Assembly: GCA_963729045.1 (NCBI GenBank)
Contig: CAVSMN010000007.1
Span: forward strand, 64,001 to 128,000
Reading direction: 5' to 3'
Length of the DNA: 64,000 nucleotides
Source: an uncultured Nitrososphaeraceae archaeon
GTDB lineage: Archaea > Thermoproteota > Nitrososphaeria > Nitrososphaerales > Nitrososphaeraceae
Shown: piece after piece, positions 1-64,000 of the stretch
How the letters are laid out: each line of letters opens with the position of its first letter
Numbering within the stretch: the stretch's first letter is position 1
Translations under genes and position numbers: made by a program
The notes under the pieces: generated by a model
What the model saw: the letters and a program-made list of their open reading frames with translations, nothing else
Database searches by the model: none
What the model was told of the DNA's origin: nothing

Positions 1-1027
1 AACAATTCTAGATGAAAGTGGTGATGTTACAACATGTTCTATATTTAGACTTGTTAGGTTATTAGAGTTCCCTGGAGGAGATATTTTGTAAAAAGAGCTA
101 GTAGCATGGTCTGTTATCCAGACTTTACCGTGCGAATCCACTGCTATACCAGTTGGAGATTTAATGTTCGTAGGTAATTCAAAGATATCAAATTTATTAT
201 CTGTTATACTGTACCTGATTAAGACACCTTTTTTTTCAAACGCTAGAGCTGTTATCCAAATTTTTTTGTTTACTTTATCAATTGCCAACGATCCCAGCCC
301 TACTTCGTAGTTTGGAATAGATTGAAATACATTCTTTAGCGGAATTGGTATTTCTTTGAGATCCTTCTGAGGTTCCATTTATCATCTTATCTATTTGACC
401 ATGCCACAAAGAGAGAGATCTTATTCCTACAAAATACATGCTATTATTATTTTCAAATCCCATTGATATCGGATATGAGGTAGAAAAAAACTCTGAATGA
501 AAAGGAATGGGGTAATTATAAAATTTCTTTTCTATTTTATCAAACTTCCATAACGAATTTAATTTTTCATCCGTGAACCAGAGGCTATTCAACGTATTAT
601 CTAGTTTTATGTCCCAACTCCAAGAATTGCCCGCAGGAAGGTCTCTTGAGTACCAGAAAGGTATTCTGTAGGACTCAAATATCTGTTTAGACGGATCAAA
701 TCCAAATAAGGTTCCATTCCTGGTGGAGATGAACCATACCTTGTTCTCTGCATTATCAAAAGTAATAGCTATGGGGATACTACATATCTCCGGTACCTTA
801 AATTCTGTTACAAAATAATTGGAATTTGGTGCACTTTCCATTCCACAATTCCACTTTTCATATTCCAAAATTTGATTGGTCGTTTGTTGTTTCATTGTAG
901 ACGCCAATACGTTCGGATAACCAATAATCAATGAAAAACCAAAAATTGACAATAGGATAATTGAAAGGATTACAACAACCATCTTTTTAAGCATAATATC
1001 GTACCCTATACTTGGGATCTGAGACAT
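1..1027 (-). CDS. Secreted/membrane-anchored beta-propeller (Vgb lyase/NHL-like) protein; +1 frameshift near 360; runs off window start
   Basis: N-terminal hydrophobic helix, repeats like PIAITFD..KVWF and LWFTD; shifted frame continues KEIPIPLKNVFQSIPNYEVGLGSLAIDKVNKKIWITALAF... Confidence 0.7.
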
Positions 1028-1282
1028 AAGATTTCGTCATATATATTTTCTACAATGTTTATTAATTTGTTTGTGTATTCTGGAGTAATTTCTCAGTTCG
1101 GAATCATCTATATTTGCTAGGACTCTCGGGTAGCCAGGGGATAGTTTCAGCCATATAAACGGAGTTTGATATGCGATACTTGAGTCTATAATTATTTGAA
1201 ATATTCTTTAGTGAATTATTTGCCTGTCCAAAATATCTGGAGTTAGCATAACTTATATTTTGGATTCAAGGATTGCCTGCAT

Positions 1283-2095
1283 ATGGCAAAAGGTTCCAGA
1301 CGAGGGGGCAGGGTTCGTGATAAATGGAGAGATAAACAATGGATTATAGTAAATGCTCCGCCCGCATTTGACAGAGTCCCTCTAAATTATATCCCAATTT
1401 CCGATGTTAGTAATGCAAAAGGAAGGGTAATTGAAAATACATTATATGATGTGCTCAAACAAGATCCAACCCAACATCAAACCAAGATTTTTGTTCAGAT
1501 TGATAGGATTAATTCTGGAATGGCTTCAACAATATTTAAAGGACATGAATATGCAAAAGAGTTTCTGCGAAGCCTCATCCGACGAGGCAGCTCTATGATA
1601 AATTATGTTGACGAATACACAACAGCTGATGGTTATGTTTTTAGGGTGTCTGCTACAGCTTTTAGTCAGAGAAGAATAAATTCAGCAAAGAAACATGAAA
1701 TTAGACTTTCTATGGCTAAATTACTGGCTGAAAAGATTCCTATACTCTCTCTTGATGAGTTTGTAAAAGAAGTGACTATGGGAAAAATGAGTTCTGAAAT
1801 GATGGATGTTGCAAAGAAAATAGCCATTATCCGTCATGTGGGTGTAAAGAAAACTAAGCTTCTTTCCTCTCCTCTAGAGGTCAATGAGGATAAAACCGAT
1901 GCGGATGGGTCTAATACAGAAGCTAATTCTGAAGTTTCTACAGAAGCTAATTCTGAAGTTTCTACAGAAGCTAATTCTGAAGTTTCTACAGAAGCTAATT
2001 CTGAAGTTTCTACAGAAGCTAATTCTGAAGTTTCTACAGAAAAAGAGGTTGCAACTTCTTTCAAAGAAGAAATAGACAAAGAAGTAGGCACTTAG
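1283..2095 (+). CDS. rps3ae: 30S ribosomal protein S3Ae (eS1) with acidic repeat tail
   Basis: RDKWRDKQW..APPAF, GRVIE.TLYD, FKGHEYAKEFLRSLIRRGSS motifs. Confidence 0.95.
   Translation: MAKGSRRGGRVRDKWRDKQWIIVNAPPAFDRVPLNYIPISDVSNAKGRVIENTLYDVLKQDPTQHQTKIFVQIDRINSGMASTIFKGHEYAKEFLRSLIRRGSSMINYVDEYTTADGYVFRVSATAFSQRRINSAKKHEIRLSMAKLLAEKIPILSLDEFVKEVTMGKMSSEMMDVAKKIAIIRHVGVKKTKLLSSPLEVNEDKTDADGSNTEANSEVSTEANSEVSTEANSEVSTEANSEVSTEANSEVSTEKEVATSFKEEIDKEVGT
1915..2041 (+). repeat. Perfect 24-bp tandem repeat (TACAGAAGCTAATTCTGAAGTTTC) x5 plus partial, encoding (TEANSEVS)n
   Basis: Read directly from sequence. Confidence 0.98.
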
Positions 2096-2113
2096 TATTT
2101 CTTAATTTTTGAA

Positions 2114-2503
2114 TTGTTTTCATCCGTAGATATCTCTATTTTAGTTCATGCAACGGAGGATGAAAACAAAATATTGAATCATATTTTGGAAAATTTTAGA
2201 CTCTCTACCAATATGGTGACAATTGATTATGTAAAAACTGAAGGCCATTGGAAGAATCCAATAATGCGTTTAATCATATCAACATCATCCAATATAGATC
2301 GTCTCTATACGGACCTCTGCAATCAGTTAAGAATTAACTATGGATCTGAGGAACTTGATCAATATTTGAAAAACAACCTTGATGAAAAAGGCTCGGTATA
2401 TATTCGTCTAGATAAGCAAAAACTTTGTGCAAGGGCTCTTTTACTTTCTGATACAGATGCCGTTAGAATGATTTTCAAAAAGAAAGGAAAATTTGAAAAA
2501 TAG
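2114..2503 (+). CDS. DUF54/COG1325 RNA-binding (exosome-associated) protein
   Basis: VHATED..KI, EGHWKNPI, YIRLDKQ motifs; usual neighbour of RNase P protein genes. Confidence 0.85.
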   Translation: MFSSVDISILVHATEDENKILNHILENFRLSTNMVTIDYVKTEGHWKNPIMRLIISTSSNIDRLYTDLCNQLRINYGSEELDQYLKNNLDEKGSVYIRLDKQKLCARALLLSDTDAVRMIFKKKGKFEK

Positions 2504-2514
2504 ACTGATTACTG

Positions 2515-3111
2515 TTGGCTAAAAATAGATATATTATAGACCTTTCAGTTGGTTTTTCTTTTCCCCAAGGGACAATATCGTTCATCAAAAAATTCTTTTC
2601 CCTAGATGTAATGGGAATTTATGACACCAGCTCATTGGCTATAGAAAAGGACTCTCTAGTGTTGAGGATAGAAAATACCAAACAAGGTATCACTACCATT
2701 AAAAAGAACTATATTTATCTTTATTATCAAGATTTCCTTGGAAATCTTGATAATACATATGGCAACACTGATATCTTGACAATAAATGATTTTTTTAATC
2801 CTAAGAATCTTTTGAGGAAATTATCAGGCAAGAATATTGGATTTGAATTTTTGGTCTCAAAACTAAGATACTTAGATACATCACAGGTAGGTAGATGGTT
2901 TTCATTTATGAAATATTTTTATAGTCTCTGTAAAAGATATGGACATCAATTTATACTATCCAGTGGTGCAAAGAATATCTATGAGCTATTTTCTTCGCGA
3001 ATGATCAATTCTATTCTTGATAAATTGGAAGTTTCTTCTACCGAATATTGGTCTGACCTAAACCAATGGTTGCCGCGTAAAAAGAGGGGTATGATTTATG
3101 ACCCTCTCTAA
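2515..3111 (+). CDS. Divergent RNase P subunit p30 (Rpp30)-like protein
   Basis: NIGFEFL, FILSSGA..YEL.S.R C-terminal motifs; lies between DUF54 and Pop5. Confidence 0.65.
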   Translation: MAKNRYIIDLSVGFSFPQGTISFIKKFFSLDVMGIYDTSSLAIEKDSLVLRIENTKQGITTIKKNYIYLYYQDFLGNLDNTYGNTDILTINDFFNPKNLLRKLSGKNIGFEFLVSKLRYLDTSQVGRWFSFMKYFYSLCKRYGHQFILSSGAKNIYELFSSRMINSILDKLEVSSTEYWSDLNQWLPRKKRGMIYDPL

Positions 3112-3463
3112 AAAAAAATATCGTTATATTGGTATTTATCTATCCAGTCGCTTATCTTTAAATAAATCTGCGATTCTAGAAGAAATTTCTGGAAGATATT
3201 TGGGATTATTTGGATCAATTGATTATAGTAAAGCCAACATCAGAATTATCAATATTAATAATATTCCTGATACAATTATCATATTAAAATGCCGATTGGA
3301 ATCTTTGACTAATACATTGATATCTCTGAGCCTTATTGATTTGGAATTGATGGTTATCTCTATATCAGGTACGCTAAAGCAACTCAAGAAAAAAATACTG
3401 GCATTCTTGGGTTATATTTCTGAGAATCAAAAAGATCTGACGTTTAACTTCAAAGATAGCTAA
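3098..3463 (+). CDS. RNase P subunit Pop5/Rpp14 family
   Basis: KYRYI, LFG, SISGTLKQLKKK motifs. Confidence 0.8.
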   Translation: MTLSKKKYRYIGIYLSSRLSLNKSAILEEISGRYLGLFGSIDYSKANIRIININNIPDTIIILKCRLESLTNTLISLSLIDLELMVISISGTLKQLKKKILAFLGYISENQKDLTFNFKDS

Positions 3464-3506
3464 GTATAAAGATGTCAGTAAGCAACTATATACAATTCGA
3501 GACATA

Positions 3507-4616
3507 ATGTTCAAATTAACTTCAACGAAATCAACATCGGAAGAAAAAAAAGAACTGCTTAACGATGGTACCAAAGATACAAGGGATAGGGAAAAAACTA
3601 AGGCAGTAGCGTTATTATCGGGAGGTCTAGACAGCCACTTGGCAGTTAGGATGATGAAGGAACAAGGTATTGAGGTAGAGGCAGTTGCAATTAAGACGCC
3701 ATTCTGCGATTTTGATTGTGGGAAGGGGTGTGGACACAAGGTCCTAGAAGTTGCCTCTGAACTTGACATAAAGTTAAAAACTGTTTACTTAGGAAAGGAA
3801 TATCTCACCATGTTAAAGAATCCTAAACACGGATATGGTTCAGGGATGAATCCTTGCATCGACTGTAGGATGATGATGTACGATGAAGCTAAGAAACATA
3901 TGGACGAAATTGGAGCCGATTTTATCATTACCGGTGAAGTCCTACATCAGAGACCGATGAGTCAAAATTCAAACGCTCTGTCTATCATTGAAAAAGGCAC
4001 CGAAATGGAAGGGAAGGTACTTAGACCATTATCCGCACGATTGCTGCCATTAACAAATCCAGAAAATAATGGATTGATAAATCGTTCAATGCTCGGAGCC
4101 ATACGAGGACGTTCCAGAAAGGGCCAACTAGATTTAGCCGATAAATATGGAATAGCAAATCCGCCTAATTCTGCTGGTGGATGTCTTTTAACCGATCCTC
4201 AATTTTCAAAAAGAGTTAGGGATCTATTCAAATTTTCAGTTCAAGAGCCAAGTATCAATGATGTAGAACTCTTGAAAATAGGGAGGCACTTTAGATTGAA
4301 TTCCTTCTCAAAACTAATTGTAGGGCGCAACCATGCTGAGAATGAGATGATTAAATCCTTGTGCAATGATACCGATTATTTAGTACAGCCAATGACAGTC
4401 CCAGGTCCAACATCTATATTGAGGCTAAATGTTCGTCCAGATTTACGAAAGCATAAGAACCTATTAGAATTATCCATACAAATTACCTTGCGTTACTCTG
4501 ATACAGAGGCGGAATATAAATACGAAGTTTCAGTGGTTAATAGAAGACAGAAATTGGTTAGGAAAATTTCGTCCCTGCCATGTACAAAAAATATAATAGA
4601 AGATTACAGAATTTGA
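3507..4616 (+). CDS. ThiI/MnmA-like PP-loop tRNA sulfurtransferase with C-terminal DUF814/NFACT-R-like domain
   Basis: LLSGGLDS PP-loop, NPCIDCR, TGEVLHQRPMSQ, AGGCLLTDP, GRHFRL..IVGRNH.EN. Confidence 0.8.
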   Translation: MFKLTSTKSTSEEKKELLNDGTKDTRDREKTKAVALLSGGLDSHLAVRMMKEQGIEVEAVAIKTPFCDFDCGKGCGHKVLEVASELDIKLKTVYLGKEYLTMLKNPKHGYGSGMNPCIDCRMMMYDEAKKHMDEIGADFIITGEVLHQRPMSQNSNALSIIEKGTEMEGKVLRPLSARLLPLTNPENNGLINRSMLGAIRGRSRKGQLDLADKYGIANPPNSAGGCLLTDPQFSKRVRDLFKFSVQEPSINDVELLKIGRHFRLNSFSKLIVGRNHAENEMIKSLCNDTDYLVQPMTVPGPTSILRLNVRPDLRKHKNLLELSIQITLRYSDTEAEYKYEVSVVNRRQKLVRKISSLPCTKNIIEDYRI

Positions 4617-4699
4617 ATATGCTGTTATATTTTGTCTTTAGTATCTTTCAATCTTCATATTAATCAAGCAGGTTATACACCAATTATATATCTGATAAT

Positions 4700-4987
4700 A
4701 TGCAAACAAAGAAAATTGGGGAAAGGCCTATCTATTTAAAGACTTTTACACTTCGTAATCCAAAGGATATTATTGAAATTAAAAAAGATATCGAAAAAAA
4801 TATGATAATTATTATCAGAATAACACCGTTGGCACAGAGAGATGTTGGAGAACTGAAAGTAGTTGTGGAAGATCTTTATAAATCCGTTACCATCTTAGGG
4901 GGAGATATTGCGAGATTGGGTGAAGAACGTATTATAATAACGCCTCCTGAAGTAAAAATATGGCAGAGCAATCAAGATACACCATAA
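4700..4987 (+). CDS. sepF: SepF family cell-division protein
   Basis: GGDIARLGEERIIITPP motif; 95 aa. Confidence 0.85.
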   Translation: MQTKKIGERPIYLKTFTLRNPKDIIEIKKDIEKNMIIIIRITPLAQRDVGELKVVVEDLYKSVTILGGDIARLGEERIIITPPEVKIWQSNQDTP

Positions 4988-5012
4988 TCCAAATATCTAC
5001 GAGTTTGTTACA

Positions 5013-6917
5013 TTACAATAGTTTTATGGCTTCTTGATTTTGCAAGTACTGTGTTGAAATGTTATGGACTTTGCTAGAATAACCAGAAAAGTTTTGGACT
5101 TTGGATTTCTCACCGTGATTTACCAATATTTTTCTAAGCTTCGGTCTAAGTCTAGAAATATATGCATTTAGTTGATTAAAATCAGAATGCGAATTAAATG
5201 AGTACATTGTTTCAATAGCGCACTTTATCTCAAAGTCCTCGTCGTTTAACGAAAACCTTCTTTGCCCTTCTATAATCTCTTTCCCTAAAGTCATACCAGT
5301 TGGTTTATTTGTAAAAATTATTAGATTCCCAGGATCAGCTGAGACCTTTTTTAGGTAATCCTTGGAGTAGTTGCAATTTAACATTGAAGAAGGATAAATG
5401 ATGATGCCTGGATCCAATTCTTGCGTATTTATATCGGAAATTGATGTTATATTTCTTGAGCGGAAGGGATTATAATCATTTGAGATTATGGATTGTTGTA
5501 ACTCTCGATTTAAGAATTCCAAGTTGAATTCGTGTATAGAATTAATTTCGGTTATCAACTTATCAATATATAATTTGCATTTCATTATTTTTTTTTGTTT
5601 AATAAGCATATCCAACGTAATTAGTAATTCTTGAGACGTTCCAATTAACTGAGACGGCATCAAAACCAATTTTTGATTCCCGATCACCTTATTGATCTCT
5701 TCTATTAATCTTTCTTGCGCATCTTCTCGAGACAAATATGAGTCTTCTCTTCCACCATTGGTTCCTTCAATTAGGAGTGTTTCTACTCTGGGGAAATTCC
5801 ACACTGCATTTTCCAAATATGAACTTTTTCCAAATTTTATATCTCCAGTATAAACAAAATTGTGATCCCCATTTCCCAAATGGATATGAAACGACGATGA
5901 GCCAATAATATGTCCTGCATTGTAAAATGTGACTTTAATATCCGGGGCAACATCGGTAACGATATTATAATTAAGATGAATTAGATGCGAAAAAATCTTT
6001 TCAAATTCCTTGTCCGTATAATGTGAATCAGATCCGTAGCGTTTCACATATTCTCTATACAGGACATACATTAGGTATGAGGTGGGTTCTGTACAATAAA
6101 CAGGACCATCGTAACCGTACTTGAATAACATAGGTAAAAATCCAGTATGGTCAAAATGGGCATGTGTTAACAAAACAGCATCAATTCCAGAAAGCTTGAT
6201 TCCGGTAGAGTCAAATCGTGGAAACCTTGACAAAGGATCTTTAGTATATATGTTCATACCACAGTCCAACAAAACGTTACTTTCATTGGTGCTTAATATC
6301 ATTGACGATCTGCCAATTTCCGCAAATCCCCCCAAGGAGTTTAAATTTGCCTCAATATTCGGATCCAACTTTTCACGAAATATTTTTTCACCTATTCTCT
6401 TATAAAACTGAATGCGATAGTCTGAAGCATTCCTAATAATCTTGTTAATATTCTTGATTGCGACCATGCTTTTTGGGGCCTTTTTAAATGATATTTTCCA
6501 ACCTGATTCTAGGATGATATTATTTATGATCTTTTCATCCTTTATTATTTCAGATATTTTTCTTACAAATATGGTGGCTTCTCCCAATGCGGGATCAAAC
6601 AATATGTCCGTTATTCCTGATTCCTGAGGAATATGCTTTTCTGCTACCTTTTGAACTTCTCTCTCGTCAATTCTGATGGCTTCATCTATCCTCAATACAA
6701 TTCGTTTTTTTATTTGACCAACTATATTAGACAGAATTTTGTTATTCTCGAGCAAAAATTGAGGTTTGTTTGTGTGAAGTGCTATCCTAGGACCTTCATA
6801 TTCAATTTTGGTCAGAGAACATTCTTTAGGAAGATTCTGTAATATTGTTGCCATTACCGATTGACTATCTTGTAAGTTCTGGCTCGATTCAAAGGACCTC
6901 GAGTACATTTGAATCAC
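5013..6917 (-). CDS. KH-domain beta-CASP ribonuclease (aCPSF1/FttA family), divergent
   Basis: IEYEGPRIA KH N-terminus, LGG..EIGRS, DCG, THAHFDH, NAGHIIGS, YTGD, HSD, NHGE. Confidence 0.9.
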   Translation of the reverse strand: MIQMYSRSFESSQNLQDSQSVMATILQNLPKECSLTKIEYEGPRIALHTNKPQFLLENNKILSNIVGQIKKRIVLRIDEAIRIDEREVQKVAEKHIPQESGITDILFDPALGEATIFVRKISEIIKDEKIINNIILESGWKISFKKAPKSMVAIKNINKIIRNASDYRIQFYKRIGEKIFREKLDPNIEANLNSLGGFAEIGRSSMILSTNESNVLLDCGMNIYTKDPLSRFPRFDSTGIKLSGIDAVLLTHAHFDHTGFLPMLFKYGYDGPVYCTEPTSYLMYVLYREYVKRYGSDSHYTDKEFEKIFSHLIHLNYNIVTDVAPDIKVTFYNAGHIIGSSSFHIHLGNGDHNFVYTGDIKFGKSSYLENAVWNFPRVETLLIEGTNGGREDSYLSREDAQERLIEEINKVIGNQKLVLMPSQLIGTSQELLITLDMLIKQKKIMKCKLYIDKLITEINSIHEFNLEFLNRELQQSIISNDYNPFRSRNITSISDINTQELDPGIIIYPSSMLNCNYSKDYLKKVSADPGNLIIFTNKPTGMTLGKEIIEGQRRFSLNDEDFEIKCAIETMYSFNSHSDFNQLNAYISRLRPKLRKILVNHGEKSKVQNFSGYSSKVHNISTQYLQNQEAIKLL

Positions 6918-7047
6918 AGTTTTTGATTAAAATCAAATAGTAAAACAATTAACAAGGAACTTTTGAATATAAAAACCTATTTCTTTATTTTCCTATTGAT
7001 GTTTAACATATTTATAAGATGATTACCAATATCTATCAGTCCAAACT

Positions 7048-7245
7048 ATGGCAGATTATTTTGACAATTTGGTTTTTTCATCATCAATTATTATATTTGT
7101 TGTCGCTCTGATTTGTATATTTGCTTATGAGTTTATCTTTAGGAGTCAAGGCAATATTATTGAAAAATCTAGAATGATACAAAAAATAAATAAAAAGGGT
7201 TCTAAACTTAAACAAAACCAACAGCCTGATAGAGTTGAAAAGTAG
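7048..7245 (+). CDS. Small single-pass membrane protein
   Basis: ATG ORF with hydrophobic helix and basic tail; overlaps the Lhr start. Confidence 0.5.
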   Translation: MADYFDNLVFSSSIIIFVVALICIFAYEFIFRSQGNIIEKSRMIQKINKKGSKLKQNQQPDRVEK

Positions 7246-10028
7246 TTACGCTCAATTAGAACAACATATATTAAATAAATTTTCAAAAGAATCCTTTGCA
7301 AAATTAACTTCAATCCAGGACCAATCATATAGAGTTTTGGCACGAAGGCAAGATTCTCTATTGGTAGCTCCAACGGGTTCAGGAAAAACTGAATCTGCTA
7401 TAATTCCTGTAATTACTATGTTGGCTGAGGACAAATGTGGGGCATCCATGGATGGTGACGGTATAAGGTGCTTGTATATTACACCGCAACGCTCACTCAA
7501 TAACGATGTTTTTAGAAGAATCATAAAGTATGCAACTTCTGAAAATCTAAAAGTCGAAATTAGGCATGGTGACACATCATACACCAAGCGTAAAAAAATT
7601 TATCAAAATCCACCTGACATACTGATAACAACTCCGGAATCCTTGTCAATTATATTAGTAAATGAAAAGATGGGTCATTTATTGAAAACGGTAAGATGGA
7701 TTATCATTGATGAAATTCACGAGATCATATCGTCCAAACGAGGATCTTACCTATCATTATGTCTGGAACGTCTGACTTTTTTTTCTACTGGCTTTTGTAG
7801 AATTGGTATATCAGCTACCGTTGGGAATCATGCTGAAACAGCTCGTTTTTTGGTGGGAAAAGATAAAAAATGTGCAATATTAGTGGACAAAACTCTTAGA
7901 AAATACGATATTGAACTTAAGCATATAGATGGATCAATTAAAGAAGTTTCCACATATATTTTAGACTATGTATCTAAAACTCATTCAAACTCTTCTGTTT
8001 TGTTATTTACCAATACTCGGGATGAATCTGAATTTATGGGTACCGTATTGAAAAATCAATGTAATTTACAGGTTCAAATACATCATGGTTCTCTATCAAG
8101 AGATGCTCGAGAAGAAACTGAAAAATTTTTGAGGACTGGTATCGCTGGAATTGTGGTGTGTACGTCTTCCCTTGAATTGGGTTTAGATATCGGATCAATT
8201 GATCTTGTAATACATTACGGATCTCCAAGACAGGTATCAAAATTAATACAAAGGATTGGACGTAGTAGGCATACTCGGAGATTATCGGCTAAGGGCTTGA
8301 TAATTACAAATAACTATGATGATTTTTTAGAATCACTGAGCATAATCCAAAGAGTTAGGAGAGGATCCATTGAAGATCAGATTCCACATGAGTGCCCACT
8401 TGATGTGTTGGCACATAATATTGTCGGGATGACTTTACAAACCAGAGAAAAGTTGAATTTGGAAAAATTATATGGGTCCTTTTCCTCTGCTTACTTGTTC
8501 AGATCTTTATCGTATTTCGATTTCATGGATTGCATAAATATACTCCTAAATAGTTTTCTAATCCGGTTAGACGTGGAAAAAAAACATATTACAAGAACGG
8601 GAAAGTCTTATAGGTACTATTATGAAAATGTTTCCACAATACCTCATATTGTTAAATTCGATGTAATTGATTCGATATCAAAAAAGAGAATAGGCACATT
8701 GGATCAACAATTTGTGGGAGATTACGGTGAAAAAGGTAATGTGTTTGTGCTCAAGGGCTCACAGTGGAGAATATTAGTAATAGATGAGGGAAAATTTCAA
8801 GTTCACGTTGAACCGCTAAGCGGTGCTCCAATTAATGTTCCGTATTGGGTAGGGGAGATGATTCCAGTTGACTATGAAACTGCGATGATGGTAGGCAAAT
8901 TAAGAAAAAAAATTAGGTCAGGGAATTCCAAAAAAATTGATATTAGTTTCTCTGATACAGATCCAAAAATAATAGCTAATATGTCCAGAAATATGAAATC
9001 TTTGGATGTAATTCCAGATTCTTCAAATCTAGTCTTTGAGACGATACCTACTGAAAGTATTGTAGTAGTCCACAGTACCCTTGGCTCAAAAATCAATAAC
9101 ACCTTAGGCTCATTATTGTCTACATTTCTTTCATCAAAGACGGGTTACATAATTGAAACTAGATCAGATCCATATAGAATATTATTAAGCTCTGTAAATA
9201 TTAGATTAAGACAGAATCATATTTTCTCTTTATTTGATGATGAATTTGATGTGGAATCAGGTACTAATAGCATCTTTTAGTGGGACATATAACATCAATT
9301 GGAAAGTGTGGGGTGTAGCAAAGCGATTTGGAATTATAAAAAAAGAGTCTATTTACGACAAGAGGGTGGCACGCATGCTTTACGATAGATATTATAAGAC
9401 TTCTCTTAGTAAGGAATCAATTAGAGAATTAGTCCATGATAAGTATGATGTAAAAAAGACATCGCAGATAATCAAGGATATAAAATCTGGAGCCATCAAT
9501 TTGCACTGGTTAGACACTCGTGAATTTTCGGGACTCGCGCAACCTATATTGTCACGTTCTAAAAAATCAATTTCTGCCCCACTTGGCTTAGAAAATGGGA
9601 TATTAGAATTGGTAAAAGAACGCTTGACAACAACAAAGCATAAGTTAGTTTGTATGAGATGTGGTAAATGGGAAAGGATATTTGAAACTAAGGATATACC
9701 AAACAAATTGGGTTGTCCATTCTGCAAATCCAAATTAGTTGCGGCTACTTTTTGGAAGGATGGCGATCTGGGTAATATCATTGGTAGGAAAATTACAGGG
9801 GCCAGGCTCTCAAAAGATGAAGAACATAAATTTGATAGGGCCTGGAAAATAGCTTCTTTAATAAATAATTTTGGAAAAATGGCTGTTTTTGTGTTATCGG
9901 GTCATGGAATTGGAGCTGATACTTGTGCCAGGATTTTACGTAACTATACTGATGATGAGAACTTGTTGAAAACAATCTATGAAGCTGAAAAACAATATGT
10001 AATGACTAGAGGATTTTGGGACAACTGA
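7235..10028 (+). CDS. lhr: Lhr-like SF2 helicase with C-terminal Zn ribbon; +1 frameshift near 9260
   Basis: APTGSGKT, DEIH, ISAT, TSSLELGLDIG, QRIGRSRH; removing one G in GAATCAGGTACTA joins both ORFs. Confidence 0.9.
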
Positions 10029-10082
10029 TGAATCTTGTCTTTTTCTAGAATCATTATGTAATTATGATTCAACCTGCCCATC

Positions 10083-11526
10083 TTAACTTATTTTCATAAT
10101 ATTTGAATAAGGTTTAAGTGATAACTCAATATTTCCTTCTTTGCCACTTGCTGCGTTTACTCCTAAAATTCTTACTCTTTCACCTATCTTAAGATCAATT
10201 ACTAGGCCGCTACTCTCTCTCCAACCCACTAGTCTAATTTCTCCAGTGTCATCACCCACTATAGTGTCTGCTACTGACACGATTTCTCCACTCTTAGTGT
10301 TTACATCCATCTTATTTGGATTCTGAAGAACTATGACCTCGACCACATATGGCTTGTTCATGCTATCTACTTCCATTATTTTGCTTTCAAACTGGTCGCT
10401 TTTGGGGATATCTTTGTCCTCCTTCAAGATCTGTACATACGATTCTTGACCAGTTATTTCGATTGTATTTCCAAGAACCCTACTAGGGTAACATTCAATT
10501 ATGTCATCAGTTTCAAAATGAATATCAAATAGTTTATTATCTATTGATAATAAATATGACTTGCCATCTTTATCTATCGCCATACAATGCGTTTTCCTTT
10601 CTGTTGGATCGAGCCTAGCAGAGACGATCCTCAATGTATAGCTCTCTACAGGTTCTATTTGTTCCACAAATTCAAATCCAGTGCCCTCGTCACCATGTAT
10701 TTCTAAATCACCGTTACTAAAATTAGGGTTGCCTATTTTTGTCTTGACACCGATCAATTTAATTTTTGAGCCAGTCGTCAAAGATTTTGGTACCTTCTCA
10801 TCATTAATATTCCAAATGATTGATCGAATTTTCCTGGTGTTGCTATCATTTGATAACTCCATGTGTAGGGATTTTGCACGTTCTCCTCTACTATTGGTGA
10901 ATGCAGAAATCCTCGGATCTGAAGTAATTCTTCCAGAAATAACCATATTTTCCTTTGGAACATCAAGATCATCAATCGTTTCGGTTAATTCAGAGAGTAA
11001 CGGAATTTGATATTTATCCATCTTCTGAAACTATTTCAATTGATCCGTTGCTGCTCAAGTTGATAATGGGCTTATTGTCCATCCCTGCTTTGACCTGTCC
11101 CTTTGAAACTTTAATCAAATCTCCCAGCTTTAAATCAAGCTGTTCAGGCAAATCTACAAAATCATCCCAAAGCTTTATTTTGACATTTGAGTCTTTATCA
11201 TAAATATGGATAATTCTATTCCTTGATTCCAGGTTTGAATCCCTCTTTAGAAATATTTTGATCGGATTAATGGTCATGATTCTCCCGACAGTAGTTACAT
11301 CCCTGGCGCCAACGAATACATCTTTAAGACTATATTCTGATTTTGGAGTTTTTTCCAAGGAAATACCTAAATCTGCGGCCACTAGGAATAATGCTCCCTG
11401 GTCTGTCAAATACCCTGCACCCACATTGGTCTTTTTTTCTTCAATCATTGTCTTTAATTTCTCAAAATTTAAATCGTGTTTTTCTTCCAATATTATTTCA
11501 ATCATTTTATTATAGTCTAGTGCCAA
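10083..11526 (-). CDS. rpa: Multi-OB-fold ssDNA-binding protein (RPA-like); +1 frameshift near 11018
   Basis: GAGYLTDQGALFLVA, IKLWD, VGDDTGEIRLVGW; GAAGATG(G)ATAAA junction joins both ORFs. Confidence 0.85.
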
Positions 11527-12070
11527 TTATGATGATCTAATTTACATTACATATTTTAATTTAAAAAAATTTTCGTAGAATGTTAACTGATATGCATATA
11601 ATTTTTATCCAATATTCACGTTTCAAGTGAAATTGTTAACCATTTGCTTATCTATGTCATAGGAAAATTAATTAAGAATCCCATTAGACTGATGAATCCT
11701 GATGGATTTGCAATAATAAAGTTGACTATTTATATAAATCGCAAGAGGATATTTCTAAGCTAGCGGTTTTTGATCGGCAAAATAATTTTAGATATGACAT
11801 GTAGAATGGGTTCTTAGATTCCTGCAATTATTTTTTGAGCACGCATTTCCAAAAGAAAACCTATCATCAGATTGATAGGTAATGTTTATTGATTTGATGC
11901 AGTAGATTTTCAGTCCATATGCTTAAGCAAACGAAATAGTTATACTTCAAGCATAGGGAATATCTTTGATTTTTCAACTGTCGCAGCTTCTAAATCAATT
12001 TTTTAAGGTTTATAATGGTTTTATATTTGAACTCTATCTACTACCAAAGTATGCAATTTACCCCTTGTTT

Positions 12071-13504
12071 CTATTTACTCGATTTGACCCTCCTCCTGCG
12101 ATACATGAAATAAACAACAGCAATAATTATTCCGAGGATGAATGAAATAATGGGTATCAGGAAAAAAGGACTTTGATCATCACCCTGGATATCATTAGAT
12201 TTAGAAATGTCTAATCCGGACTGATTTTGACTGGTTATGTTATTAGGTTCCGTACCGATGATTTTGATTACTCTAGCATCTTTTCCAAATTCTATTACCA
12301 ATTTTCTGCTATCGTTATCTAAAGTGTATTCCCCAGATGATGTATTGCTCCCTACACTGGAGGATGATATATTTGAATCAATTTTATCAATAATTTCCTT
12401 ATATTTTGCTGGTTGGTTATTTACAAGTACTGTAAAGTTCTTATCTTCTTCGCCTATCCTCGAATCTATTATGTTCCGAGGCAGATCAATTGATAGCTCA
12501 CCATTTTCGTCATATGATAAAATATCAAGATTTAGGGTCTTGATTTTTGAATTTGATTCTAATTGGAGACCATTTAGGCTTCCGCCTTTTAGTTCGACGC
12601 TTGTGTAATCAATTTTATTATTAACTGTTATGGGAATAATTTGTTGTAATATTTTGTCTAATCCGGACTGATTTTGACTGGTTATGTTATTAGGTTCCGT
12701 ACCGATGATTTTGATTACTCTAGCATCTTTTCCAAATTCTATTACCAATTTTCTACTATCGTTATCTAAAGTGTATTCCCCAGATGATGTATTGCTCCCT
12801 ACACTGGAGGATGATATATTTGAATCAATTTTGTCAATAATTTCCTGATATTTTGCTGGTTGGTTATTTACTAGTACTGTAAAGTTCTTATCTTCTTCGT
12901 CTATCCTCGAATCTATTATGTTCCGAGGCAGATCAATTTCTACAATATCTGACTTATTTTGACCTGGAGTTAATACAAGAATTATGCTCCTTTGATCATT
13001 ATCATAAAGTATGTTATTAATTCTATCTCCTGCACTTGAGATTGAGATTGGATTAAGAATGCTACCTGTTTTGACTTGATAATAGATATCGTTTTTGAAA
13101 GATGGATGACCAGGCTGATTTCCATTTGTGGATGTGTTTCCAAAGATTTCGTCTTGAATCTTAGGAGCACCTATAGTAGTGGTATTTTCATTATTCAAAC
13201 TAGATAATGCATCTCTAAAATCAAAGTCGGTGGTACTTAATATTACTACAAACGTTGACATCGTGAGTAGGCATACTCCAATCAACACCGAACTTCCATA
13301 CTTCCACAATAGTTTAGTATAGATTCGATCATATGATATAAGAATTCTGCGTGGATTATTTGCTTTAACAGTCAAAGTGTGCCCTTCAATGTAGCTATTA
13401 TTGATAACGGTGTGATCCATGGGGGATAATTTTTCAAATAGACTATTATGAAATTGATATTTATTTAACAACATTGAAATTTCATTCCCTATACCGATAT
13501 ACAA
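12071..13504 (-). CDS. Thaumarchaeal cell-surface protein with two duplicated beta domains and C-terminal TM helix plus basic tail (start uncertain)
   Basis: IDLPRNIIDS..FTVLVN..RKLVIEF..IKIIGT twice; N- and C-terminal hydrophobic helices; Asn/Ser rich. Confidence 0.75.
   Translation of the reverse strand: MYIGIGNEISMLLNKYQFHNSLFEKLSPMDHTVINNSYIEGHTLTVKANNPRRILISYDRIYTKLLWKYGSSVLIGVCLLTMSTFVVILSTTDFDFRDALSSLNNENTTTIGAPKIQDEIFGNTSTNGNQPGHPSFKNDIYYQVKTGSILNPISISSAGDRINNILYDNDQRSIILVLTPGQNKSDIVEIDLPRNIIDSRIDEEDKNFTVLVNNQPAKYQEIIDKIDSNISSSSVGSNTSSGEYTLDNDSRKLVIEFGKDARVIKIIGTEPNNITSQNQSGLDKILQQIIPITVNNKIDYTSVELKGGSLNGLQLESNSKIKTLNLDILSYDENGELSIDLPRNIIDSRIGEEDKNFTVLVNNQPAKYKEIIDKIDSNISSSSVGSNTSSGEYTLDNDSRKLVIEFGKDARVIKIIGTEPNNITSQNQSGLDISKSNDIQGDDQSPFFLIPIISFILGIIIAVVYFMYRRRRVKSSK
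12208..12938. repeat. Direct repeat, 284 bp x2 (12208-12491, 12655-12938), offset 447 bp, ~5 mismatches
   Basis: Manual alignment of the two copies. Confidence 0.95.
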
Positions 13505-13640
13505 TTGGATTTCGGGATTATTTTACCATCTTCTGAGTATCCTGATGGAATATTATATATATTCGATTACAGCTTTATTCGATACTTGACATTTATTTTG
13601 TTATTACGTGATTCAGCAATTGGTATGGGGGATTTGTATA

Positions 13641-13892
13641 TTGTCAGCTGAGAAGAAAGAGATAAGAATAGTTGATCATATATACCAACCTAAACATGAA
13701 ATTCTAACAAAAGATGAAGCTGAAATTGTATTTAAGAAATTTAATTCTAAACCCAGTCAATTCCCATATATGATGTCTTCTGATAAAGGCATTCAAGGGT
13801 TAGAAGCTCAACCTGGGGATGTTATTAAAATTACCCGAAAGAGTTCTACTGCAGGTGAAAGTGTATATTACCGATATGTAGTAGAAGGTTGA
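13641..13892 (+). CDS. rpoH: RNA polymerase subunit H (Rpo5)
   Basis: HIYQPKHEIL, PGDVIKITRKS.TAGESVYYRYVV; TTG start inferred. Confidence 0.95.
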   Translation: MSAEKKEIRIVDHIYQPKHEILTKDEAEIVFKKFNSKPSQFPYMMSSDKGIQGLEAQPGDVIKITRKSSTAGESVYYRYVVEG

Positions 13893-13900
13893 TCTAGGGA

Positions 13901-16900
13901 ATGACAGTCAGTATCAGTAATAATTCTATAGATATGTGGCCTATAATCAATGATATTTTGCGACGAGAGGGAGTAGCAAGACAACATCTTAATTCTTACA
14001 ATGAGTTCATTGAACGGGGACTCCAAAGCATAATTGACGAAGTTAACGAGATAGAAATTGAAACGGCCGAATATCCATATAAAATTAAATTGGGAAAAAT
14101 AAAAATGCAGCAACCTAGGATCATGGAGTTAGATGGTTCAATTACTCACGTGGCACCAGTCGAAGCTCGACTTCGCAATTTAACTTACGCCTCTCCAATC
14201 ATGTTGGAATGCAGCATAGTTGAAGAGGGCAAAACTTTGGAATCCAGATTTATACATATTGGTGATATGCCTGTAATGGTGAAGTCAAACGCTTGTATGC
14301 TTCATAATTATTCTGAATCAAAATTAGTCGATGTAGGGGAAGACCCAAAGGATCCAGGTGGATATTTCATTATAAACGGGTCAGAAAGGGTAATTGTTGG
14401 ATTGGAGGATCTTTCTTATAATAAGATTATCGTTGATATCGAGGAAACATCGGGTACCATGTTATACAAGGCTAAAGTATATTCTTCAATTGTTGGATAT
14501 CGTGCAAAATTAGAGTTGATTATGAGGCCCGACGGTTCCATTGTTTCAAAGATTCCAGGTTCTCCAGTTGATATCCCACTTATCATATTAGTACGAGCAT
14601 TAGGCTTGGAGTCTGATAAAGATATTGCCAATGCAGTTTCCTTGAATGATACTATCCAGGACGAACTGGAACCTTCATTTGAAAAATCTGGCGAAGTTGC
14701 TACCAGCAGAGATGCCATAATCTACATAAGCAAAAGAATTGCACCAGGCATGCTAGAGGAGTTTCAAATAAAACGAGCGGAAACATTATTGACTGGGGGC
14801 TATTGCCACATCTTGGTAAGAATCCTGATAACCGGTACGAAAAGGCATTATTCCTAGGCGAATCCGCATGCAAATTAGTTGAATTAAATCTTAATTGGAT
14901 TGAACCAGATGATAAGGATCATTATGGCAATAAAGTCATAAAATTTGCAGGTCAGATGCTAGCAGACTTATTCAGGACCGCTTTTAGGAACCTAATAAGA
15001 GATATGAAGTATCAATTAGAAAGATCTGGTCAAAAGCGAGGAATCAATGCAGTTGCAGCTGCTGTCAGGCCTGGAATTATCTCTGACAAGTTAAATAATG
15101 CTATAGCTACCGGAAATTGGGGTAGGGGTAGGGTAGGTGTTACCCAACTTCTAGATAGAACAAATTACATGTCTACAGTTAGTCACTTAAGAAGAATCCA
15201 GTCCCCACTAAGTCGAAGTCAACCCAATTTTGAAGCTAGGGATTTGCATGCAACTCATTTTGGACGTATTTGTCCATCCGAAACCCCAGAAGGATCAAAT
15301 TGTGGCTTGGTTAAAAACTTGGCACTGTCTGCAGTAATATCAGTCAGCGTTTTATCATCAGATGTAATTGAAAAGTTATACGAATTGGGTGTTCAAAATG
15401 TGAACGAGACGAATGATGATTTGAAACAAAAAGGTGCTAGGATATTTGTCGATGGTCGTTTAATTGGATACATAGAAGATGGTCGTAATTTATCAAATAG
15501 GTTGCGTACTATGAGGCGATCTGGCAGAATGCATCCTCACATGGGAATCTATTTTTATTCTTCTTTAAATGACAATGCAACAAAAAGATTGTATATTAGT
15601 TGTAACTCAGGCAGGGTTTTACGACCCCTGGCAATTGTAAAAGATGGTAATATATTACTGACAAAGGAAGTTATCGAAAAAATTTCAAAGAAATTCTTGT
15701 CATGGACTGATCTTTTATACATGGGGATTATAGAACTGGTAGATGCTAATGAGGAAGAAAATTGCTATATTGCAAGTGAACTAAGGAACATAACAAACGA
15801 CCATACTCATGTTGAGATCTTCTTATCTTCGATATTGGGTGTAGGAGCTTCTATTATTCCCTACCCTGAACATAATCAATCACCTAGGAATACATACGAG
15901 AGTGCAATGGCAAAACAAAGTTTGGGATTCTCTACTCCACTAATGAATGCAAGTACATATGTGAGACAACATTTTATGCTATATCCCCAGATGCCTGTTG
16001 TAAGTACTAAAGCAATTAACTTATTGGGATTAGATGAACGACCAACCGGTCAAAATTGTGTAGTAGCGGTTTTGCCATTTGAAGGATATAATATTGAAGA
16101 TGCTGTGGTTTTTAGTAAATCATCTGTAGATAGAGGATTAGCACGTACGTTCTTCTACCGTGTTTATGAGGCTGAAGCTAAACAATATCCTGGTGGAATG
16201 AAGGATACATTTGAAATCCCTTCTTCTGAAGCTAACATTCGTGGTTATCGTGGAGAAAAATCTTATCGTTTGTTGGAACCAGATGGTGCGATAATGCATG
16301 AATCAGTAGTTAATGGGGGTGATATTTTGATAGGCCGAACCTCCCCGCCCAGATTCATGGAGGAATATAAAGAGTTTGAAGTTAAGGGTCCATATCGACG
16401 GGACACATCAATCGGTGTTAGACCATCAGAGAACGGAGTGGTCGATACTGTTATCATGACACAGTCAGTAGAAGGCGGCAAAATGTACAAGATTCGAGTC
16501 AGAGATATGCGAATTCCTGAGATAGGGGATAAATTTGCCTCCCGTCATGGTCAAAAAGGAGTTGTTGGTATGCTTGTAAACCAAGAGGACTTGCCTTATA
16601 CAGAAGATGGTGTAGTTCCTGATGTGATGATCAACCCCCATGCGTTTCCTTCTAGAATGACCGTTGGGATGTTCATGGAATCATTGGGTGGTAAAGCAGC
16701 TTCTTTGAGGGGCAAAATAGTTGATGGTTCTGCATTTTTGGGTGAAAAATTGAATGATATTAAGGATGTAATGGAAGTCATACGGATTCAAGCATAGTGG
16801 AAAAGAAGTAATGTATGACGGGAGGACCGGGAAGAGATTCCCTGTTGATGTATATGTTGGCGTAGTTTATTACCAAAAGCTACATCATATGGTAGCCGAC

Positions 16901-17263
16901 AAGATTCATAGTAGAGCTAGAGGTCAAGTTCAAATGCTAACAAAGCAACCTACAGAAGGTAGAGCTCGTGGAGGTGGGTTAAGGTTTGGAGAAATGGAAA
17001 GAGACTGTTTAATTGCTTATGGTGCGTCAATGATGCTAAAGGACAGACTTTTAGAAGAATCTGATAAAGCGGAGATAAACGTATGTGAGAGATGCGGTTT
17101 GTTATCATATTTTGATACAAAACAGAGAAAATATGTATGCAGGGTCTGCGGTGACAAGGCAAAAATTTCTAGTGTTATAATTGCATATGCCTTCAAATTG
17201 TTATTGCAAGAAATGATGAGTTTAAATGTCGCTCCACGCTTATTGGTAAAGGAGAAGGTTTAA
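13901..17263 (+). CDS. rpoB: RNA polymerase subunit B (Rpo2, unsplit); -1 frameshift near 14790 and +1 near 16778
   Basis: [47 protein letters not shown] across three ORFs. Confidence 0.97.
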
Positions 17264-17297
17264 TCTTTTTGTTTTTATATAATGGAGGTCTTTTTAA

Positions 17298-20200
17298 ATG
17301 AATGATGAATCTGTCAAGATATTAGATGGTATTAGATTTAGCATTTGGTCACCTGTCGAGGTAAGAAAGTTTAGTGTTACTGAGGTGACAGCACCAGAAA
17401 CATACGATGAAGATGGAATGCCCGTTCAGGGGGGGTTGATGGACAACAGACTGGGAACATTGGAGCCTGGTCAAAAATGTGCAACCTGCGGAAATACATC
17501 TGCTAGATGTCCTGGGCATTTTGGTCATATAGAACTTGCCGAACCCGTTCTACACATCGCATTTATCGATGATATTCATAAATTGCTTTTGATTACATGC
17601 AGATCGTGTAATCGTATTAAACTTAGTAATGAGGATTTAGAAAAATACAAAAATTTACGTGACAGCAAGGCAGCATATGCTGTAATTACTCTTGAAAACG
17701 TTAAAGACGAGATTATTGAAAAAGCAAAGAAAGTTAAAGTTTGTCCACATTGCCAGAAAGAACAATATGATCTCATTTTTACAAAACCTACAATCTTTGT
17801 TGAAAAAACTGATGTAGGGGAGAATAGGTTATTACCCATTACCATTAGGGAGAGACTACTAAATGTTTCAAATGACGACCTAATATTGTTAGGATATGAC
17901 CCAAAGACTGCTCGACCTGAATGGTTCATTCTTCAAGTCTTGCCCGTACCCCCAGTTACAGTTAGACCATCTATTATTCTAGAAACAGGTATTCGATCAG
18001 AGGACGACTTGACTCATAAGCTAGTGGATATTATTCGAGTAAATCAGAGACTCAAAGAGAGCAAAGAAGCTGGAACACCTCCTTTGATTGTTCAGGATTT
18101 GGTAGATTTATTGCAGTATCATGTTACTACTTACTTTGATAATGAAGTATCGGGTATCCCTCAGGCCCATCACAGGTCCGGAAGACCATTAAAGACCATA
18201 ACCCAGAGGTTAAAGGGTAAAGAGGGTCGATTTAGAGGATCCCTATCGGGTAAGCGAGTTGATTTTTCAAGCAGAACCGTAATTTCACCTGATCCAAATC
18301 TTACCATATCCGACGTGGGTGTACCAAGTGATGTCGCAAAAAAGCTCACAATACCCGAAACTGTTTCTACCTGGAATATTGATAAGCTGAAAAATCTTGT
18401 TCTAAATGGACCCAACAATTATCCTGGAGCTAATTACATTATTCGGCCAGACGGTGTAAAAATAAGACTGGACTATGTCACGGATCGAGCTGCTATTGCT
18501 GATTCAATAATGAATGGATATACTGTGGAGCGACACTTAATGAATGGGGATGTTGTAATATTTAACCGACAGCCATCATTGCACAGGATGTCTATTATGG
18601 CTCACAATGTAAGAGTACTTCCATATCGTACTTTTAGGCTCCATCCGGCAGTTTGTCCACCATATAACGCAGACTTTGATGGTGATGAGATGAATTTACA
18701 TGTTCCCCAAAGCCAGGAGGCACGGGCAGAAGCGGCCTTGTTAATGCGGGTTCAAGATCAGCTAATATCGCCAAGATATGGAGGGCCTATTATTGGTGGT
18801 ATACGTGATTTTATAACTGGGGCCTTCCTATTGACAAAGGATGAAACGATACTAACTGCTGATGAAATTGCTAATTTTGCGTATTTGGGTGGGTATAGTG
18901 GACCTTTACCGAAACCTCATTTAGAAAAGGATGGAAAAGCATTTTTTACAGGCAAACAGTTATTTTCACTTTTCTTACCAAAGGATTTCAACTTTGTAAT
19001 TACTTCAAAGTGGAATAAAGCCTCAAAGTTGCAGGGCAAGGATGTAGTCATTAAAAACGGGCAGTTGATGTCAGGCGTAATCGATAAAGCTTCAATAGGT
19101 GCAGAAGAACCTGATAGTGTACTTCACAGAATCGCAAAGGACTACGGTAACGATGAAGCAAAAAAATTCCTTGATGCTATACTTATTATGTTAAAGACCT
19201 ACATTACTCACAGAGGGATTTAGCTATGGGTATTCTGATTTATGGTTGAGTGACGAAACTCGAAAAGAAATTCAAGATGTAATTCAAAAGACTTACAATA
19301 AAATCGATGAATTGATAAAACAATATCATGACGGTACATTACCTTTAACCAGAGGTTTATCTCCTGAGGAAGCCTTGGAGTTATATGTTGTTAATGAACT
19401 CTCAAGGGCAAGAGACAGAGCTGGAAAAATTGCCGACCGATCGTTTCCTGATGACAATTCTGGTGTAATCATGGCTTCAACCGGGGCAAGAGGTTCCACT
19501 TTGAATATTGGACAGATGACTGCAGCTTTGGGTCAACAATCAATCCGTGGAAAAAGGATTATCAAAGGATACAGGAACAGGGCGTTACCACATTTTAGGC
19601 CCGGTGATCAAAATCCAGATTCTAAGGGCTTTGTTAAATCAAATTATAGAGACGGACTTAATCCAATCGAATTTTTCTTTCATGCCATGGGGGGTAGAGA
19701 GGGTCTAGTTGATACTGCAGTGCGTACTCAACAATCAGGATATATGCAGCGCAGACTCATTAATGCATTAGAACATCTTAAAATTGAATATGATTTAACT
19801 GTTCGTGACCCACATGGAAATATCATTCAATATGTTTATGGAGATGATGGTATTGATCCGGCCAAAAGCGATCATGGTGATGCCGTTAATATCACTAGGT
19901 TGGTAGAGAGCGAATCCGTTATTGATGAAGGAGTCAAAACTAATGAGTCCGAAATGAAGGATTTGTTGCTGAAATTCAAGGAGAAGATGAATCCTAAATT
20001 AACCCAGGAAATTGAAGCAGCATTGTTATCCTATCCACTTAGCAAAACTGGGATTAAGAAAGTAGTTCATAAAATTATGGATTTGTTCGAAAAAGCAATG
20101 ATAGAACCAGGAGAAGCAGCGGGAGTTGTTACTGCCCAGTCTATTGGAGAACCTGGTACACAGATGACGCTGAGAACTTTTCATTTTGCTGGAGTAAAAG

Positions 20201-21094
20201 AAAGAAATGTAACATTAGGGTCTACCAAGACTTATTGAGCTAGTGGATGCAAGAAAGAAACCGGTTACCCCAACAATGGATATTTATCTTGATGATGAAC
20301 ACAAATTGTCTAGGGAGAAAGCCTTAGAAGTTGCAAAGAGGATTATTTTTACACGGATATCCGATTTAGTAAACAAGGTAGATACCGATTACAGTGGGAA
20401 TTTGTCATTTTTCTTCTCTGAAAAGAAGATAGCCGATAGAGGAACGTCTATACAGGAAATCCATGAAGTTTTGAAAAGTTCTAAGAAGAGATACGAAGTT
20501 ACCATAAACGAGGATACTCTCGTTATAAAAGTTTCCCTGTCTCAAGAACCAGATGCTCAAACTTTACTAACGCTACGAAATAAATTATTGAACGGGCGCG
20601 TTAAGGGCGTCCCTGATATCGAAAGAGTAACAATTGTAAAACAAAATGACGAATGGGTGATTCAGACAGCTGGTTCAAATTTGGCAAAAGTGGTGCTAGT
20701 AGAAGGAATAGATGTATCCAGAATCACTACAAACAATGTGTTCGAAATATGGCAAACTCTGGGGATTGAAGCTGCAAGAACCGCACTAGTCAAAGAAGTC
20801 ACTAATACTTTAGAGGAACAGGGTTTGGAAGTTGACATCCGACACATTATGTTAGTGGCAGATTTGATGACATCTAAAGGATACCTGCAACAAATTGGCC
20901 GTCACGGTATAGCAGGGACAAAGACTTCTGTATTGGCAAGGGCAGCCTTTGAAATTACTGTCCCTACAATCGCTAGGGCTGCGCTAGAGGGACAAGTGGA
21001 ACCATTAAAGGGAGTTACTGAAAATGTAATAGTCGGAGCAACTGTACCAGTTGGCACTGGAATGATTGATCTATATATGAGTGTCAAGGAATAG
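17298..21094 (+). CDS. rpoA: RNA polymerase largest subunit, fused A'+A'' (Rpo1); +1 frameshifts near 19216 and 20219
   Basis: [38 protein letters not shown]; the A'/A'' junction is continuous within ORF 19246-20238. Confidence 0.97.
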
Positions 21095-21102
21095 AGAAGC
21101 AT

Positions 21103-21405
21103 ATGAATGAAAAGAAGTTGGCAAAAATCCTAAAGGAAGGTGTAAAAAATAACAAAATAAAAACAGGATATAAAGAAGTTTTACAGTACATCAAAGGCAC
21201 AAAGTTAATTGTACTTTCAAAGACATTGACCCCTGAAAAAGAAGAAAAAATAAAAAAGTCTGCTGAAGAAAGCGCTATTTCTGTGATATCTTACCCTGGA
21301 AATTCCGTACTGCTCGGAAGGCTTTGCAGCTTATCATATGGAGCCAGTGTGGTTTCATTAAAAAATGTCTCTGATGAAGAAGTAAAAGAGTTAATGAGTA
21401 GTTAA
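21103..21405 (+). CDS. rpl30e: 50S ribosomal protein L30e
   Basis: G.KEVL, GNSVLLGRLC; position after rpoA. Confidence 0.9.
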   Translation: MNEKKLAKILKEGVKNNKIKTGYKEVLQYIKGTKLIVLSKTLTPEKEEKIKKSAEESAISVISYPGNSVLLGRLCSLSYGASVVSLKNVSDEEVKELMSS

Positions 21406-21575
21406 ATATTTCCACTTCTTATGCGGAAATCTGATTAGAAAATACAAAAGTTCCTCATTTTATTATTATTTGTATATCTTAAATTTTCATCTTAAAATAG
21501 ACTTAAATTGGGATAACTTTGAGAGAATTATTTATACTTGGATGAATTATTCTTTTGTTATTGGGTGCGTATGAA

Positions 21576-22046
21576 ATGAGTGAAAAAATTAAGTTATCTC
21601 CAGATGAATTTCGATTATTATCGTTATTTCAGACAGTCACGGCCGCAGATGCCCGGGACTGTATAATTGATGAAAAGATGGAACGTGTAATTTTTGTTGT
21701 AAACAGAGGACAAATGGGAATGGCAATTGGCAAAGGGGGCTCCAATATTAAGCAGTTACAGAACGTGATTAATAAGAAAATAGAATTGGTCGAACATTCT
21801 GAGAATCCAACTGATTTTGTCAAGAATATTTTCAATTCAAATATTATTCAAGAAATTCGTATAAACGATCGTATGGATGGAACCAAAATAGCCTTAGTTG
21901 TTGCAGATGCAAAGAAAAAGGGACTAGTCGTTGGTAAGGATGGAAGGAATGTAGACAAAGCCCGACTACTTGCAAAGAGATATTTCAATATTACGAATGT
22001 CCTGGTTGTTAGTCCGGAACAATTAATTAAAAGTGAAAAGATGTGA
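21576..22046 (+). CDS. nusA: Archaeal NusA (KH domains)
   Basis: GMAIGKGGSNIK, GLVVGKDGRNV.KARLLAKRYF. Confidence 0.95.
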   Translation: MSEKIKLSPDEFRLLSLFQTVTAADARDCIIDEKMERVIFVVNRGQMGMAIGKGGSNIKQLQNVINKKIELVEHSENPTDFVKNIFNSNIIQEIRINDRMDGTKIALVVADAKKKGLVVGKDGRNVDKARLLAKRYFNITNVLVVSPEQLIKSEKM

Positions 22047-22052
22047 TATTTA

Positions 22053-22490
22053 TTGAGTAAATCACCGTTAGGATTATTCTCGGGTAGAGTTTTAAAAACC
22101 AAACGAAAGCGCTCCCGATGGTCAAACAAGTATTATAAACGTAGAATGTTGATGTTAGATAAGAAAGCTAATCCGTTGGAGGGTGCTCCACAAGCCAGAG
22201 GTATTGTTTTAGAAAAGGTCGGAATTGAATCAAAACAGCCTAATTCTGCAGTCCGAAAATGTGTGCGGGTGCAATTAATAAAAAATGGAAAATCAATTAC
22301 TGCATTTTTGCCCCGAGACGGTGCATTAAACTTTGTAGATGAACACGATGAAGTAGTCTTGGAAGGGATAGGCGGCTCAATGGGTGGTGCAATGGGTGAT
22401 ATCCCCGGAGTTAGATGGCAAGTATTCAAAGTTAATGGTGTGTCTCTAAATCAATTGGTAAGAGGAAAGAAGGAGAAACCAAGGCGATAA
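22053..22490 (+). CDS. rps12: 30S ribosomal protein S12 (uS12)
   Basis: [27 protein letters not shown]. Confidence 0.98.
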
Positions 22491-22492
22491 CA

Positions 22493-23101
22493 ATGAGTGG
22501 AAAAGAACAAGTAAATATGCTCCTATTTAACAAATGGGATACAAGAAATATTGAAATAGTTGATGAAGGTCTGAAAAATGTAATCCATTTACATCCCTCA
22601 ATGACAATACCGGTAACATTTGGACGTCATGAGCATCAACGATTGAAAAAAGCAGAGGTCAACATTATTGAACGACTGGTCAACAAACTTATGCATTTTG
22701 GAAAAAGATATGCTAAAAATACGGGACGAATGGGTGGTAAAAAGACAAAGGTTATGAACGTTGTAAAAACTGCACTCGAAATCATATCAATAGAAACCGG
22801 TAAGAATCCTGTAGAATTACTCATAAGGGCGATAGAAAATGCCGCTCCAAATGAAGATACTACCAGAATAGTATATGGTGGTGTGGTTTATCATGTTTCA
22901 GTTGATGTTTCACCTTTAAGAAGAGTGGACCTAGCTTTGAGATTCATTGCCGAGGGAGTGCGCGAGTCGACTTATTCTTCACCTCAAGCAATGGAAGAGG
23001 TACTTGCCAGAGAAATAATGTTAGCCTCTGAGAACGACATGAACAGTTATGCAATAAAAAAGAAAAATGAGCAGGAAAGGATTGCAATGTCATCTAGATG
23101 A
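22493..23101 (+). CDS. rps7: 30S ribosomal protein S7 (uS7)
   Basis: IIERLVNKLM, VDVSPLRRVDLAL, ERIAMSSR. Confidence 0.98.
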   Translation: MSGKEQVNMLLFNKWDTRNIEIVDEGLKNVIHLHPSMTIPVTFGRHEHQRLKKAEVNIIERLVNKLMHFGKRYAKNTGRMGGKKTKVMNVVKTALEIISIETGKNPVELLIRAIENAAPNEDTTRIVYGGVVYHVSVDVSPLRRVDLALRFIAEGVRESTYSSPQAMEEVLAREIMLASENDMNSYAIKKKNEQERIAMSSR

Positions 23102-23142
23102 TTACAAACTATCGATTTCTATCATTTATTTAGTGACATTCA

Positions 23143-24270
23143 ATGAGTGGAAAAGATGACTATATTTTTAGAAAACAGAATTTATTGACAACCCAATCCG
23201 GGAGAAAGATTTTTAAAAGTGGCTTGATCAGGGACAAAAAATATACTTCATTCAAATTTTATCTTAATAAGTCAAAGAAGGAATATGATGGCTTTGTTCA
23301 AAGATACAAAGATGGTATATATGGATTAATAAAGTCTGATAATTCTCCCATCCAGACACACAGGGATTTCATAAAGGAGATTGGTGGCACTCATGAATTA
23401 GAGCTTTCCTCCCAAGAAATTGAAACTCTGAAGTTGAAGTTGGAAGATCCGGCTGATTTGTTTGACCGGATAAATAGAATACTTAATTCTAATTTCATAA
23501 AAATGACTTTTCCCGTATTTTATGCTCTTTTTGATGGATATGCTGAGAGTACGGGCTTAAACGATGACAAAATGAGAAATAATGTGATAGATGGACATTT
23601 GATTGCCATTGATTTGAGTGAGCCTATGGATAGGATTTTGGATAGAGATGAAGACCTTGATTATCTTGAAGACTACAAATTTATTAATCCGTACATACTT
23701 TTATTGGCAAAACAAAAGATAAGTGAAACAGCACCTGGAGTATTGGAAGAATTTCAATCTGGTTTTGATGACGCACTTTTAGGTCAACAAATCGATTATG
23801 AATTGAAAACCAAAAAACTTGAACTTACGTATGACAATTTAGAACGAAGTTACAAGAAATACCGATCAGTGCTCGGAACTGCCGGTAGAAATATGAGTCT
23901 TAATCAAAGGCCCTTGTCAGAAATTTATTATATAGGTATGGCAAAAGCTGCAGAGTGCGTTGGGTGTGGGAATGAGATCCAAGATGCAATTGTTACTAAG
24001 GGAATCAAGTCACCGTCGTGGCCTCTTTTTTATTCAAACCTTACTCATGATGTAAAATCAGGATTCAGGTTAACCTTGGAGAAGAGTAAAGCATATTTAT
24101 CTGAGGCATCATTGGCTTTAGAAATGCTAGATAATGATATAAAGATAAAGCCCTTTCTCGAATTTTTGTTCCTGACAGTTAGTCATTATAATGAATTCTG
24201 GTATAGGGAGCTTGTAACTAAAAGAGCCGATCTTCTACGTAAATTTCAGAACGAATTAGATAAAAAATAA
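23143..24270 (+). CDS. Hypothetical protein, possibly a degenerate isoprenoid-synthase fold
   Basis: 375-aa ORF; motif series DRILDRD / GQQID / GNEIQDAI / KSPSWP (see findings). Confidence 0.7.
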   Translation: MSGKDDYIFRKQNLLTTQSGRKIFKSGLIRDKKYTSFKFYLNKSKKEYDGFVQRYKDGIYGLIKSDNSPIQTHRDFIKEIGGTHELELSSQEIETLKLKLEDPADLFDRINRILNSNFIKMTFPVFYALFDGYAESTGLNDDKMRNNVIDGHLIAIDLSEPMDRILDRDEDLDYLEDYKFINPYILLLAKQKISETAPGVLEEFQSGFDDALLGQQIDYELKTKKLELTYDNLERSYKKYRSVLGTAGRNMSLNQRPLSEIYYIGMAKAAECVGCGNEIQDAIVTKGIKSPSWPLFYSNLTHDVKSGFRLTLEKSKAYLSEASLALEMLDNDIKIKPFLEFLFLTVSHYNEFWYRELVTKRADLLRKFQNELDKK

Positions 24271-24303
24271 TTTTTAGTTTAAAGAGATAGGCTGTAAGAA
24301 ATA

Positions 24304-25545
24304 ATGTGGGTAGAAAAATACCGAGTAAATGAATTTGACAGTTTTTTTGGGAATGAAAAATCAAGACTTCTAATCATAAATTGGCTAAAAAAGTGGATTA
24401 AGGGCACAAAACCACTTCTAATCATAGGACCTCCAGGGACTGGAAAGACTTCGTTCATAAAATCATTAGCTAAATTGCAAGATCTTGATTTGATTGAACT
24501 TAATGCAAGTGACCTTCGGAATAAACTTAATCTGGAGGCTATAATCAATCCGATCCTTCTAAACAGTAGTATTTTTGGAAAGCGGATGCTATTGTTTTTA
24601 GATGAGGTAGATGGCATCTCAGGAAGGGATGATTATGGTGGAATGCCATTCTTGTCAAACATATTAAAGATTGCTGATGTTCCGATAATTATGGCCTCCA
24701 ATTCAAAGAGTTATAAAATGAAAGAGATCATAAAAAATAGTAAGCTTGTTGAATTTAGACCCTTGTCGTCATTTGCAAGTTATATGTTGCTCCAAAATGT
24801 CATGAGGATGGAGAGAAAGCATTTAGAAAGTTCGGAGCAGTTTAAGATTATTAGTCAAAGTCGTGGCGATGCCAGGACCCTTTTGAATACTTTGCAAGCA
24901 AAGCTGGAAGGAGAAGTAGATTCAGATGGTAACACCGGTACTGAATTATCAATTGAAGAGTGTATTAACAAATTTTTTACTCTAACTGACATTTCACAAG
25001 CAAAACAATTATTGATAACATCCTCAATTCGTTACTCAACTCCAAAATACGGCTTTACCTCAGAGGAACGTAGCAAAGATTTCATAAATGCTTTGTATAC
25101 TAGCATTATTAGCAGTGAGAGAAATATACCATCAGATGATTTGGCAAATATGCTAGAAAAGCTTTCTGAGATTGATTTATTTATAAACCGGATTTATGAA
25201 AAACGAAATTGGAGCTTACTAAGATATGCCAACGACTTGTTCCTCCACAAATTATTTAGTATTAGTAGAGATAAGGCTATAGAATATAACCAATATTCCG
25301 TTCCCTTCTCATCAATGGGTCCAATATTTATGAGGGGGCAATCATTAAGACCTCTTAGAACAGAACTATCAAAGATTTTTCATACAAGCGTATCAAAAAT
25401 TGGTCTTTTCTATTATTCCAACTTCATTGTGATTCTGAAAAATCTAGCGATTCAAGATCTTGATTTTGATAGTCCTGATAACTTAAAGTTAAATGAAGTC
25501 ATAAACAAGGAAATTGAAAAACAATCAAACAAAACAAAACTTTAA
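24304..25545 (+). CDS. rfcL: Replication factor C large subunit
   Basis: MWVEKYR, GPPGTGKT, IELNASDLR, LDEVDG, GDAR. Confidence 0.9.
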   Translation: MWVEKYRVNEFDSFFGNEKSRLLIINWLKKWIKGTKPLLIIGPPGTGKTSFIKSLAKLQDLDLIELNASDLRNKLNLEAIINPILLNSSIFGKRMLLFLDEVDGISGRDDYGGMPFLSNILKIADVPIIMASNSKSYKMKEIIKNSKLVEFRPLSSFASYMLLQNVMRMERKHLESSEQFKIISQSRGDARTLLNTLQAKLEGEVDSDGNTGTELSIEECINKFFTLTDISQAKQLLITSSIRYSTPKYGFTSEERSKDFINALYTSIISSERNIPSDDLANMLEKLSEIDLFINRIYEKRNWSLLRYANDLFLHKLFSISRDKAIEYNQYSVPFSSMGPIFMRGQSLRPLRTELSKIFHTSVSKIGLFYYSNFIVILKNLAIQDLDFDSPDNLKLNEVINKEIEKQSNKTKL

Positions 25546-25583
25546 ACAATGGATCTGGTTCTCATACTTAAATAGATTCTACA

Positions 25584-26037
25584 ATGGACAAGGATCCTTT
25601 ACTAGCCCGTGATTGGATAAAGATGACTATGAAATTTCCAGGGTTTTGTTTAATTTGCAAACAGAGGATCAACCCCGGAGTAAGTGGGTTATTGGTCTAG
25701 GACAGCTAAATCAATCCTCCATGAAGATTGTTATAATCTTTCTGGTCTTCATGCTAAAAAGAATCAAGATTCGTTAAACAACAATCCGGTTCAGAGCAAA
25801 AATAATGGGGACAACCTACTCGCCGACTTTATCACCCAACGAGAAAATAAGGAAAAGTGTTTCATTTGCGGTAGTCAGATAGATTTTCAAGAGAGTTTGA
25901 TATTGACACTATTAAAACTTGAACGAAATATTAGTACTATTGAAACAATTTTTTGTTCAACGTGCTTATCTCGCTCAGATCTTCATATATTTGAAGAATA
26001 CAAGCATGCCTTCTCAAAAAATTTAAAATCCGGTTAG
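25584..26037 (+). CDS. Cys-rich double Zn-finger-like protein; +1 frameshift near 25681
   Basis: Upstream frame MDKDPLLARDWIKMTMKFPGFCLICKQRINPG joins (E)VGYWSR..HEDC..CFICG..CSTC. Confidence 0.7.
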
Positions 26038-26104
26038 CATAGTCTATTTTACGCTTTTAAAAAGATTAAAATGTATAATCCTATACGATATGAACTAGTG
26101 ATAT

Positions 26105-26335
26105 ATGTTGTCAAGTGAATATGAATATAATGTTAGTAAGCTCTTGGCAGAAAAAGTAAAAAGATTACAAGATTTGCAAAATTCAGATAAATCTTCTAAT
26201 TATGAAAAAGATTTCTTAAGGATGGAAATCGAAACCCTTGAATCCTTATATGAAAATTACAACCTTGGTTTGAATTATTTTAGACGGGCTAAGGGAGGCA
26301 GGAATGGGTTACGTGAACTTCGAGAAAAGGACTAA
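26105..26335 (+). CDS. Small helical hypothetical protein
   Basis: 76-aa ATG ORF with own AT-rich upstream region. Confidence 0.6.
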   Translation: MLSSEYEYNVSKLLAEKVKRLQDLQNSDKSSNYEKDFLRMEIETLESLYENYNLGLNYFRRAKGGRNGLRELREKD

Positions 26336-26422
26336 ATAAATCCGCATGGTTCATAAAATGAATCAGCAATTATTCAAAGCAAAATCTATATTTAATACTA
26401 TAAAGGATTAAAAACATAATAT

Positions 26423-27967
26423 ATGCGTGAGGAAAAACTAAAACAATATTACGACCGAAAACACAGTGCTGAAGCAGGTGGAGGTCCAGATAAAGTTGAA
26501 TCTCAGCATTCCAAGGGGAAGCTAACTGCGAGAGAGCGCATAAATCTTTTATTAGATCCAAATACATTTACTGAAATTGACAAATTTGTAACTCATCGAG
26601 GTGATGACCCTGAAGTAAAAAAATATTACGGTGATGGTTTGATAACTGGTTTTGGCACCATTAACGGTAGAAAAGTGTTCATCTACGTTTATGATTTTAC
26701 TGTTTTGGGTGGTTCATTAGGAGAAATGGCTGGAAAAAAGGTATCTAAAGTTATGACACACGCACTAAAGGTGGGATGTCCTATTATTGGTATTCTTGAT
26801 TCAGGCGGGGCAAGGATCCAAGAGGGTGTATCAAGTCTAGATGGCTATGGTGATATTTTTCTCAAGAATGCTCTTGCTTCGGGTGTTATACCTCAAATAA
26901 CTGCTAGTATTGGACCGTGCGCTGGTGGAGCTGTGTATTCTCCAGCGATGACAGATTTTGTTATAATGGTTGAAAATATAGGACAAATGTTTGTGACAGG
27001 ACCAGAAGTTGTAAAAGAAGTCCTTAGTCAAGAAGTTACCTTCGAGGATTTGGGAGGTGCTAGAACTCATGCTACAAAATCAGGAGTTGCACATTTCGTA
27101 GCGAAGGACGAGGTTGACTGTATGGATAAGATTAAAACATTGCTCTCTTACCTTCCTCAAAATAATAAAGAAGAACCCGAAATTTTAGCAGATGATGTTG
27201 ACGACCCTAACCGTCTGGATACTAATTTGATAAATGTATTGCCTGACAATCCATATCAATCTTATGATATGAAGGAAATCATTGCTGCTATTGTTGATAA
27301 TGGTAATTTCTTCGAAGTTCACGAACTCTTTGCAGAAAACATAGTGGTTGGATTTGCAAGGATGGGTGGTAGGTCTGTAGGTATCATTGCAAATCAGCCT
27401 TTATTTTTAGCAGGTGCATTGGATATACACTCTTCTAATAAGGCTGCAAGATTTGTTAGATTTTGTGATTCATTTAATATTCCTATAATTACGCTTGTAG
27501 ATACCCCTGGATATTTACCGGGAGCTGATCAAGAACACAATGGAATTATCAGGCATGGAAGTAAACTTTTATTCGCATATTGTGAGGCAACTGTTCCAAA
27601 AATTACTTGTATTATCGGCAAAGCATATGGAGGAGCTTATATTGCGATGGGCAGTAAGAATCTTGGTACAGATTTGAACATCGCATGGCCAACAGCTGAA
27701 ATCGCAGTGCTAGGGCCAGAAGCAGCCATTACTATTATACATAGGAAAAGTCTAAAAGATTCTCCTGATGCAGCAAGCAAAAAGAAAAGTTTGGCAAAAG
27801 AGTATCGAAACAAGTTTGCAAACCCATACATTGCTGCAGAAAGAGGAACAATTGATTCTGTTATTGATCCTATGGAAACCAGACCATTAATAATAAGCGC
27901 CCTCAACGCCCTTTCTAACAAAAAAGAGAGTAGACCATGGAAAAAGCATGGGAATATCAATTTGTAG
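26423..27967 (+). CDS. pccB: Acetyl/propionyl-CoA carboxylase carboxyltransferase subunit (3HP/4HB cycle)
   Basis: GKLTARERI, DSGGARIQEG, GPCAGGAVYSPA, KAYGGAY, KKHGNINL. Confidence 0.95.
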   Translation: MREEKLKQYYDRKHSAEAGGGPDKVESQHSKGKLTARERINLLLDPNTFTEIDKFVTHRGDDPEVKKYYGDGLITGFGTINGRKVFIYVYDFTVLGGSLGEMAGKKVSKVMTHALKVGCPIIGILDSGGARIQEGVSSLDGYGDIFLKNALASGVIPQITASIGPCAGGAVYSPAMTDFVIMVENIGQMFVTGPEVVKEVLSQEVTFEDLGGARTHATKSGVAHFVAKDEVDCMDKIKTLLSYLPQNNKEEPEILADDVDDPNRLDTNLINVLPDNPYQSYDMKEIIAAIVDNGNFFEVHELFAENIVVGFARMGGRSVGIIANQPLFLAGALDIHSSNKAARFVRFCDSFNIPIITLVDTPGYLPGADQEHNGIIRHGSKLLFAYCEATVPKITCIIGKAYGGAYIAMGSKNLGTDLNIAWPTAEIAVLGPEAAITIIHRKSLKDSPDAASKKKSLAKEYRNKFANPYIAAERGTIDSVIDPMETRPLIISALNALSNKKESRPWKKHGNINL

Positions 27968-27979
27968 ATAGGTGATTGG

Positions 27980-29488
27980 ATGTCAAAACAAATAACCAGT
28001 ATATTGATTGCAAACCGTGGAGAGATCGCCCTAAGAATCATTAGAGCCTGCAAGGAACTTGAAATAAAGTCAGTTTCTGTATATTCGGATGAAGATAAGA
28101 ATTCTATCCATGTTAAACGAGCTGATGAGGCATATCATATTGGACCCGCAGCTCCTGCTCAAAGTTACCTGAACATGAACCGCATTATGGAAGTTGCTGC
28201 AAAAGCAGGGGTGGACGCGATACATCCAGGATATGGATTTCTTTCAGAAAATGAAACTTTTGCTGAATTATGTGAGAAGAACAATATTATTTTCATCGGG
28301 CCAAAGAGTCTAGCTATGGAGCTGACTGGAGATAAAATGAAGTGTAAGCGCATAATGAAACAGGCTGAAGTTCCCACAGTTCCGGGTAGTGAAGGAGTTA
28401 TTGATGACGTTGATAAAGCAGTCGAAATTGCAAATGAAGCTGGATACCCAGTTTTACTAAAATCTGCATACGGTGGGGGTGGACGCGGTATCAGACTTGC
28501 GAAGGACGAAAAAGAGTTGAGGCAAGAATTTGAAATGGCTTCAGCAGAGTCGAAAGCTGCGTTTGGCAAGGCGGCTTTATTTGTGGAAAAGTTTCTGGAG
28601 AAAATTCGCCATATTGAATTTCAATTGGTTAGGGATTCCCACGGTAACACCAGACATTTGTTTGAACGAGAATGTTCCATTCAAAGAAGACATCAAAAAT
28701 TAATTGAGATGTCTCCCTCTCCTATAATGACCTCTGAAAAGAGAAATGAAATTGGGGAGATAGCAAAGAGAGCTGCTGATGCAGTTGACTATCTAAATGC
28801 GGGAACAGCAGAATTTCTGTGCGATCCTCAAGGCAATTATTACTTTATTGAGATTAATTCTAGATTGCAGGTTGAACATCCTGTAACCGAGCTTGTTACG
28901 GGCCTAGATTTGGTAAAATTGCAAATATCGATTGCAAATGGCGAACCAATCCCCTTTAAGCAACATGATCTCGCATTTCATGGAGCCGCAATAGAATGTC
29001 GTATTAATGCAGAAGATCCATTCTATGACTTTGCACCTTCAGTAGGTAAAGTACCTTATTGCAATTTGCCATATGGCCCAGGCATACGTGTGGATACTTA
29101 TTTGTATCCTGGATGCACCGTATCAGGCTTTTATGACTCTTTAACCGCTAAGCTAATATCTTGGGGATCATCATTTGATGAATCGCGTCGAAGAATGAGA
29201 AATGCGTTAGATGAGTTCATGATTGAGGGAATAAATACTACTATCCCATTGTACAAAACAATAATGAATGATGAACACTTTATTAATGGTGATTTGTCAA
29301 CAGATTACCTTGATAGGTATTCTATCATAGAGAAAATGAGAAAAGAATTAAAGGCTAAGAATTCTGATAGACAAAATAGACTATTACCGGCGGTTGCATC
29401 TGCGATCATTCAAACCGAAAATGTGAAACGTCCCACTAAAAGGGATCATTCTGTTCAGAATATCTGGAAATTTGGCGGAGTTGCTTGA
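27980..29488 (+). CDS. accC: Biotin carboxylase subunit
   Basis: LIANRGEIA, HPGYGFLSEN, GGGGRG, RECSIQRRHQKL, RLQVEH. Confidence 0.97.
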   Translation: MSKQITSILIANRGEIALRIIRACKELEIKSVSVYSDEDKNSIHVKRADEAYHIGPAAPAQSYLNMNRIMEVAAKAGVDAIHPGYGFLSENETFAELCEKNNIIFIGPKSLAMELTGDKMKCKRIMKQAEVPTVPGSEGVIDDVDKAVEIANEAGYPVLLKSAYGGGGRGIRLAKDEKELRQEFEMASAESKAAFGKAALFVEKFLEKIRHIEFQLVRDSHGNTRHLFERECSIQRRHQKLIEMSPSPIMTSEKRNEIGEIAKRAADAVDYLNAGTAEFLCDPQGNYYFIEINSRLQVEHPVTELVTGLDLVKLQISIANGEPIPFKQHDLAFHGAAIECRINAEDPFYDFAPSVGKVPYCNLPYGPGIRVDTYLYPGCTVSGFYDSLTAKLISWGSSFDESRRRMRNALDEFMIEGINTTIPLYKTIMNDEHFINGDLSTDYLDRYSIIEKMRKELKAKNSDRQNRLLPAVASAIIQTENVKRPTKRDHSVQNIWKFGGVA

Positions 29489-29494
29489 AATAGA

Positions 29495-30007
29495 ATGGAA
29501 ATAAAGGTTAATGATATACAAGAAGAATTTGAAGGTAAAATTATAGGTTTTGATAAGGACGGTAATTTAGTTGTCCAAATTAATGGATCAGATCACCTCA
29601 TAAAGGTATTAGATATGAAATCAGATAAATTTGAATTCTTGTTTGACAATGCTTTCCATGAAATTAAGATTCTTGAAGTCACAAGTACAGAATTAAAGAT
29701 ATTATTAGATGGGCAATCAATGTCGCTCAAGAAACATGCAAAATTAACTGAAATAATTGAAAAATCAAGAGCCAATACAGGAGGTGCCACTTCCCTTAAT
29801 ACAATATCCAGTCAGATACCGGGAAGGGTTATATCAATTTCAGTAAATAAAGGTGATGCTGTCAAACAGGGGGATAATATTGTGGTTTTGGAATCTATGA
29901 AAATGCAAGTTGCCATCAAGTCGCCTAGAGATGGGACGGTAAGAGATCTCAAAGTTAAAGAAGGTCAGAGTATATCAAGAAATGATGTTGTAGCAATTCT
30001 TGATTAA
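29495..30007 (+). CDS. accB: Biotin carboxyl carrier protein
   Basis: LESMKM biotinylation motif, IPGRV, G.V..L.V..G. Confidence 0.95.
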   Translation: MEIKVNDIQEEFEGKIIGFDKDGNLVVQINGSDHLIKVLDMKSDKFEFLFDNAFHEIKILEVTSTELKILLDGQSMSLKKHAKLTEIIEKSRANTGGATSLNTISSQIPGRVISISVNKGDAVKQGDNIVVLESMKMQVAIKSPRDGTVRDLKVKEGQSISRNDVVAILD

Positions 30008-30078
30008 CATACCCATTTTCTTGTCTATAGTTACCGCACTTGATTAATCATTTTAACAAATTAAAGAAAATCTGATTT

Positions 30079-30591
30079 TTATGCGATTATGGTCTTGATT
30101 TCTTCATAATTGGGTTCGATAAGGGGGTTGTCTGTTACCCATTTGTATACTATCTTATGGTTGTTATTGTCCACAATGAATATGGATCTTTTAGCTACTT
30201 TGAAATCTCTTAATTTACCTAAACTAGGCATCACAACATTGTATTGTTCGATTACTTCTCTATTATAGTCGCTTAAAACTGGAAAGTTTAGGTTATGGTG
30301 TTCAGCAAAAACTTTATTTGCAAAAGGACTATCAACCGATATTCCCAAGATAATTATGTTTTCTTTTTTTAAGCTACTAAGAGTATCTCTGAAATTGCAC
30401 ATTTCCACGGTACAGACTGGAGAACCTGCGGCCGGAAAGAAAGCCAAGATTGTCAACCCTTCTTTATTGGCTGATAATTTATGAACTTCCTGATTCGTGT
30501 CTAAAAGCTCAAAGTCTGGTGCCTTATCGCCCACATTCATATTCTTGCTATTAGTTTCACTATTCAAATTATTTTTCTGGTTCGAAGACAT
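30079..30591 (-). CDS. Peroxiredoxin (BCP/PrxQ-like)
   Basis: GDKAPDFEL, FFPAAGSPVCTVEMC, GISVD, KRSIFIVD. Confidence 0.92.
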   Translation of the reverse strand: MSSNQKNNLNSETNSKNMNVGDKAPDFELLDTNQEVHKLSANKEGLTILAFFPAAGSPVCTVEMCNFRDTLSSLKKENIIILGISVDSPFANKVFAEHHNLNFPVLSDYNREVIEQYNVVMPSLGKLRDFKVAKRSIFIVDNNNHKIVYKWVTDNPLIEPNYEEIKTIIA

Positions 30592-30706
30592 ATTATGATA
30601 ATATGTGATTAGCATTAAAAAGAACCTTTCTATATTACTATCAGCAATTTAAGGCATAACCATTATTTAGAATGCTATGCAGAAGATATAGCCATACACC
30701 TTTGCT

Positions 30707-31916
30707 TTATACAAAAACATCCCCGTTTATTTTTCTAAATTCTATGATTAGATTTTTTAAAGTATCAACAGCAATTTTCAATTCCTCTAGAGTATTTTGG
30801 TATCCTATGGAAAACCTTATCGAACCACTTACCTGATCAAAAGTCAAACCTAGAGCTTTTAGAACATGAGATTCTTTTTGTTTCTTGTTTGAAGAACAAG
30901 CAGAACCTGTAGAAGCCTCGATACCATATTCATCTAGTTTTATCAACAAGTTTTCTCCATTTATTCCAGGAAAAGAAAAGTTAACATTGTTAGAAATTCG
31001 ATTCTCAATTGATCCATTTAATATGGACCCTGGTATTTCATTGATTATTCTGTAAATCATGTATCTCTGAAGTTCCTTAATTTTGATTTGGGCGGATTCT
31101 AGTTTCTCTTTCCAAATTTCGCATGCTTTGCCAAAGCCAACAATGGCACTTACATTCTCTGTTCCTGATCTCAGATTCATTTCTTGTCCACCACCAAAAA
31201 TTATCGGCTTAATATGCATTCCTTGTTTTATGAATAGCGCTCCGATCCCTTTTGGCCCATTTATCTTATGAGATGAAATCGTCATCATGTCTATTTTCAA
31301 GTCATTAACATTTATTGGAATCTTGCCAAGGGCTTGGACTGCATCTGAATGAAAAATAGTGTTATTATTTTTTGCTTTTGCAATTTCAACCATAGATTCT
31401 GATGGGTTGAATAGTTCCTATCTCGTTATTTGCTAGCATTATACTAATCAAACTGGTTTTTGGTGATACCAATTCCCTAAAAATATCTAAATCAATCAAT
31501 CCATCATTCTTTATGGGTACATAATCTACCTCAAATTCCATATCCTTCTCTATGAATTTAATAGTCTCTATTATTGAATCATGTTCTATTTTGGATATCA
31601 ATAATCTTTTACTTGTTGGTTTTAGAGTGGATATCAGTCTAGCACATCCGATCAGGGCCAAGTTATTAGATTCAGTCCCACCAGAGGTAAAATAAATTTC
31701 GTTAGATTTGGAGCCGATTAATTTAGATATCCGTACTCGGGCCTTAGAAATGGCGATAGTAGACTTTCTACCCAACCCATGAAGTGATGAAGGGTTACCA
31801 TAGAAACTGGTTAAAAATGGCAGCATTTCATTTATTACATTAACGTCAATCGGAGAGGAAGATGCATTATCCAGATAAATGGGTTCCTTGGTTTTAGTAC
31901 GATTATTTTTTGACAT
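30707..31916 (-). CDS. iscS: Cysteine desulfurase (IscS/NifS class I); +1 frameshift near 31400
   Basis: YLDNASS, FTSGGTESNN, ANNEIGTIQP, HSDAVQA, SSHKINGPKG, STGSACSS. Confidence 0.93.
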
Positions 31917-32785
31917 ATTTATCTATTGTTATTATCTCATTCTCATTCTGTTTTCTTGTATCTTTTTTTCCGTAACCTTCCAGATCTAAAGTGACATGTT
32001 TAAAGCCTAACTCTTTGATCTCAAATACTATTTTATCAATTTTGTCAAGATCGTATAACTTGATGATTTCACTCTTCTCTACCTCAATTCTCAGCTATTG
32101 TGTCATGATCTCTTACTCTAACCTGTCTTACATCCGATAATCTTTTTATTATTATCTCACATCTTTCAATGCGTTTTAATTTGATAGAATTAATTTCCGT
32201 TCCGTGAGGAACCCGTGACGCCAAGCATGAATTCGAAGGTTTATCATGAACAGATAAATTATTGATTTTGGCAAAGTGACGCACTTCCTTCTTGCCCAAT
32301 CCAATTTCCAATAGGGGACTCTTGATCCCATTAGAATGCAGTGCGACCATTCCTGGCCTATCATCATCTAAGTCATCAAGATTAGTACCATCTACGATCA
32401 GAGTGATATTTTTCTCTTTAGCTAACTTTAGCAAATTAATGGCCAGCTCATTTCTGCAGTGAAAGCAACGAAGTTTATCGTTCTTGGTGAAATTTGGATT
32501 ATCTAATTCGTTGTATTCTAGTAAAAGATGAATTACATCAATCTCTTTGGCCACTTTTTTAGCTGTTTCTAATTCTTCGTTTGCCAAAGTCTGATAATTT
32601 GCTGTGATTGCCAGAACCTTTTCTTTTCCAAGTGCCTGTCTTGCTGCGAGGGTCACTAATGCGCTATCTACTCCTCCGGATAGGGCGACTAGAACTTTAC
32701 AATTTCTGGATTTAAACCAATTAATTAGTAGATAATATTTACTTTGGTTTGAATCCTCCTCACTCTTGATTGAATTAATCGACAT
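31903..32785 (-). CDS. larE: LarE, ATP-dependent sulfur transferase for the nickel-pincer nucleotide cofactor; +1 frameshift near 32091
   Basis: SGGVDS, RCFHCR, DGTNLDD..DRPG, KPSNSCLASR, QVRVRDH; shifted frame gives RIEV...LGFKHVTLDLEGY to TAA at 31903. Confidence 0.92.
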
Positions 32786-32795
32786 CTAAGATCAG

Positions 32796-34055
32796 CTATA
32801 TATCGTATAGATTCCTTTGAAATATTAAATTATTGACTGTTTCCATCGTCTTCCTCAAAGAAAGGCCAAGCTTGTTTGCGATTTCTCTAATATTATCAAA
32901 CTCTGGTTTTACGTTAATTATTCTTCCTTGCTGATCCTTTGATATCTTTACACTTATGACATATTCATGATTTTCAATTATGATAGGGAGCAGTACACTA
33001 AACCGTTCCAGTTTATACCTTTCATTTGTTGTTTTTCTAATACCTAATGTTCCTGTCTCATTAAAAATCCATTCAATGATATTTTTTTCAATGTCCTCGG
33101 AACAAATAACCTTGAGAATATGTACTGGTCTGTTCTTCTTAGTTATTCCGTTTACCATTGTGACATCCTTCACTCCTACATCCTGTTTTGATAACTTTTC
33201 TACCAAATCACCAATCATCTCACCGGTCATATCATCAATATTTGTCTCAAGAACCGATACTGTATCTGAATGTATGGAGTAGTGAATATTCGATTTTCCA
33301 ATAGAAATTCTTAATATGTTAGGAATACCCTCAAATTTCTTAAATCCAGCACCATATCCTATCTTATGAGGTATAAATTCAGGATATGTACTAATAATTT
33401 TGGGATTCAATCCTGCTAATATTGCTGCTCCAGTAGGGGTAGTTATTTCAGAGTGCACTGGACCTCCAGTTATTGGTAGCTCTAAAATCCTAAAAATTTC
33501 CAACACTGCGTTTGTAGGATTTGGAATCGTTCCATGTGAGAATTGGGTTGTTCCTCCTCCAACAGCAACCTTAGTAGAATAAAAAGTTGTATCGAAAAAT
33601 AAATCCAAGTCATCCAGAGCAGTTGCACTTCCAATTAAATCTGCAGCCGTGTCAAGGCTAGACGACTCGTGGAGGTGCAAGTCTCTAACTTCTCTACCGT
33701 GAATTCTTGCCTCTACTCTAATTATAGTTTTTATCGTCTCCATTACAAATTTTTTTGCCATTTCAGAAAGATTTGTAACATTGCAGCTATCGGCCAAAAT
33801 TCTTAACATCTCAGAGGCATTTCGTTCCAATGATTTCTCTTCAATCTCAAAAAGAAATTTTGTTGCCCTTATTCCATTTGATTCAGAATTTATGAATTCT
33901 ATCTTTTTTATTCTCGTATCGGAAAATAGTTTCTCTATACTCTTTATGTTATTTATGATTCTGTTCTTATTGGCACCACAATCCACCAAAGCAGATAAGA
34001 ACATATCTCCTGAAATTCCTGCAACCTGTGGATCAATTACAACTACTTTTCTCAA
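32796..34055 (-). CDS. larC: LarC nickel insertase (fused C1+C2)
   Basis: AGISGDMFLSAL, EARIHG..LHLHE, EITTPTGAA, LETNIDD, KKNRP, ETGTLGIR; TTG start inferred. Confidence 0.93.
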   Translation of the reverse strand: MRKVVVIDPQVAGISGDMFLSALVDCGANKNRIINNIKSIEKLFSDTRIKKIEFINSESNGIRATKFLFEIEEKSLERNASEMLRILADSCNVTNLSEMAKKFVMETIKTIIRVEARIHGREVRDLHLHESSSLDTAADLIGSATALDDLDLFFDTTFYSTKVAVGGGTTQFSHGTIPNPTNAVLEIFRILELPITGGPVHSEITTPTGAAILAGLNPKIISTYPEFIPHKIGYGAGFKKFEGIPNILRISIGKSNIHYSIHSDTVSVLETNIDDMTGEMIGDLVEKLSKQDVGVKDVTMVNGITKKNRPVHILKVICSEDIEKNIIEWIFNETGTLGIRKTTNERYKLERFSVLLPIIIENHEYVISVKISKDQQGRIINVKPEFDNIREIANKLGLSLRKTMETVNNLIFQRNLYDI

Positions 34056-34212
34056 ATATAATTTTATTATATAGACTCCTCTATAATGGGTTTTATAGTC
34101 CAGATAATTAATCACGGATCGAATGCCTCGATAAGACATTGATATGATTATTAAATCTTTGAATATTAGGAGAATTTAAAACTATAAATAAAAAAAATAA
34201 TGTCACATTTGT

Positions 34213-35130
34213 ATGACAATATCTATTATTGGTTCTGGTAGAGTGGGGGCCTCGGTTGCCTTAAATTGCGGTATAAGAGAATTAGATCCTCAAATAAATC
34301 TAATCGATATAATCGAGGGATTGCCGCAAGGGGAAGCAATGGATATCAATCATCAATTGTCTGAACAAGGTATAGACAGTTTTGTCCAGGGCACCAATGA
34401 CTTTAGTATTTTGAAGGATTCGGAGATAGTCATTTTAGTTGCCGGGATTGGGCGTAAACCTGGAATGACGAGGATGGATCTTCTTAAAACAAATGCTTCT
34501 ATTGTTAAGGATGTTTCATCAAAAATTGCTCAACATCGTCAAACATGTAAACTAATTATAGTAACTAATCCTTTGGATCCAATGACATATCTTGCTCTAA
34601 AGACCACAAAATTTCCTAAAAATAATGTAATGGGAATGGGAGGAATGCTGGACTTGTCGAGATTCTCTAGTTTTATCAATGAATATACTCGTATGTCTAG
34701 AAATTCAATTTCAGCAATGGTGATTAGTGAACATGGAGAAAGGATGTTACCACTAATTAGATTTTCTTCGATTTCTGGAATACCTTTAAGTCATTTCATA
34801 GATGAAAAGCAATCAAAAGAAATCTATGAAAAAACCAAACAAGTGGCTGCTGAAGTCATTAAATATAAAGGCGCTACAGTATACGCACCAGGCAATGCGG
34901 TGGCAACTATGGTTGAATCAATAGTAAAAGACAAAAGAACTGTTATTCCATTATCTACATATCTTGATGGTGAATATGGGGTAAAAGATGTGTGTATTGG
35001 GGTTCCTGCGGTACTTGGGAAAGATGGAGTAGAAAAGATTGTAGAATTACCCCTAAACGAATTTGAACAACAAGAGTTCACAAACGGAGTTAAAAATGTG
35101 AAAGAAGCAATCTCTCTTCTGCCGCTTTAA
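34213..35130 (+). CDS. mdh: Malate dehydrogenase (LDH-like)
   Basis: [20 protein letters not shown] (MDH loop), VTNPLD, EHG. Confidence 0.95.
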
Positions 35131-35146
35131 CTTGTTTGTATGGTTT

Positions 35147-35923
35147 ATGGACTTAAGAAATATTTTATTAGATTATTACAATGACAAGAAAAGCCTTGAT
35201 GAAGTGATCAAATCTATCTCCCTTTTTTCTGTAGAATACATCGAGAACGATATAGCCCAAATCGATATTAACCGCGATTTTAGAAAATCTATTCCAGAGA
35301 TTATTCTGGCATCACACAAAAAAACTAGCGAATTGGTGATCATTATTAATCGAATCCTTGAGAAAAAAGGCTATGTCCTTGTGAGTAAAATTAAGCCTTT
35401 GATAGTAGGCAAATTGGTAAATTATTATAGCGAAAAGGGTCTTGTGGTAGACAGAGGCCACAATGGAACTTCTATACTAGTGTATGACGAGATAACTTCT
35501 CTTCCTAAAAATAGAGGAGGTAAAGTGGGAATCATTTGTGCTGGTACATCTGATGTGGGGATTGCTGAAGAGGCACGATTGGCAACTTTAGCAATGGGTT
35601 GCACGTCTTATCTTGCTTATGACGTAGGTATAGCTGGGATTCACAGATTGCTCAACTCATTGAAGCAAATGATGTCGAGCAATATCGATGTGATAGTAGC
35701 AGTTGCTGGAATGGAGGGGGCACTTCCAGCTGTGGTAACTTCTCTGGTATCTGTTCCAGTAATAGGTGTACCTTGTTCTGTGGGATATGGTTATGGCAAT
35801 AATGGTAAAGGTGCGTTGGCATCCATGCTGCAGACCTGTTCATTTGGTCTTTCTGTTGTAAATATAGATAACGGAATAGGGGGAGGCATTTTTGCAAGTA
35901 TAATCGCGAACAAGGGCCGGTGA
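35147..35923 (+). CDS. larB: LarB, NaAD carboxylase/hydrolase (PurE-like)
   Basis: AGTSD..AEEA, DVGIAGIHRL, VAGMEGALP, PCSVGYG, VVNIDNG. Confidence 0.93.
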   Translation: MDLRNILLDYYNDKKSLDEVIKSISLFSVEYIENDIAQIDINRDFRKSIPEIILASHKKTSELVIIINRILEKKGYVLVSKIKPLIVGKLVNYYSEKGLVVDRGHNGTSILVYDEITSLPKNRGGKVGIICAGTSDVGIAEEARLATLAMGCTSYLAYDVGIAGIHRLLNSLKQMMSSNIDVIVAVAGMEGALPAVVTSLVSVPVIGVPCSVGYGYGNNGKGALASMLQTCSFGLSVVNIDNGIGGGIFASIIANKGR

Positions 35924-36493
35924 AGAGTTCAAATACTTTTATGATTCTTATACAAAATATCTGTTAACCCTACGTTGTTTTTGACTCATTCGTAAAGTTT
36001 TTGATGACGGTTCGTAAATTCCTTTTGAAAAGCCTATTTATCTTCTCGCTAAGAGAAAATATGATCTATAAACTCCTGTTCAGCTGATTGCCCTTACAGA
36101 CAAGAATACAAAGGGTTAATGGACCTGCCTTTTGCTTGGACAATTAGCCTTCCAATACTTTTTTGGGATCTTCCAACAATTATATGCGAAAATGCATACC
36201 TTGCTTTATGTAATCATTCTGTTTTTTATGACTGACAGGCTAATCCAAGATTAAAGAATAATCTAATGTTATCATAGTTTTTCGACCTTTCATAAAGTCT
36301 ACCATGCATAACAGATTCAAAATGACTAAAATATTCTGATTGATTTAACAGTTATACAATGAATCTTATTTTGAACTTGATGATATGTTTGATCTCCTCA
36401 TTCATTAACATTATTTCTTTATCTATTTTTTAAAACGTTTATAAGAGATTTAAGAGAATTTTTTTGATTGTTAGAATAAAGGAGAAGTAATGA

Positions 36494-37066
36494 ATGTCTT
36501 ACATTAAAACGCTTAAAAGAATAAGAAATAATAAAACAAATTATAGAAAAAGAAAGGCTGTGTTAATTAGCAAAAGAAATTTCATAACGGTAAGAATCAG
36601 TAATCAAAATATTCACTGTCAATTGATCAAACCGTCGATTAAAGGTGATATCGTCCTCTCATTTTCCAATAGTAAAGAGCTGGCAAAATTTGAGTGGAAA
36701 GGTTCTACTAATAACTTATCTGCTTGTTATCTGGTCGGATTGATGCTTGGAAAAAAAATGCTTGCCAAAAAAATTGATTCTGCAATTTTGTATACTGGTC
36801 AGAGATCTTTCACAAGCAAAGTAGCAGCCTGTCTTAAAGGTATTGCTGCTGCTGGAGTCAATATTCCATTATCTGAAGAAACTTTGCCTGATGAAAATCG
36901 AATAAATGGTACCCACATATCACTATATGCCACAATTCTTAAGGAGGATAAAAATAAATATGAGAAACAATTTTCCGGGTTATTTAGTAAGAATATTAAT
37001 CCAGAAGAATATCCAAAACATTTTGAAGAAGTAAAGACTCGAATTTCTGCCGGAAATTTCAATTAG
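36494..37066 (+). CDS. rpl18: 50S ribosomal protein L18 (uL18)
   Basis: KTNYRKR, NLSACYLVG, RINGTHI. Confidence 0.95.
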   Translation: MSYIKTLKRIRNNKTNYRKRKAVLISKRNFITVRISNQNIHCQLIKPSIKGDIVLSFSNSKELAKFEWKGSTNNLSACYLVGLMLGKKMLAKKIDSAILYTGQRSFTSKVAACLKGIAAAGVNIPLSEETLPDENRINGTHISLYATILKEDKNKYEKQFSGLFSKNINPEEYPKHFEEVKTRISAGNFN

Positions 37067-37207
37067 GGTGAAAACTTGACTACAATAATATTCACCGAAA
37101 GAATAATAAACAAAAAAATAACTGATTTTGATAAGGTACTAATGTGTTGAGAATGAAAGTTATTATGATTAATGGATTGATAATGCCTTATGGATCGGGT
37201 GTAATTA

Positions 37208-37828
37208 ATGAGTAGGATGTCTAGGCCTAGTGAACCTGAGGTAGAATGGAAACCCAGAACTACACTAGGTATTATGGTAGCCAGTGGTAAAATTAACTCT
37301 ATGGAGCAAATATTTGAGAATGGAATGAGGATTCAGGAATCTGAGATTGTGAAACACCTTTTGCCTGATATCAAAACTCAGGTAGTAAGCGTCGAAATAG
37401 TACAAAAACAAACCGATGCTGGCGAACTCACTAGATTTAATGCTCTTGTGGCAATAGGCAATGAGTCTGGGTGGTTTGGAATAGGAAAAGGTAAAGCCTC
37501 ACAAATGAGAAACGCTATAGACAAGGCCACCAATGCTTCTTATTTAAACGTCATTCCAGTAAAATTGGGATGCGGAAGTTGGGAATGTCGATGTCACCAA
37601 GCTCATTCGGTGCCGTTTAAAGTGCAGGGTAGAGGTGGCAGTGTAACGATTGAATTGATCCCTGGCCCTCGTGGATTAGGTATAGTAGCTGGTGAGAATA
37701 TTAGAAACTTGTTGAAATTAGCGGGATTAAAGGATTGCTGGAGTAGGTCTTTTGGATCTACTAATACGATGTCGTCTACTGCAAAAGCAATTTTTAGTGC
37801 ATTAAGAAGTACGTTTATCACAGGATAG
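37208..37828 (+). CDS. rps5: 30S ribosomal protein S5 (uS5)
   Basis: WKPRTTLG, QKQTDAGE, GCGSWEC, PGPRGLG. Confidence 0.97.
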   Translation: MSRMSRPSEPEVEWKPRTTLGIMVASGKINSMEQIFENGMRIQESEIVKHLLPDIKTQVVSVEIVQKQTDAGELTRFNALVAIGNESGWFGIGKGKASQMRNAIDKATNASYLNVIPVKLGCGSWECRCHQAHSVPFKVQGRGGSVTIELIPGPRGLGIVAGENIRNLLKLAGLKDCWSRSFGSTNTMSSTAKAIFSALRSTFITG

Positions 37829-37836
37829 GAATTGAA

Positions 37837-38307
37837 ATGGTGTATTTAGTAGTTAGAATGAAAGGAACTGTTAACATTCCCAATTGGGCAAATGTAACAC
37901 TTGAAAGTTTACATCTTAACAAGAAATTTCGTGCAACTTTGATTCCAGAAAATGACCAAACATTGGGGATGCTCAGGAAAATAAAAGAAATTGTTGCTTG
38001 GACTTCCGTTGAGGAAAACTTTATCAGAGAATTCATAGAACAAAAAGGCCGTGCATCATCATCTAAATTGTTTTCCAATCAGAGGCAGGAGGAATCTGGA
38101 AAAACATCCAATACTGACATTAACAAGGTTGTCTCTGATGTCTCTAAGAATGAAACATATCTTTCCAAATTAGATGGAATAAAACCATGGTTTGCGTTGA
38201 ATCCTCCAAGAGGCGGATTTAAGAAAAAATCAAAGCTTTTGCACTCTCAAAACGGAATATTGGGGGAGAATAAAGATTTGTTAGAAATCGTAAAGAGGAT
38301 GATGTAA
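37837..38307 (+). CDS. rpl30p: 50S ribosomal protein L30 (uL30)
   Basis: VVRMKG, GMLRKIKE, LNPPRGG. Confidence 0.93.
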   Translation: MVYLVVRMKGTVNIPNWANVTLESLHLNKKFRATLIPENDQTLGMLRKIKEIVAWTSVEENFIREFIEQKGRASSSKLFSNQRQEESGKTSNTDINKVVSDVSKNETYLSKLDGIKPWFALNPPRGGFKKKSKLLHSQNGILGENKDLLEIVKRMM

Positions 38308-38406
38308 TCTATGAACAATAATTATTTGTCGTTTAGTAAAGCATTGCAAACTTTAATATTTATACCCAAAGTTGCTTATCCACTAAGGGACATTTGGTGA
38401 TAATGG

Positions 38407-38844
38407 ATGGCTACTCGATTAAGAAAAAGTAGAAAACAGCGCGGAAGTCGCTTCTGCGGATGGGGCCAAATTGGTCAACATAGAGCTTCGGGAAGTAGAG
38501 GAGGTGTAGGAGGCGCTGGAAAGCACAAGCACTTCTTCATCAGAACACTTAAAGAGGAACCGAATCATTTTGGGCATGAACAATTTCATGCATTAAGACC
38601 AAGCGATTCTTTAAGATGGATAAATCTTAAAGACTTGAATGAGTTGGTAAAATATTCAGAAACTAGTGAAGATGGTAAGGTCATACTTGATTTAGAAAAG
38701 TTAGGGTATGATAAGGTATTGGGTAATGGAGCCATAAACTCTGCCCTTACAGTTCGGGTAAAAAGGATCTCAGACTCTGCCAAGAACAAAATCACAGCAG
38801 CTGGAGGAGAGGTGCTAATTTTAGATGAGCTCAGTACAGAATGA
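38407..38844 (+). CDS. rpl15: 50S ribosomal protein L15 (uL15)
   Basis: RGSR.CGWG..GQHR.SG.RGG.G.AG, KVLGNG, KI.AAGG. Confidence 0.97.
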   Translation: MATRLRKSRKQRGSRFCGWGQIGQHRASGSRGGVGGAGKHKHFFIRTLKEEPNHFGHEQFHALRPSDSLRWINLKDLNELVKYSETSEDGKVILDLEKLGYDKVLGNGAINSALTVRVKRISDSAKNKITAAGGEVLILDELSTE

Positions 38845-40276
38845 TGGTATATTTAGAACAATCGTAAAGACAATCTCCCCTGTTATCCCACAAGTTGAGA
38901 AACCTAAAAAGAAAATTACTCTAACTAATAAATTGATATGGACTGGCATTGCTATGCTTATATACTTAGTAATGGGCCAGGTTCCATTATTTGGAATAAT
39001 TATCGATCCCGCAAATGATCCATTGGCTTTTGCCAGAGTAATCTTTGCTGCCCAACAGGGAACTTTGTTGGAGCTTGGAATTGGTCCTATTGTTACTGCT
39101 GGATTGTTAATGCAGTTATTGAAAGGTTCGGATATATTAAAACTAAACTTTAAGGATCCTAATGATAGATCCCTTTTTACATCTGCTACAAAAATAGTGA
39201 CAATAATTGTAATCGTTGCAGAAACACTACTGTATGGTGTAAGTGTATATGGAGGTGCTACTCCGTCGGGCCTCCACTTGGCCGTATTAATAGCGCAGTT
39301 GATGGCGGCGTCCATCATAGTCATGTACCTTGATGAATTGGTTCAGAAAGGATGGGGGCTTGGCTCAGGAATCAGTATATTCATTATGGCCGGGGTCGCG
39401 CAAGCGATAATGTGGAGTCTCTTTAATCCCATACCAATACCTGGTGGCACTGAACCTAGTGGCTTGATACCCTTCATGATCACAAGCGGAATGGAGGGTA
39501 ATATAGGAGACGCTATACTCCGTGCGTCACCACCTGCACCTGTACCAAATATGCCCAGCCTCTTTGGATTTGGGATGACCGCGGGGATATTGCTGCTATT
39601 GGTCTACGTTCAGGGTATACACGTGGACATACCTATAGTATCGACCCGGTATCGGGGCTTTACTGCGACATATCCCATCAAATTACTTTATACGTCCAAC
39701 ATCCCCGTGATTTTGGCGTCTGCGCTTTTGGCGAACGCGCTTTTCATAGGGCAAATGCTCTGGGTAAATTACAATCCTAACAACGATAATCCTGCCTTCA
39801 ACTATATAGCGCAGTACGACGCGCAATCGCAGAAACCTACTGGAGGTCTGTTTTATTACATTACTGCGCCTAGATCCTTTGAGGCTGTCGTAGCGGATCC
39901 CGTTAGAGCGGTTGTATACGTACTGTTCTTGACGACGATTGTTACCATCTTTGGCCGGCTTTGGGTGGAGCTAGGTGGACTCTCTGCGAAGGCGGCGGCG
40001 AAGAACCTATTGGATGCGGATGTCCAAGTACCTGGTTTTAGACGGTCGGAAAGTTCAGTGGAATCCCTGCTGAACCGGTATATCCCGTCTGTGACTATAA
40101 TAGGAGGAGTAATAATCGGGTTATTGGCTTCTGTATCAGATTTATTCAATGTTTTCGGAACTGGAATAGGTTTGTTACTGATGGTGGATATACTTGTGAA
40201 CTACTATAACTTGTTGGTTAGAGAACAAGTCGACGTTCATATGCCAAAATTGGCTTCCTTATTAGGACGCACATAG
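38825..40276 (+). CDS. secY: Preprotein translocase subunit SecY
   Basis: ELGIGPIVTA, KGWGLGSGIS, YPIKLLYTSNIP, PGFRRS, GTGIGLLL. Confidence 0.98.
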   Translation: MSSVQNDGIFRTIVKTISPVIPQVEKPKKKITLTNKLIWTGIAMLIYLVMGQVPLFGIIIDPANDPLAFARVIFAAQQGTLLELGIGPIVTAGLLMQLLKGSDILKLNFKDPNDRSLFTSATKIVTIIVIVAETLLYGVSVYGGATPSGLHLAVLIAQLMAASIIVMYLDELVQKGWGLGSGISIFIMAGVAQAIMWSLFNPIPIPGGTEPSGLIPFMITSGMEGNIGDAILRASPPAPVPNMPSLFGFGMTAGILLLLVYVQGIHVDIPIVSTRYRGFTATYPIKLLYTSNIPVILASALLANALFIGQMLWVNYNPNNDNPAFNYIAQYDAQSQKPTGGLFYYITAPRSFEAVVADPVRAVVYVLFLTTIVTIFGRLWVELGGLSAKAAAKNLLDADVQVPGFRRSESSVESLLNRYIPSVTIIGGVIIGLLASVSDLFNVFGTGIGLLLMVDILVNYYNLLVREQVDVHMPKLASLLGRT

Positions 40277-40290
40277 AAGAATTTGGTCAC

Positions 40291-40324
40291 ATGATAATGA
40301 TTTCAAAATCAAAATCATTATCAT
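40291..40324. repeat. Perfect 13-bp inverted repeat ATGATAATGATTT-N8-AAATCATTATCAT between secY and adk
   Basis: Read directly; function unknown. Confidence 0.8.
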
Positions 40325-40423
40325 ACCATATATTCTCAAATTTTAATACTTTGCAAATTAATGAAACTATTATTATCAATTATAAAGCTAAAAATAAAGG
40401 ATTTATTTTCTAAATAGAATTAT

Positions 40424-40999
40424 ATGACTAAGCGCGTTATGATAGTTGGGATTCCAGGTGTAGGAAAATCTACTGTTATAACAAATGTATTTAATTTGCT
40501 CTCTCAAGAGGGTATCGATACTAAAATCGCCGAATTTGGTAAGATCATGTTCGAACAAGCAAAACTCCTATCGATCAACAATCGCGACCAACTCAGGAAG
40601 TTATCTATAGAGCAGCAGAGGTCTTTACAGGAAATGACTGCAAACTATATTAATTCGTTAGGTAATGACGTTGTAATTATCGACACCCACTTATTTATCA
40701 GAACTGAGCACGGGTATTATCCAGGTATGCCGTTAAAATTATTAAATATAATAAATCCTTCGCACTTGATTCTGATCACAGCAAAATCCGAAGAGATTCA
40801 TAAAAGAAGGACTGACGATAATAGCAGACAAAGAGATCTGATTTCTATTGACCGTATTAGCGATGATTTAAGGTTATCTGAGAGTATGATATCTTCAAGC
40901 TCCATAATATCTGGTTGCCCTTTCTATATTATACAAAATAATACAAATGAGATTGAAAAGGCTACAGATGATATTTGTGAGGTCATATTAAGCAAATGA
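40424..40999 (+). CDS. adkA: Archaeal adenylate kinase
   Basis: GIPGVGKST, RDQLRKL, IDTH, GYYPG.P. Confidence 0.95.
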   Translation: MTKRVMIVGIPGVGKSTVITNVFNLLSQEGIDTKIAEFGKIMFEQAKLLSINNRDQLRKLSIEQQRSLQEMTANYINSLGNDVVIIDTHLFIRTEHGYYPGMPLKLLNIINPSHLILITAKSEEIHKRRTDDNSRQRDLISIDRISDDLRLSESMISSSSIISGCPFYIIQNNTNEIEKATDDICEVILSK

Positions 41000-41072
41000 T
41001 AGCAAAAAAATCATTGATAGCTTTATATATACATAGGTCACTATTGACCAAAATCTAGTTTTAGTGTTAAAA

Positions 41073-41696
41073 ATGGGATCGAATCAAATTAAGGATATTA
41101 AGAAAAGTGAAGACAATGTGGATCGAAAGATGAGTATTGTAATTTCTGGATGGCCCGCTGTGGGAAAGACTACGATTGCTGAAAATCTAGCAAAGGATTT
41201 TAATCTAAAACTTTGGAACGGGGGAGATATATTAAAGATGATGGCGTTTGAAAGAGGTTATTCTTCGTCACTCAATCATGATTGGTGGGATACAGAAGAG
41301 GCAGCTAAATTTATGAAAGAACGCAACAATAATCCAAACTTTGACAGAGAGGTAGATAATCGTTTGATTGAGCTTGTCAAAGAGGGAAACGTCGTCATTA
41401 CTAGTTATACGTTACCATGGATCTCAGACGCAACAATAAATTTTTGGTTGCAGGGCTCTGTTGATAATAGATCAAAACGTATGTCAATGAGAGATAAAAT
41501 AGATATTAATACTGCCAAGAAAATAGTACAACGACGCGATGTTGAAAATAAATTAATTTATCAAAAACTATATCAGTTCGAATTTGGGGAAAAGCTAGAT
41601 GTATTCGACTTTGCCATGAATACTGATATCTTGTCATTAGAATCTTTAATTATTATTTCAAAAAACATAGTAGAGAATGTATTAAGTTCATCTTGA
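41073..41696 (+). CDS. cmk: Archaeal cytidylate kinase
   Basis: ISGWPAVGKTT, FDREVD, R..R...RD. Confidence 0.88.
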   Translation: MGSNQIKDIKKSEDNVDRKMSIVISGWPAVGKTTIAENLAKDFNLKLWNGGDILKMMAFERGYSSSLNHDWWDTEEAAKFMKERNNNPNFDREVDNRLIELVKEGNVVITSYTLPWISDATINFWLQGSVDNRSKRMSMRDKIDINTAKKIVQRRDVENKLIYQKLYQFEFGEKLDVFDFAMNTDILSLESLIIISKNIVENVLSSS

Positions 41697-41727
41697 ATAT
41701 TATGAAATTTAAAGGTAACGAAAATTA

Positions 41728-42775
41728 ATGGAATTTAATCTTCCTCAATTAGACAAATTAGTAAAGATAAATGATGGAACGTCCGATGAGAAATTTGGAT
41801 ATTATCCTAATAATAGACCCATTGCCCAATTATTAAGTTATGGACTGATTTTGTTGGACAAACCACCTGGCACTACAAGTCACGAAATTGTTTCATACGT
41901 TAAGAAAATACTTGGTTTGGAAAAAGCTGGACATAGTGGTACCTTGGATCCAGGGACTACTGGATTGTTGCCTATTGGTTTAGATGAAGGAACAAAAATA
42001 GTCCCAGGTACTACTCATGGGGCCAAAGGAATATGTTGCCTTGGCTAGACTTCATAGTCATGTTTCCAATGAAAAACTTGGTCAAGTACTGAAGGAATTT
42101 ACGGGTCTTATATATCAAAAACCACCCCAAAGATCATCTGTAAAACGTGAGACACGCATTAGAACGATTTACGAATTGGAATTACATGATCAATTTGATC
42201 GATTGTTATTATTAAGAACAGTATGTGAGTCTGGAACATACATTCGTAAACTAATATATGATATAGGGGAAGTTCTTGAAGTTGGTGCTTCAATGATCGA
42301 GTTACGGAGGACTAAAGTTTGTAATTTTGTAGATGAAACCGACTTTGTTAGACTACATGATCTGGTAGATGCATTTCAGTTGTATAAAGAATCCGGCAAT
42401 GAAGAGAAACTTCGACGAATCATGCTTCCAATTGAAATGGCTATGACTCATATTCCAGCAATAACTATTAGGGATACTGCAATTGATGCTCTATGCCACG
42501 GCGCACAGTTAGCACTGCCTGGCATAGTCTCAATTCCTCAAAACCTAAAAAAGGGTGATTTAGTAGGTATCTATTCACTAAAAGGAGAAATCGTCGGACT
42601 GGGTATTTCTGTATTAGATTTTGATGAATTTCTTAGTAAAAAGAAGGGAATTTGCTTCCAAATAAAGCGGATCGTTATGAAACCAAACACATATCCCAAA
42701 TTTTGGTCCACATCCGACACTAATGCGAACCCAGCCAACCATAATGTAACCAGTGATGAATCGATCTTTACCTAA
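41728..42775 (+). CDS. cbf5: H/ACA pseudouridine synthase Cbf5; +1 frameshift near 42008
   Basis: LDKPPG.TSHE, AGHSGTLDP, QKPPQRSSVKR, SGTYIRKL, PUA domain. Confidence 0.95.
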
Positions 42776-42852
42776 TTATGAATTGCTGATCCAACCACAA
42801 CATGTGATTGCCAGGCAATTTAATTCGAAGTAGACCGATCAGAACTAAATTA

Positions 42853-43011
42853 TTAAATAGTCTCCCCGAATCCTGGGCTTGTTTTATCTAGCATCGATAT
42901 TTTTCTTGCGAGGTTTTCCATAGTACCGGGCAAATGACAATTACACATGCAGTCATCACATTCTATGTGTTTTAAATTCTTGCAAGAGTTTGAAAGTTGT
43001 AATTTTTCCAT
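42853..43011 (-). CDS. 52-aa Cys/His-rich microprotein (not in ORF track)
   Basis: MEKLQLSNSCKNLKHIECDDCMCNCHLPGTMENLARKISMLDKTSPGFGETI*, translated by hand; fills the cbf5-priL gap. Confidence 0.6.
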   Translation of the reverse strand: MEKLQLSNSCKNLKHIECDDCMCNCHLPGTMENLARKISMLDKTSPGFGETI

Positions 43012-43103
43012 ATACCTATCTTTTGATAACGTGTTCTAAATTTAATTGTTTAATCCATAGAAAATTTTATTTAATTTTGATGTGTTATATCATCAAGTAC
43101 AAT

Positions 43104-44156
43104 TTGGTGGTGAGATTTGGTAATAAGGATCTGGCTAAATATCCTTTCTTAAAAGAAGCATTTTCGTATATTACTAAATATGATTTTAAACTCGATGATC
43201 TCGAAAGTAGAGATTATCTGCATCTAGTAAACAAGGCTAATGAAAAAATAGAGCAATATTTATTTTTTGAAAGAGATGAATATCAAATTAATTATAACAA
43301 AACACATGAAACGATAGTACAGGAAGAGGTTATCATATTCCTTATCTCATTGTTATTAGTCAAATCTGTTTCAATCGAAGCAGTGACTAAAAAATTTGCA
43401 TTGTTGGAATCAATGAGATTTGAAAAGTACCTTATTTCTGATTTAAATACAGCCAATCGAGATGATAAAACTATCAAACTAATACTCTACAAGATTTTTG
43501 AGGATTTATTTAGTACTAAAATCTTGTTAGAAGAAAATGTTTATAACTTTTACAAAATCCGAATCACTGATTATTTGGATCACCCCATTGCATTTCAAGA
43601 GAAAGAATGGAATTTAGTCAATAGGACTCTTCACAATGGATTTGTGTATTTGGATGGAAGTGAAATAGTAAGGTTATTCAGAAATGAACTTTATTTATTA
43701 ATAATTGACAGGATCAAGAAAATGAACATTGATAGAATCCCAGATACCATAATGGCGATTTCAAGTTCTATCAAAACTCGTTGGGAACAAATGCACCCGT
43801 CATTTAATACACCTGTTTACAAAGCAGTTACACCTCCATGCATCCAACACATATATGATCAAATTAGTAAAGGTGAGAATTTGCCCCATCCTGCAAGGTT
43901 GCTTTTGGGCACATTTCTAATTTATTCCAATAAAACTCTGGATGAGATGTTAGATCTTTTCAAACGATTACCCGATTTCGATGAAAAAATTACTCGCTAT
44001 CAGTTGGAACATCTTGCAGGTAAAAAAGGTGGTTCTAAAAGATATTATGTTCCCTCTTGTGAAAAGATTAAACTAGAAAATTTATGTTATGAGACAAAAA
44101 TATGTCAGGGAATTAGCAATCCTATTCAGCTCATTAGGAAGAAATCGGATATCTAG
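43104..44156 (+). CDS. priL: DNA primase large subunit
   Basis: AKYPFL, W.LVNR.L..GFVYL, PPCI, GENLPH.AR, YQLEH, Y..PSC..C..C..NP Fe-S cysteines; start inferred. Confidence 0.93.
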   Translation: MVVRFGNKDLAKYPFLKEAFSYITKYDFKLDDLESRDYLHLVNKANEKIEQYLFFERDEYQINYNKTHETIVQEEVIIFLISLLLVKSVSIEAVTKKFALLESMRFEKYLISDLNTANRDDKTIKLILYKIFEDLFSTKILLEENVYNFYKIRITDYLDHPIAFQEKEWNLVNRTLHNGFVYLDGSEIVRLFRNELYLLIIDRIKKMNIDRIPDTIMAISSSIKTRWEQMHPSFNTPVYKAVTPPCIQHIYDQISKGENLPHPARLLLGTFLIYSNKTLDEMLDLFKRLPDFDEKITRYQLEHLAGKKGGSKRYYVPSCEKIKLENLCYETKICQGISNPIQLIRKKSDI

Positions 44157-44164
44157 TATGTCTG

Positions 44165-45389
44165 ATGCACTATCCTTTGATTCAAACGATTCCATCAAAA
44201 AGGGCAAGCATACATCCAAATACCAAAATGCAGAGCCTGGACGATAAGAATAAGAATTGGCTTGAAGGGATCTTCAGGAAATACTACTTTTATCATTACT
44301 CACAACTTGAACTGCATGAGTTGATTAATGAACATGAATTTGGATTTAGACTGTTCGACGGAAAAATCCATCGGCACTTAGCCTTTAACGATAAGAAAGA
44401 ATTATATGCGTATATCATAAAATTTTCTCCTTCAGATATCTTTTATTCCTCATCCAGGTATCAAAATCCGAGGGCAGAAATCGATCAAAAAGGTTGGATC
44501 GGGTCTGATCTTATATTTGATATTGATGGAAAGGATCTTCATTTAGAATGTGCTCAAAGTCATAACTTGGTTATGTGTAAGGATTGTAGTTTTATTTCTA
44601 AAGGTATCATCTCCAAATGTGAAGTATGTAATAGTACTCGATTACAAATTATCGATATACCGTGCACTAGATGTATCAAATCTTTAAACGGGGAAGTCAA
44701 AAAGCTAATAGAAATACTTCATGATGATTTTGGGATTGATAAAGAATGTATATTTATCTATTTTTCGGGCAACAACGGATATCACATTCACGTTGTCGAT
44801 AAGAATTTTTATGGTGCATCTGCTAAGAAAAGAAATGCTTTTGCACAATATTTAATGTGTAAAGGATACATGATTGAGAATTTAGGATATTAGAAAAAAC
44901 ACCGAAGGTGTACTTATTCCGATGCACAACAAGGTTCTCTATAACCAGGGCTGGAGAAAAAGAATTTTTGATTCCATGCATTTACCCATTCAGAATCATA
45001 GGATTGATGACAAGTTTGTCAAGAAATATAATCGCATGCAGGATGCAAATAGTAACAACATCAAGGACATTATTAGTACCCATATTTTTGACCTATCTGC
45101 AAAAATCGATCCTAACGTCACTATGGACATTCATCGAATATTCCGACTTGCTGGCTCCATTAATAGTAAGAGTGGATTAATCAAAGCTTTTTGCAAAGAC
45201 TTGGATTCATTCAATCCATTTGTGGATGCCTGTTTTATCGGAGATTCTAGTGTTGAAATAGAATCAAAATTAGACATAAAAATATCATTGAAAGGAAAAC
45301 AATTTAATATAAAAACTGGAATGAATACTCTTCCAGAGTATGTGGCAGCCTATGTGATTTGTAAGGGCATTGGAGATATTCAAGAATAA
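44165..45389 (+). CDS. priS: DNA primase small subunit with Zn-ribbon insert; +1 frameshift near 44889
   Basis: EFGF, DLIFDID, FSGNNGYHIH, IDPNVTMDIHRIFRL.GSINSKSG. Confidence 0.93.
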
Positions 45390-45432
45390 ACATAGTATTA
45401 AATTATGATGCCCAGGTTATGAGTAATGGACC

Positions 45433-45801
45433 ATGAATTCAGATTATGAGCCAACTGTAGAATACTGGGTCATTGCATTTTTCAAATCACATTCAAAAAA
45501 TAGAACATATTACAGGCAATTCATGGCTGCCGGATTTTATGAAGCTTTTGATATTGTGATGACTTTTTCTGAAAAAACATCTTGTCAAATTCTTTGGTAT
45601 AAAGAGAAACGAAAGTGTGATTCAAAATTCACAGAATTAGGTATACCTTTATTGGAAAGCTTTTGTACTTTTTGCAATAAAGAGTTTAATAATATTGAGC
45701 CAATAAAGTGTAATTATGAAAAAAATAACTTCAGTTGCAAGTCTGAATTTTGTTCTTTAGATTGTAAGCAGGAACATTTTTATTTTAAGCATGTTAGATG
45801 A
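45433..45801 (+). CDS. Hypothetical protein with C-terminal Cys/His Zn-binding module
   Basis: CTFC..C..C..FCS.DC..H. Confidence 0.65.
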   Translation: MNSDYEPTVEYWVIAFFKSHSKNRTYYRQFMAAGFYEAFDIVMTFSEKTSCQILWYKEKRKCDSKFTELGIPLLESFCTFCNKEFNNIEPIKCNYEKNNFSCKSEFCSLDCKQEHFYFKHVR

Positions 45802-45818
45802 CTACTTGATTTTTGTAA

Positions 45819-46092
45819 TCAGGTCGCTTTTCTTATTATTTCTAAGTATCTATTTACCATTTCCGGATCAATTACACCTTGAACCACCGAGGGAGCACCG
45901 GATTCCAAAACTATATCCATTGCTACTGCACTGTAGGGGATATCAAATTCCTCAATCTCTTGCGAATCTTGAGTTTCATAAATTTGTTCATCGCTATTTC
46001 CAGTAATTTTGAATGCCACAATCCTGTCAATCTTACGCATACCTGATCCTCCGCCCCTACCTCCTGCTGATCCAGCTCGATTCTTTAACCAT
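45819..46092 (-). CDS. Small hypothetical protein with Gly-rich N-terminus; probable +1 frameshift near 46087
   Basis: Frame stays open upstream of 46040 as KNRAGSAGGRGGGSG; ATG at 46092 is one base out of frame. Confidence 0.6.
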
Positions 46093-46305
46093 CAAAACAA
46101 ATATTGTATTTTCATTCCTTAGTGTCATCTACTAGGTTCAAATTAATTTCCTGAGATGAAACTATCAATTTCCGCCTTGGAAGTTGCAGTGTCCCTGATA
46201 CTTTAAAGACCATGCGATTAAGAGAATGCATGCTCATAAAAATATTTATTGTATCTGGTATTTTGGTAGAAATAAATAATGAGTAGATAAAGTAATCTAT
46301 CAATT

Positions 46306-47364
46306 ATGGCTAAGCCTAACAACGGGAGTTATCTTACTACAATCGCTTGGGAAAATGATGGTGTGAAATTGATTGATCAAACTAAATTACCTGAATCACT
46401 TGAATACATAACCTGTAAAAACTATATGGACATTGCAGACGCGATAAAAAAGTTGGCAATTCGTGGCGCACCTGCAATTGGTGTTGCTGCCGCTATGGGG
46501 CTTGCCCTGTGTGCTAATAATAGCACCTGCAATAACAAGGCAAAGATGATGGAGGAGTTAGGACTTGCGTACGATATTTTGCTCAAAACCAGACCCACAG
46601 CCATTAACCTAAAATGGGGATTAGATAGAATACTTGAGGAAGCAAAGAAATACGATGGGGTAGACGATATCAAGAAACATACAATTCTTCAAGCAATTCA
46701 GATGTCTCATGACGATGTTACAACCAATAAGCTGTTGGGAAAATTTGGCTCTGATTTGATCAATGATGGGGAGGTAGTAATGACTCATTGTAACGCTGGA
46801 GCATTGGCTACAGTTTCTTACGGAACAGCGCTGGGTGTAATAAGGTCAGTAATGGAGTCGGGGAAGAAGATTAGTGTTATTGCAACAGAGACCAGACCCG
46901 TAATGCAAGGATCAAGACTTACCGCTTTTGAGCTAGTGCATGATGGTATCGACGTTAGTTTAATCCCAGATACTGCAGTCGGTTATCTTATGTCAAATAA
47001 GATGATAGATAAAGTAGTGGTAGGAGCTGATCGAATACTAAAATCTGGCCATGTTTTTAATAAGATTGGTACTTATCAGGTGGCTCTCCTGGCTAAAGTG
47101 CATAATATCCCATTTTACGTTGCTGCACCATTGTCAACTTTTGATATGGATAATAACGAGGAAGATATTATTATTGAAGAGCGTTCCGTAGATGAAGTAG
47201 TAAAAATAGGTGAAAAAAGAATAGCACCAGTAGGGGTAAGAATTTTTAATCCTGCATTTGATGTAACCTCTCCAGACCTAATTGCTGGAATAATCACGGA
47301 GAAGGGTGTGATTTATCCACCATATGAATTAAGCCTGAGGTCACTATTTAAGTCTGACAAATAA
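46306..47364 (+). CDS. mtnA: Methylthioribose-1-phosphate isomerase (eIF2B-like)
   Basis: IRGAPAIG, TRPTAINL, THCNAGALAT, ETRP..QGSRLT, NKIGTY, NPAFDVT. Confidence 0.93.
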   Translation: MAKPNNGSYLTTIAWENDGVKLIDQTKLPESLEYITCKNYMDIADAIKKLAIRGAPAIGVAAAMGLALCANNSTCNNKAKMMEELGLAYDILLKTRPTAINLKWGLDRILEEAKKYDGVDDIKKHTILQAIQMSHDDVTTNKLLGKFGSDLINDGEVVMTHCNAGALATVSYGTALGVIRSVMESGKKISVIATETRPVMQGSRLTAFELVHDGIDVSLIPDTAVGYLMSNKMIDKVVVGADRILKSGHVFNKIGTYQVALLAKVHNIPFYVAAPLSTFDMDNNEEDIIIEERSVDEVVKIGEKRIAPVGVRIFNPAFDVTSPDLIAGIITEKGVIYPPYELSLRSLFKSDK

Positions 47365-47428
47365 TAGGAATGCTACGTCTAAAATCCAATCAAAAAAATT
47401 TAAAAAGCGGTTGACTACACATTGAATA

Positions 47429-48041
47429 GTGCATACAGAGCAAATAACAAAGGATAGAGTCTTTTCTGAATTAAGAAAATGTATGGATCCAGAAATTCCA
47501 GTTAATGTAGTAGATCTTGGGTTTGATCTATAATGTGGATGTTTCTGATAAAAATAATATTGATATTAAAATGACTATGACTACTCGTGGTTGTCCCTTA
47601 CACGATACTTTGGTAAGTGACGTAAAAAAATATGTTAATACCATAGAGGGTGTTGGGGATATCAACGTACAAATAGTGTGGGATCCTCCATGGTCTATTG
47701 AAAAAATGAATCCGGCGGTTAGGGATAAACTAGGATTCGGCAAACCAACCTTGAGATTTAAGATTGACTATGAAAAGTATATGCCCATGAAGGCTGGCAA
47801 AGTAACTAAGCAGGAGGATGAGTCCTTAGCTCTAGTTAATGAAAAGGGTCAAGGATTCATGGTTAATGAAAACATTATCGAGTTTTGGGAAAATTGTACT
47901 GGAGATAAAACCATAAACCAATTAGCCGACAATTTCTCAGAAAAATTAAGTCTCCCACGACAACAGGTAGAACAAGAGGTAGTTCAGTTGATTCAACAAC
48001 TGATGGAAGCGGAATTGTTAATGCCTTCTAACGCGAATTGA
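47429..48041 (+). CDS. DUF59/SufT Fe-S assembly factor fused to a PqqD-like winged-helix domain; +1 frameshift near 47520
   Basis: CMDPEIPVNVVDLGLIY, TMTTRGCP, VWDPPWS; C-terminal FMVNE....FWE.C.G.KTI.QL...V..LI.QL..A.L. Confidence 0.8.
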
Positions 48042-48145
48042 TCGGGTTTAGATAGGTAGGACCCAGCCTGATCAGCCCAAATCAATCAAACCAAATCATG
48101 CAAGAGCATCCCAATTTGCTCAAATCATGACGCCTTGATTTGATA

Positions 48146-48520
48146 TCAATTGGTTTCTTTATTGTGAGTTTCCTTCAATTTCAATGAGATTAGATTTCTT
48201 AATTCATCGTCTACAATATTATCCGAATTTATGTTCAAGGATTTGGCGATAATTTCTAGTTTTTGCCGTTCGGATGATATGGGTCCTTGAATCTGTGGCC
48301 CTTTGTAAACGTGATCATCGGTAGTCATTGACGCATCTGAAACGAACATGTTTTTTTGATCCATTATTTTCCCTTTAGCCTTTTCATATTCTCCTACAAA
48401 TTTACCCATGGTTTTTGAAATACTTCCAATTTTCTTTGGAAATATGAAAATAATTACAACAATAAAAATGATAAACCATTCAGAACCTGCGATATTTAGC
48501 GCATAGCTTGGGAAAAACAT
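48146..48520 (-). CDS. TatA/E-like twin-arginine translocase subunit
   Basis: IAGSEWFII..IFPKKI..SKTMGKFVGEYEKA: TM helix then amphipathic helix. Confidence 0.75.
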   Translation of the reverse strand: MFFPSYALNIAGSEWFIIFIVVIIFIFPKKIGSISKTMGKFVGEYEKAKGKIMDQKNMFVSDASMTTDDHVYKGPQIQGPISSERQKLEIIAKSLNINSDNIVDDELRNLISLKLKETHNKETN

Positions 48521-48669
48521 TGCCTACAATTAATGGACAAATGCAGTAATTTTTCTTTTACTAGCGTTATAGTTTCCAAAAGGACTAACCTTTGATTTAG
48601 TTGTTTACCTCAAGGAGAAATGAAAATCTTTGTCAAAATATAATAACAAGATAATAAAATATTCAAATT

Positions 48670-50073
48670 GTGAAATCAGGCGGAAACAAGGAAAAGCCTA
48701 ATAGTCTCTTACAGAGCGATGTTATCTTAGAACCTTTCGACAATCTCATTAGAAAATTCAAGTCAGGTGAATACATCGTATCAGTTTATGGCTTAGGTCA
48801 TGTAGGAGCTCCGATTGCCTCTGCTTGGTTGAGGTCGGGTGTGACTGTAATCGGCATTGATAAGTCTGCAAAAGTTTTAGAAAATGCTCGAAAAGGATCA
48901 ACTCATATTCCGGAACCTATGGTTAATGAAACTTTTACCAATGGGTTAAACAATAACAAATTTTTGCTATATGATGACCCGATTCAAGCGTCCCGAAATT
49001 CAAAATTGAAGATGATATGCGTTCCTGTCTTGATAAGAAAAAACAAAGCTGATTTAGATGCTGTAAAAGAGGTGGCCTTAGCTATTGGGACTGGTTTGAA
49101 GAGAAATGACATCGTCTCTATACATCCATCTGTTCCGCCTGGAACCACTGAAAAGTTTTTGATTCCTATTCTAGAGAAATCAAGTGGCATGAGATCTGCA
49201 TCGGATTTCTTTGTTATCTATAATCCCGAAAGAATTTATGAGGGTCGTGCCATTTTTGACATCGAAGAGGGTCATCCTGGAATAGTATCCTCAAATGATG
49301 ATTATAGTCTAGATCTTGCGGAAAAATTGTTTGGTCTTATTTATAAGAAAGGACTAGTACGAATTTTGGGAATTAAAACCGCTGAAGCTGAAAAATTATT
49401 TGAAGGTGTTTACAGGGATGTAAATATAGCACTCGCAAATGAGCTTGCCAAGTTGAGTGATAAATTAAATATTGATTTTTGGCAAGCCAAAAAGGCAGCC
49501 AACTCACAGAATTTCTGTCATATCCATGATCCAGGAATTGGGGTTGGTGGTGCATGTATTCCAATATATCCTCAATTCATTCTTGATGTTGCAACAAAAA
49601 ATAAGATAAATTGTAGAATTACTAAAAGTGCTAGAGCAATTAATAATGATATGCCTTCATACTCTTTGAATAGTGCATTAAAAATGCTTCCAAGAAAGGT
49701 AATTAGGAAATCCAAAATAACAATTTTAGGCCTTGCTTTTCGTGGGGGAGTGTCTGACACCAGACTCTCACCCACTTATGATATTTTAAAAGAATTGACA
49801 AGATTAAAAATTAAGGACGTTATAGTTCATGATCCGCTGGTAACAGAAGACAATCTAATTTCAAAATATAAAAATGTAGAACTAGTTAATAATTTAGATT
49901 ATGCTGTTACCAATCGCGATCTAATAATCTTGGCTACCAATCATCAAGAATATTTGAAGCTCAATCCCTCCATAATCAGGCAAACTCCTATTTATGATGG
50001 GCGAGGCTATCTTAACCCCGATGATTTCGAAAAAAAACTGTATAGAGGAATAGGTAGACCAATTCAGCCATGA
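48670..50073 (+). CDS. Nucleotide-sugar dehydrogenase (UDP-GlcNAc/ManNAc dehydrogenase family)
   Basis: GLGHVG, CVP, PPGTT, YNPER, AEAEKL..RDVNIALANE, PGIGVGGACIP. Confidence 0.92.
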   Translation: MKSGGNKEKPNSLLQSDVILEPFDNLIRKFKSGEYIVSVYGLGHVGAPIASAWLRSGVTVIGIDKSAKVLENARKGSTHIPEPMVNETFTNGLNNNKFLLYDDPIQASRNSKLKMICVPVLIRKNKADLDAVKEVALAIGTGLKRNDIVSIHPSVPPGTTEKFLIPILEKSSGMRSASDFFVIYNPERIYEGRAIFDIEEGHPGIVSSNDDYSLDLAEKLFGLIYKKGLVRILGIKTAEAEKLFEGVYRDVNIALANELAKLSDKLNIDFWQAKKAANSQNFCHIHDPGIGVGGACIPIYPQFILDVATKNKINCRITKSARAINNDMPSYSLNSALKMLPRKVIRKSKITILGLAFRGGVSDTRLSPTYDILKELTRLKIKDVIVHDPLVTEDNLISKYKNVELVNNLDYAVTNRDLIILATNHQEYLKLNPSIIRQTPIYDGRGYLNPDDFEKKLYRGIGRPIQP

Positions 50074-50140
50074 TTCTGTGACTCTACCTCAATTTGATTT
50101 CTAATAACATTTTTATTTATTTTCATAACAAACTATCTTT

Positions 50141-50695
50141 ATGGTCAAGACACAGTCTTCACAAAAACTGATAGCTGGATCTCAGGCACCTGATTTCTTG
50201 CTAAAGGGAGTTGACGATAAAAATTACTCTTTAAAGGATATTAATTCGCGTACCCTTTTGATAGTGTTTATTTGTAATCATTGTCCTTATGTTAAAGCAA
50301 GAATAAATGATTTGATCTCTTTGCAATCTAAATTTGATAGCTCTGATTTACAAATTATTGGAATCAATAGTAACGACTCAAATTATGAAGGAGAGGGATT
50401 TGCTAATATGGTGAAATTTGCTCAAGAATATTCCCTCAATTTCCCGTATCTTATAGATGAAACTCAAAGAGTGGCTAAGGACTACGGAGCAGTGTGTACC
50501 CCAGATCCATTTCTATTTGATGAATCCAAAAAACTTGCTTTTCATGGCAAAATTAATGACGCTTTAGAACCTGGCTCTAATGCCACAGTCAACATTATGG
50601 AAAACAATATTCAAAAAATCCTGGATGGAAAAAAATCTAGTATCGAAAAGGATTTTGATCCATCAATTGGATGTTCAATCAAATGGAGTAGTTAA
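50141..50695 (+). CDS. Thioredoxin-like AhpC/TSA family protein
   Basis: FICNHCPYV, INSND, GAVCTPD, PSIGCSIKW. Confidence 0.92.
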   Translation: MVKTQSSQKLIAGSQAPDFLLKGVDDKNYSLKDINSRTLLIVFICNHCPYVKARINDLISLQSKFDSSDLQIIGINSNDSNYEGEGFANMVKFAQEYSLNFPYLIDETQRVAKDYGAVCTPDPFLFDESKKLAFHGKINDALEPGSNATVNIMENNIQKILDGKKSSIEKDFDPSIGCSIKWSS

Positions 50696-50782
50696 TGCAC
50701 GGAATATAAGGAAATCAGATGACATAAAGTCGAATTTTTTATAATCAGTTAAGTAATTATAAAATATGAATTCAATACATCT

Positions 50783-52303
50783 ATGGTAAAAATATCAATA
50801 AAGAGTATTGATGATGTAGATATATTTGAAGGATTATTTGTCATTGGACTAGATGAGAGTAATAAGGATCTAGATTACTTGAGGAATAATACTAAATTGA
50901 TAGATAATTTGAATATAGACAAAGTCATTCAGGAGGAACATTTAGAAAAAATGAGGAAATTTGGAAAAAATATAATCCTATACATGAATGATGGCGATAA
51001 GTTATTAAAGATAATGTTATTAGGGATTGGAGATAGTAAAAAACTTAATGAAGATAAGTTTAGACAACTTGGGGGAATAATCTCTCTTAAAGCAAAGGAG
51101 TTAAATTTTCACAATGTCATTATATCTAATTTCTATTCGAGTTCCACCAATATTGAATCAATAATCGAGGGCCTAGTCTTATCCTTGTACGAATTTAATA
51201 AATTTAAGGAGGATAGAATAGACAAATCTCTCCTAACCTTTTATGAAAAATATTCTGCAAGCATTATCGCCCCAGACGATTCTAATCTTGGGAATAAAAT
51301 TGAAATTGATAAGATAGTGAATATATGTGAATCCGTTTTTTATGCTCGAGACCTTGCAAATTCTCCACCAAATGTGATAGATCCAAATGCTCTAGCTAAC
51401 TCAGCTAAAACTCTAGAAAAAATGAAAAACATTCATGTTGACATATTAAATCAGGACCAAATTAAGGACTTGGGTATGAATGGCATTATATCAGTTGGAA
51501 AAGGCAGTGAAAATGAACCCAAGTTGATCATAGTGGAATACAATAATTCAATCACATCAAAAGACAAACCAATAGTTCTTGTCGGAAAAGCAGTAACGTT
51601 TGATACTGGTGGTATATCGATCAAACCCAGTGATAGGATGGATGAAATGAAATTTGATAAGAGCGGTGGGTGTACAGTCTTAGGGATAATGAAGGCATTG
51701 GGGAATTTGGATCTCCCAATAAATGTAGTTGCTCTTATCCCGGCAGTAGAAAATATGCCTTCTGGATCTTCGTATAGACCAGGGGATATTATTCGAATGT
51801 ATAATGGTAAGACCGTCGAAGTTTTGAACACGGACGCTGAAGGCAGATTGATCTTGGCCGATGCATTGGCTTATGGTGTTGCCAAATATTCTCCAAAATA
51901 TATCCTTGATTTTGCTACCTTAACAGGTGCATGCATAATTGCCCTAGGAACAAACATAGCAGGAATTATAGGGAATGACGATAAATTGATTAGTAAATTA
52001 ATATCGCTATCTCGTAGTACTGGGGAGAAAATTTGGCAATTACCATTATCCGAGGAGTTTTCAGATCTTATAAAAAGTAATGTTGCTACTATCAAGAACA
52101 TTGGTGGCAGAACCGGTGGAACGATTACGGCTGCAGCATTTTTGTCACATTTTGTGAGTGATGTTCCATGGGCTCATTTTGATATTGCCGGAACTGCATG
52201 GACCCAAGATGGGACTACAGAAAAGAGTTATAACCCTAAAGGCTCTACTGGGTTTGGAATTCGTACCATTATAAAGTTCCTCGAAGAACATCAAAACCTG
52301 TAA
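50783..52303 (+). CDS. pepA: Leucyl aminopeptidase (M17)
   Basis: GKAVTFDTGG, MKFDK, NTDAEGRL, ATLTGA, HFDIAG. Confidence 0.96.
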   Translation: MVKISIKSIDDVDIFEGLFVIGLDESNKDLDYLRNNTKLIDNLNIDKVIQEEHLEKMRKFGKNIILYMNDGDKLLKIMLLGIGDSKKLNEDKFRQLGGIISLKAKELNFHNVIISNFYSSSTNIESIIEGLVLSLYEFNKFKEDRIDKSLLTFYEKYSASIIAPDDSNLGNKIEIDKIVNICESVFYARDLANSPPNVIDPNALANSAKTLEKMKNIHVDILNQDQIKDLGMNGIISVGKGSENEPKLIIVEYNNSITSKDKPIVLVGKAVTFDTGGISIKPSDRMDEMKFDKSGGCTVLGIMKALGNLDLPINVVALIPAVENMPSGSSYRPGDIIRMYNGKTVEVLNTDAEGRLILADALAYGVAKYSPKYILDFATLTGACIIALGTNIAGIIGNDDKLISKLISLSRSTGEKIWQLPLSEEFSDLIKSNVATIKNIGGRTGGTITAAAFLSHFVSDVPWAHFDIAGTAWTQDGTTEKSYNPKGSTGFGIRTIIKFLEEHQNL

Positions 52304-52346
52304 CATATTTCTATTTTTTTATTATAGATTAAATGGATAAAAGTAA

Positions 52347-52467
52347 AGGTGCCAGCACTGCTGTTTCCCAACGGCTCACGCACGTCAGTATCCAGCAGCG
52401 ACATCAGGTTTGACTTCCGGGTTCGGAATGGGACCGGGTCGGACCCTAACGCTATGGCCGGCTACCT
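52347..52467 (-). rRNA. rrf: 5S rRNA (stand-alone)
   Basis: Reverse complement GGTAGCCGGCCATAGCG...CCCATTCCGAACCCGGAAGTCAAACC...GCTGGCACC; ends pair; ~120 nt GC-rich island. Confidence 0.96.
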
Positions 52468-53070
52468 TTTATTATATTTCCGTCAATTTAATCCTTCCTA
52501 TGTCTTCAACCTGTGAAACAAGAATTACATATCTTTCGTCGGATGGTGAATTCGTAGATAATATGTGTCTCTTGTATATACCTACTTGACCAGTTATTAA
52601 GAATGGGTACAATTAATGATAATTCACACTATCAAGTTTATGTGGTTTTCAAATTTCATTTGCAATGAAGATTAGAATTACAGGGTTGTTTCCTAAGATA
52701 GGAAACCTGTAAGATACTCATAACAAAGTTTATTTGCAAAAAAGTGTTAGTTTGAATATATACCAGAGTTACCATTCAATTAAGAAAAAGATTAGTGAAT
52801 TGTCGTCTAGAGGGCAATGATTCTGTTAATATTCATGCTGTGATTTTGAAAACCTGAGCATATCAATCCTACTGTATCAATTCTGATCTTTATTATTTAA
52901 TTTCTGCTTAGATCATGATTTTTTTGTGCCTTTAATAGCTAGTTTGATCTTTATAGTTAAAGACCAATTCATTATAAAGTCTTGAAAATTCTTAAATATC
53001 GTCTTTTGACTATTTTGCTCCCTCTAATTCACGATTTATATAAAAGATTTGTGAATATTATTATAAGCAA

Positions 53071-54879
53071 TTGGATAAACATGGAAATTTGACTCATAGA
53101 GTTGCTGTTTTAGATCAGGAATTGTGCCAACCAAGAAAGTGTGGTCTAGAGTGCATAATCTATTGCCCTGTAAACAAGACTGGTGGAGAATGTATTATTC
53201 AAAGGCCTGATGATGGGAAGGCTGTTATTTCTGAGGATTTATGTACGGGATGTACTATTTGTATTAAAAAGTGTCCTTTTGATGCTATTGTAATAGTTAA
53301 TCTGGCCCAGGAAATTGGTGTAGATAAAATACATCAATATGGAATCAATAGCTTTAGATTATATAAAATTCCTATACCAAAAGAAGGTACTGTAACAGGT
53401 ATTGTGGGTAGAAACGGTATGGGAAAGTCTACAATAATAAATCTGCTTTCAGGAAATATAAAACCCAATTTTGGTTACTATGATAAGGAATTAAGTTGGG
53501 ATGAAATTTTAACAAAGTTATCTAACATTGAGCTTCGGAAACACTTTGAAAAAATTCATTCCAAATCATTGCGTACTTCAATAAAACCTCAGCTTGTATA
53601 TCTAATCCCAAAGGTTTTCAAAGGTACAGTATCTGAATTACTGAAAAAATACGATGAACGGGGGGTTTCGGATATCTTGATAGAAGAGTTAGGTCTAAAA
53701 TATTCACTAGATAGAGACCTTTCAACGCTGAGTGGAGGAGAATTACAAAGGGTAGCAGTTGCTGTTGCTGCTGCTAAGGATGCAGAATATTACTTTTTCG
53801 ATGAACCTTCTTCTTTTAATGATATTTATCAACGATTGGCTGTGGGACGGGTTATAAATAATTTAGCTAAAGAGGGTAAAAGCGTAATGATTGTAGAACA
53901 TGATATGTCTTTACTTGATTACTTATCAGATAACATCTACCTAACTTATGGAGAACCCGGTGCCTATGGTATAGTATCGTCCCTTCAAAGCACTAAAGTT
54001 GGTATAAATAATTTCTTAGAAGGGTATATTCCTACTGAAAATGTTAGGTTCAGAGATAAAGCGTATAAATTTGATATATCGAGTATTACCGAGACTGTTC
54101 TCTCATCTTCTCCTATAGTGGAATATACTGCCCTTACCAAAAAACTTGGTCAATTTTCTCTTACTGTTGATAGGGGAGAAATTTATGAAGGGGAGGTTGT
54201 TGGAATTGTTGGGGCAAATGCTTTGGGTAAGACCACCTTCATGCGAATGCTGGCTGGCATGGAAAAAATCGATCAAGGTGGCTTAGACACTACCGTAAGG
54301 ATATCCTACAAGCCTCAGTATCTCAACCAAGATATTGATGGTGATGTGCGCTCTTTAATCTATTCTGCAAACACTGGACCATTCGAAGGCACCACAGTAG
54401 AAGAACACGTCCTTTCTCCATTAGGAATCAAAAAGTTGTATGACAAATCCGTAAAGGGCCTTAGCGGGGGTGAATTGCAAAAAGTGGCAATATCATTATC
54501 ATTAATTAGGCAGGCTGATGTGTACGCACTAGATGAACCCTCTGCATTTCTCGATATAGAAGATAGAATAACATTTGCGAAATTCATACAGAGATTTACT
54601 AAATCAAATGGCAAGTCTGCATTAATTATAGACCATGATATTCAATTGATAGATCTGGTTTCGGATCGATTAGTTATGTTCGAAGGTAACCCTGGTATAA
54701 AGGGGACTGGTACATCTCCCACTACCAAAGAAATTGGTATGAACAACTTTCTTGAATCCCTCTCAATTTCATTTAGAAGAGATGAGACAACTGGTAGACC
54801 TAGAGTTAACAAAGATAGCAGCAGGTTGGACAGACAGCAAAAAACAGCTGGCAATTACTATTACTTGAAGAACAAATAG
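53071..54879 (+). CDS. rli: ABCE1/RLI ribosome recycling ATPase
   Basis: Two 4Fe-4S Cys clusters, GRNGMGKST, LSGGELQ twice, RRD..TGRPR.NK..S.LD. Confidence 0.97.
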   Translation: MDKHGNLTHRVAVLDQELCQPRKCGLECIIYCPVNKTGGECIIQRPDDGKAVISEDLCTGCTICIKKCPFDAIVIVNLAQEIGVDKIHQYGINSFRLYKIPIPKEGTVTGIVGRNGMGKSTIINLLSGNIKPNFGYYDKELSWDEILTKLSNIELRKHFEKIHSKSLRTSIKPQLVYLIPKVFKGTVSELLKKYDERGVSDILIEELGLKYSLDRDLSTLSGGELQRVAVAVAAAKDAEYYFFDEPSSFNDIYQRLAVGRVINNLAKEGKSVMIVEHDMSLLDYLSDNIYLTYGEPGAYGIVSSLQSTKVGINNFLEGYIPTENVRFRDKAYKFDISSITETVLSSSPIVEYTALTKKLGQFSLTVDRGEIYEGEVVGIVGANALGKTTFMRMLAGMEKIDQGGLDTTVRISYKPQYLNQDIDGDVRSLIYSANTGPFEGTTVEEHVLSPLGIKKLYDKSVKGLSGGELQKVAISLSLIRQADVYALDEPSAFLDIEDRITFAKFIQRFTKSNGKSALIIDHDIQLIDLVSDRLVMFEGNPGIKGTGTSPTTKEIGMNNFLESLSISFRRDETTGRPRVNKDSSRLDRQQKTAGNYYYLKNK

Positions 54880-54900
54880 GTTTACCAGTTGCATCATTAA

Positions 54901-55746
54901 ATGAGTAAATTTTTAAAAAAACTTCTCAAAGGCGTATTAGCGGATGAGGATCTCGAAAAAGTTTATTCTTCATTTGATATGATAGGTGATATAGCTATCA
55001 TTAAGATACCTGATTCTCTGTTAGCAAAAAAAAATATCATTGGAGAGGTTATACTAGAAAGTATAAAAAATCTAAAAACTGTTTGCTTACAAAGTTCATC
55101 GGTTTCCGGAGAATACAGGTTACGTGGGCTAGAAGTCATTGCTGGATATGAGAAATACGTTACCTACTATCGGGAGTATGGTTGCAAGTTTTTAGTTAAC
55201 GTGGCCACCTCTTATTTCTCACCTAGATTGTCTACCGAACGACTCCGAATTTCAAATCTGGTTTCTCCCGGAGAAATAGTAGTAAATATGTTTGCAGGGG
55301 TAGGAACATTTTCAGTTATAATGGCAAAAAATCATCAAATAAAGGTATACAACATTGATTCTAACTTGGATGCATACATCTTGAGTATTATGAATTCAAA
55401 AATAAACAAATTAAAGGATCGCGTCTTTTCAATACACGGAGATTCCCAGGAAGTACTTCGTTCAAACAGCTTTAAAGAGCGTATCGATAGAGTTCTACTC
55501 CCATTACCCGAAAGAGCTCATGAGTTTGTAGATATTTCCATAAATTGCTTAAAAACCTCTGGAGGGCATTTACATTTCTTCTCACATATAAAAAGTGATA
55601 CCAAAGCTGGGGTTGTCCCAATTTCTGAGGCTCATATTCGCAACTTATTCTCAAAGTACAACTTTGAAATAGAACATACCCAAATAGTCCGAGATGTAGC
55701 TCCACGAATTTATCAAACAGTTACGGATCTCTTTATTTCCAAATAA
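54901..55746 (+). CDS. Trm5/TYW2-family SAM-dependent tRNA-modifying enzyme
   Basis: FDMIGDIAII, G.YRLR, YFSPRLSTER, NMFAGVG. Confidence 0.88.
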   Translation: MSKFLKKLLKGVLADEDLEKVYSSFDMIGDIAIIKIPDSLLAKKNIIGEVILESIKNLKTVCLQSSSVSGEYRLRGLEVIAGYEKYVTYYREYGCKFLVNVATSYFSPRLSTERLRISNLVSPGEIVVNMFAGVGTFSVIMAKNHQIKVYNIDSNLDAYILSIMNSKINKLKDRVFSIHGDSQEVLRSNSFKERIDRVLLPLPERAHEFVDISINCLKTSGGHLHFFSHIKSDTKAGVVPISEAHIRNLFSKYNFEIEHTQIVRDVAPRIYQTVTDLFISK

Positions 55747-55770
55747 TCCGATCTATTTAGTAAGGGAATC

Positions 55771-55980
55771 TCACTTTGCATTCGTATTTTTTTCATTGAC
55801 TGTAAGTGTAACTCCAATCCACCCGACTATAAAGAATACTACGCCCACGATTACAGCCACAGTAAACTTTAGCAACAGAATACCCAAATCTGTTGCAAAA
55901 AGAGTATAAGTATAAGCAGTAAAAAAGGAGATTGCTATCAAAATTAATACGATTCCCTTGATTTTTTCGATTCCATTCAT
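55771..55980 (-). CDS. Small two-TM membrane protein
   Basis: Two hydrophobic helices, WIG motif. Confidence 0.65.
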   Translation of the reverse strand: MNGIEKIKGIVLILIAISFFTAYTYTLFATDLGILLLKFTVAVIVGVVFFIVGWIGVTLTVNEKNTNAK

Positions 55981-56043
55981 AGTTTTTTCATTCTAAAACT
56001 CTTGTATTTAAACTATCGAATTACCGTAATAAAGTATATTGTG

Positions 56044-57171
56044 CTATTTGTTTGTAAATACCAAACTAGGCCTTTCAATTGTTTTGATGTAATTCTCCTC
56101 TAACTTGTGTAAGAATTGTTCTTTAGTTAAATTGTCATTATTAAGGAAGGCAGCAATAGAACAACCACCTGCACCCGCACCTTCCTTTACAAATCCTTCA
56201 GAGTAAGATCTCAATCCTTTTTTGGTTGAATTTTCTAGAAGGAGATCAATGTAGAAAATAGGTACCTCATCTGAAATGTTATTCATCAATCCAACAATGT
56301 CTGATTTTTTATCATTAATTATGTAAGAAGTTGTTCCTATACAGATGTTATCTCTTAACTTTACATTCAATGACTTTAATAAAGCTAGGATACAACACAT
56401 TTGAGTTCCTCCGGCCAAGATAATTTTCTTCTTACTGGAAATGATTTCTTCAGTTAACCCAACAACTGTGGGCATTAGGGGGTCCCCCAAGTTTGCTATT
56501 GCCCTAAAGGGGTCGTTTGAACAATCTCCAGTTCTCATTTTTGATCTCGAGAGAGCTTTCTCTACTATCTTGTTTTTCAATTCATTAGGGTTGTCTGGCA
56601 TACTACTACTGACCTTGTTATATCCATCAACCCCAAGAGCCTGCATGACACCCAACGCAGTTGTTGTACCTCCTGGAATACTTTCTCCTATAATTACAGT
56701 TTCATTTATTTTGGCCAATTCTTTCCCAAGCAATTTGCCCATATCATAGTTTTTTATTACATTGCCTATTTCTAAACCCGGTTCTTGAAGTATGTTCTTG
56801 CCAAATTCGGAATCAATATTAACATAAGGTAAGTTGGGTTTGATTTTGGACCCAGAGTCGACTACTGATATCGGGATATTTGATAAATCCAGTGCAGTTT
56901 TTGAAATTATTGCAGGAGTTGGCTTTCCATCTGGCGTTGCAGGAATTGTATCAATGCATTTACACCTACCATAATAAATATACTCTGCATCGGCGGCGGG
57001 GGTATATTTCAATAGTTCTGTGTTTGCTCCGGCAACTGTAAGACCGGGAATAGTAGATGTTTCCGTATAGGATATTGCCAAAATAAAAGAAGTTCTGTTT
57101 GATTTAAAAGACAATAAATCATTATTGCCTCTTTTAGAAGGCAGACTCTGGATAACGTCAGTAATCAACAA
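56044..57171 (-). CDS. cobT: Archaeal CobT-type nicotinate-mononucleotide:base phosphoribosyltransferase (TIGR00303-like)
   Basis: TET..IPGLTVAG, TPAADAE, GESIPGGTTTALG, LAGGTQM, GFVKEGAGAGG; TTG start inferred. Confidence 0.88.
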   Translation of the reverse strand: MLITDVIQSLPSKRGNNDLLSFKSNRTSFILAISYTETSTIPGLTVAGANTELLKYTPAADAEYIYYGRCKCIDTIPATPDGKPTPAIISKTALDLSNIPISVVDSGSKIKPNLPYVNIDSEFGKNILQEPGLEIGNVIKNYDMGKLLGKELAKINETVIIGESIPGGTTTALGVMQALGVDGYNKVSSSMPDNPNELKNKIVEKALSRSKMRTGDCSNDPFRAIANLGDPLMPTVVGLTEEIISSKKKIILAGGTQMCCILALLKSLNVKLRDNICIGTTSYIINDKKSDIVGLMNNISDEVPIFYIDLLLENSTKKGLRSYSEGFVKEGAGAGGCSIAAFLNNDNLTKEQFLHKLEENYIKTIERPSLVFTNK

Positions 57172-57204
57172 AATTCTGTCAAATTCTATTAATAATAACC
57201 TTTG

Positions 57205-57435
57205 CTGGTTGGAAGGAAAGGAAAGAGAAAAGGAAAAGAAGAAGAAAAAGGGTTGTTGTTTGTGAATAAAGCCTTTCCCCATCCAATCATTGTATCATTT
57301 CTATTCCATTAAGAAGGTTGGGTCGGAGACGGACACCACAACAACAACAACAGCAACAGCAGCAAGCAGCTGCAGCAGCGGGAAGGCGGGAAGGGGAAGG
57401 TGAGCTGATAAGGGTGGTGGTGGTGGGTTAGTGTC
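57205..57435. other. GC-rich low-complexity intergenic island: polypurine tract, (CAA)n/(CAG)n, G-runs, (GGT)n
   Basis: Read directly from sequence. Confidence 0.85.
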
Positions 57436-57436
57436 C

Positions 57437-58051
57437 TTATGAGCTCATGAATTTAAGGAAATCATCCTCATTCTTGAACTTGAAAACAAAATTGGATTCA
57501 AATTCTTTTTTTAATGTTGATGTTTTACTTGAACCATAATGATGACCAGGCAGGATTGTCAAATTTCCATCCAGGTTTACTAGTATACCGTATATCGAGT
57601 TAAACATTTCATGTGGATTACCCCCGGGCAGGTCTAGTCTTCCACAACTACCTACGAAAACGGTATCTCCGGTAAGCATTACTTTGTCATCAATTATTAG
57701 GCAAATACTATCCTTAGAGTGGCCCGGAGTATGGATTATTTTGATCTTTGAATCACCAAATTCAATAATCTGGCCATCATCTACCTCAATGTCCTTCTCT
57801 AATGGTGATAACTTATGTTGTATCACCTTTGCCCCAGTAGTATTTTTTACTTGTTCATTACCAAATATGTGATCAAAATGTGAATGTGTGTTTAGGATAT
57901 ATCTATTACCAAGCGAATTTCTTTTCAGGTATTCAAAGATAACTTCCAAGTTCCAAGAAGGATCCACAATAATTGTATCGTTATTTTTTTCATCTACAAT
58001 AATGTATGTGAAGTTTGCCATTTCTCCTACCAGAAATTGTTCTACCTTCAA
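57437..58051 (-). CDS. MBL-fold hydrolase (glyoxalase II-like)
   Basis: THSHFDH, HTPGHS, TGDTVFVGSCGR, PGH. Confidence 0.92.
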   Translation of the reverse strand: MKVEQFLVGEMANFTYIIVDEKNNDTIIVDPSWNLEVIFEYLKRNSLGNRYILNTHSHFDHIFGNEQVKNTTGAKVIQHKLSPLEKDIEVDDGQIIEFGDSKIKIIHTPGHSKDSICLIIDDKVMLTGDTVFVGSCGRLDLPGGNPHEMFNSIYGILVNLDGNLTILPGHHYGSSKTSTLKKEFESNFVFKFKNEDDFLKFMSS

Positions 58052-58057
58052 GCCCTA

Positions 58058-58801
58058 TCACACAACCCCTTTTTCTGCTTCAAATGGTATGCCGATCTTT
58101 TTAACTATTAGCCTCCCAACGATCTCCGGATTCTTGAGTAACCCATGTTTTGGTCGATGAAATGTTATTGTTGCGTCTGCTCTAATCGCTTTATCAATAA
58201 TTTTTCCACTGTCCGGATCTAATCCTGAAGGGATATCAACTGCGAGTATAAAAGTAGTTCCTTTTTTATCATTTATTGTTTCAATCACTTTTGAATGAGG
58301 TTCTTTTATTTCTCTTTTGATTCCTGTTCCAAATATCCCGTCCAAAATAATATTTGACTTTTTAATCTCGTCCTCAATTTCAGTAACATTGTTTGATTCT
58401 AATGTAAATTTTCTTATCGATTCCATTTTACTTATGATCTGCCAATTTAAAATGGATTCTGGGGTTTTTAGGTCCTCAGGGGAACATAAGAGGATCACCG
58501 ATAAGTTGATTCTATTATTAGATTTATTTCGTGCAAGAATGTATCCTGATAGGTGACGTATTGCAACCAATGCATCACCACCGTTATTTCCCTTTCCACA
58601 AACGGCTACTATAGAATTATCTAGTATGTTTTCTTTGAATTCATCTATCAAGAAATCTGCAATTCTAGAACCAGCATTCTCCATCATCAAAGTTTTCTTC
58701 ATAGAATAATTGGATTCTCCGTTGTTTTCTATCTCGTACATCTGACCCGAAGATATCGGCTCATACCCTTTTTCTATGGCATAATTGCTTTTCATATTCA
58801 T
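58058..58801 (-). CDS. nnrE: NAD(P)HX epimerase (YjeF_N)
   Basis: MMENAG, GKGNNGGD, DGIFGTG, AVDIPSG. Confidence 0.93.
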   Translation of the reverse strand: MNMKSNYAIEKGYEPISSGQMYEIENNGESNYSMKKTLMMENAGSRIADFLIDEFKENILDNSIVAVCGKGNNGGDALVAIRHLSGYILARNKSNNRINLSVILLCSPEDLKTPESILNWQIISKMESIRKFTLESNNVTEIEDEIKKSNIILDGIFGTGIKREIKEPHSKVIETINDKKGTTFILAVDIPSGLDPDSGKIIDKAIRADATITFHRPKHGLLKNPEIVGRLIVKKIGIPFEAEKGVV

Positions 58802-58863
58802 GAATTTACTTACCTTGAAGACTTTATTAATAAATTTTTTCCTAAAAAATGGCCTAAAATCTT

Positions 58864-59083
58864 TTACTGATATGAATGTAATCTCTTTTCTTCATGAGCT
58901 TTTACTTTCTGATCAAGGGGGTCTTTATGATCTTTTGCTATGTGAATTTTATAACAATCATCATGAAGGATCCCTAATTCACAGAATTCACAAGATGTTA
59001 CAAATTCTAATTCCTTGAAATCATCCTTGCAAAAACTGCATTTCTCATTGGGTAATGACTCAGTTAATAACGGTTTTAGCCAT
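58864..59083 (-). CDS. Small Zn-finger protein (start uncertain; ATG at 59083 would need a +1 correction)
   Basis: CSFC..CEFC....H..C..H...H pattern. Confidence 0.6.
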
Positions 59084-59143
59084 CCCTCTCTCCATAAGAC
59101 GTTGACCAATAAATAAATGGTAATCTGATCCCATAAATATCTG

Positions 59144-59632
59144 TTATACATCAAAAGGCATAAGATAATTTTTTAGTTTAACTTTTTTGATTTTAGAATC
59201 ATAAATTGCAAATGTGTCTCCGTTATAATTGCATTTAATCATAGGAAATATTTTTGGCTTTTTTTTAAACCTTATGATTTTATAATACTCTTTTGTTTTT
59301 CTTGGTAGGTATTTTATCTCCCCCTTAACTATTAGTCTTTGTTTTCTCATAAATTTAAATGCCAAAATTATATATCTGTCTTGGTAAGCCTCAAACATTT
59401 GTGTAATGAGATAACATCTGACAATTTGATCTTGGGGAACATAAATGCTATTACTGGTAGCCGTTTTTGCCTCTATTGATAATAATATAGAATCTGCGTT
59501 ATTTACCGCTACAATGTCGGGTAAGCCTGTACTCGATCCTCCCAATCTTCGCGCAATCCATTCTCCAGAATTAAGTTGCTTAACCAAACGATACTCAAAA
59601 TTATACCCTCTGCTCCTGCGAATATTGGTCAT
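59144..59632 (-). CDS. Hjc-like PD-(D/E)xK Holliday junction resolvase
   Basis: RG..FE..LV, RLGGS, PDIVA, IEAK. Confidence 0.8.
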   Translation of the reverse strand: MTNIRRSRGYNFEYRLVKQLNSGEWIARRLGGSSTGLPDIVAVNNADSILLSIEAKTATSNSIYVPQDQIVRCYLITQMFEAYQDRYIILAFKFMRKQRLIVKGEIKYLPRKTKEYYKIIRFKKKPKIFPMIKCNYNGDTFAIYDSKIKKVKLKNYLMPFDV

Positions 59633-59717
59633 CCATTTCAACGTTTGATTTAGATGCCATAAATTTTTTTTTATGCATTCGTAGCAACTATTTATAACCA
59701 GCCAAGAAACTCTAATT

Positions 59718-60353
59718 ATGACTTTTGATATTGATTCTACCAAATTACAGGATTCGTTGAATGAATTTTCGTCTTATCTAAAACAAGTGGAATCAAGCAG
59801 GGAGAAATTAATAAAGGAAAATAGGGAAATAATTGCCTTGAGTAGCAAGGCAATTATATTATTACATAGCGGAAAGACTGTTGAAGCAACTGAACTAATT
59901 AATAATGCGTTTTCTTTGCTTTCAGAACTCAAAAAATATGTTATTTCTGATTTGGAACGTTATTTGTGGCCTGCGGAACAAGAATACGTTGAAGCTGCTA
60001 TTTTAAAAGAGATTGTTGAAAGGAAAGATCATTTTAGCGGACATATCGAACTGCAGGTTTCATTAAACGCATATGTTACAGGGTTGTTAGATTGCATTGG
60101 TGAAATCAAGCGAATGATCTATGATAATCTTAGGAAGGACGATTTTGAGTCATCCTTGTCCTTGTTTACCATTATGCAATCCTTATATGATTTAATATAC
60201 CCGTTTGCATTCTACGACAATATTGTCTCTGGGGTCAGAAAGAAACTAGATGTTGGCAAACGGATAATTGATGACGTTCGTATCTCTATTACGGAGGAAT
60301 ACCGGCGAAAGAGCTTTCTAGATCGGATCGACCGTGTGTCTCTCGTTAAATAA
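59718..60353 (+). CDS. Translin/TRAX (C3PO-like) family protein
   Basis: RE.LIK..REI...S..AI..LH, EQEYVEA, Y..GLLD.IGE.KR, RKKLD. Confidence 0.85.
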   Translation: MTFDIDSTKLQDSLNEFSSYLKQVESSREKLIKENREIIALSSKAIILLHSGKTVEATELINNAFSLLSELKKYVISDLERYLWPAEQEYVEAAILKEIVERKDHFSGHIELQVSLNAYVTGLLDCIGEIKRMIYDNLRKDDFESSLSLFTIMQSLYDLIYPFAFYDNIVSGVRKKLDVGKRIIDDVRISITEEYRRKSFLDRIDRVSLVK

Positions 60354-60424
60354 TTGGTTATTATGGATACCTAGAGCATTGGAATCCACCTTCTGGTCCT
60401 AACTTAAAATATAGAGTATAGGGT

Positions 60425-61885
60425 TTAAGCGAATTTGGCAAAAGCTTCAGATAAATATCTGTTTAGCTTTTTGGACCAATCGGGGAATCCTTGTGATGAA
60501 TCGGGATAATTTCTATAATGTTTCACTAACTCTTCATTCATCTGAGAAGTGAATTTCAAGTCTTCTGCAAGTTTCTTGTTAAGTGCTCCTCTTATCATCA
60601 TACTAAGTTTACTAACGGTGCTAAATTCTGGATGCTCCCCATTAGTTATCTTATCAACGTCCATTTTTGACAGAAAGTGCTTCATGCCATAGTTAATCTG
60701 TTCGTTAGTAAGTTGTTGGAGCATTCTTCTGAATACTTCTAAACCAGCAGTCTTGTAGCCATATTCGTTAATGAAATTCTTATTGTATTTCCAAAGTCCA
60801 TTCTCTGAAACGTCTCCTGATTCTATTGCTTCAACCAGATCTTTTCCAGCTATTGTGGCTGCAATTATAGCAGGACCTATGCCACCAGCATCCAGCGGCT
60901 TTGGCATCCATGCCGAGTCTCCAACCATCATGTAGCCATTGGCAACCATACAATCGTTCTGCCTCCTTACGGAAACCTGCCATGTGCCCCATTCATTGCC
61001 TAGGTCTTCCTCCCCTATTGCTAGTCTTGGATTTGATATAACTGGATTAACTCCAACATAATCATCTATTAACTTCTTCAAATCCCTCTTTGTTCCAATT
61101 TCCTTGTTTGCTTTATCAAACAGCTTTTGTTGAACACCCAAACCAATATTCACTTTATTTTCTCCTTTTGGAAACACCCATCCATAACCACCTGGAGCCA
61201 ATTTTTGATCTAAGTGAATAATACAATATTCAGGGTCAAAAAACGTCTTGTCTTCATTACCTTTATTATCAAAATCGTAAATATATCTACCAGTAGATTC
61301 TAGATCATTTCTATCAATCCTTCTTTGTATGTGAGAATTAATTGGTAGATTTGTTCGTAGTACTGAAGTAACACCAGTGCAATCAACTATTACTTTTGCT
61401 GTTTTCTTAAATATTTCCTTAGTTTTTGTATTTTCCCCTTCAACACCTACAATAAAATTATTCTCAACTGTTAGTTGTCTAATCATGATATTACTAGCTA
61501 TTTCAACACCCATTTTGGTCGCCTCCATAACTTGCTTTTGAGGTAATTGTTTTCTATTTAAAATATATCCCTCTCCATCAAATGACACTCGAGTTTCATG
61601 ATCCGGTGAAAAAGCAACTACTCCCTTTACTGGATGTTCAATTTCTGGGTAACCCCATGATATTTTGATTCTATCGGTCATGTAATCAACAGTATTTTTG
61701 CCAACTGCATCGCCACAAATCCAACCCGAAAGGGTCTTCCTTCCTTGAATGTCGATAGAGTTCCTATCTAGTACTAAAACCTTCATTCTTTGTTTAGAAT
61801 AATATGCTGCAGATGAGGCTACTATTAGTCCAGCTAACCCTCCACCTGCTACTATGATGTCATAATCTGTATTTGACAGGCTCAT
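60425..61885 (-). CDS. Geranylgeranyl reductase family FAD-dependent oxidoreductase
   Basis: VAGGGLAG, ICGDA, PGGYGWVFP, VGDSA..P.PL.AGGI. Confidence 0.88.
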   Translation of the reverse strand: MSLSNTDYDIIVAGGGLAGLIVASSAAYYSKQRMKVLVLDRNSIDIQGRKTLSGWICGDAVGKNTVDYMTDRIKISWGYPEIEHPVKGVVAFSPDHETRVSFDGEGYILNRKQLPQKQVMEATKMGVEIASNIMIRQLTVENNFIVGVEGENTKTKEIFKKTAKVIVDCTGVTSVLRTNLPINSHIQRRIDRNDLESTGRYIYDFDNKGNEDKTFFDPEYCIIHLDQKLAPGGYGWVFPKGENKVNIGLGVQQKLFDKANKEIGTKRDLKKLIDDYVGVNPVISNPRLAIGEEDLGNEWGTWQVSVRRQNDCMVANGYMMVGDSAWMPKPLDAGGIGPAIIAATIAGKDLVEAIESGDVSENGLWKYNKNFINEYGYKTAGLEVFRRMLQQLTNEQINYGMKHFLSKMDVDKITNGEHPEFSTVSKLSMMIRGALNKKLAEDLKFTSQMNEELVKHYRNYPDSSQGFPDWSKKLNRYLSEAFAKFA

Positions 61886-62534
61886 CTTTTCCTGATATTA
61901 GGTACAGGAAAGGATAATTAAAGCTATGTTGTCTATATCTGCCAAAAAATGATCCTTTATTATGTAAAATGAAGTAAAAGGACAAATGAGGATTATAAGC
62001 GGCTATTGATGTTAAATAACATTCTTTTAAGACATGAATATATAGAATGTCTAACGTTTTCTACCAACTAACCTTAATACCATAGATGAATATAATAAAG
62101 CAATTGATTCTTTGTCATCCCTAGAAAGATAAATATTAGTGATAAAGAGGTTTGGCTGGTTTCTTATTTATTGGTGATGAGGTCAAGACATCTGTGACCG
62201 AATTTGACTTGCTGAAACACTTGGGTTTGATAAAGATTCTCCTAATGTATTTAAAATATCTCTGGTATTGTAATCAAGTACGATAGATAGATTTTATGAG
62301 ACAGATATCGATTGCTGGCCTGGGCTGAACTTAACATGGAAATGATACCATCTTCGAATCTTAAGAATAAGTCAAATTGTACCTTATTCCATAGATACTG
62401 ATTACTTGGACCCAGGTCAGATGATGATTCCTACAAGAAGAGATAAATAGTAATGAGTGGGTCTTTGATACGCTTTATCTGAAAAGACTTTGAACTTCTA
62501 AAAGCTCAAGTATTATGGCTAGATTATTAATATC

Positions 62535-62693
62535 GTGACGACAGAAATCGACCAATTTTTTCGTAATATCAAGTGTGATCACTGTAATAAAATAATTGAA
62601 AAGAAGGTAAAGTATTACTTTGACCAACCTAATGTTGTTTTATTATCAGTTGATGTGTGTAGTGATTGTAGCTACCGCATAAGTTTGAAATAA
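62535..62693 (+). CDS. 52-aa Zn-ribbon-like microprotein (not in ORF track)
   Basis: GTG start; TTEIDQFFRNIKCDHCNKIIEKKVKYYFDQPNVVLLSVDVCSDCSYRISLK*; two CxxC pairs. Confidence 0.55.
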   Translation: MTTEIDQFFRNIKCDHCNKIIEKKVKYYFDQPNVVLLSVDVCSDCSYRISLK

Positions 62694-63104
62694 TTCTGGA
62701 TCAATGCATCTACACATATGGCAAACAAAATAGGATTTTCAATGCTTACATTCTCTAGTTTGTCTGGGATTTTAGAACATTCTGAACTTTTCGAATCTCC
62801 CGCTATTTCCATCCATTTCATTTATTCCTAGCCAAAAATGGTCTATAAATGGATTAGGTTCTAACTCTTTACTAATTACAGCTCACTTTACAATTAAATC
62901 CGCCTCAAAAATCATGTTAGATTTATTACCGCTCTCGATTGTGATAAATAATTACTCCGGATCACTTTTGAACAAGAAAATTAATTTCTAATTTCGCACA
63001 ATTATTTGATAACTAAACCTAAACCTTTCTAGATAAGTATAACTATTCTTGTGGTAGAACCCGAAGTTGACACAAAAATATAAAACAAATTAGTCCCTTA
63101 ATTA

Positions 63105-63275
63105 TTGCATAGCGAATTGGAGCGAGAAATTGACACCGTAAAACCCGACCTGAAAAGAACAAAAATAGAGTGCATTAGGTGTGGTTCGATAATGGGGGAA
63201 ATTACAGTCTGTCATCTAAAATGCCTAAACTGTGGAGCGGAATTGACTTGTTCTGATAAAGGAAATTTCTGGTAA
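63105..63275 (+). CDS. 56-aa CxxCG-type Zn-finger microprotein (not in ORF track)
   Basis: TTG start; ...IECIRCGSIMGEITVCHLKCLNCGAELTCSDKGNFW*. Confidence 0.7.
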   Translation: MHSELEREIDTVKPDLKRTKIECIRCGSIMGEITVCHLKCLNCGAELTCSDKGNFW

Positions 63276-63571
63276 ACACCATTTAGCATAATGGGGATTC
63301 CTGATGATACAATGATAATGAAATCAACTTGACAATCTTTTTCAATTTATCCTTTATCCTAAAATATTTTTCTCTGAGGTTGCGATTAAACACTTATTTA
63401 ATGCCATTTTCATTCATGTAATCACGAATTGCATCTTGTAATTGTTTTTGCATACTTGTTACCCGCCAAGCTCTCATCAAGCATAACCTAATCACCTGTC
63501 TTGACCATGGATGCTGAAATCCGGAATATCTAAACCAGTTAGAATAAATTCTAGATTTTTTAATAATCAAT

Positions 63572-64000
63572 GTGAATAAAAAAAATCTGTACTATTCAAA
63601 TGAAAAAAAAGTTAATCCTTATTATTTTGACGGCCAGGTAATAATTAGAGAAATTTATAATGAATCTAATAGTAATGATCAGGAAGTATATTTTGTAGAA
63701 TTTTCTACTGGTGCATTGACTACTATTCATTTTCATGAAACTGAACAATTCTTAGTTCCTGTGTACGGAAATGGCGTGATTGGTGAAATCGAGACTAACA
63801 AGTCTAATTCTTTGTTGGATTCGACTTTTGAGAATCTGATCATAAAATCACTTAATGTTGGAGAAATCGTTTCAATCAAACCAAATATTTTCCATTTTCA
63901 TGGTGCTTCTCCAGGTCAAAATTTTTCACATATGGCATTTAGAAAGATGTTTGAAACTAGACAAGGATCTGAAAAGACTGAACCAGAACCAGTTCATACA
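63572..64000 (+). CDS. Cupin domain protein, runs off window end (not in ORF track)
   Basis: 143 open codons; F.TGALTTIHFHETEQ.L...G.G and GEIVSIKPNIFHFHGA cupin motifs. Confidence 0.85.
   Translation, partial: MNKKNLYYSNEKKVNPYYFDGQVIIREIYNESNSNDQEVYFVEFSTGALTTIHFHETEQFLVPVYGNGVIGEIETNKSNSLLDSTFENLIIKSLNVGEIVSIKPNIFHFHGASPGQNFSHMAFRKMFETRQGSEKTEPEPVHT

Follow-up and report, generated by a model that had tools for sequence, protein, structure and literature searches.

A GC-rich synonymous island within secY, shared by a genus of AT-rich archaea

How does the middle of one essential gene come to be written in synonymous codons that the remainder of the gene avoids and the genome rarely uses? 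The question is raised by the secY gene in the window, by which we mean the whole stretch of 64,000 nucleotides that was analysed. The host is an AT-rich ammonia-oxidising archaeon, and secY is an essential protein-export gene. Its product matched the Pfam families SecY (E 6.4e-63, residues 80-461) and Plug_translocon (E 5.8e-13); with family profile and plug domain both matched in one frame, the gene is identified from its sequence as that of the SecY/Sec61-alpha translocon subunit. The start of secY overlaps the last 20 nt of an upstream L15-like gene (38407-38844). The gene and the stretch in question, hereafter the tract, are as follows.

38825..40276, plus strand: secY coding sequence, 483 codons in a single open frame (ORF list and Pfam)
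39260..40096, plus strand: the tract, codons 146-424, with GC-rich synonymous sites and an ordinary amino-acid sequence

Within the tract, synonym choice moves to GCG for Ala, to CGG and other CGN codons for Arg, and to CTN instead of TTR for Leu. The original prediction had counted by hand 22 GCG among the 28 Ala codons of the tract, none among the 12 in the remainder of the gene, and CGG in five of nine tract Arg codons; all of these counts were reproduced to the codon, the other tract Ala codons being GCC (3), GCT (2) and GCA (1). The tract has a GC3 of 0.534, compared with 0.269 for the 5' part of the gene and 0.356 for its 3' part; the respective CpG numbers are 53 (observed/expected 1.02), 5 (0.36) and 5 (0.89). 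For the tract, subclades A and B of the genus do not differ from each other or from other AT-rich genera in GC1, GC2 or the combined share of Gly, Ala, Arg and Pro. The shift is purely synonymous, in agreement with the earlier claim that it is largely so.

Genome-wide, GCG makes up 9% of Ala and CGG 4% of Arg codons (2379 crude ORFs). Both are rare codons by the organism's own usage, and the excess of the tract over the genome is pronounced (binomial P 2.2e-18 for GCG and 1.7e-5 for CGG). When all 2379 ORFs were ranked by runs of GCG, secY came first (13 of 15 consecutive Ala codons), followed by two ORFs on other contigs that are GC-rich over the whole gene (10 and 8), another ORF of the C10 GC-rich block (7) and the best ordinary genes (6). 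Of the ORFs that have 12 or more Ala codons, it was also the richest in GCG (fraction 0.55; the second had 0.35). The tract is thus the sole island of its kind among the 2379 ORFs of this 2.85 Mb genome, and the initial impression that other genes held nothing comparable was correct. The ribosomal-protein and kinase-like genes adjoining secY contain zero to one GCG each. Since GCG is absent or nearly absent from the adjoining ribosomal-protein genes, the tract codons do not represent an "optimal" set, and this reading was dropped.

Six of the eight next GCG-rich ORFs checked against Pfam were polytopic membrane proteins. A general GCG bias of membrane proteins was rejected as a candidate, the frequency per Ala being 0.105 in 173 polytopic ORFs and 0.088 in 1619 ORFs without hydrophobic segments; it was 0.106 inside and 0.105 outside such segments. 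The relation of GC3 to hydrophobic segments in secY was weak (0.51 vs 0.42, P 0.055, rho 0.16) and of opposite sign in the flanks.

The bias has a direction. Third positions of the tract are G at 0.30 and C at 0.23 on the coding strand. Pooled over the near clade, Ala is encoded by GCG at 0.61 and by GCC at 0.10, and Arg by CGG at 0.42 and by CGC at 0.01; in the other codon families G and C are about equal (Gly, Pro, Thr and the CTN codons of Leu) or stand at about 2:1 (Val and Ser). The bias is strand- and codon-asymmetric, with G far exceeding C in Ala and Arg codons.

As for the boundaries, the tract begins abruptly on the 5' side: when 15 loci of subclade A are pooled, GC3 rises from 0.23 (codons 141-145) to 0.51 (codons 146-150), and the least-squares breakpoint lies between codons 145 and 146, at nt 39260. 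The rise after codon 145 is present in both subclades, with the minimum of sliding GC3 directly ahead of it in all genus loci, and the boundary is frame-aligned and stays within about five codons genus-wide. The tract ends less clearly: a two-breakpoint fit places its breaks at codons 145 and 197 (mean GC3 0.54 for the strongest part of the tract), and once a trough at codons 421-430 is passed, pooled GC3 returns to 0.36-0.50 until the gene end. From the bounds first proposed (39262 to about 40095), the sharp 5' edge was retained, while the 3' edge has to be regarded as soft, with GC3 rising again after the trough. No composition gradient runs along the tract. Its internal layout and immediate borders are listed here.

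39155..39259, plus strand: AT3 trough before the tract, codons 111-145; pooled GC3 0.15-0.19 over codons 111-140 in subclade A (10-codon bins)
39260..39424, plus strand: sub-island 1, the strongest, codons 146-200; fourfold GC 0.45-0.51 in subclade A (40-codon windows)
39290..39310, plus strand: 21-nt island, codons 156-162 (IAQLMAA), with synonymous sites almost unvaried in 9 representative subclade A loci
39425..39544, plus strand: dip 1, codons 201-240, a loop region; fourfold GC 0.32-0.38 (sliding windows and bins)
39545..39784, plus strand: sub-island 2, codons 241-320; fourfold GC 0.48-0.52 (sliding windows)
39785..39904, plus strand: dip 2, codons 321-360; fourfold GC 0.38-0.40 (sliding windows)
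39905..40084, plus strand: sub-island 3, codons 361-420; fourfold GC 0.43-0.51 (sliding windows)
40085..40114, plus strand: codons 421-430, where AT-ending codons resume; pooled GC3 0.04 over codons 426-430; 3' edge of the original prediction

In dip 1, Ala230 and Ala238 are hardly ever encoded by GCG. In the 21-nt island, the observed/expected synonymous difference is 0.20, the permutation 5th percentile being 0.33, and there is no second such island within the tract.

We then compared secY loci within and outside the genus. GC3 of the tract exceeded that of the 5' part in all 26 sampled genus loci (by at least 0.05 in 25 and by at least 0.10 in 19). A difference of at least 0.10 was present in one of 40 secY loci from other genera and families, and in none of 11 further families, where it lay between -0.04 and +0.04. 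Strength of the bump ranges from 0.04 to 0.27 across the genus and differs between clades, and GCG use climbs towards the window's own clade, from 0.09-0.19 through 0.41 to 0.61. The presence of the block throughout the genus, close AT-rich relatives included, indicates that it is old and home-grown, and speaks against imported DNA or an assembly error. The original prediction had itself named such a bump in close AT-rich relatives as an observation that would refute its lead idea.

The sites themselves have meanwhile changed. Pairwise fourfold differences amount to 0.63-0.68 between deep members of subclade A and 0.68-0.77 between A and B, and the bump is kept in every lineage despite these near-saturated sites. 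Simple parsimony counting, which is biased in AT-rich flanks, gave 53 GC-to-AT and 47 AT-to-GC changes for the tract in the near clade, and 49 and 72, respectively, in the rest; decay from GC 0.5 towards 0.2 would be expected, as a rough figure, to give about 4:1 in favour of GC-to-AT. As the sites are close to saturation and changes in the two directions are nevertheless balanced, it can be inferred that the composition is being maintained. Synonymous divergence is not lowered (0.54 in the tract vs 0.50). Site by site, GC3 of subclade A did not correlate with that of B within the tract (r 0.115 and 0.172, P 0.16 and 0.15), the flanks giving r 0.28 and 0.48. The shift is regional, not site-specific.

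An assembly chimera or artificial recoding, an alternative raised at the outset and favoured by the compositional jump itself and nothing more, is refuted to the point of being hardly conceivable, with the tract found in 26 of 26 genus assemblies, including the single-contig genomes G012, G015 and G080, and with independent contigs bridging both the 5' edge (three studies: X1 39199-39368, X3 39199-39364, X5 39107-39357) and the 3' edge (two studies: X1 39941-40137, X10 39996-40260). Contigs from RNA-labelled libraries cover the tract as well; they were used for bridging alone and are silent on transcription, strand, starts and ends.

The lead idea of the original prediction was a homologous-recombination patch from a higher-GC relative. 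In its most durable form, the tract would be an old import from an unsampled relative of this kind, still ameliorating. Mosaic genes carry un-ameliorated imported segments and show abrupt intragenic changes of composition, and the secY tract resembles them in its abrupt change of composition and codon usage within an essential gene; besides the sharp 5' edge of the jump, a slightly lower amino-acid identity between subclades in the tract (0.78 vs 0.83-0.88) would fit such an origin. The tract differs from mosaic genes in lacking phylogenetic discordance, a donor, a patchy distribution and decay. The protein tree of the tract kept the genus together (support 100; subclade A 95), as did that of the flanks (98; subclade A 94), and the genus stem took a proportionate share of both trees (0.308 of 9.95 in the tract, 0.189 of 6.56 in the flanks). 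Against 40 secY genes from outside the genus, the tract reached nucleotide identities of 0.55-0.65, without an outlier, and the 5' part 0.59-0.72; at third positions of the tract, identity was 0.31-0.46, i.e. at chance level. No donor was found among these 40 genes, viral contigs or plasmids. Even the GC-rich relatives use GCG for just 7-8 of 21-32 Ala codons, and its use in the genus rises towards the window's clade; GC1, GC2 and amino-acid make-up are unchanged, and the balanced change counts give no signal of decay. Judged by these comparisons, the tract is native secY sequence, vertically inherited, and the foreign-patch reading is largely refuted; we regard it as very improbable. Two related candidates, co-conversion with an intein or homing element and a diversity-generating retroelement, were also rejected. 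Among the reading frames listed as containing the secY matches of 121 family genomes, full-length hits had no insert-sized extension, and the tract protein is 87-99% identical within the subclade.

Could the tract conceal a second element, such as an overlapping frame, a structured RNA in sense or antisense, or an array of binding motifs? Synonymous-constraint elements of this type (overlapping genes, RNA structures) lower the synonymous rate and fix particular bases. The secY tract is similar to them in that codon usage over a delimited stretch deviates from that of the genome at large, and dissimilar in that synonymous sites turn over freely at undiminished divergence and composition alone is held. 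The 21-nt island would suit an embedded element, and so would one alignment-fold window per strand near the 5' edge (z -2.65 and -3.67); no hairpin in the island beat shuffles, and alignment folds compared with column shuffles gave no consistent signal for the tract on either strand. In 25 genus loci, none of the five alternative frames spanned the tract, the longest open stretches being about 95-170 codons with extents that vary by locus. Rfam returned for the tract a chance match only (nadA, E 0.82, under the gathering score). The mRNA of three species was predicted to fold no more stably than synonymous shuffles (z -0.35, -0.54 and -0.34), local folds at both edges were unremarkable (z 0.07, 0.11, -0.55 and 1.27), no k-mer was enriched beyond codon use in six species (maximum mean z 2.0), and repeats within the tract were limited to short two-copy matches. 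An embedded element thus appears as improbable as an import. Of the second layer of information proposed at the outset, only a weak form survives, in that the composition is kept up by some force; no overlapping ORF, dedicated RNA fold or repeated motif was found.

With these readings set aside, a regional, strand-specific bias at synonymous sites is the best reading of the tract, and three forces may be considered behind it. A local mutational bias without any bias of fixation, for instance strand-asymmetric damage or repair tied to transcription or to a DNA structure formed by this stretch, would account for the excess of G over C on the coding strand, for the higher turnover in the tract and for the lack of site specificity. 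We nevertheless find it improbable, if a little less so than an import: the same transcript also covers the AT-rich ends of secY and the genes next to it, where the effect is absent, the boundary lies at a codon and not at a transcript feature, and the G:C asymmetry is limited to Ala and Arg codons.

GC-biased gene conversion or another fixation bias linked to recombination is a stronger candidate. Here, a long-lived hotspot of exchange with biased heteroduplex repair would raise GC without any function. The regional character of the shift agrees with this, as every type of synonymous site takes part, including first positions of Arg and Leu codons, and so does the variation of strength by clade. 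Among the nine closest loci, the tract has 141 informative sites per kb as compared with 43-100, and this higher divergence would also suit a process driven by recombination. Site incompatibility in the tract (0.425) slightly exceeds that of the upstream, 5' and downstream parts (0.30-0.38); it reaches 0.49 in the short 3' part, and its high level across the whole locus was counted against conversion. Similarity of locus L004 to the window is mosaic, with 0-3% divergence in the 5' part and 6-11% further in. Conversion should, however, be symmetric between strands, in conflict with the ratios of GCG to GCC and CGG to CGC given above, and should produce sloping shoulders instead of a 5' edge fixed genus-wide. 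The tract shows no gradient, GC1 and GC2 are unshifted, and a single island exists in the whole genome. We also know of no demonstration of biased conversion in archaea. All in all, we consider this explanation unlikely, though deserving of more weight than any of the preceding ones. For prokaryotes, an enrichment of GC3 associated with recombination and attributed to GC-biased gene conversion was described by Lassalle et al. 2015 (PMC4450053), the link being made there for bacteria. The secY tract shares with it a regional rise of synonymous GC with an unchanged protein, no site specificity and somewhat more diversity and mosaicism; it departs from it in the strong excess of G relative to C where Ala and Arg are encoded, in the frame-aligned and genus-fixed edge and in being a single genomic island.

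As the third force, natural selection would act on some bulk property of the secY message over this stretch; we assign it a little less than an even chance and rate such selection, whether it concerns the mRNA or its translation, above GC-biased conversion. According to this model, the synonymous sites of the tract would have taken a new compositional equilibrium in the ancestor of the genus, at about 50% GC at fourfold sites vs about 20% next door, with Ala codons moving to GCG, Arg codons from AGR to CGN and CGG, and Leu codons from TTR to CTN. This state would have been retained ever since and intensified in the subclade that holds the window. With its long block of genome-rare, G-ending, CpG-rich codons, the mRNA gains about 30% in predicted folding stability, and the tract is nearly free of T5+ runs in the window's subclade. 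Elongation or the fate of the mRNA would probably be altered over the segment that codes for the hydrophobic segments from the fourth onward, and SecY output or membrane insertion may thus be tuned in a gene translationally coupled to ribosomal-protein genes.

Several observations bear on the details of the selection model. In the near clade, a tract contains 0.1 T5+ runs and the 5' part still 1.0, as compared with 2.3 per tract in other genera; avoidance of oligo-T terminator-like runs was rejected as the cause, because the drop follows automatically from the raised GC3. The genome carries one dedicated gene copy each for tRNA-Ala(CGC) and tRNA-Arg(CCG), and slow decoding of GCG and CGG is at most a possibility. 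Confinement of the block to one genus argues against a need of SecY biogenesis for it, as recurrence would then be expected elsewhere. The lack of a site-specific signal, folds no better than shuffles and the weak membrane link were likewise counted against selection.

Among described systems, conserved clusters of rare codons in coding sequences (Chaney et al. 2017, PMC5438181) come close to what selection of this sort might produce. The tract is similar to such clusters in that its codons are rare by the organism's own usage, lie at the same place in homologues from the species of the genus and within a domain, not between domains, and in that rarity or composition is conserved and codon identity is not. 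It is unlike them in its length (about 280 codons vs a short cluster), in the dominance of GCG and CGG, in its restriction to one genus and in the presence of dedicated tRNAs, so that slower decoding is not implied. In a full-text search of the literature, we found no report of a codon island in secY or of the codon usage of this archaeal group.

Abrupt shifts of codon usage within a gene are routinely taken as imports. In this case, the trees, the donor search, the amino-acid make-up and the direction of changes say the opposite: an essential gene has carried a foreign-looking synonymous island of 0.8 kb for as long as the genus has existed, with its individual sites turning over in the meantime. 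This calls for caution with composition-based detectors of horizontal transfer and chimeras. The locus also offers a natural experiment on two questions: can selection act on the composition of a coding sequence as such, as opposed to individual sites, and does GC-biased fixation act locally in archaea? More specifically, the tract may be a selected, genus-specific regulator of the translocon that resides in the coding sequence, with the cell reading a bulk property, for example the speed of elongation, the spacing of ribosomes, the lifetime of the mRNA or the avoidance of termination at U tracts; this proposal is tentative, and we hold it to be possible but on balance doubtful. If it is true, no other essential gene of a prokaryote would, to our knowledge, contain a conserved block of non-optimal codons as long as this; the tract would be conserved in composition and not in sequence, and it would set the amount and insertion of SecY relative to the co-transcribed, translationally coupled ribosomal proteins.

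The GC-rich synonymous tract lies within secY, downstream of ribosomal-protein-like genes, the nearest of which (L15-like, 38407-38844) overlaps the secY start with its last 20 nt.

38825..40276, + strand: secY, 483 codons, with Pfam matches to SecY and translocon plug
39260..40096, + strand: the tract, secY codons 146-424

In the overlap, synonymous change is strongly lowered across the first seven secY codons (38825-38845; ratio 0.20), a pattern that overlapping frames and translational coupling would be expected to produce. The window's genome (22 contigs, 2.85 Mb, 32-35% GC) encodes an archaeal AmoA (Pfam), so the source is an ammonia-oxidising archaeon, with traits that we take to be reminiscent of Candidatus Nitrosocosmicus. 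Elsewhere in the window (41728-42775), the overlapping ORFs 41728-42048 and 42017-42775 presumably encode the N-terminal and the C-terminal portion of a single pseudouridine-synthase-like protein; near 42017-42048 there may thus be a frameshift, a programmed shift or an error of sequencing.

Ala codons of the tract comprise 22 GCG, 3 GCC, 2 GCT and 1 GCA, as against 0/12 GCG in the rest of secY, and CGG makes up 5/9 of its Arg codons versus 0/5 elsewhere in the gene; the hand counts of the original prediction were exact. GC3 is 0.534 in the tract, 0.269 in the 5' part of the gene and 0.356 in the 3' part, with CpG counts (observed/expected) of 53 (1.02), 5 (0.36) and 5 (0.89). Against the genome background (2379 crude ORFs, GCG 9% of Ala and CGG 4% of Arg), binomial P is 2.2e-18 for GCG and 1.7e-5 for CGG. 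Among these ORFs secY ranks first in GCG runs (13/15 consecutive Ala) and, where at least 12 Ala are present, in GCG fraction (0.55; runner-up 0.35). The tract is the fourth CpG-richest of the genome's 600-nt windows; only a GC-rich block of 6 kb and two more GC-rich regions on other contigs rank higher. The remaining GC-rich ORFs, unlike secY, are GC-rich along their whole length and look like accessory genes when their translations are judged by eye (non-ribosomal peptide synthetase-, hydrolase- and alcohol dehydrogenase-like), while other such calls are artefacts within rRNA-like regions or repeats. The remark that no other gene is comparable therefore holds, both for the window and genome-wide.

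Several loci outside the window, in its own genome (G000), deserve mention. In the genes at C6:21263-22225, C10:75980-76870, C15:85212-85862 and C20:50937-51521, GC3 is 0.40-0.42 and GCG makes up 0.23-0.35 of Ala, well above the genome mean and far below secY; they encode a cytochrome oxidase subunit I-like protein, cytochrome b, AmoA and a CLC channel. The 6-kb block C10:159401-165300 stands out from the genome's 33% GC with a GC of up to 0.61 and as many as 78 CpG in 600 nt. It holds a 278-codon ORF and a 1166-codon ORF with GC3 0.71, by eye a putative non-ribosomal peptide synthetase or adenylation enzyme; acquisition from elsewhere or contamination is its probable origin. C12:212601-218300, C12:366301-371800 and C20:175501-181100 (GC up to 0.57-0.58, identical spurious ORFs) look like rRNA operon copies; three copies are unusual in this kind of archaeon.

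With the 15 closest loci taken together, GC3 jumps from 0.23 (codons 141-145) to 0.51 (codons 146-150), and the least-squares break falls between codons 145 and 146, at nt 39260. Of the two predicted edges, this one proved sharp; the 3' edge did not, being a local trough (codons 421-430) beyond which pooled GC3 returns to 0.36-0.50. The interior consists of three sub-islands with two dips (codons 201-240 and 321-360).

We compared secY from the window and 25 other genomes of its genus, which comprises subclades A (A1, the window's near clade, and A2) and B (B1 and B2). GC3 was higher in the tract than in the 5' part in 26/26 loci (difference 0.04-0.27), by at least 0.05 in 25/26 and at least 0.10 in 19/26. 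Subclades A and B share the codon at which GC3 starts to rise, and all three single-contig genomes (G012, G015 and G080) show the rise. Both edges are also spanned, with no less than 31 nt to either side, by contigs from public runs of independent studies.

5' edge: X1, 39199-39368; X3, 39199-39364; X5, 39107-39357
3' edge: X1, 39941-40137; X10, 39996-40260

Together these observations rule out an assembly chimera, which had been offered as an alternative. The leading idea of the original prediction, a recombination patch from a higher-GC relative, falls as well, since the shared bump in secY of close AT-rich relatives is the very observation it had named as refuting. A protein tree from tract columns only (66 sequences, covering 18 genera within the family plus five outgroups) recovered the genus at 100 and subclade A at 95, and a flank-column tree at 98 and 94. 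The genus stem accounts for 0.308 out of 9.95 in the tract tree and for 0.189 out of 6.56 in the flank tree and is thus not disproportionate in the tract; segment-by-segment amino-acid identities are unremarkable. Compared with 40 secY genes from outside the genus, the window's tract has a nucleotide identity of 0.55-0.65 with no outlier, and where residues are identical, third positions agree at 0.31-0.46. Among the family's GC-rich relatives, GCG serves for only 7-8 of the 21-32 Ala codons in the tract, so the codon usage is not theirs either, and no relatives were found in viral contigs or plasmids. GC1, GC2 and the Gly+Ala+Arg+Pro share of the tract do not differ between the genus and other AT-rich genera; the higher GC1/GC2 of the window's tract is a property of that protein region, and the lineage-specific shift is purely synonymous. 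Concordant trees, the lack of a donor among the sequences compared and unchanged GC1/GC2 and amino-acid make-up speak strongly against a foreign patch.

Outside the genus, a GC3 difference of at least 0.10 occurs in 1/40 loci (median 0.02), and a further 11 families of the same order range from -0.04 to +0.04. Among members of the genus, the strength of the feature is graded.

Codon fractions in tract/flanks of secY
A1, window's near clade: Ala GCG 0.61/0.04; Arg CGG 0.42/0
A2, rest of subclade A: Ala GCG 0.41/0.15; Arg CGG 0.28/0
B1, first group of subclade B: Ala GCG 0.19/0.06; Arg CGG 0.30/0.04
B2, second group of subclade B: Ala GCG 0.09/0.13; Arg CGG 0.17/0.02
Other AT-rich genera: Ala GCG 0.10/0.14; Arg CGG 0/0

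CGN replaces AGR for Arg in the tract throughout the genus. From this and the gradation of GCG and CGG, we infer that the block arose on the genus stem and then strengthened towards the window's lineage.

Synonymous sites of the tract are not conserved. Mean pairwise fourfold-site difference in subclade A is 0.54 in the tract versus 0.50 and 0.49 in the flanks, and the window differs by 0.63-0.68 from deep A members and by 0.68-0.77 from subclade B, close to the saturation value of about 0.74 computed from third-position frequencies. Despite this turnover, every genus lineage has retained elevated tract GC3. Direction of change was counted by parsimony at fourfold sites on branches within subclade A; parsimony is biased under skewed composition, least near 50% GC, so flank counts are unreliable.

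Fourfold-site changes in the tract
Near clade: GC-to-AT 53; AT-to-GC 47
Remaining branches: GC-to-AT 49; AT-to-GC 72

Were the tract decaying from GC 0.5 to the 0.2 seen in the flanks, a rough estimate is that GC-to-AT changes would outnumber the reverse by about 4 to 1. The near-balanced counts, with the rise of GCG towards the tips, indicate a standing force that would favour G and C at tract synonymous sites.

As for a second layer of information, no alternative frame is open over the whole tract (the longest open stretches vary among genus loci), an Rfam search gave a chance match only, and no k-mers exceed codon-usage expectation. Folding energy shows no gain over synonymous shuffles, nor over alignment-column shuffles on either strand. 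An overlapping ORF, a structured RNA and a motif array are very unlikely explanations. Subclades A and B show no correlation of per-site GC3 within the tract (r 0.115 and 0.172; P 0.16 and 0.15, permutation within amino acids), while they do in the secY flanks (r 0.28 and 0.48). The loss of T5+ runs is a consequence of GC3 and does not extend to the 5' part. A stretch of 21 nt (39290-39310, codons 156-162) is the exception: its synonymous sites are almost invariant in subclade A (observed/expected difference 0.20 versus a permutation 5th percentile of 0.33) amid saturated surroundings. Ten of its nucleotides (39290-39299) recur exactly at 39806-39815, both copies encoding Ile-Ala-Gln, and no hairpin there is better than shuffles. 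Separately, the 5' part carries more site-specific synonymous signal between subclades (r 0.28-0.48) than the tract. On the minus strand of 38924-39121 (codons 34-99), the 15-sequence subclade-A alignment folds at -18.0 versus -5.5 for column shuffles (z -6.9; neighbouring antisense window, z -3.2), which, against a crude null, could reflect a conserved structure or an antisense RNA.

Tentatively, we favour selection on a bulk property of the secY message as what maintains the composition; it would act on the tract as a whole and not on particular sites. Several observations count for it: the codon- and strand-specific asymmetry (near clade GCG:GCC 0.61:0.10 and CGG:CGC 0.42:0.01, with G:C from about even to 2 to 1 in other four-codon families), the frame-aligned 5' edge fixed across the genus, the uniqueness of the island in the genome, and the special position of secY, a translocon subunit gene translationally coupled to ribosomal-protein genes. 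Against it stand the lack of a site-specific signal, a dedicated tRNA for each of GCG and CGG, and the absence of the block outside one genus. Highly expressed neighbouring genes do not favour GCG; tract GC3 is weakly linked to hydrophobic segments, and polytopic membrane proteins as a class have no GCG bias, even though several ORFs that rank next after secY in GCG content encode membrane proteins (Pfam).

A recombination-linked fixation bias (biased conversion) raising G and C is a rather doubtful explanation. The regional, non-specific pattern fits, informative sites are denser in the tract (141 per kb versus 43-100 elsewhere, nine closest loci), site incompatibility is slightly higher, and similarity with L004, a relative's locus, is mosaic. 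However, such conversion should be strand-symmetric, which the Ala and Arg asymmetry contradicts, and should leave smooth edges, unlike the 5' edge. L004 itself is 0-3% diverged from the window at 38750-39350, 6-11% deeper in secY and 3-9% in flanking genes, which suggests a recent exchange between the two lineages ending near 39350. Local mutational bias is improbable, and the refuted readings, foreign patch and chimera among them, are very unlikely at best.

Full-text literature searches turned up no account of a secY island of this type. According to PMC5438181, conserved rare-codon clusters, the nearest described kind, lie inside domains and conserve rarity by position and not codon identity; the tract differs in its length of about 280 codons, its restriction to one genus and its reliance mainly on two codons. 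It resembles gBGC-type GC3 enrichment (PMC4450053) in being regional and synonymous, but fails the expectation of symmetry. In sum, the compositional island in this essential gene is real, as old as the genus, purely synonymous and maintained by some regional force; it is moderately surprising and open to tests in culture.
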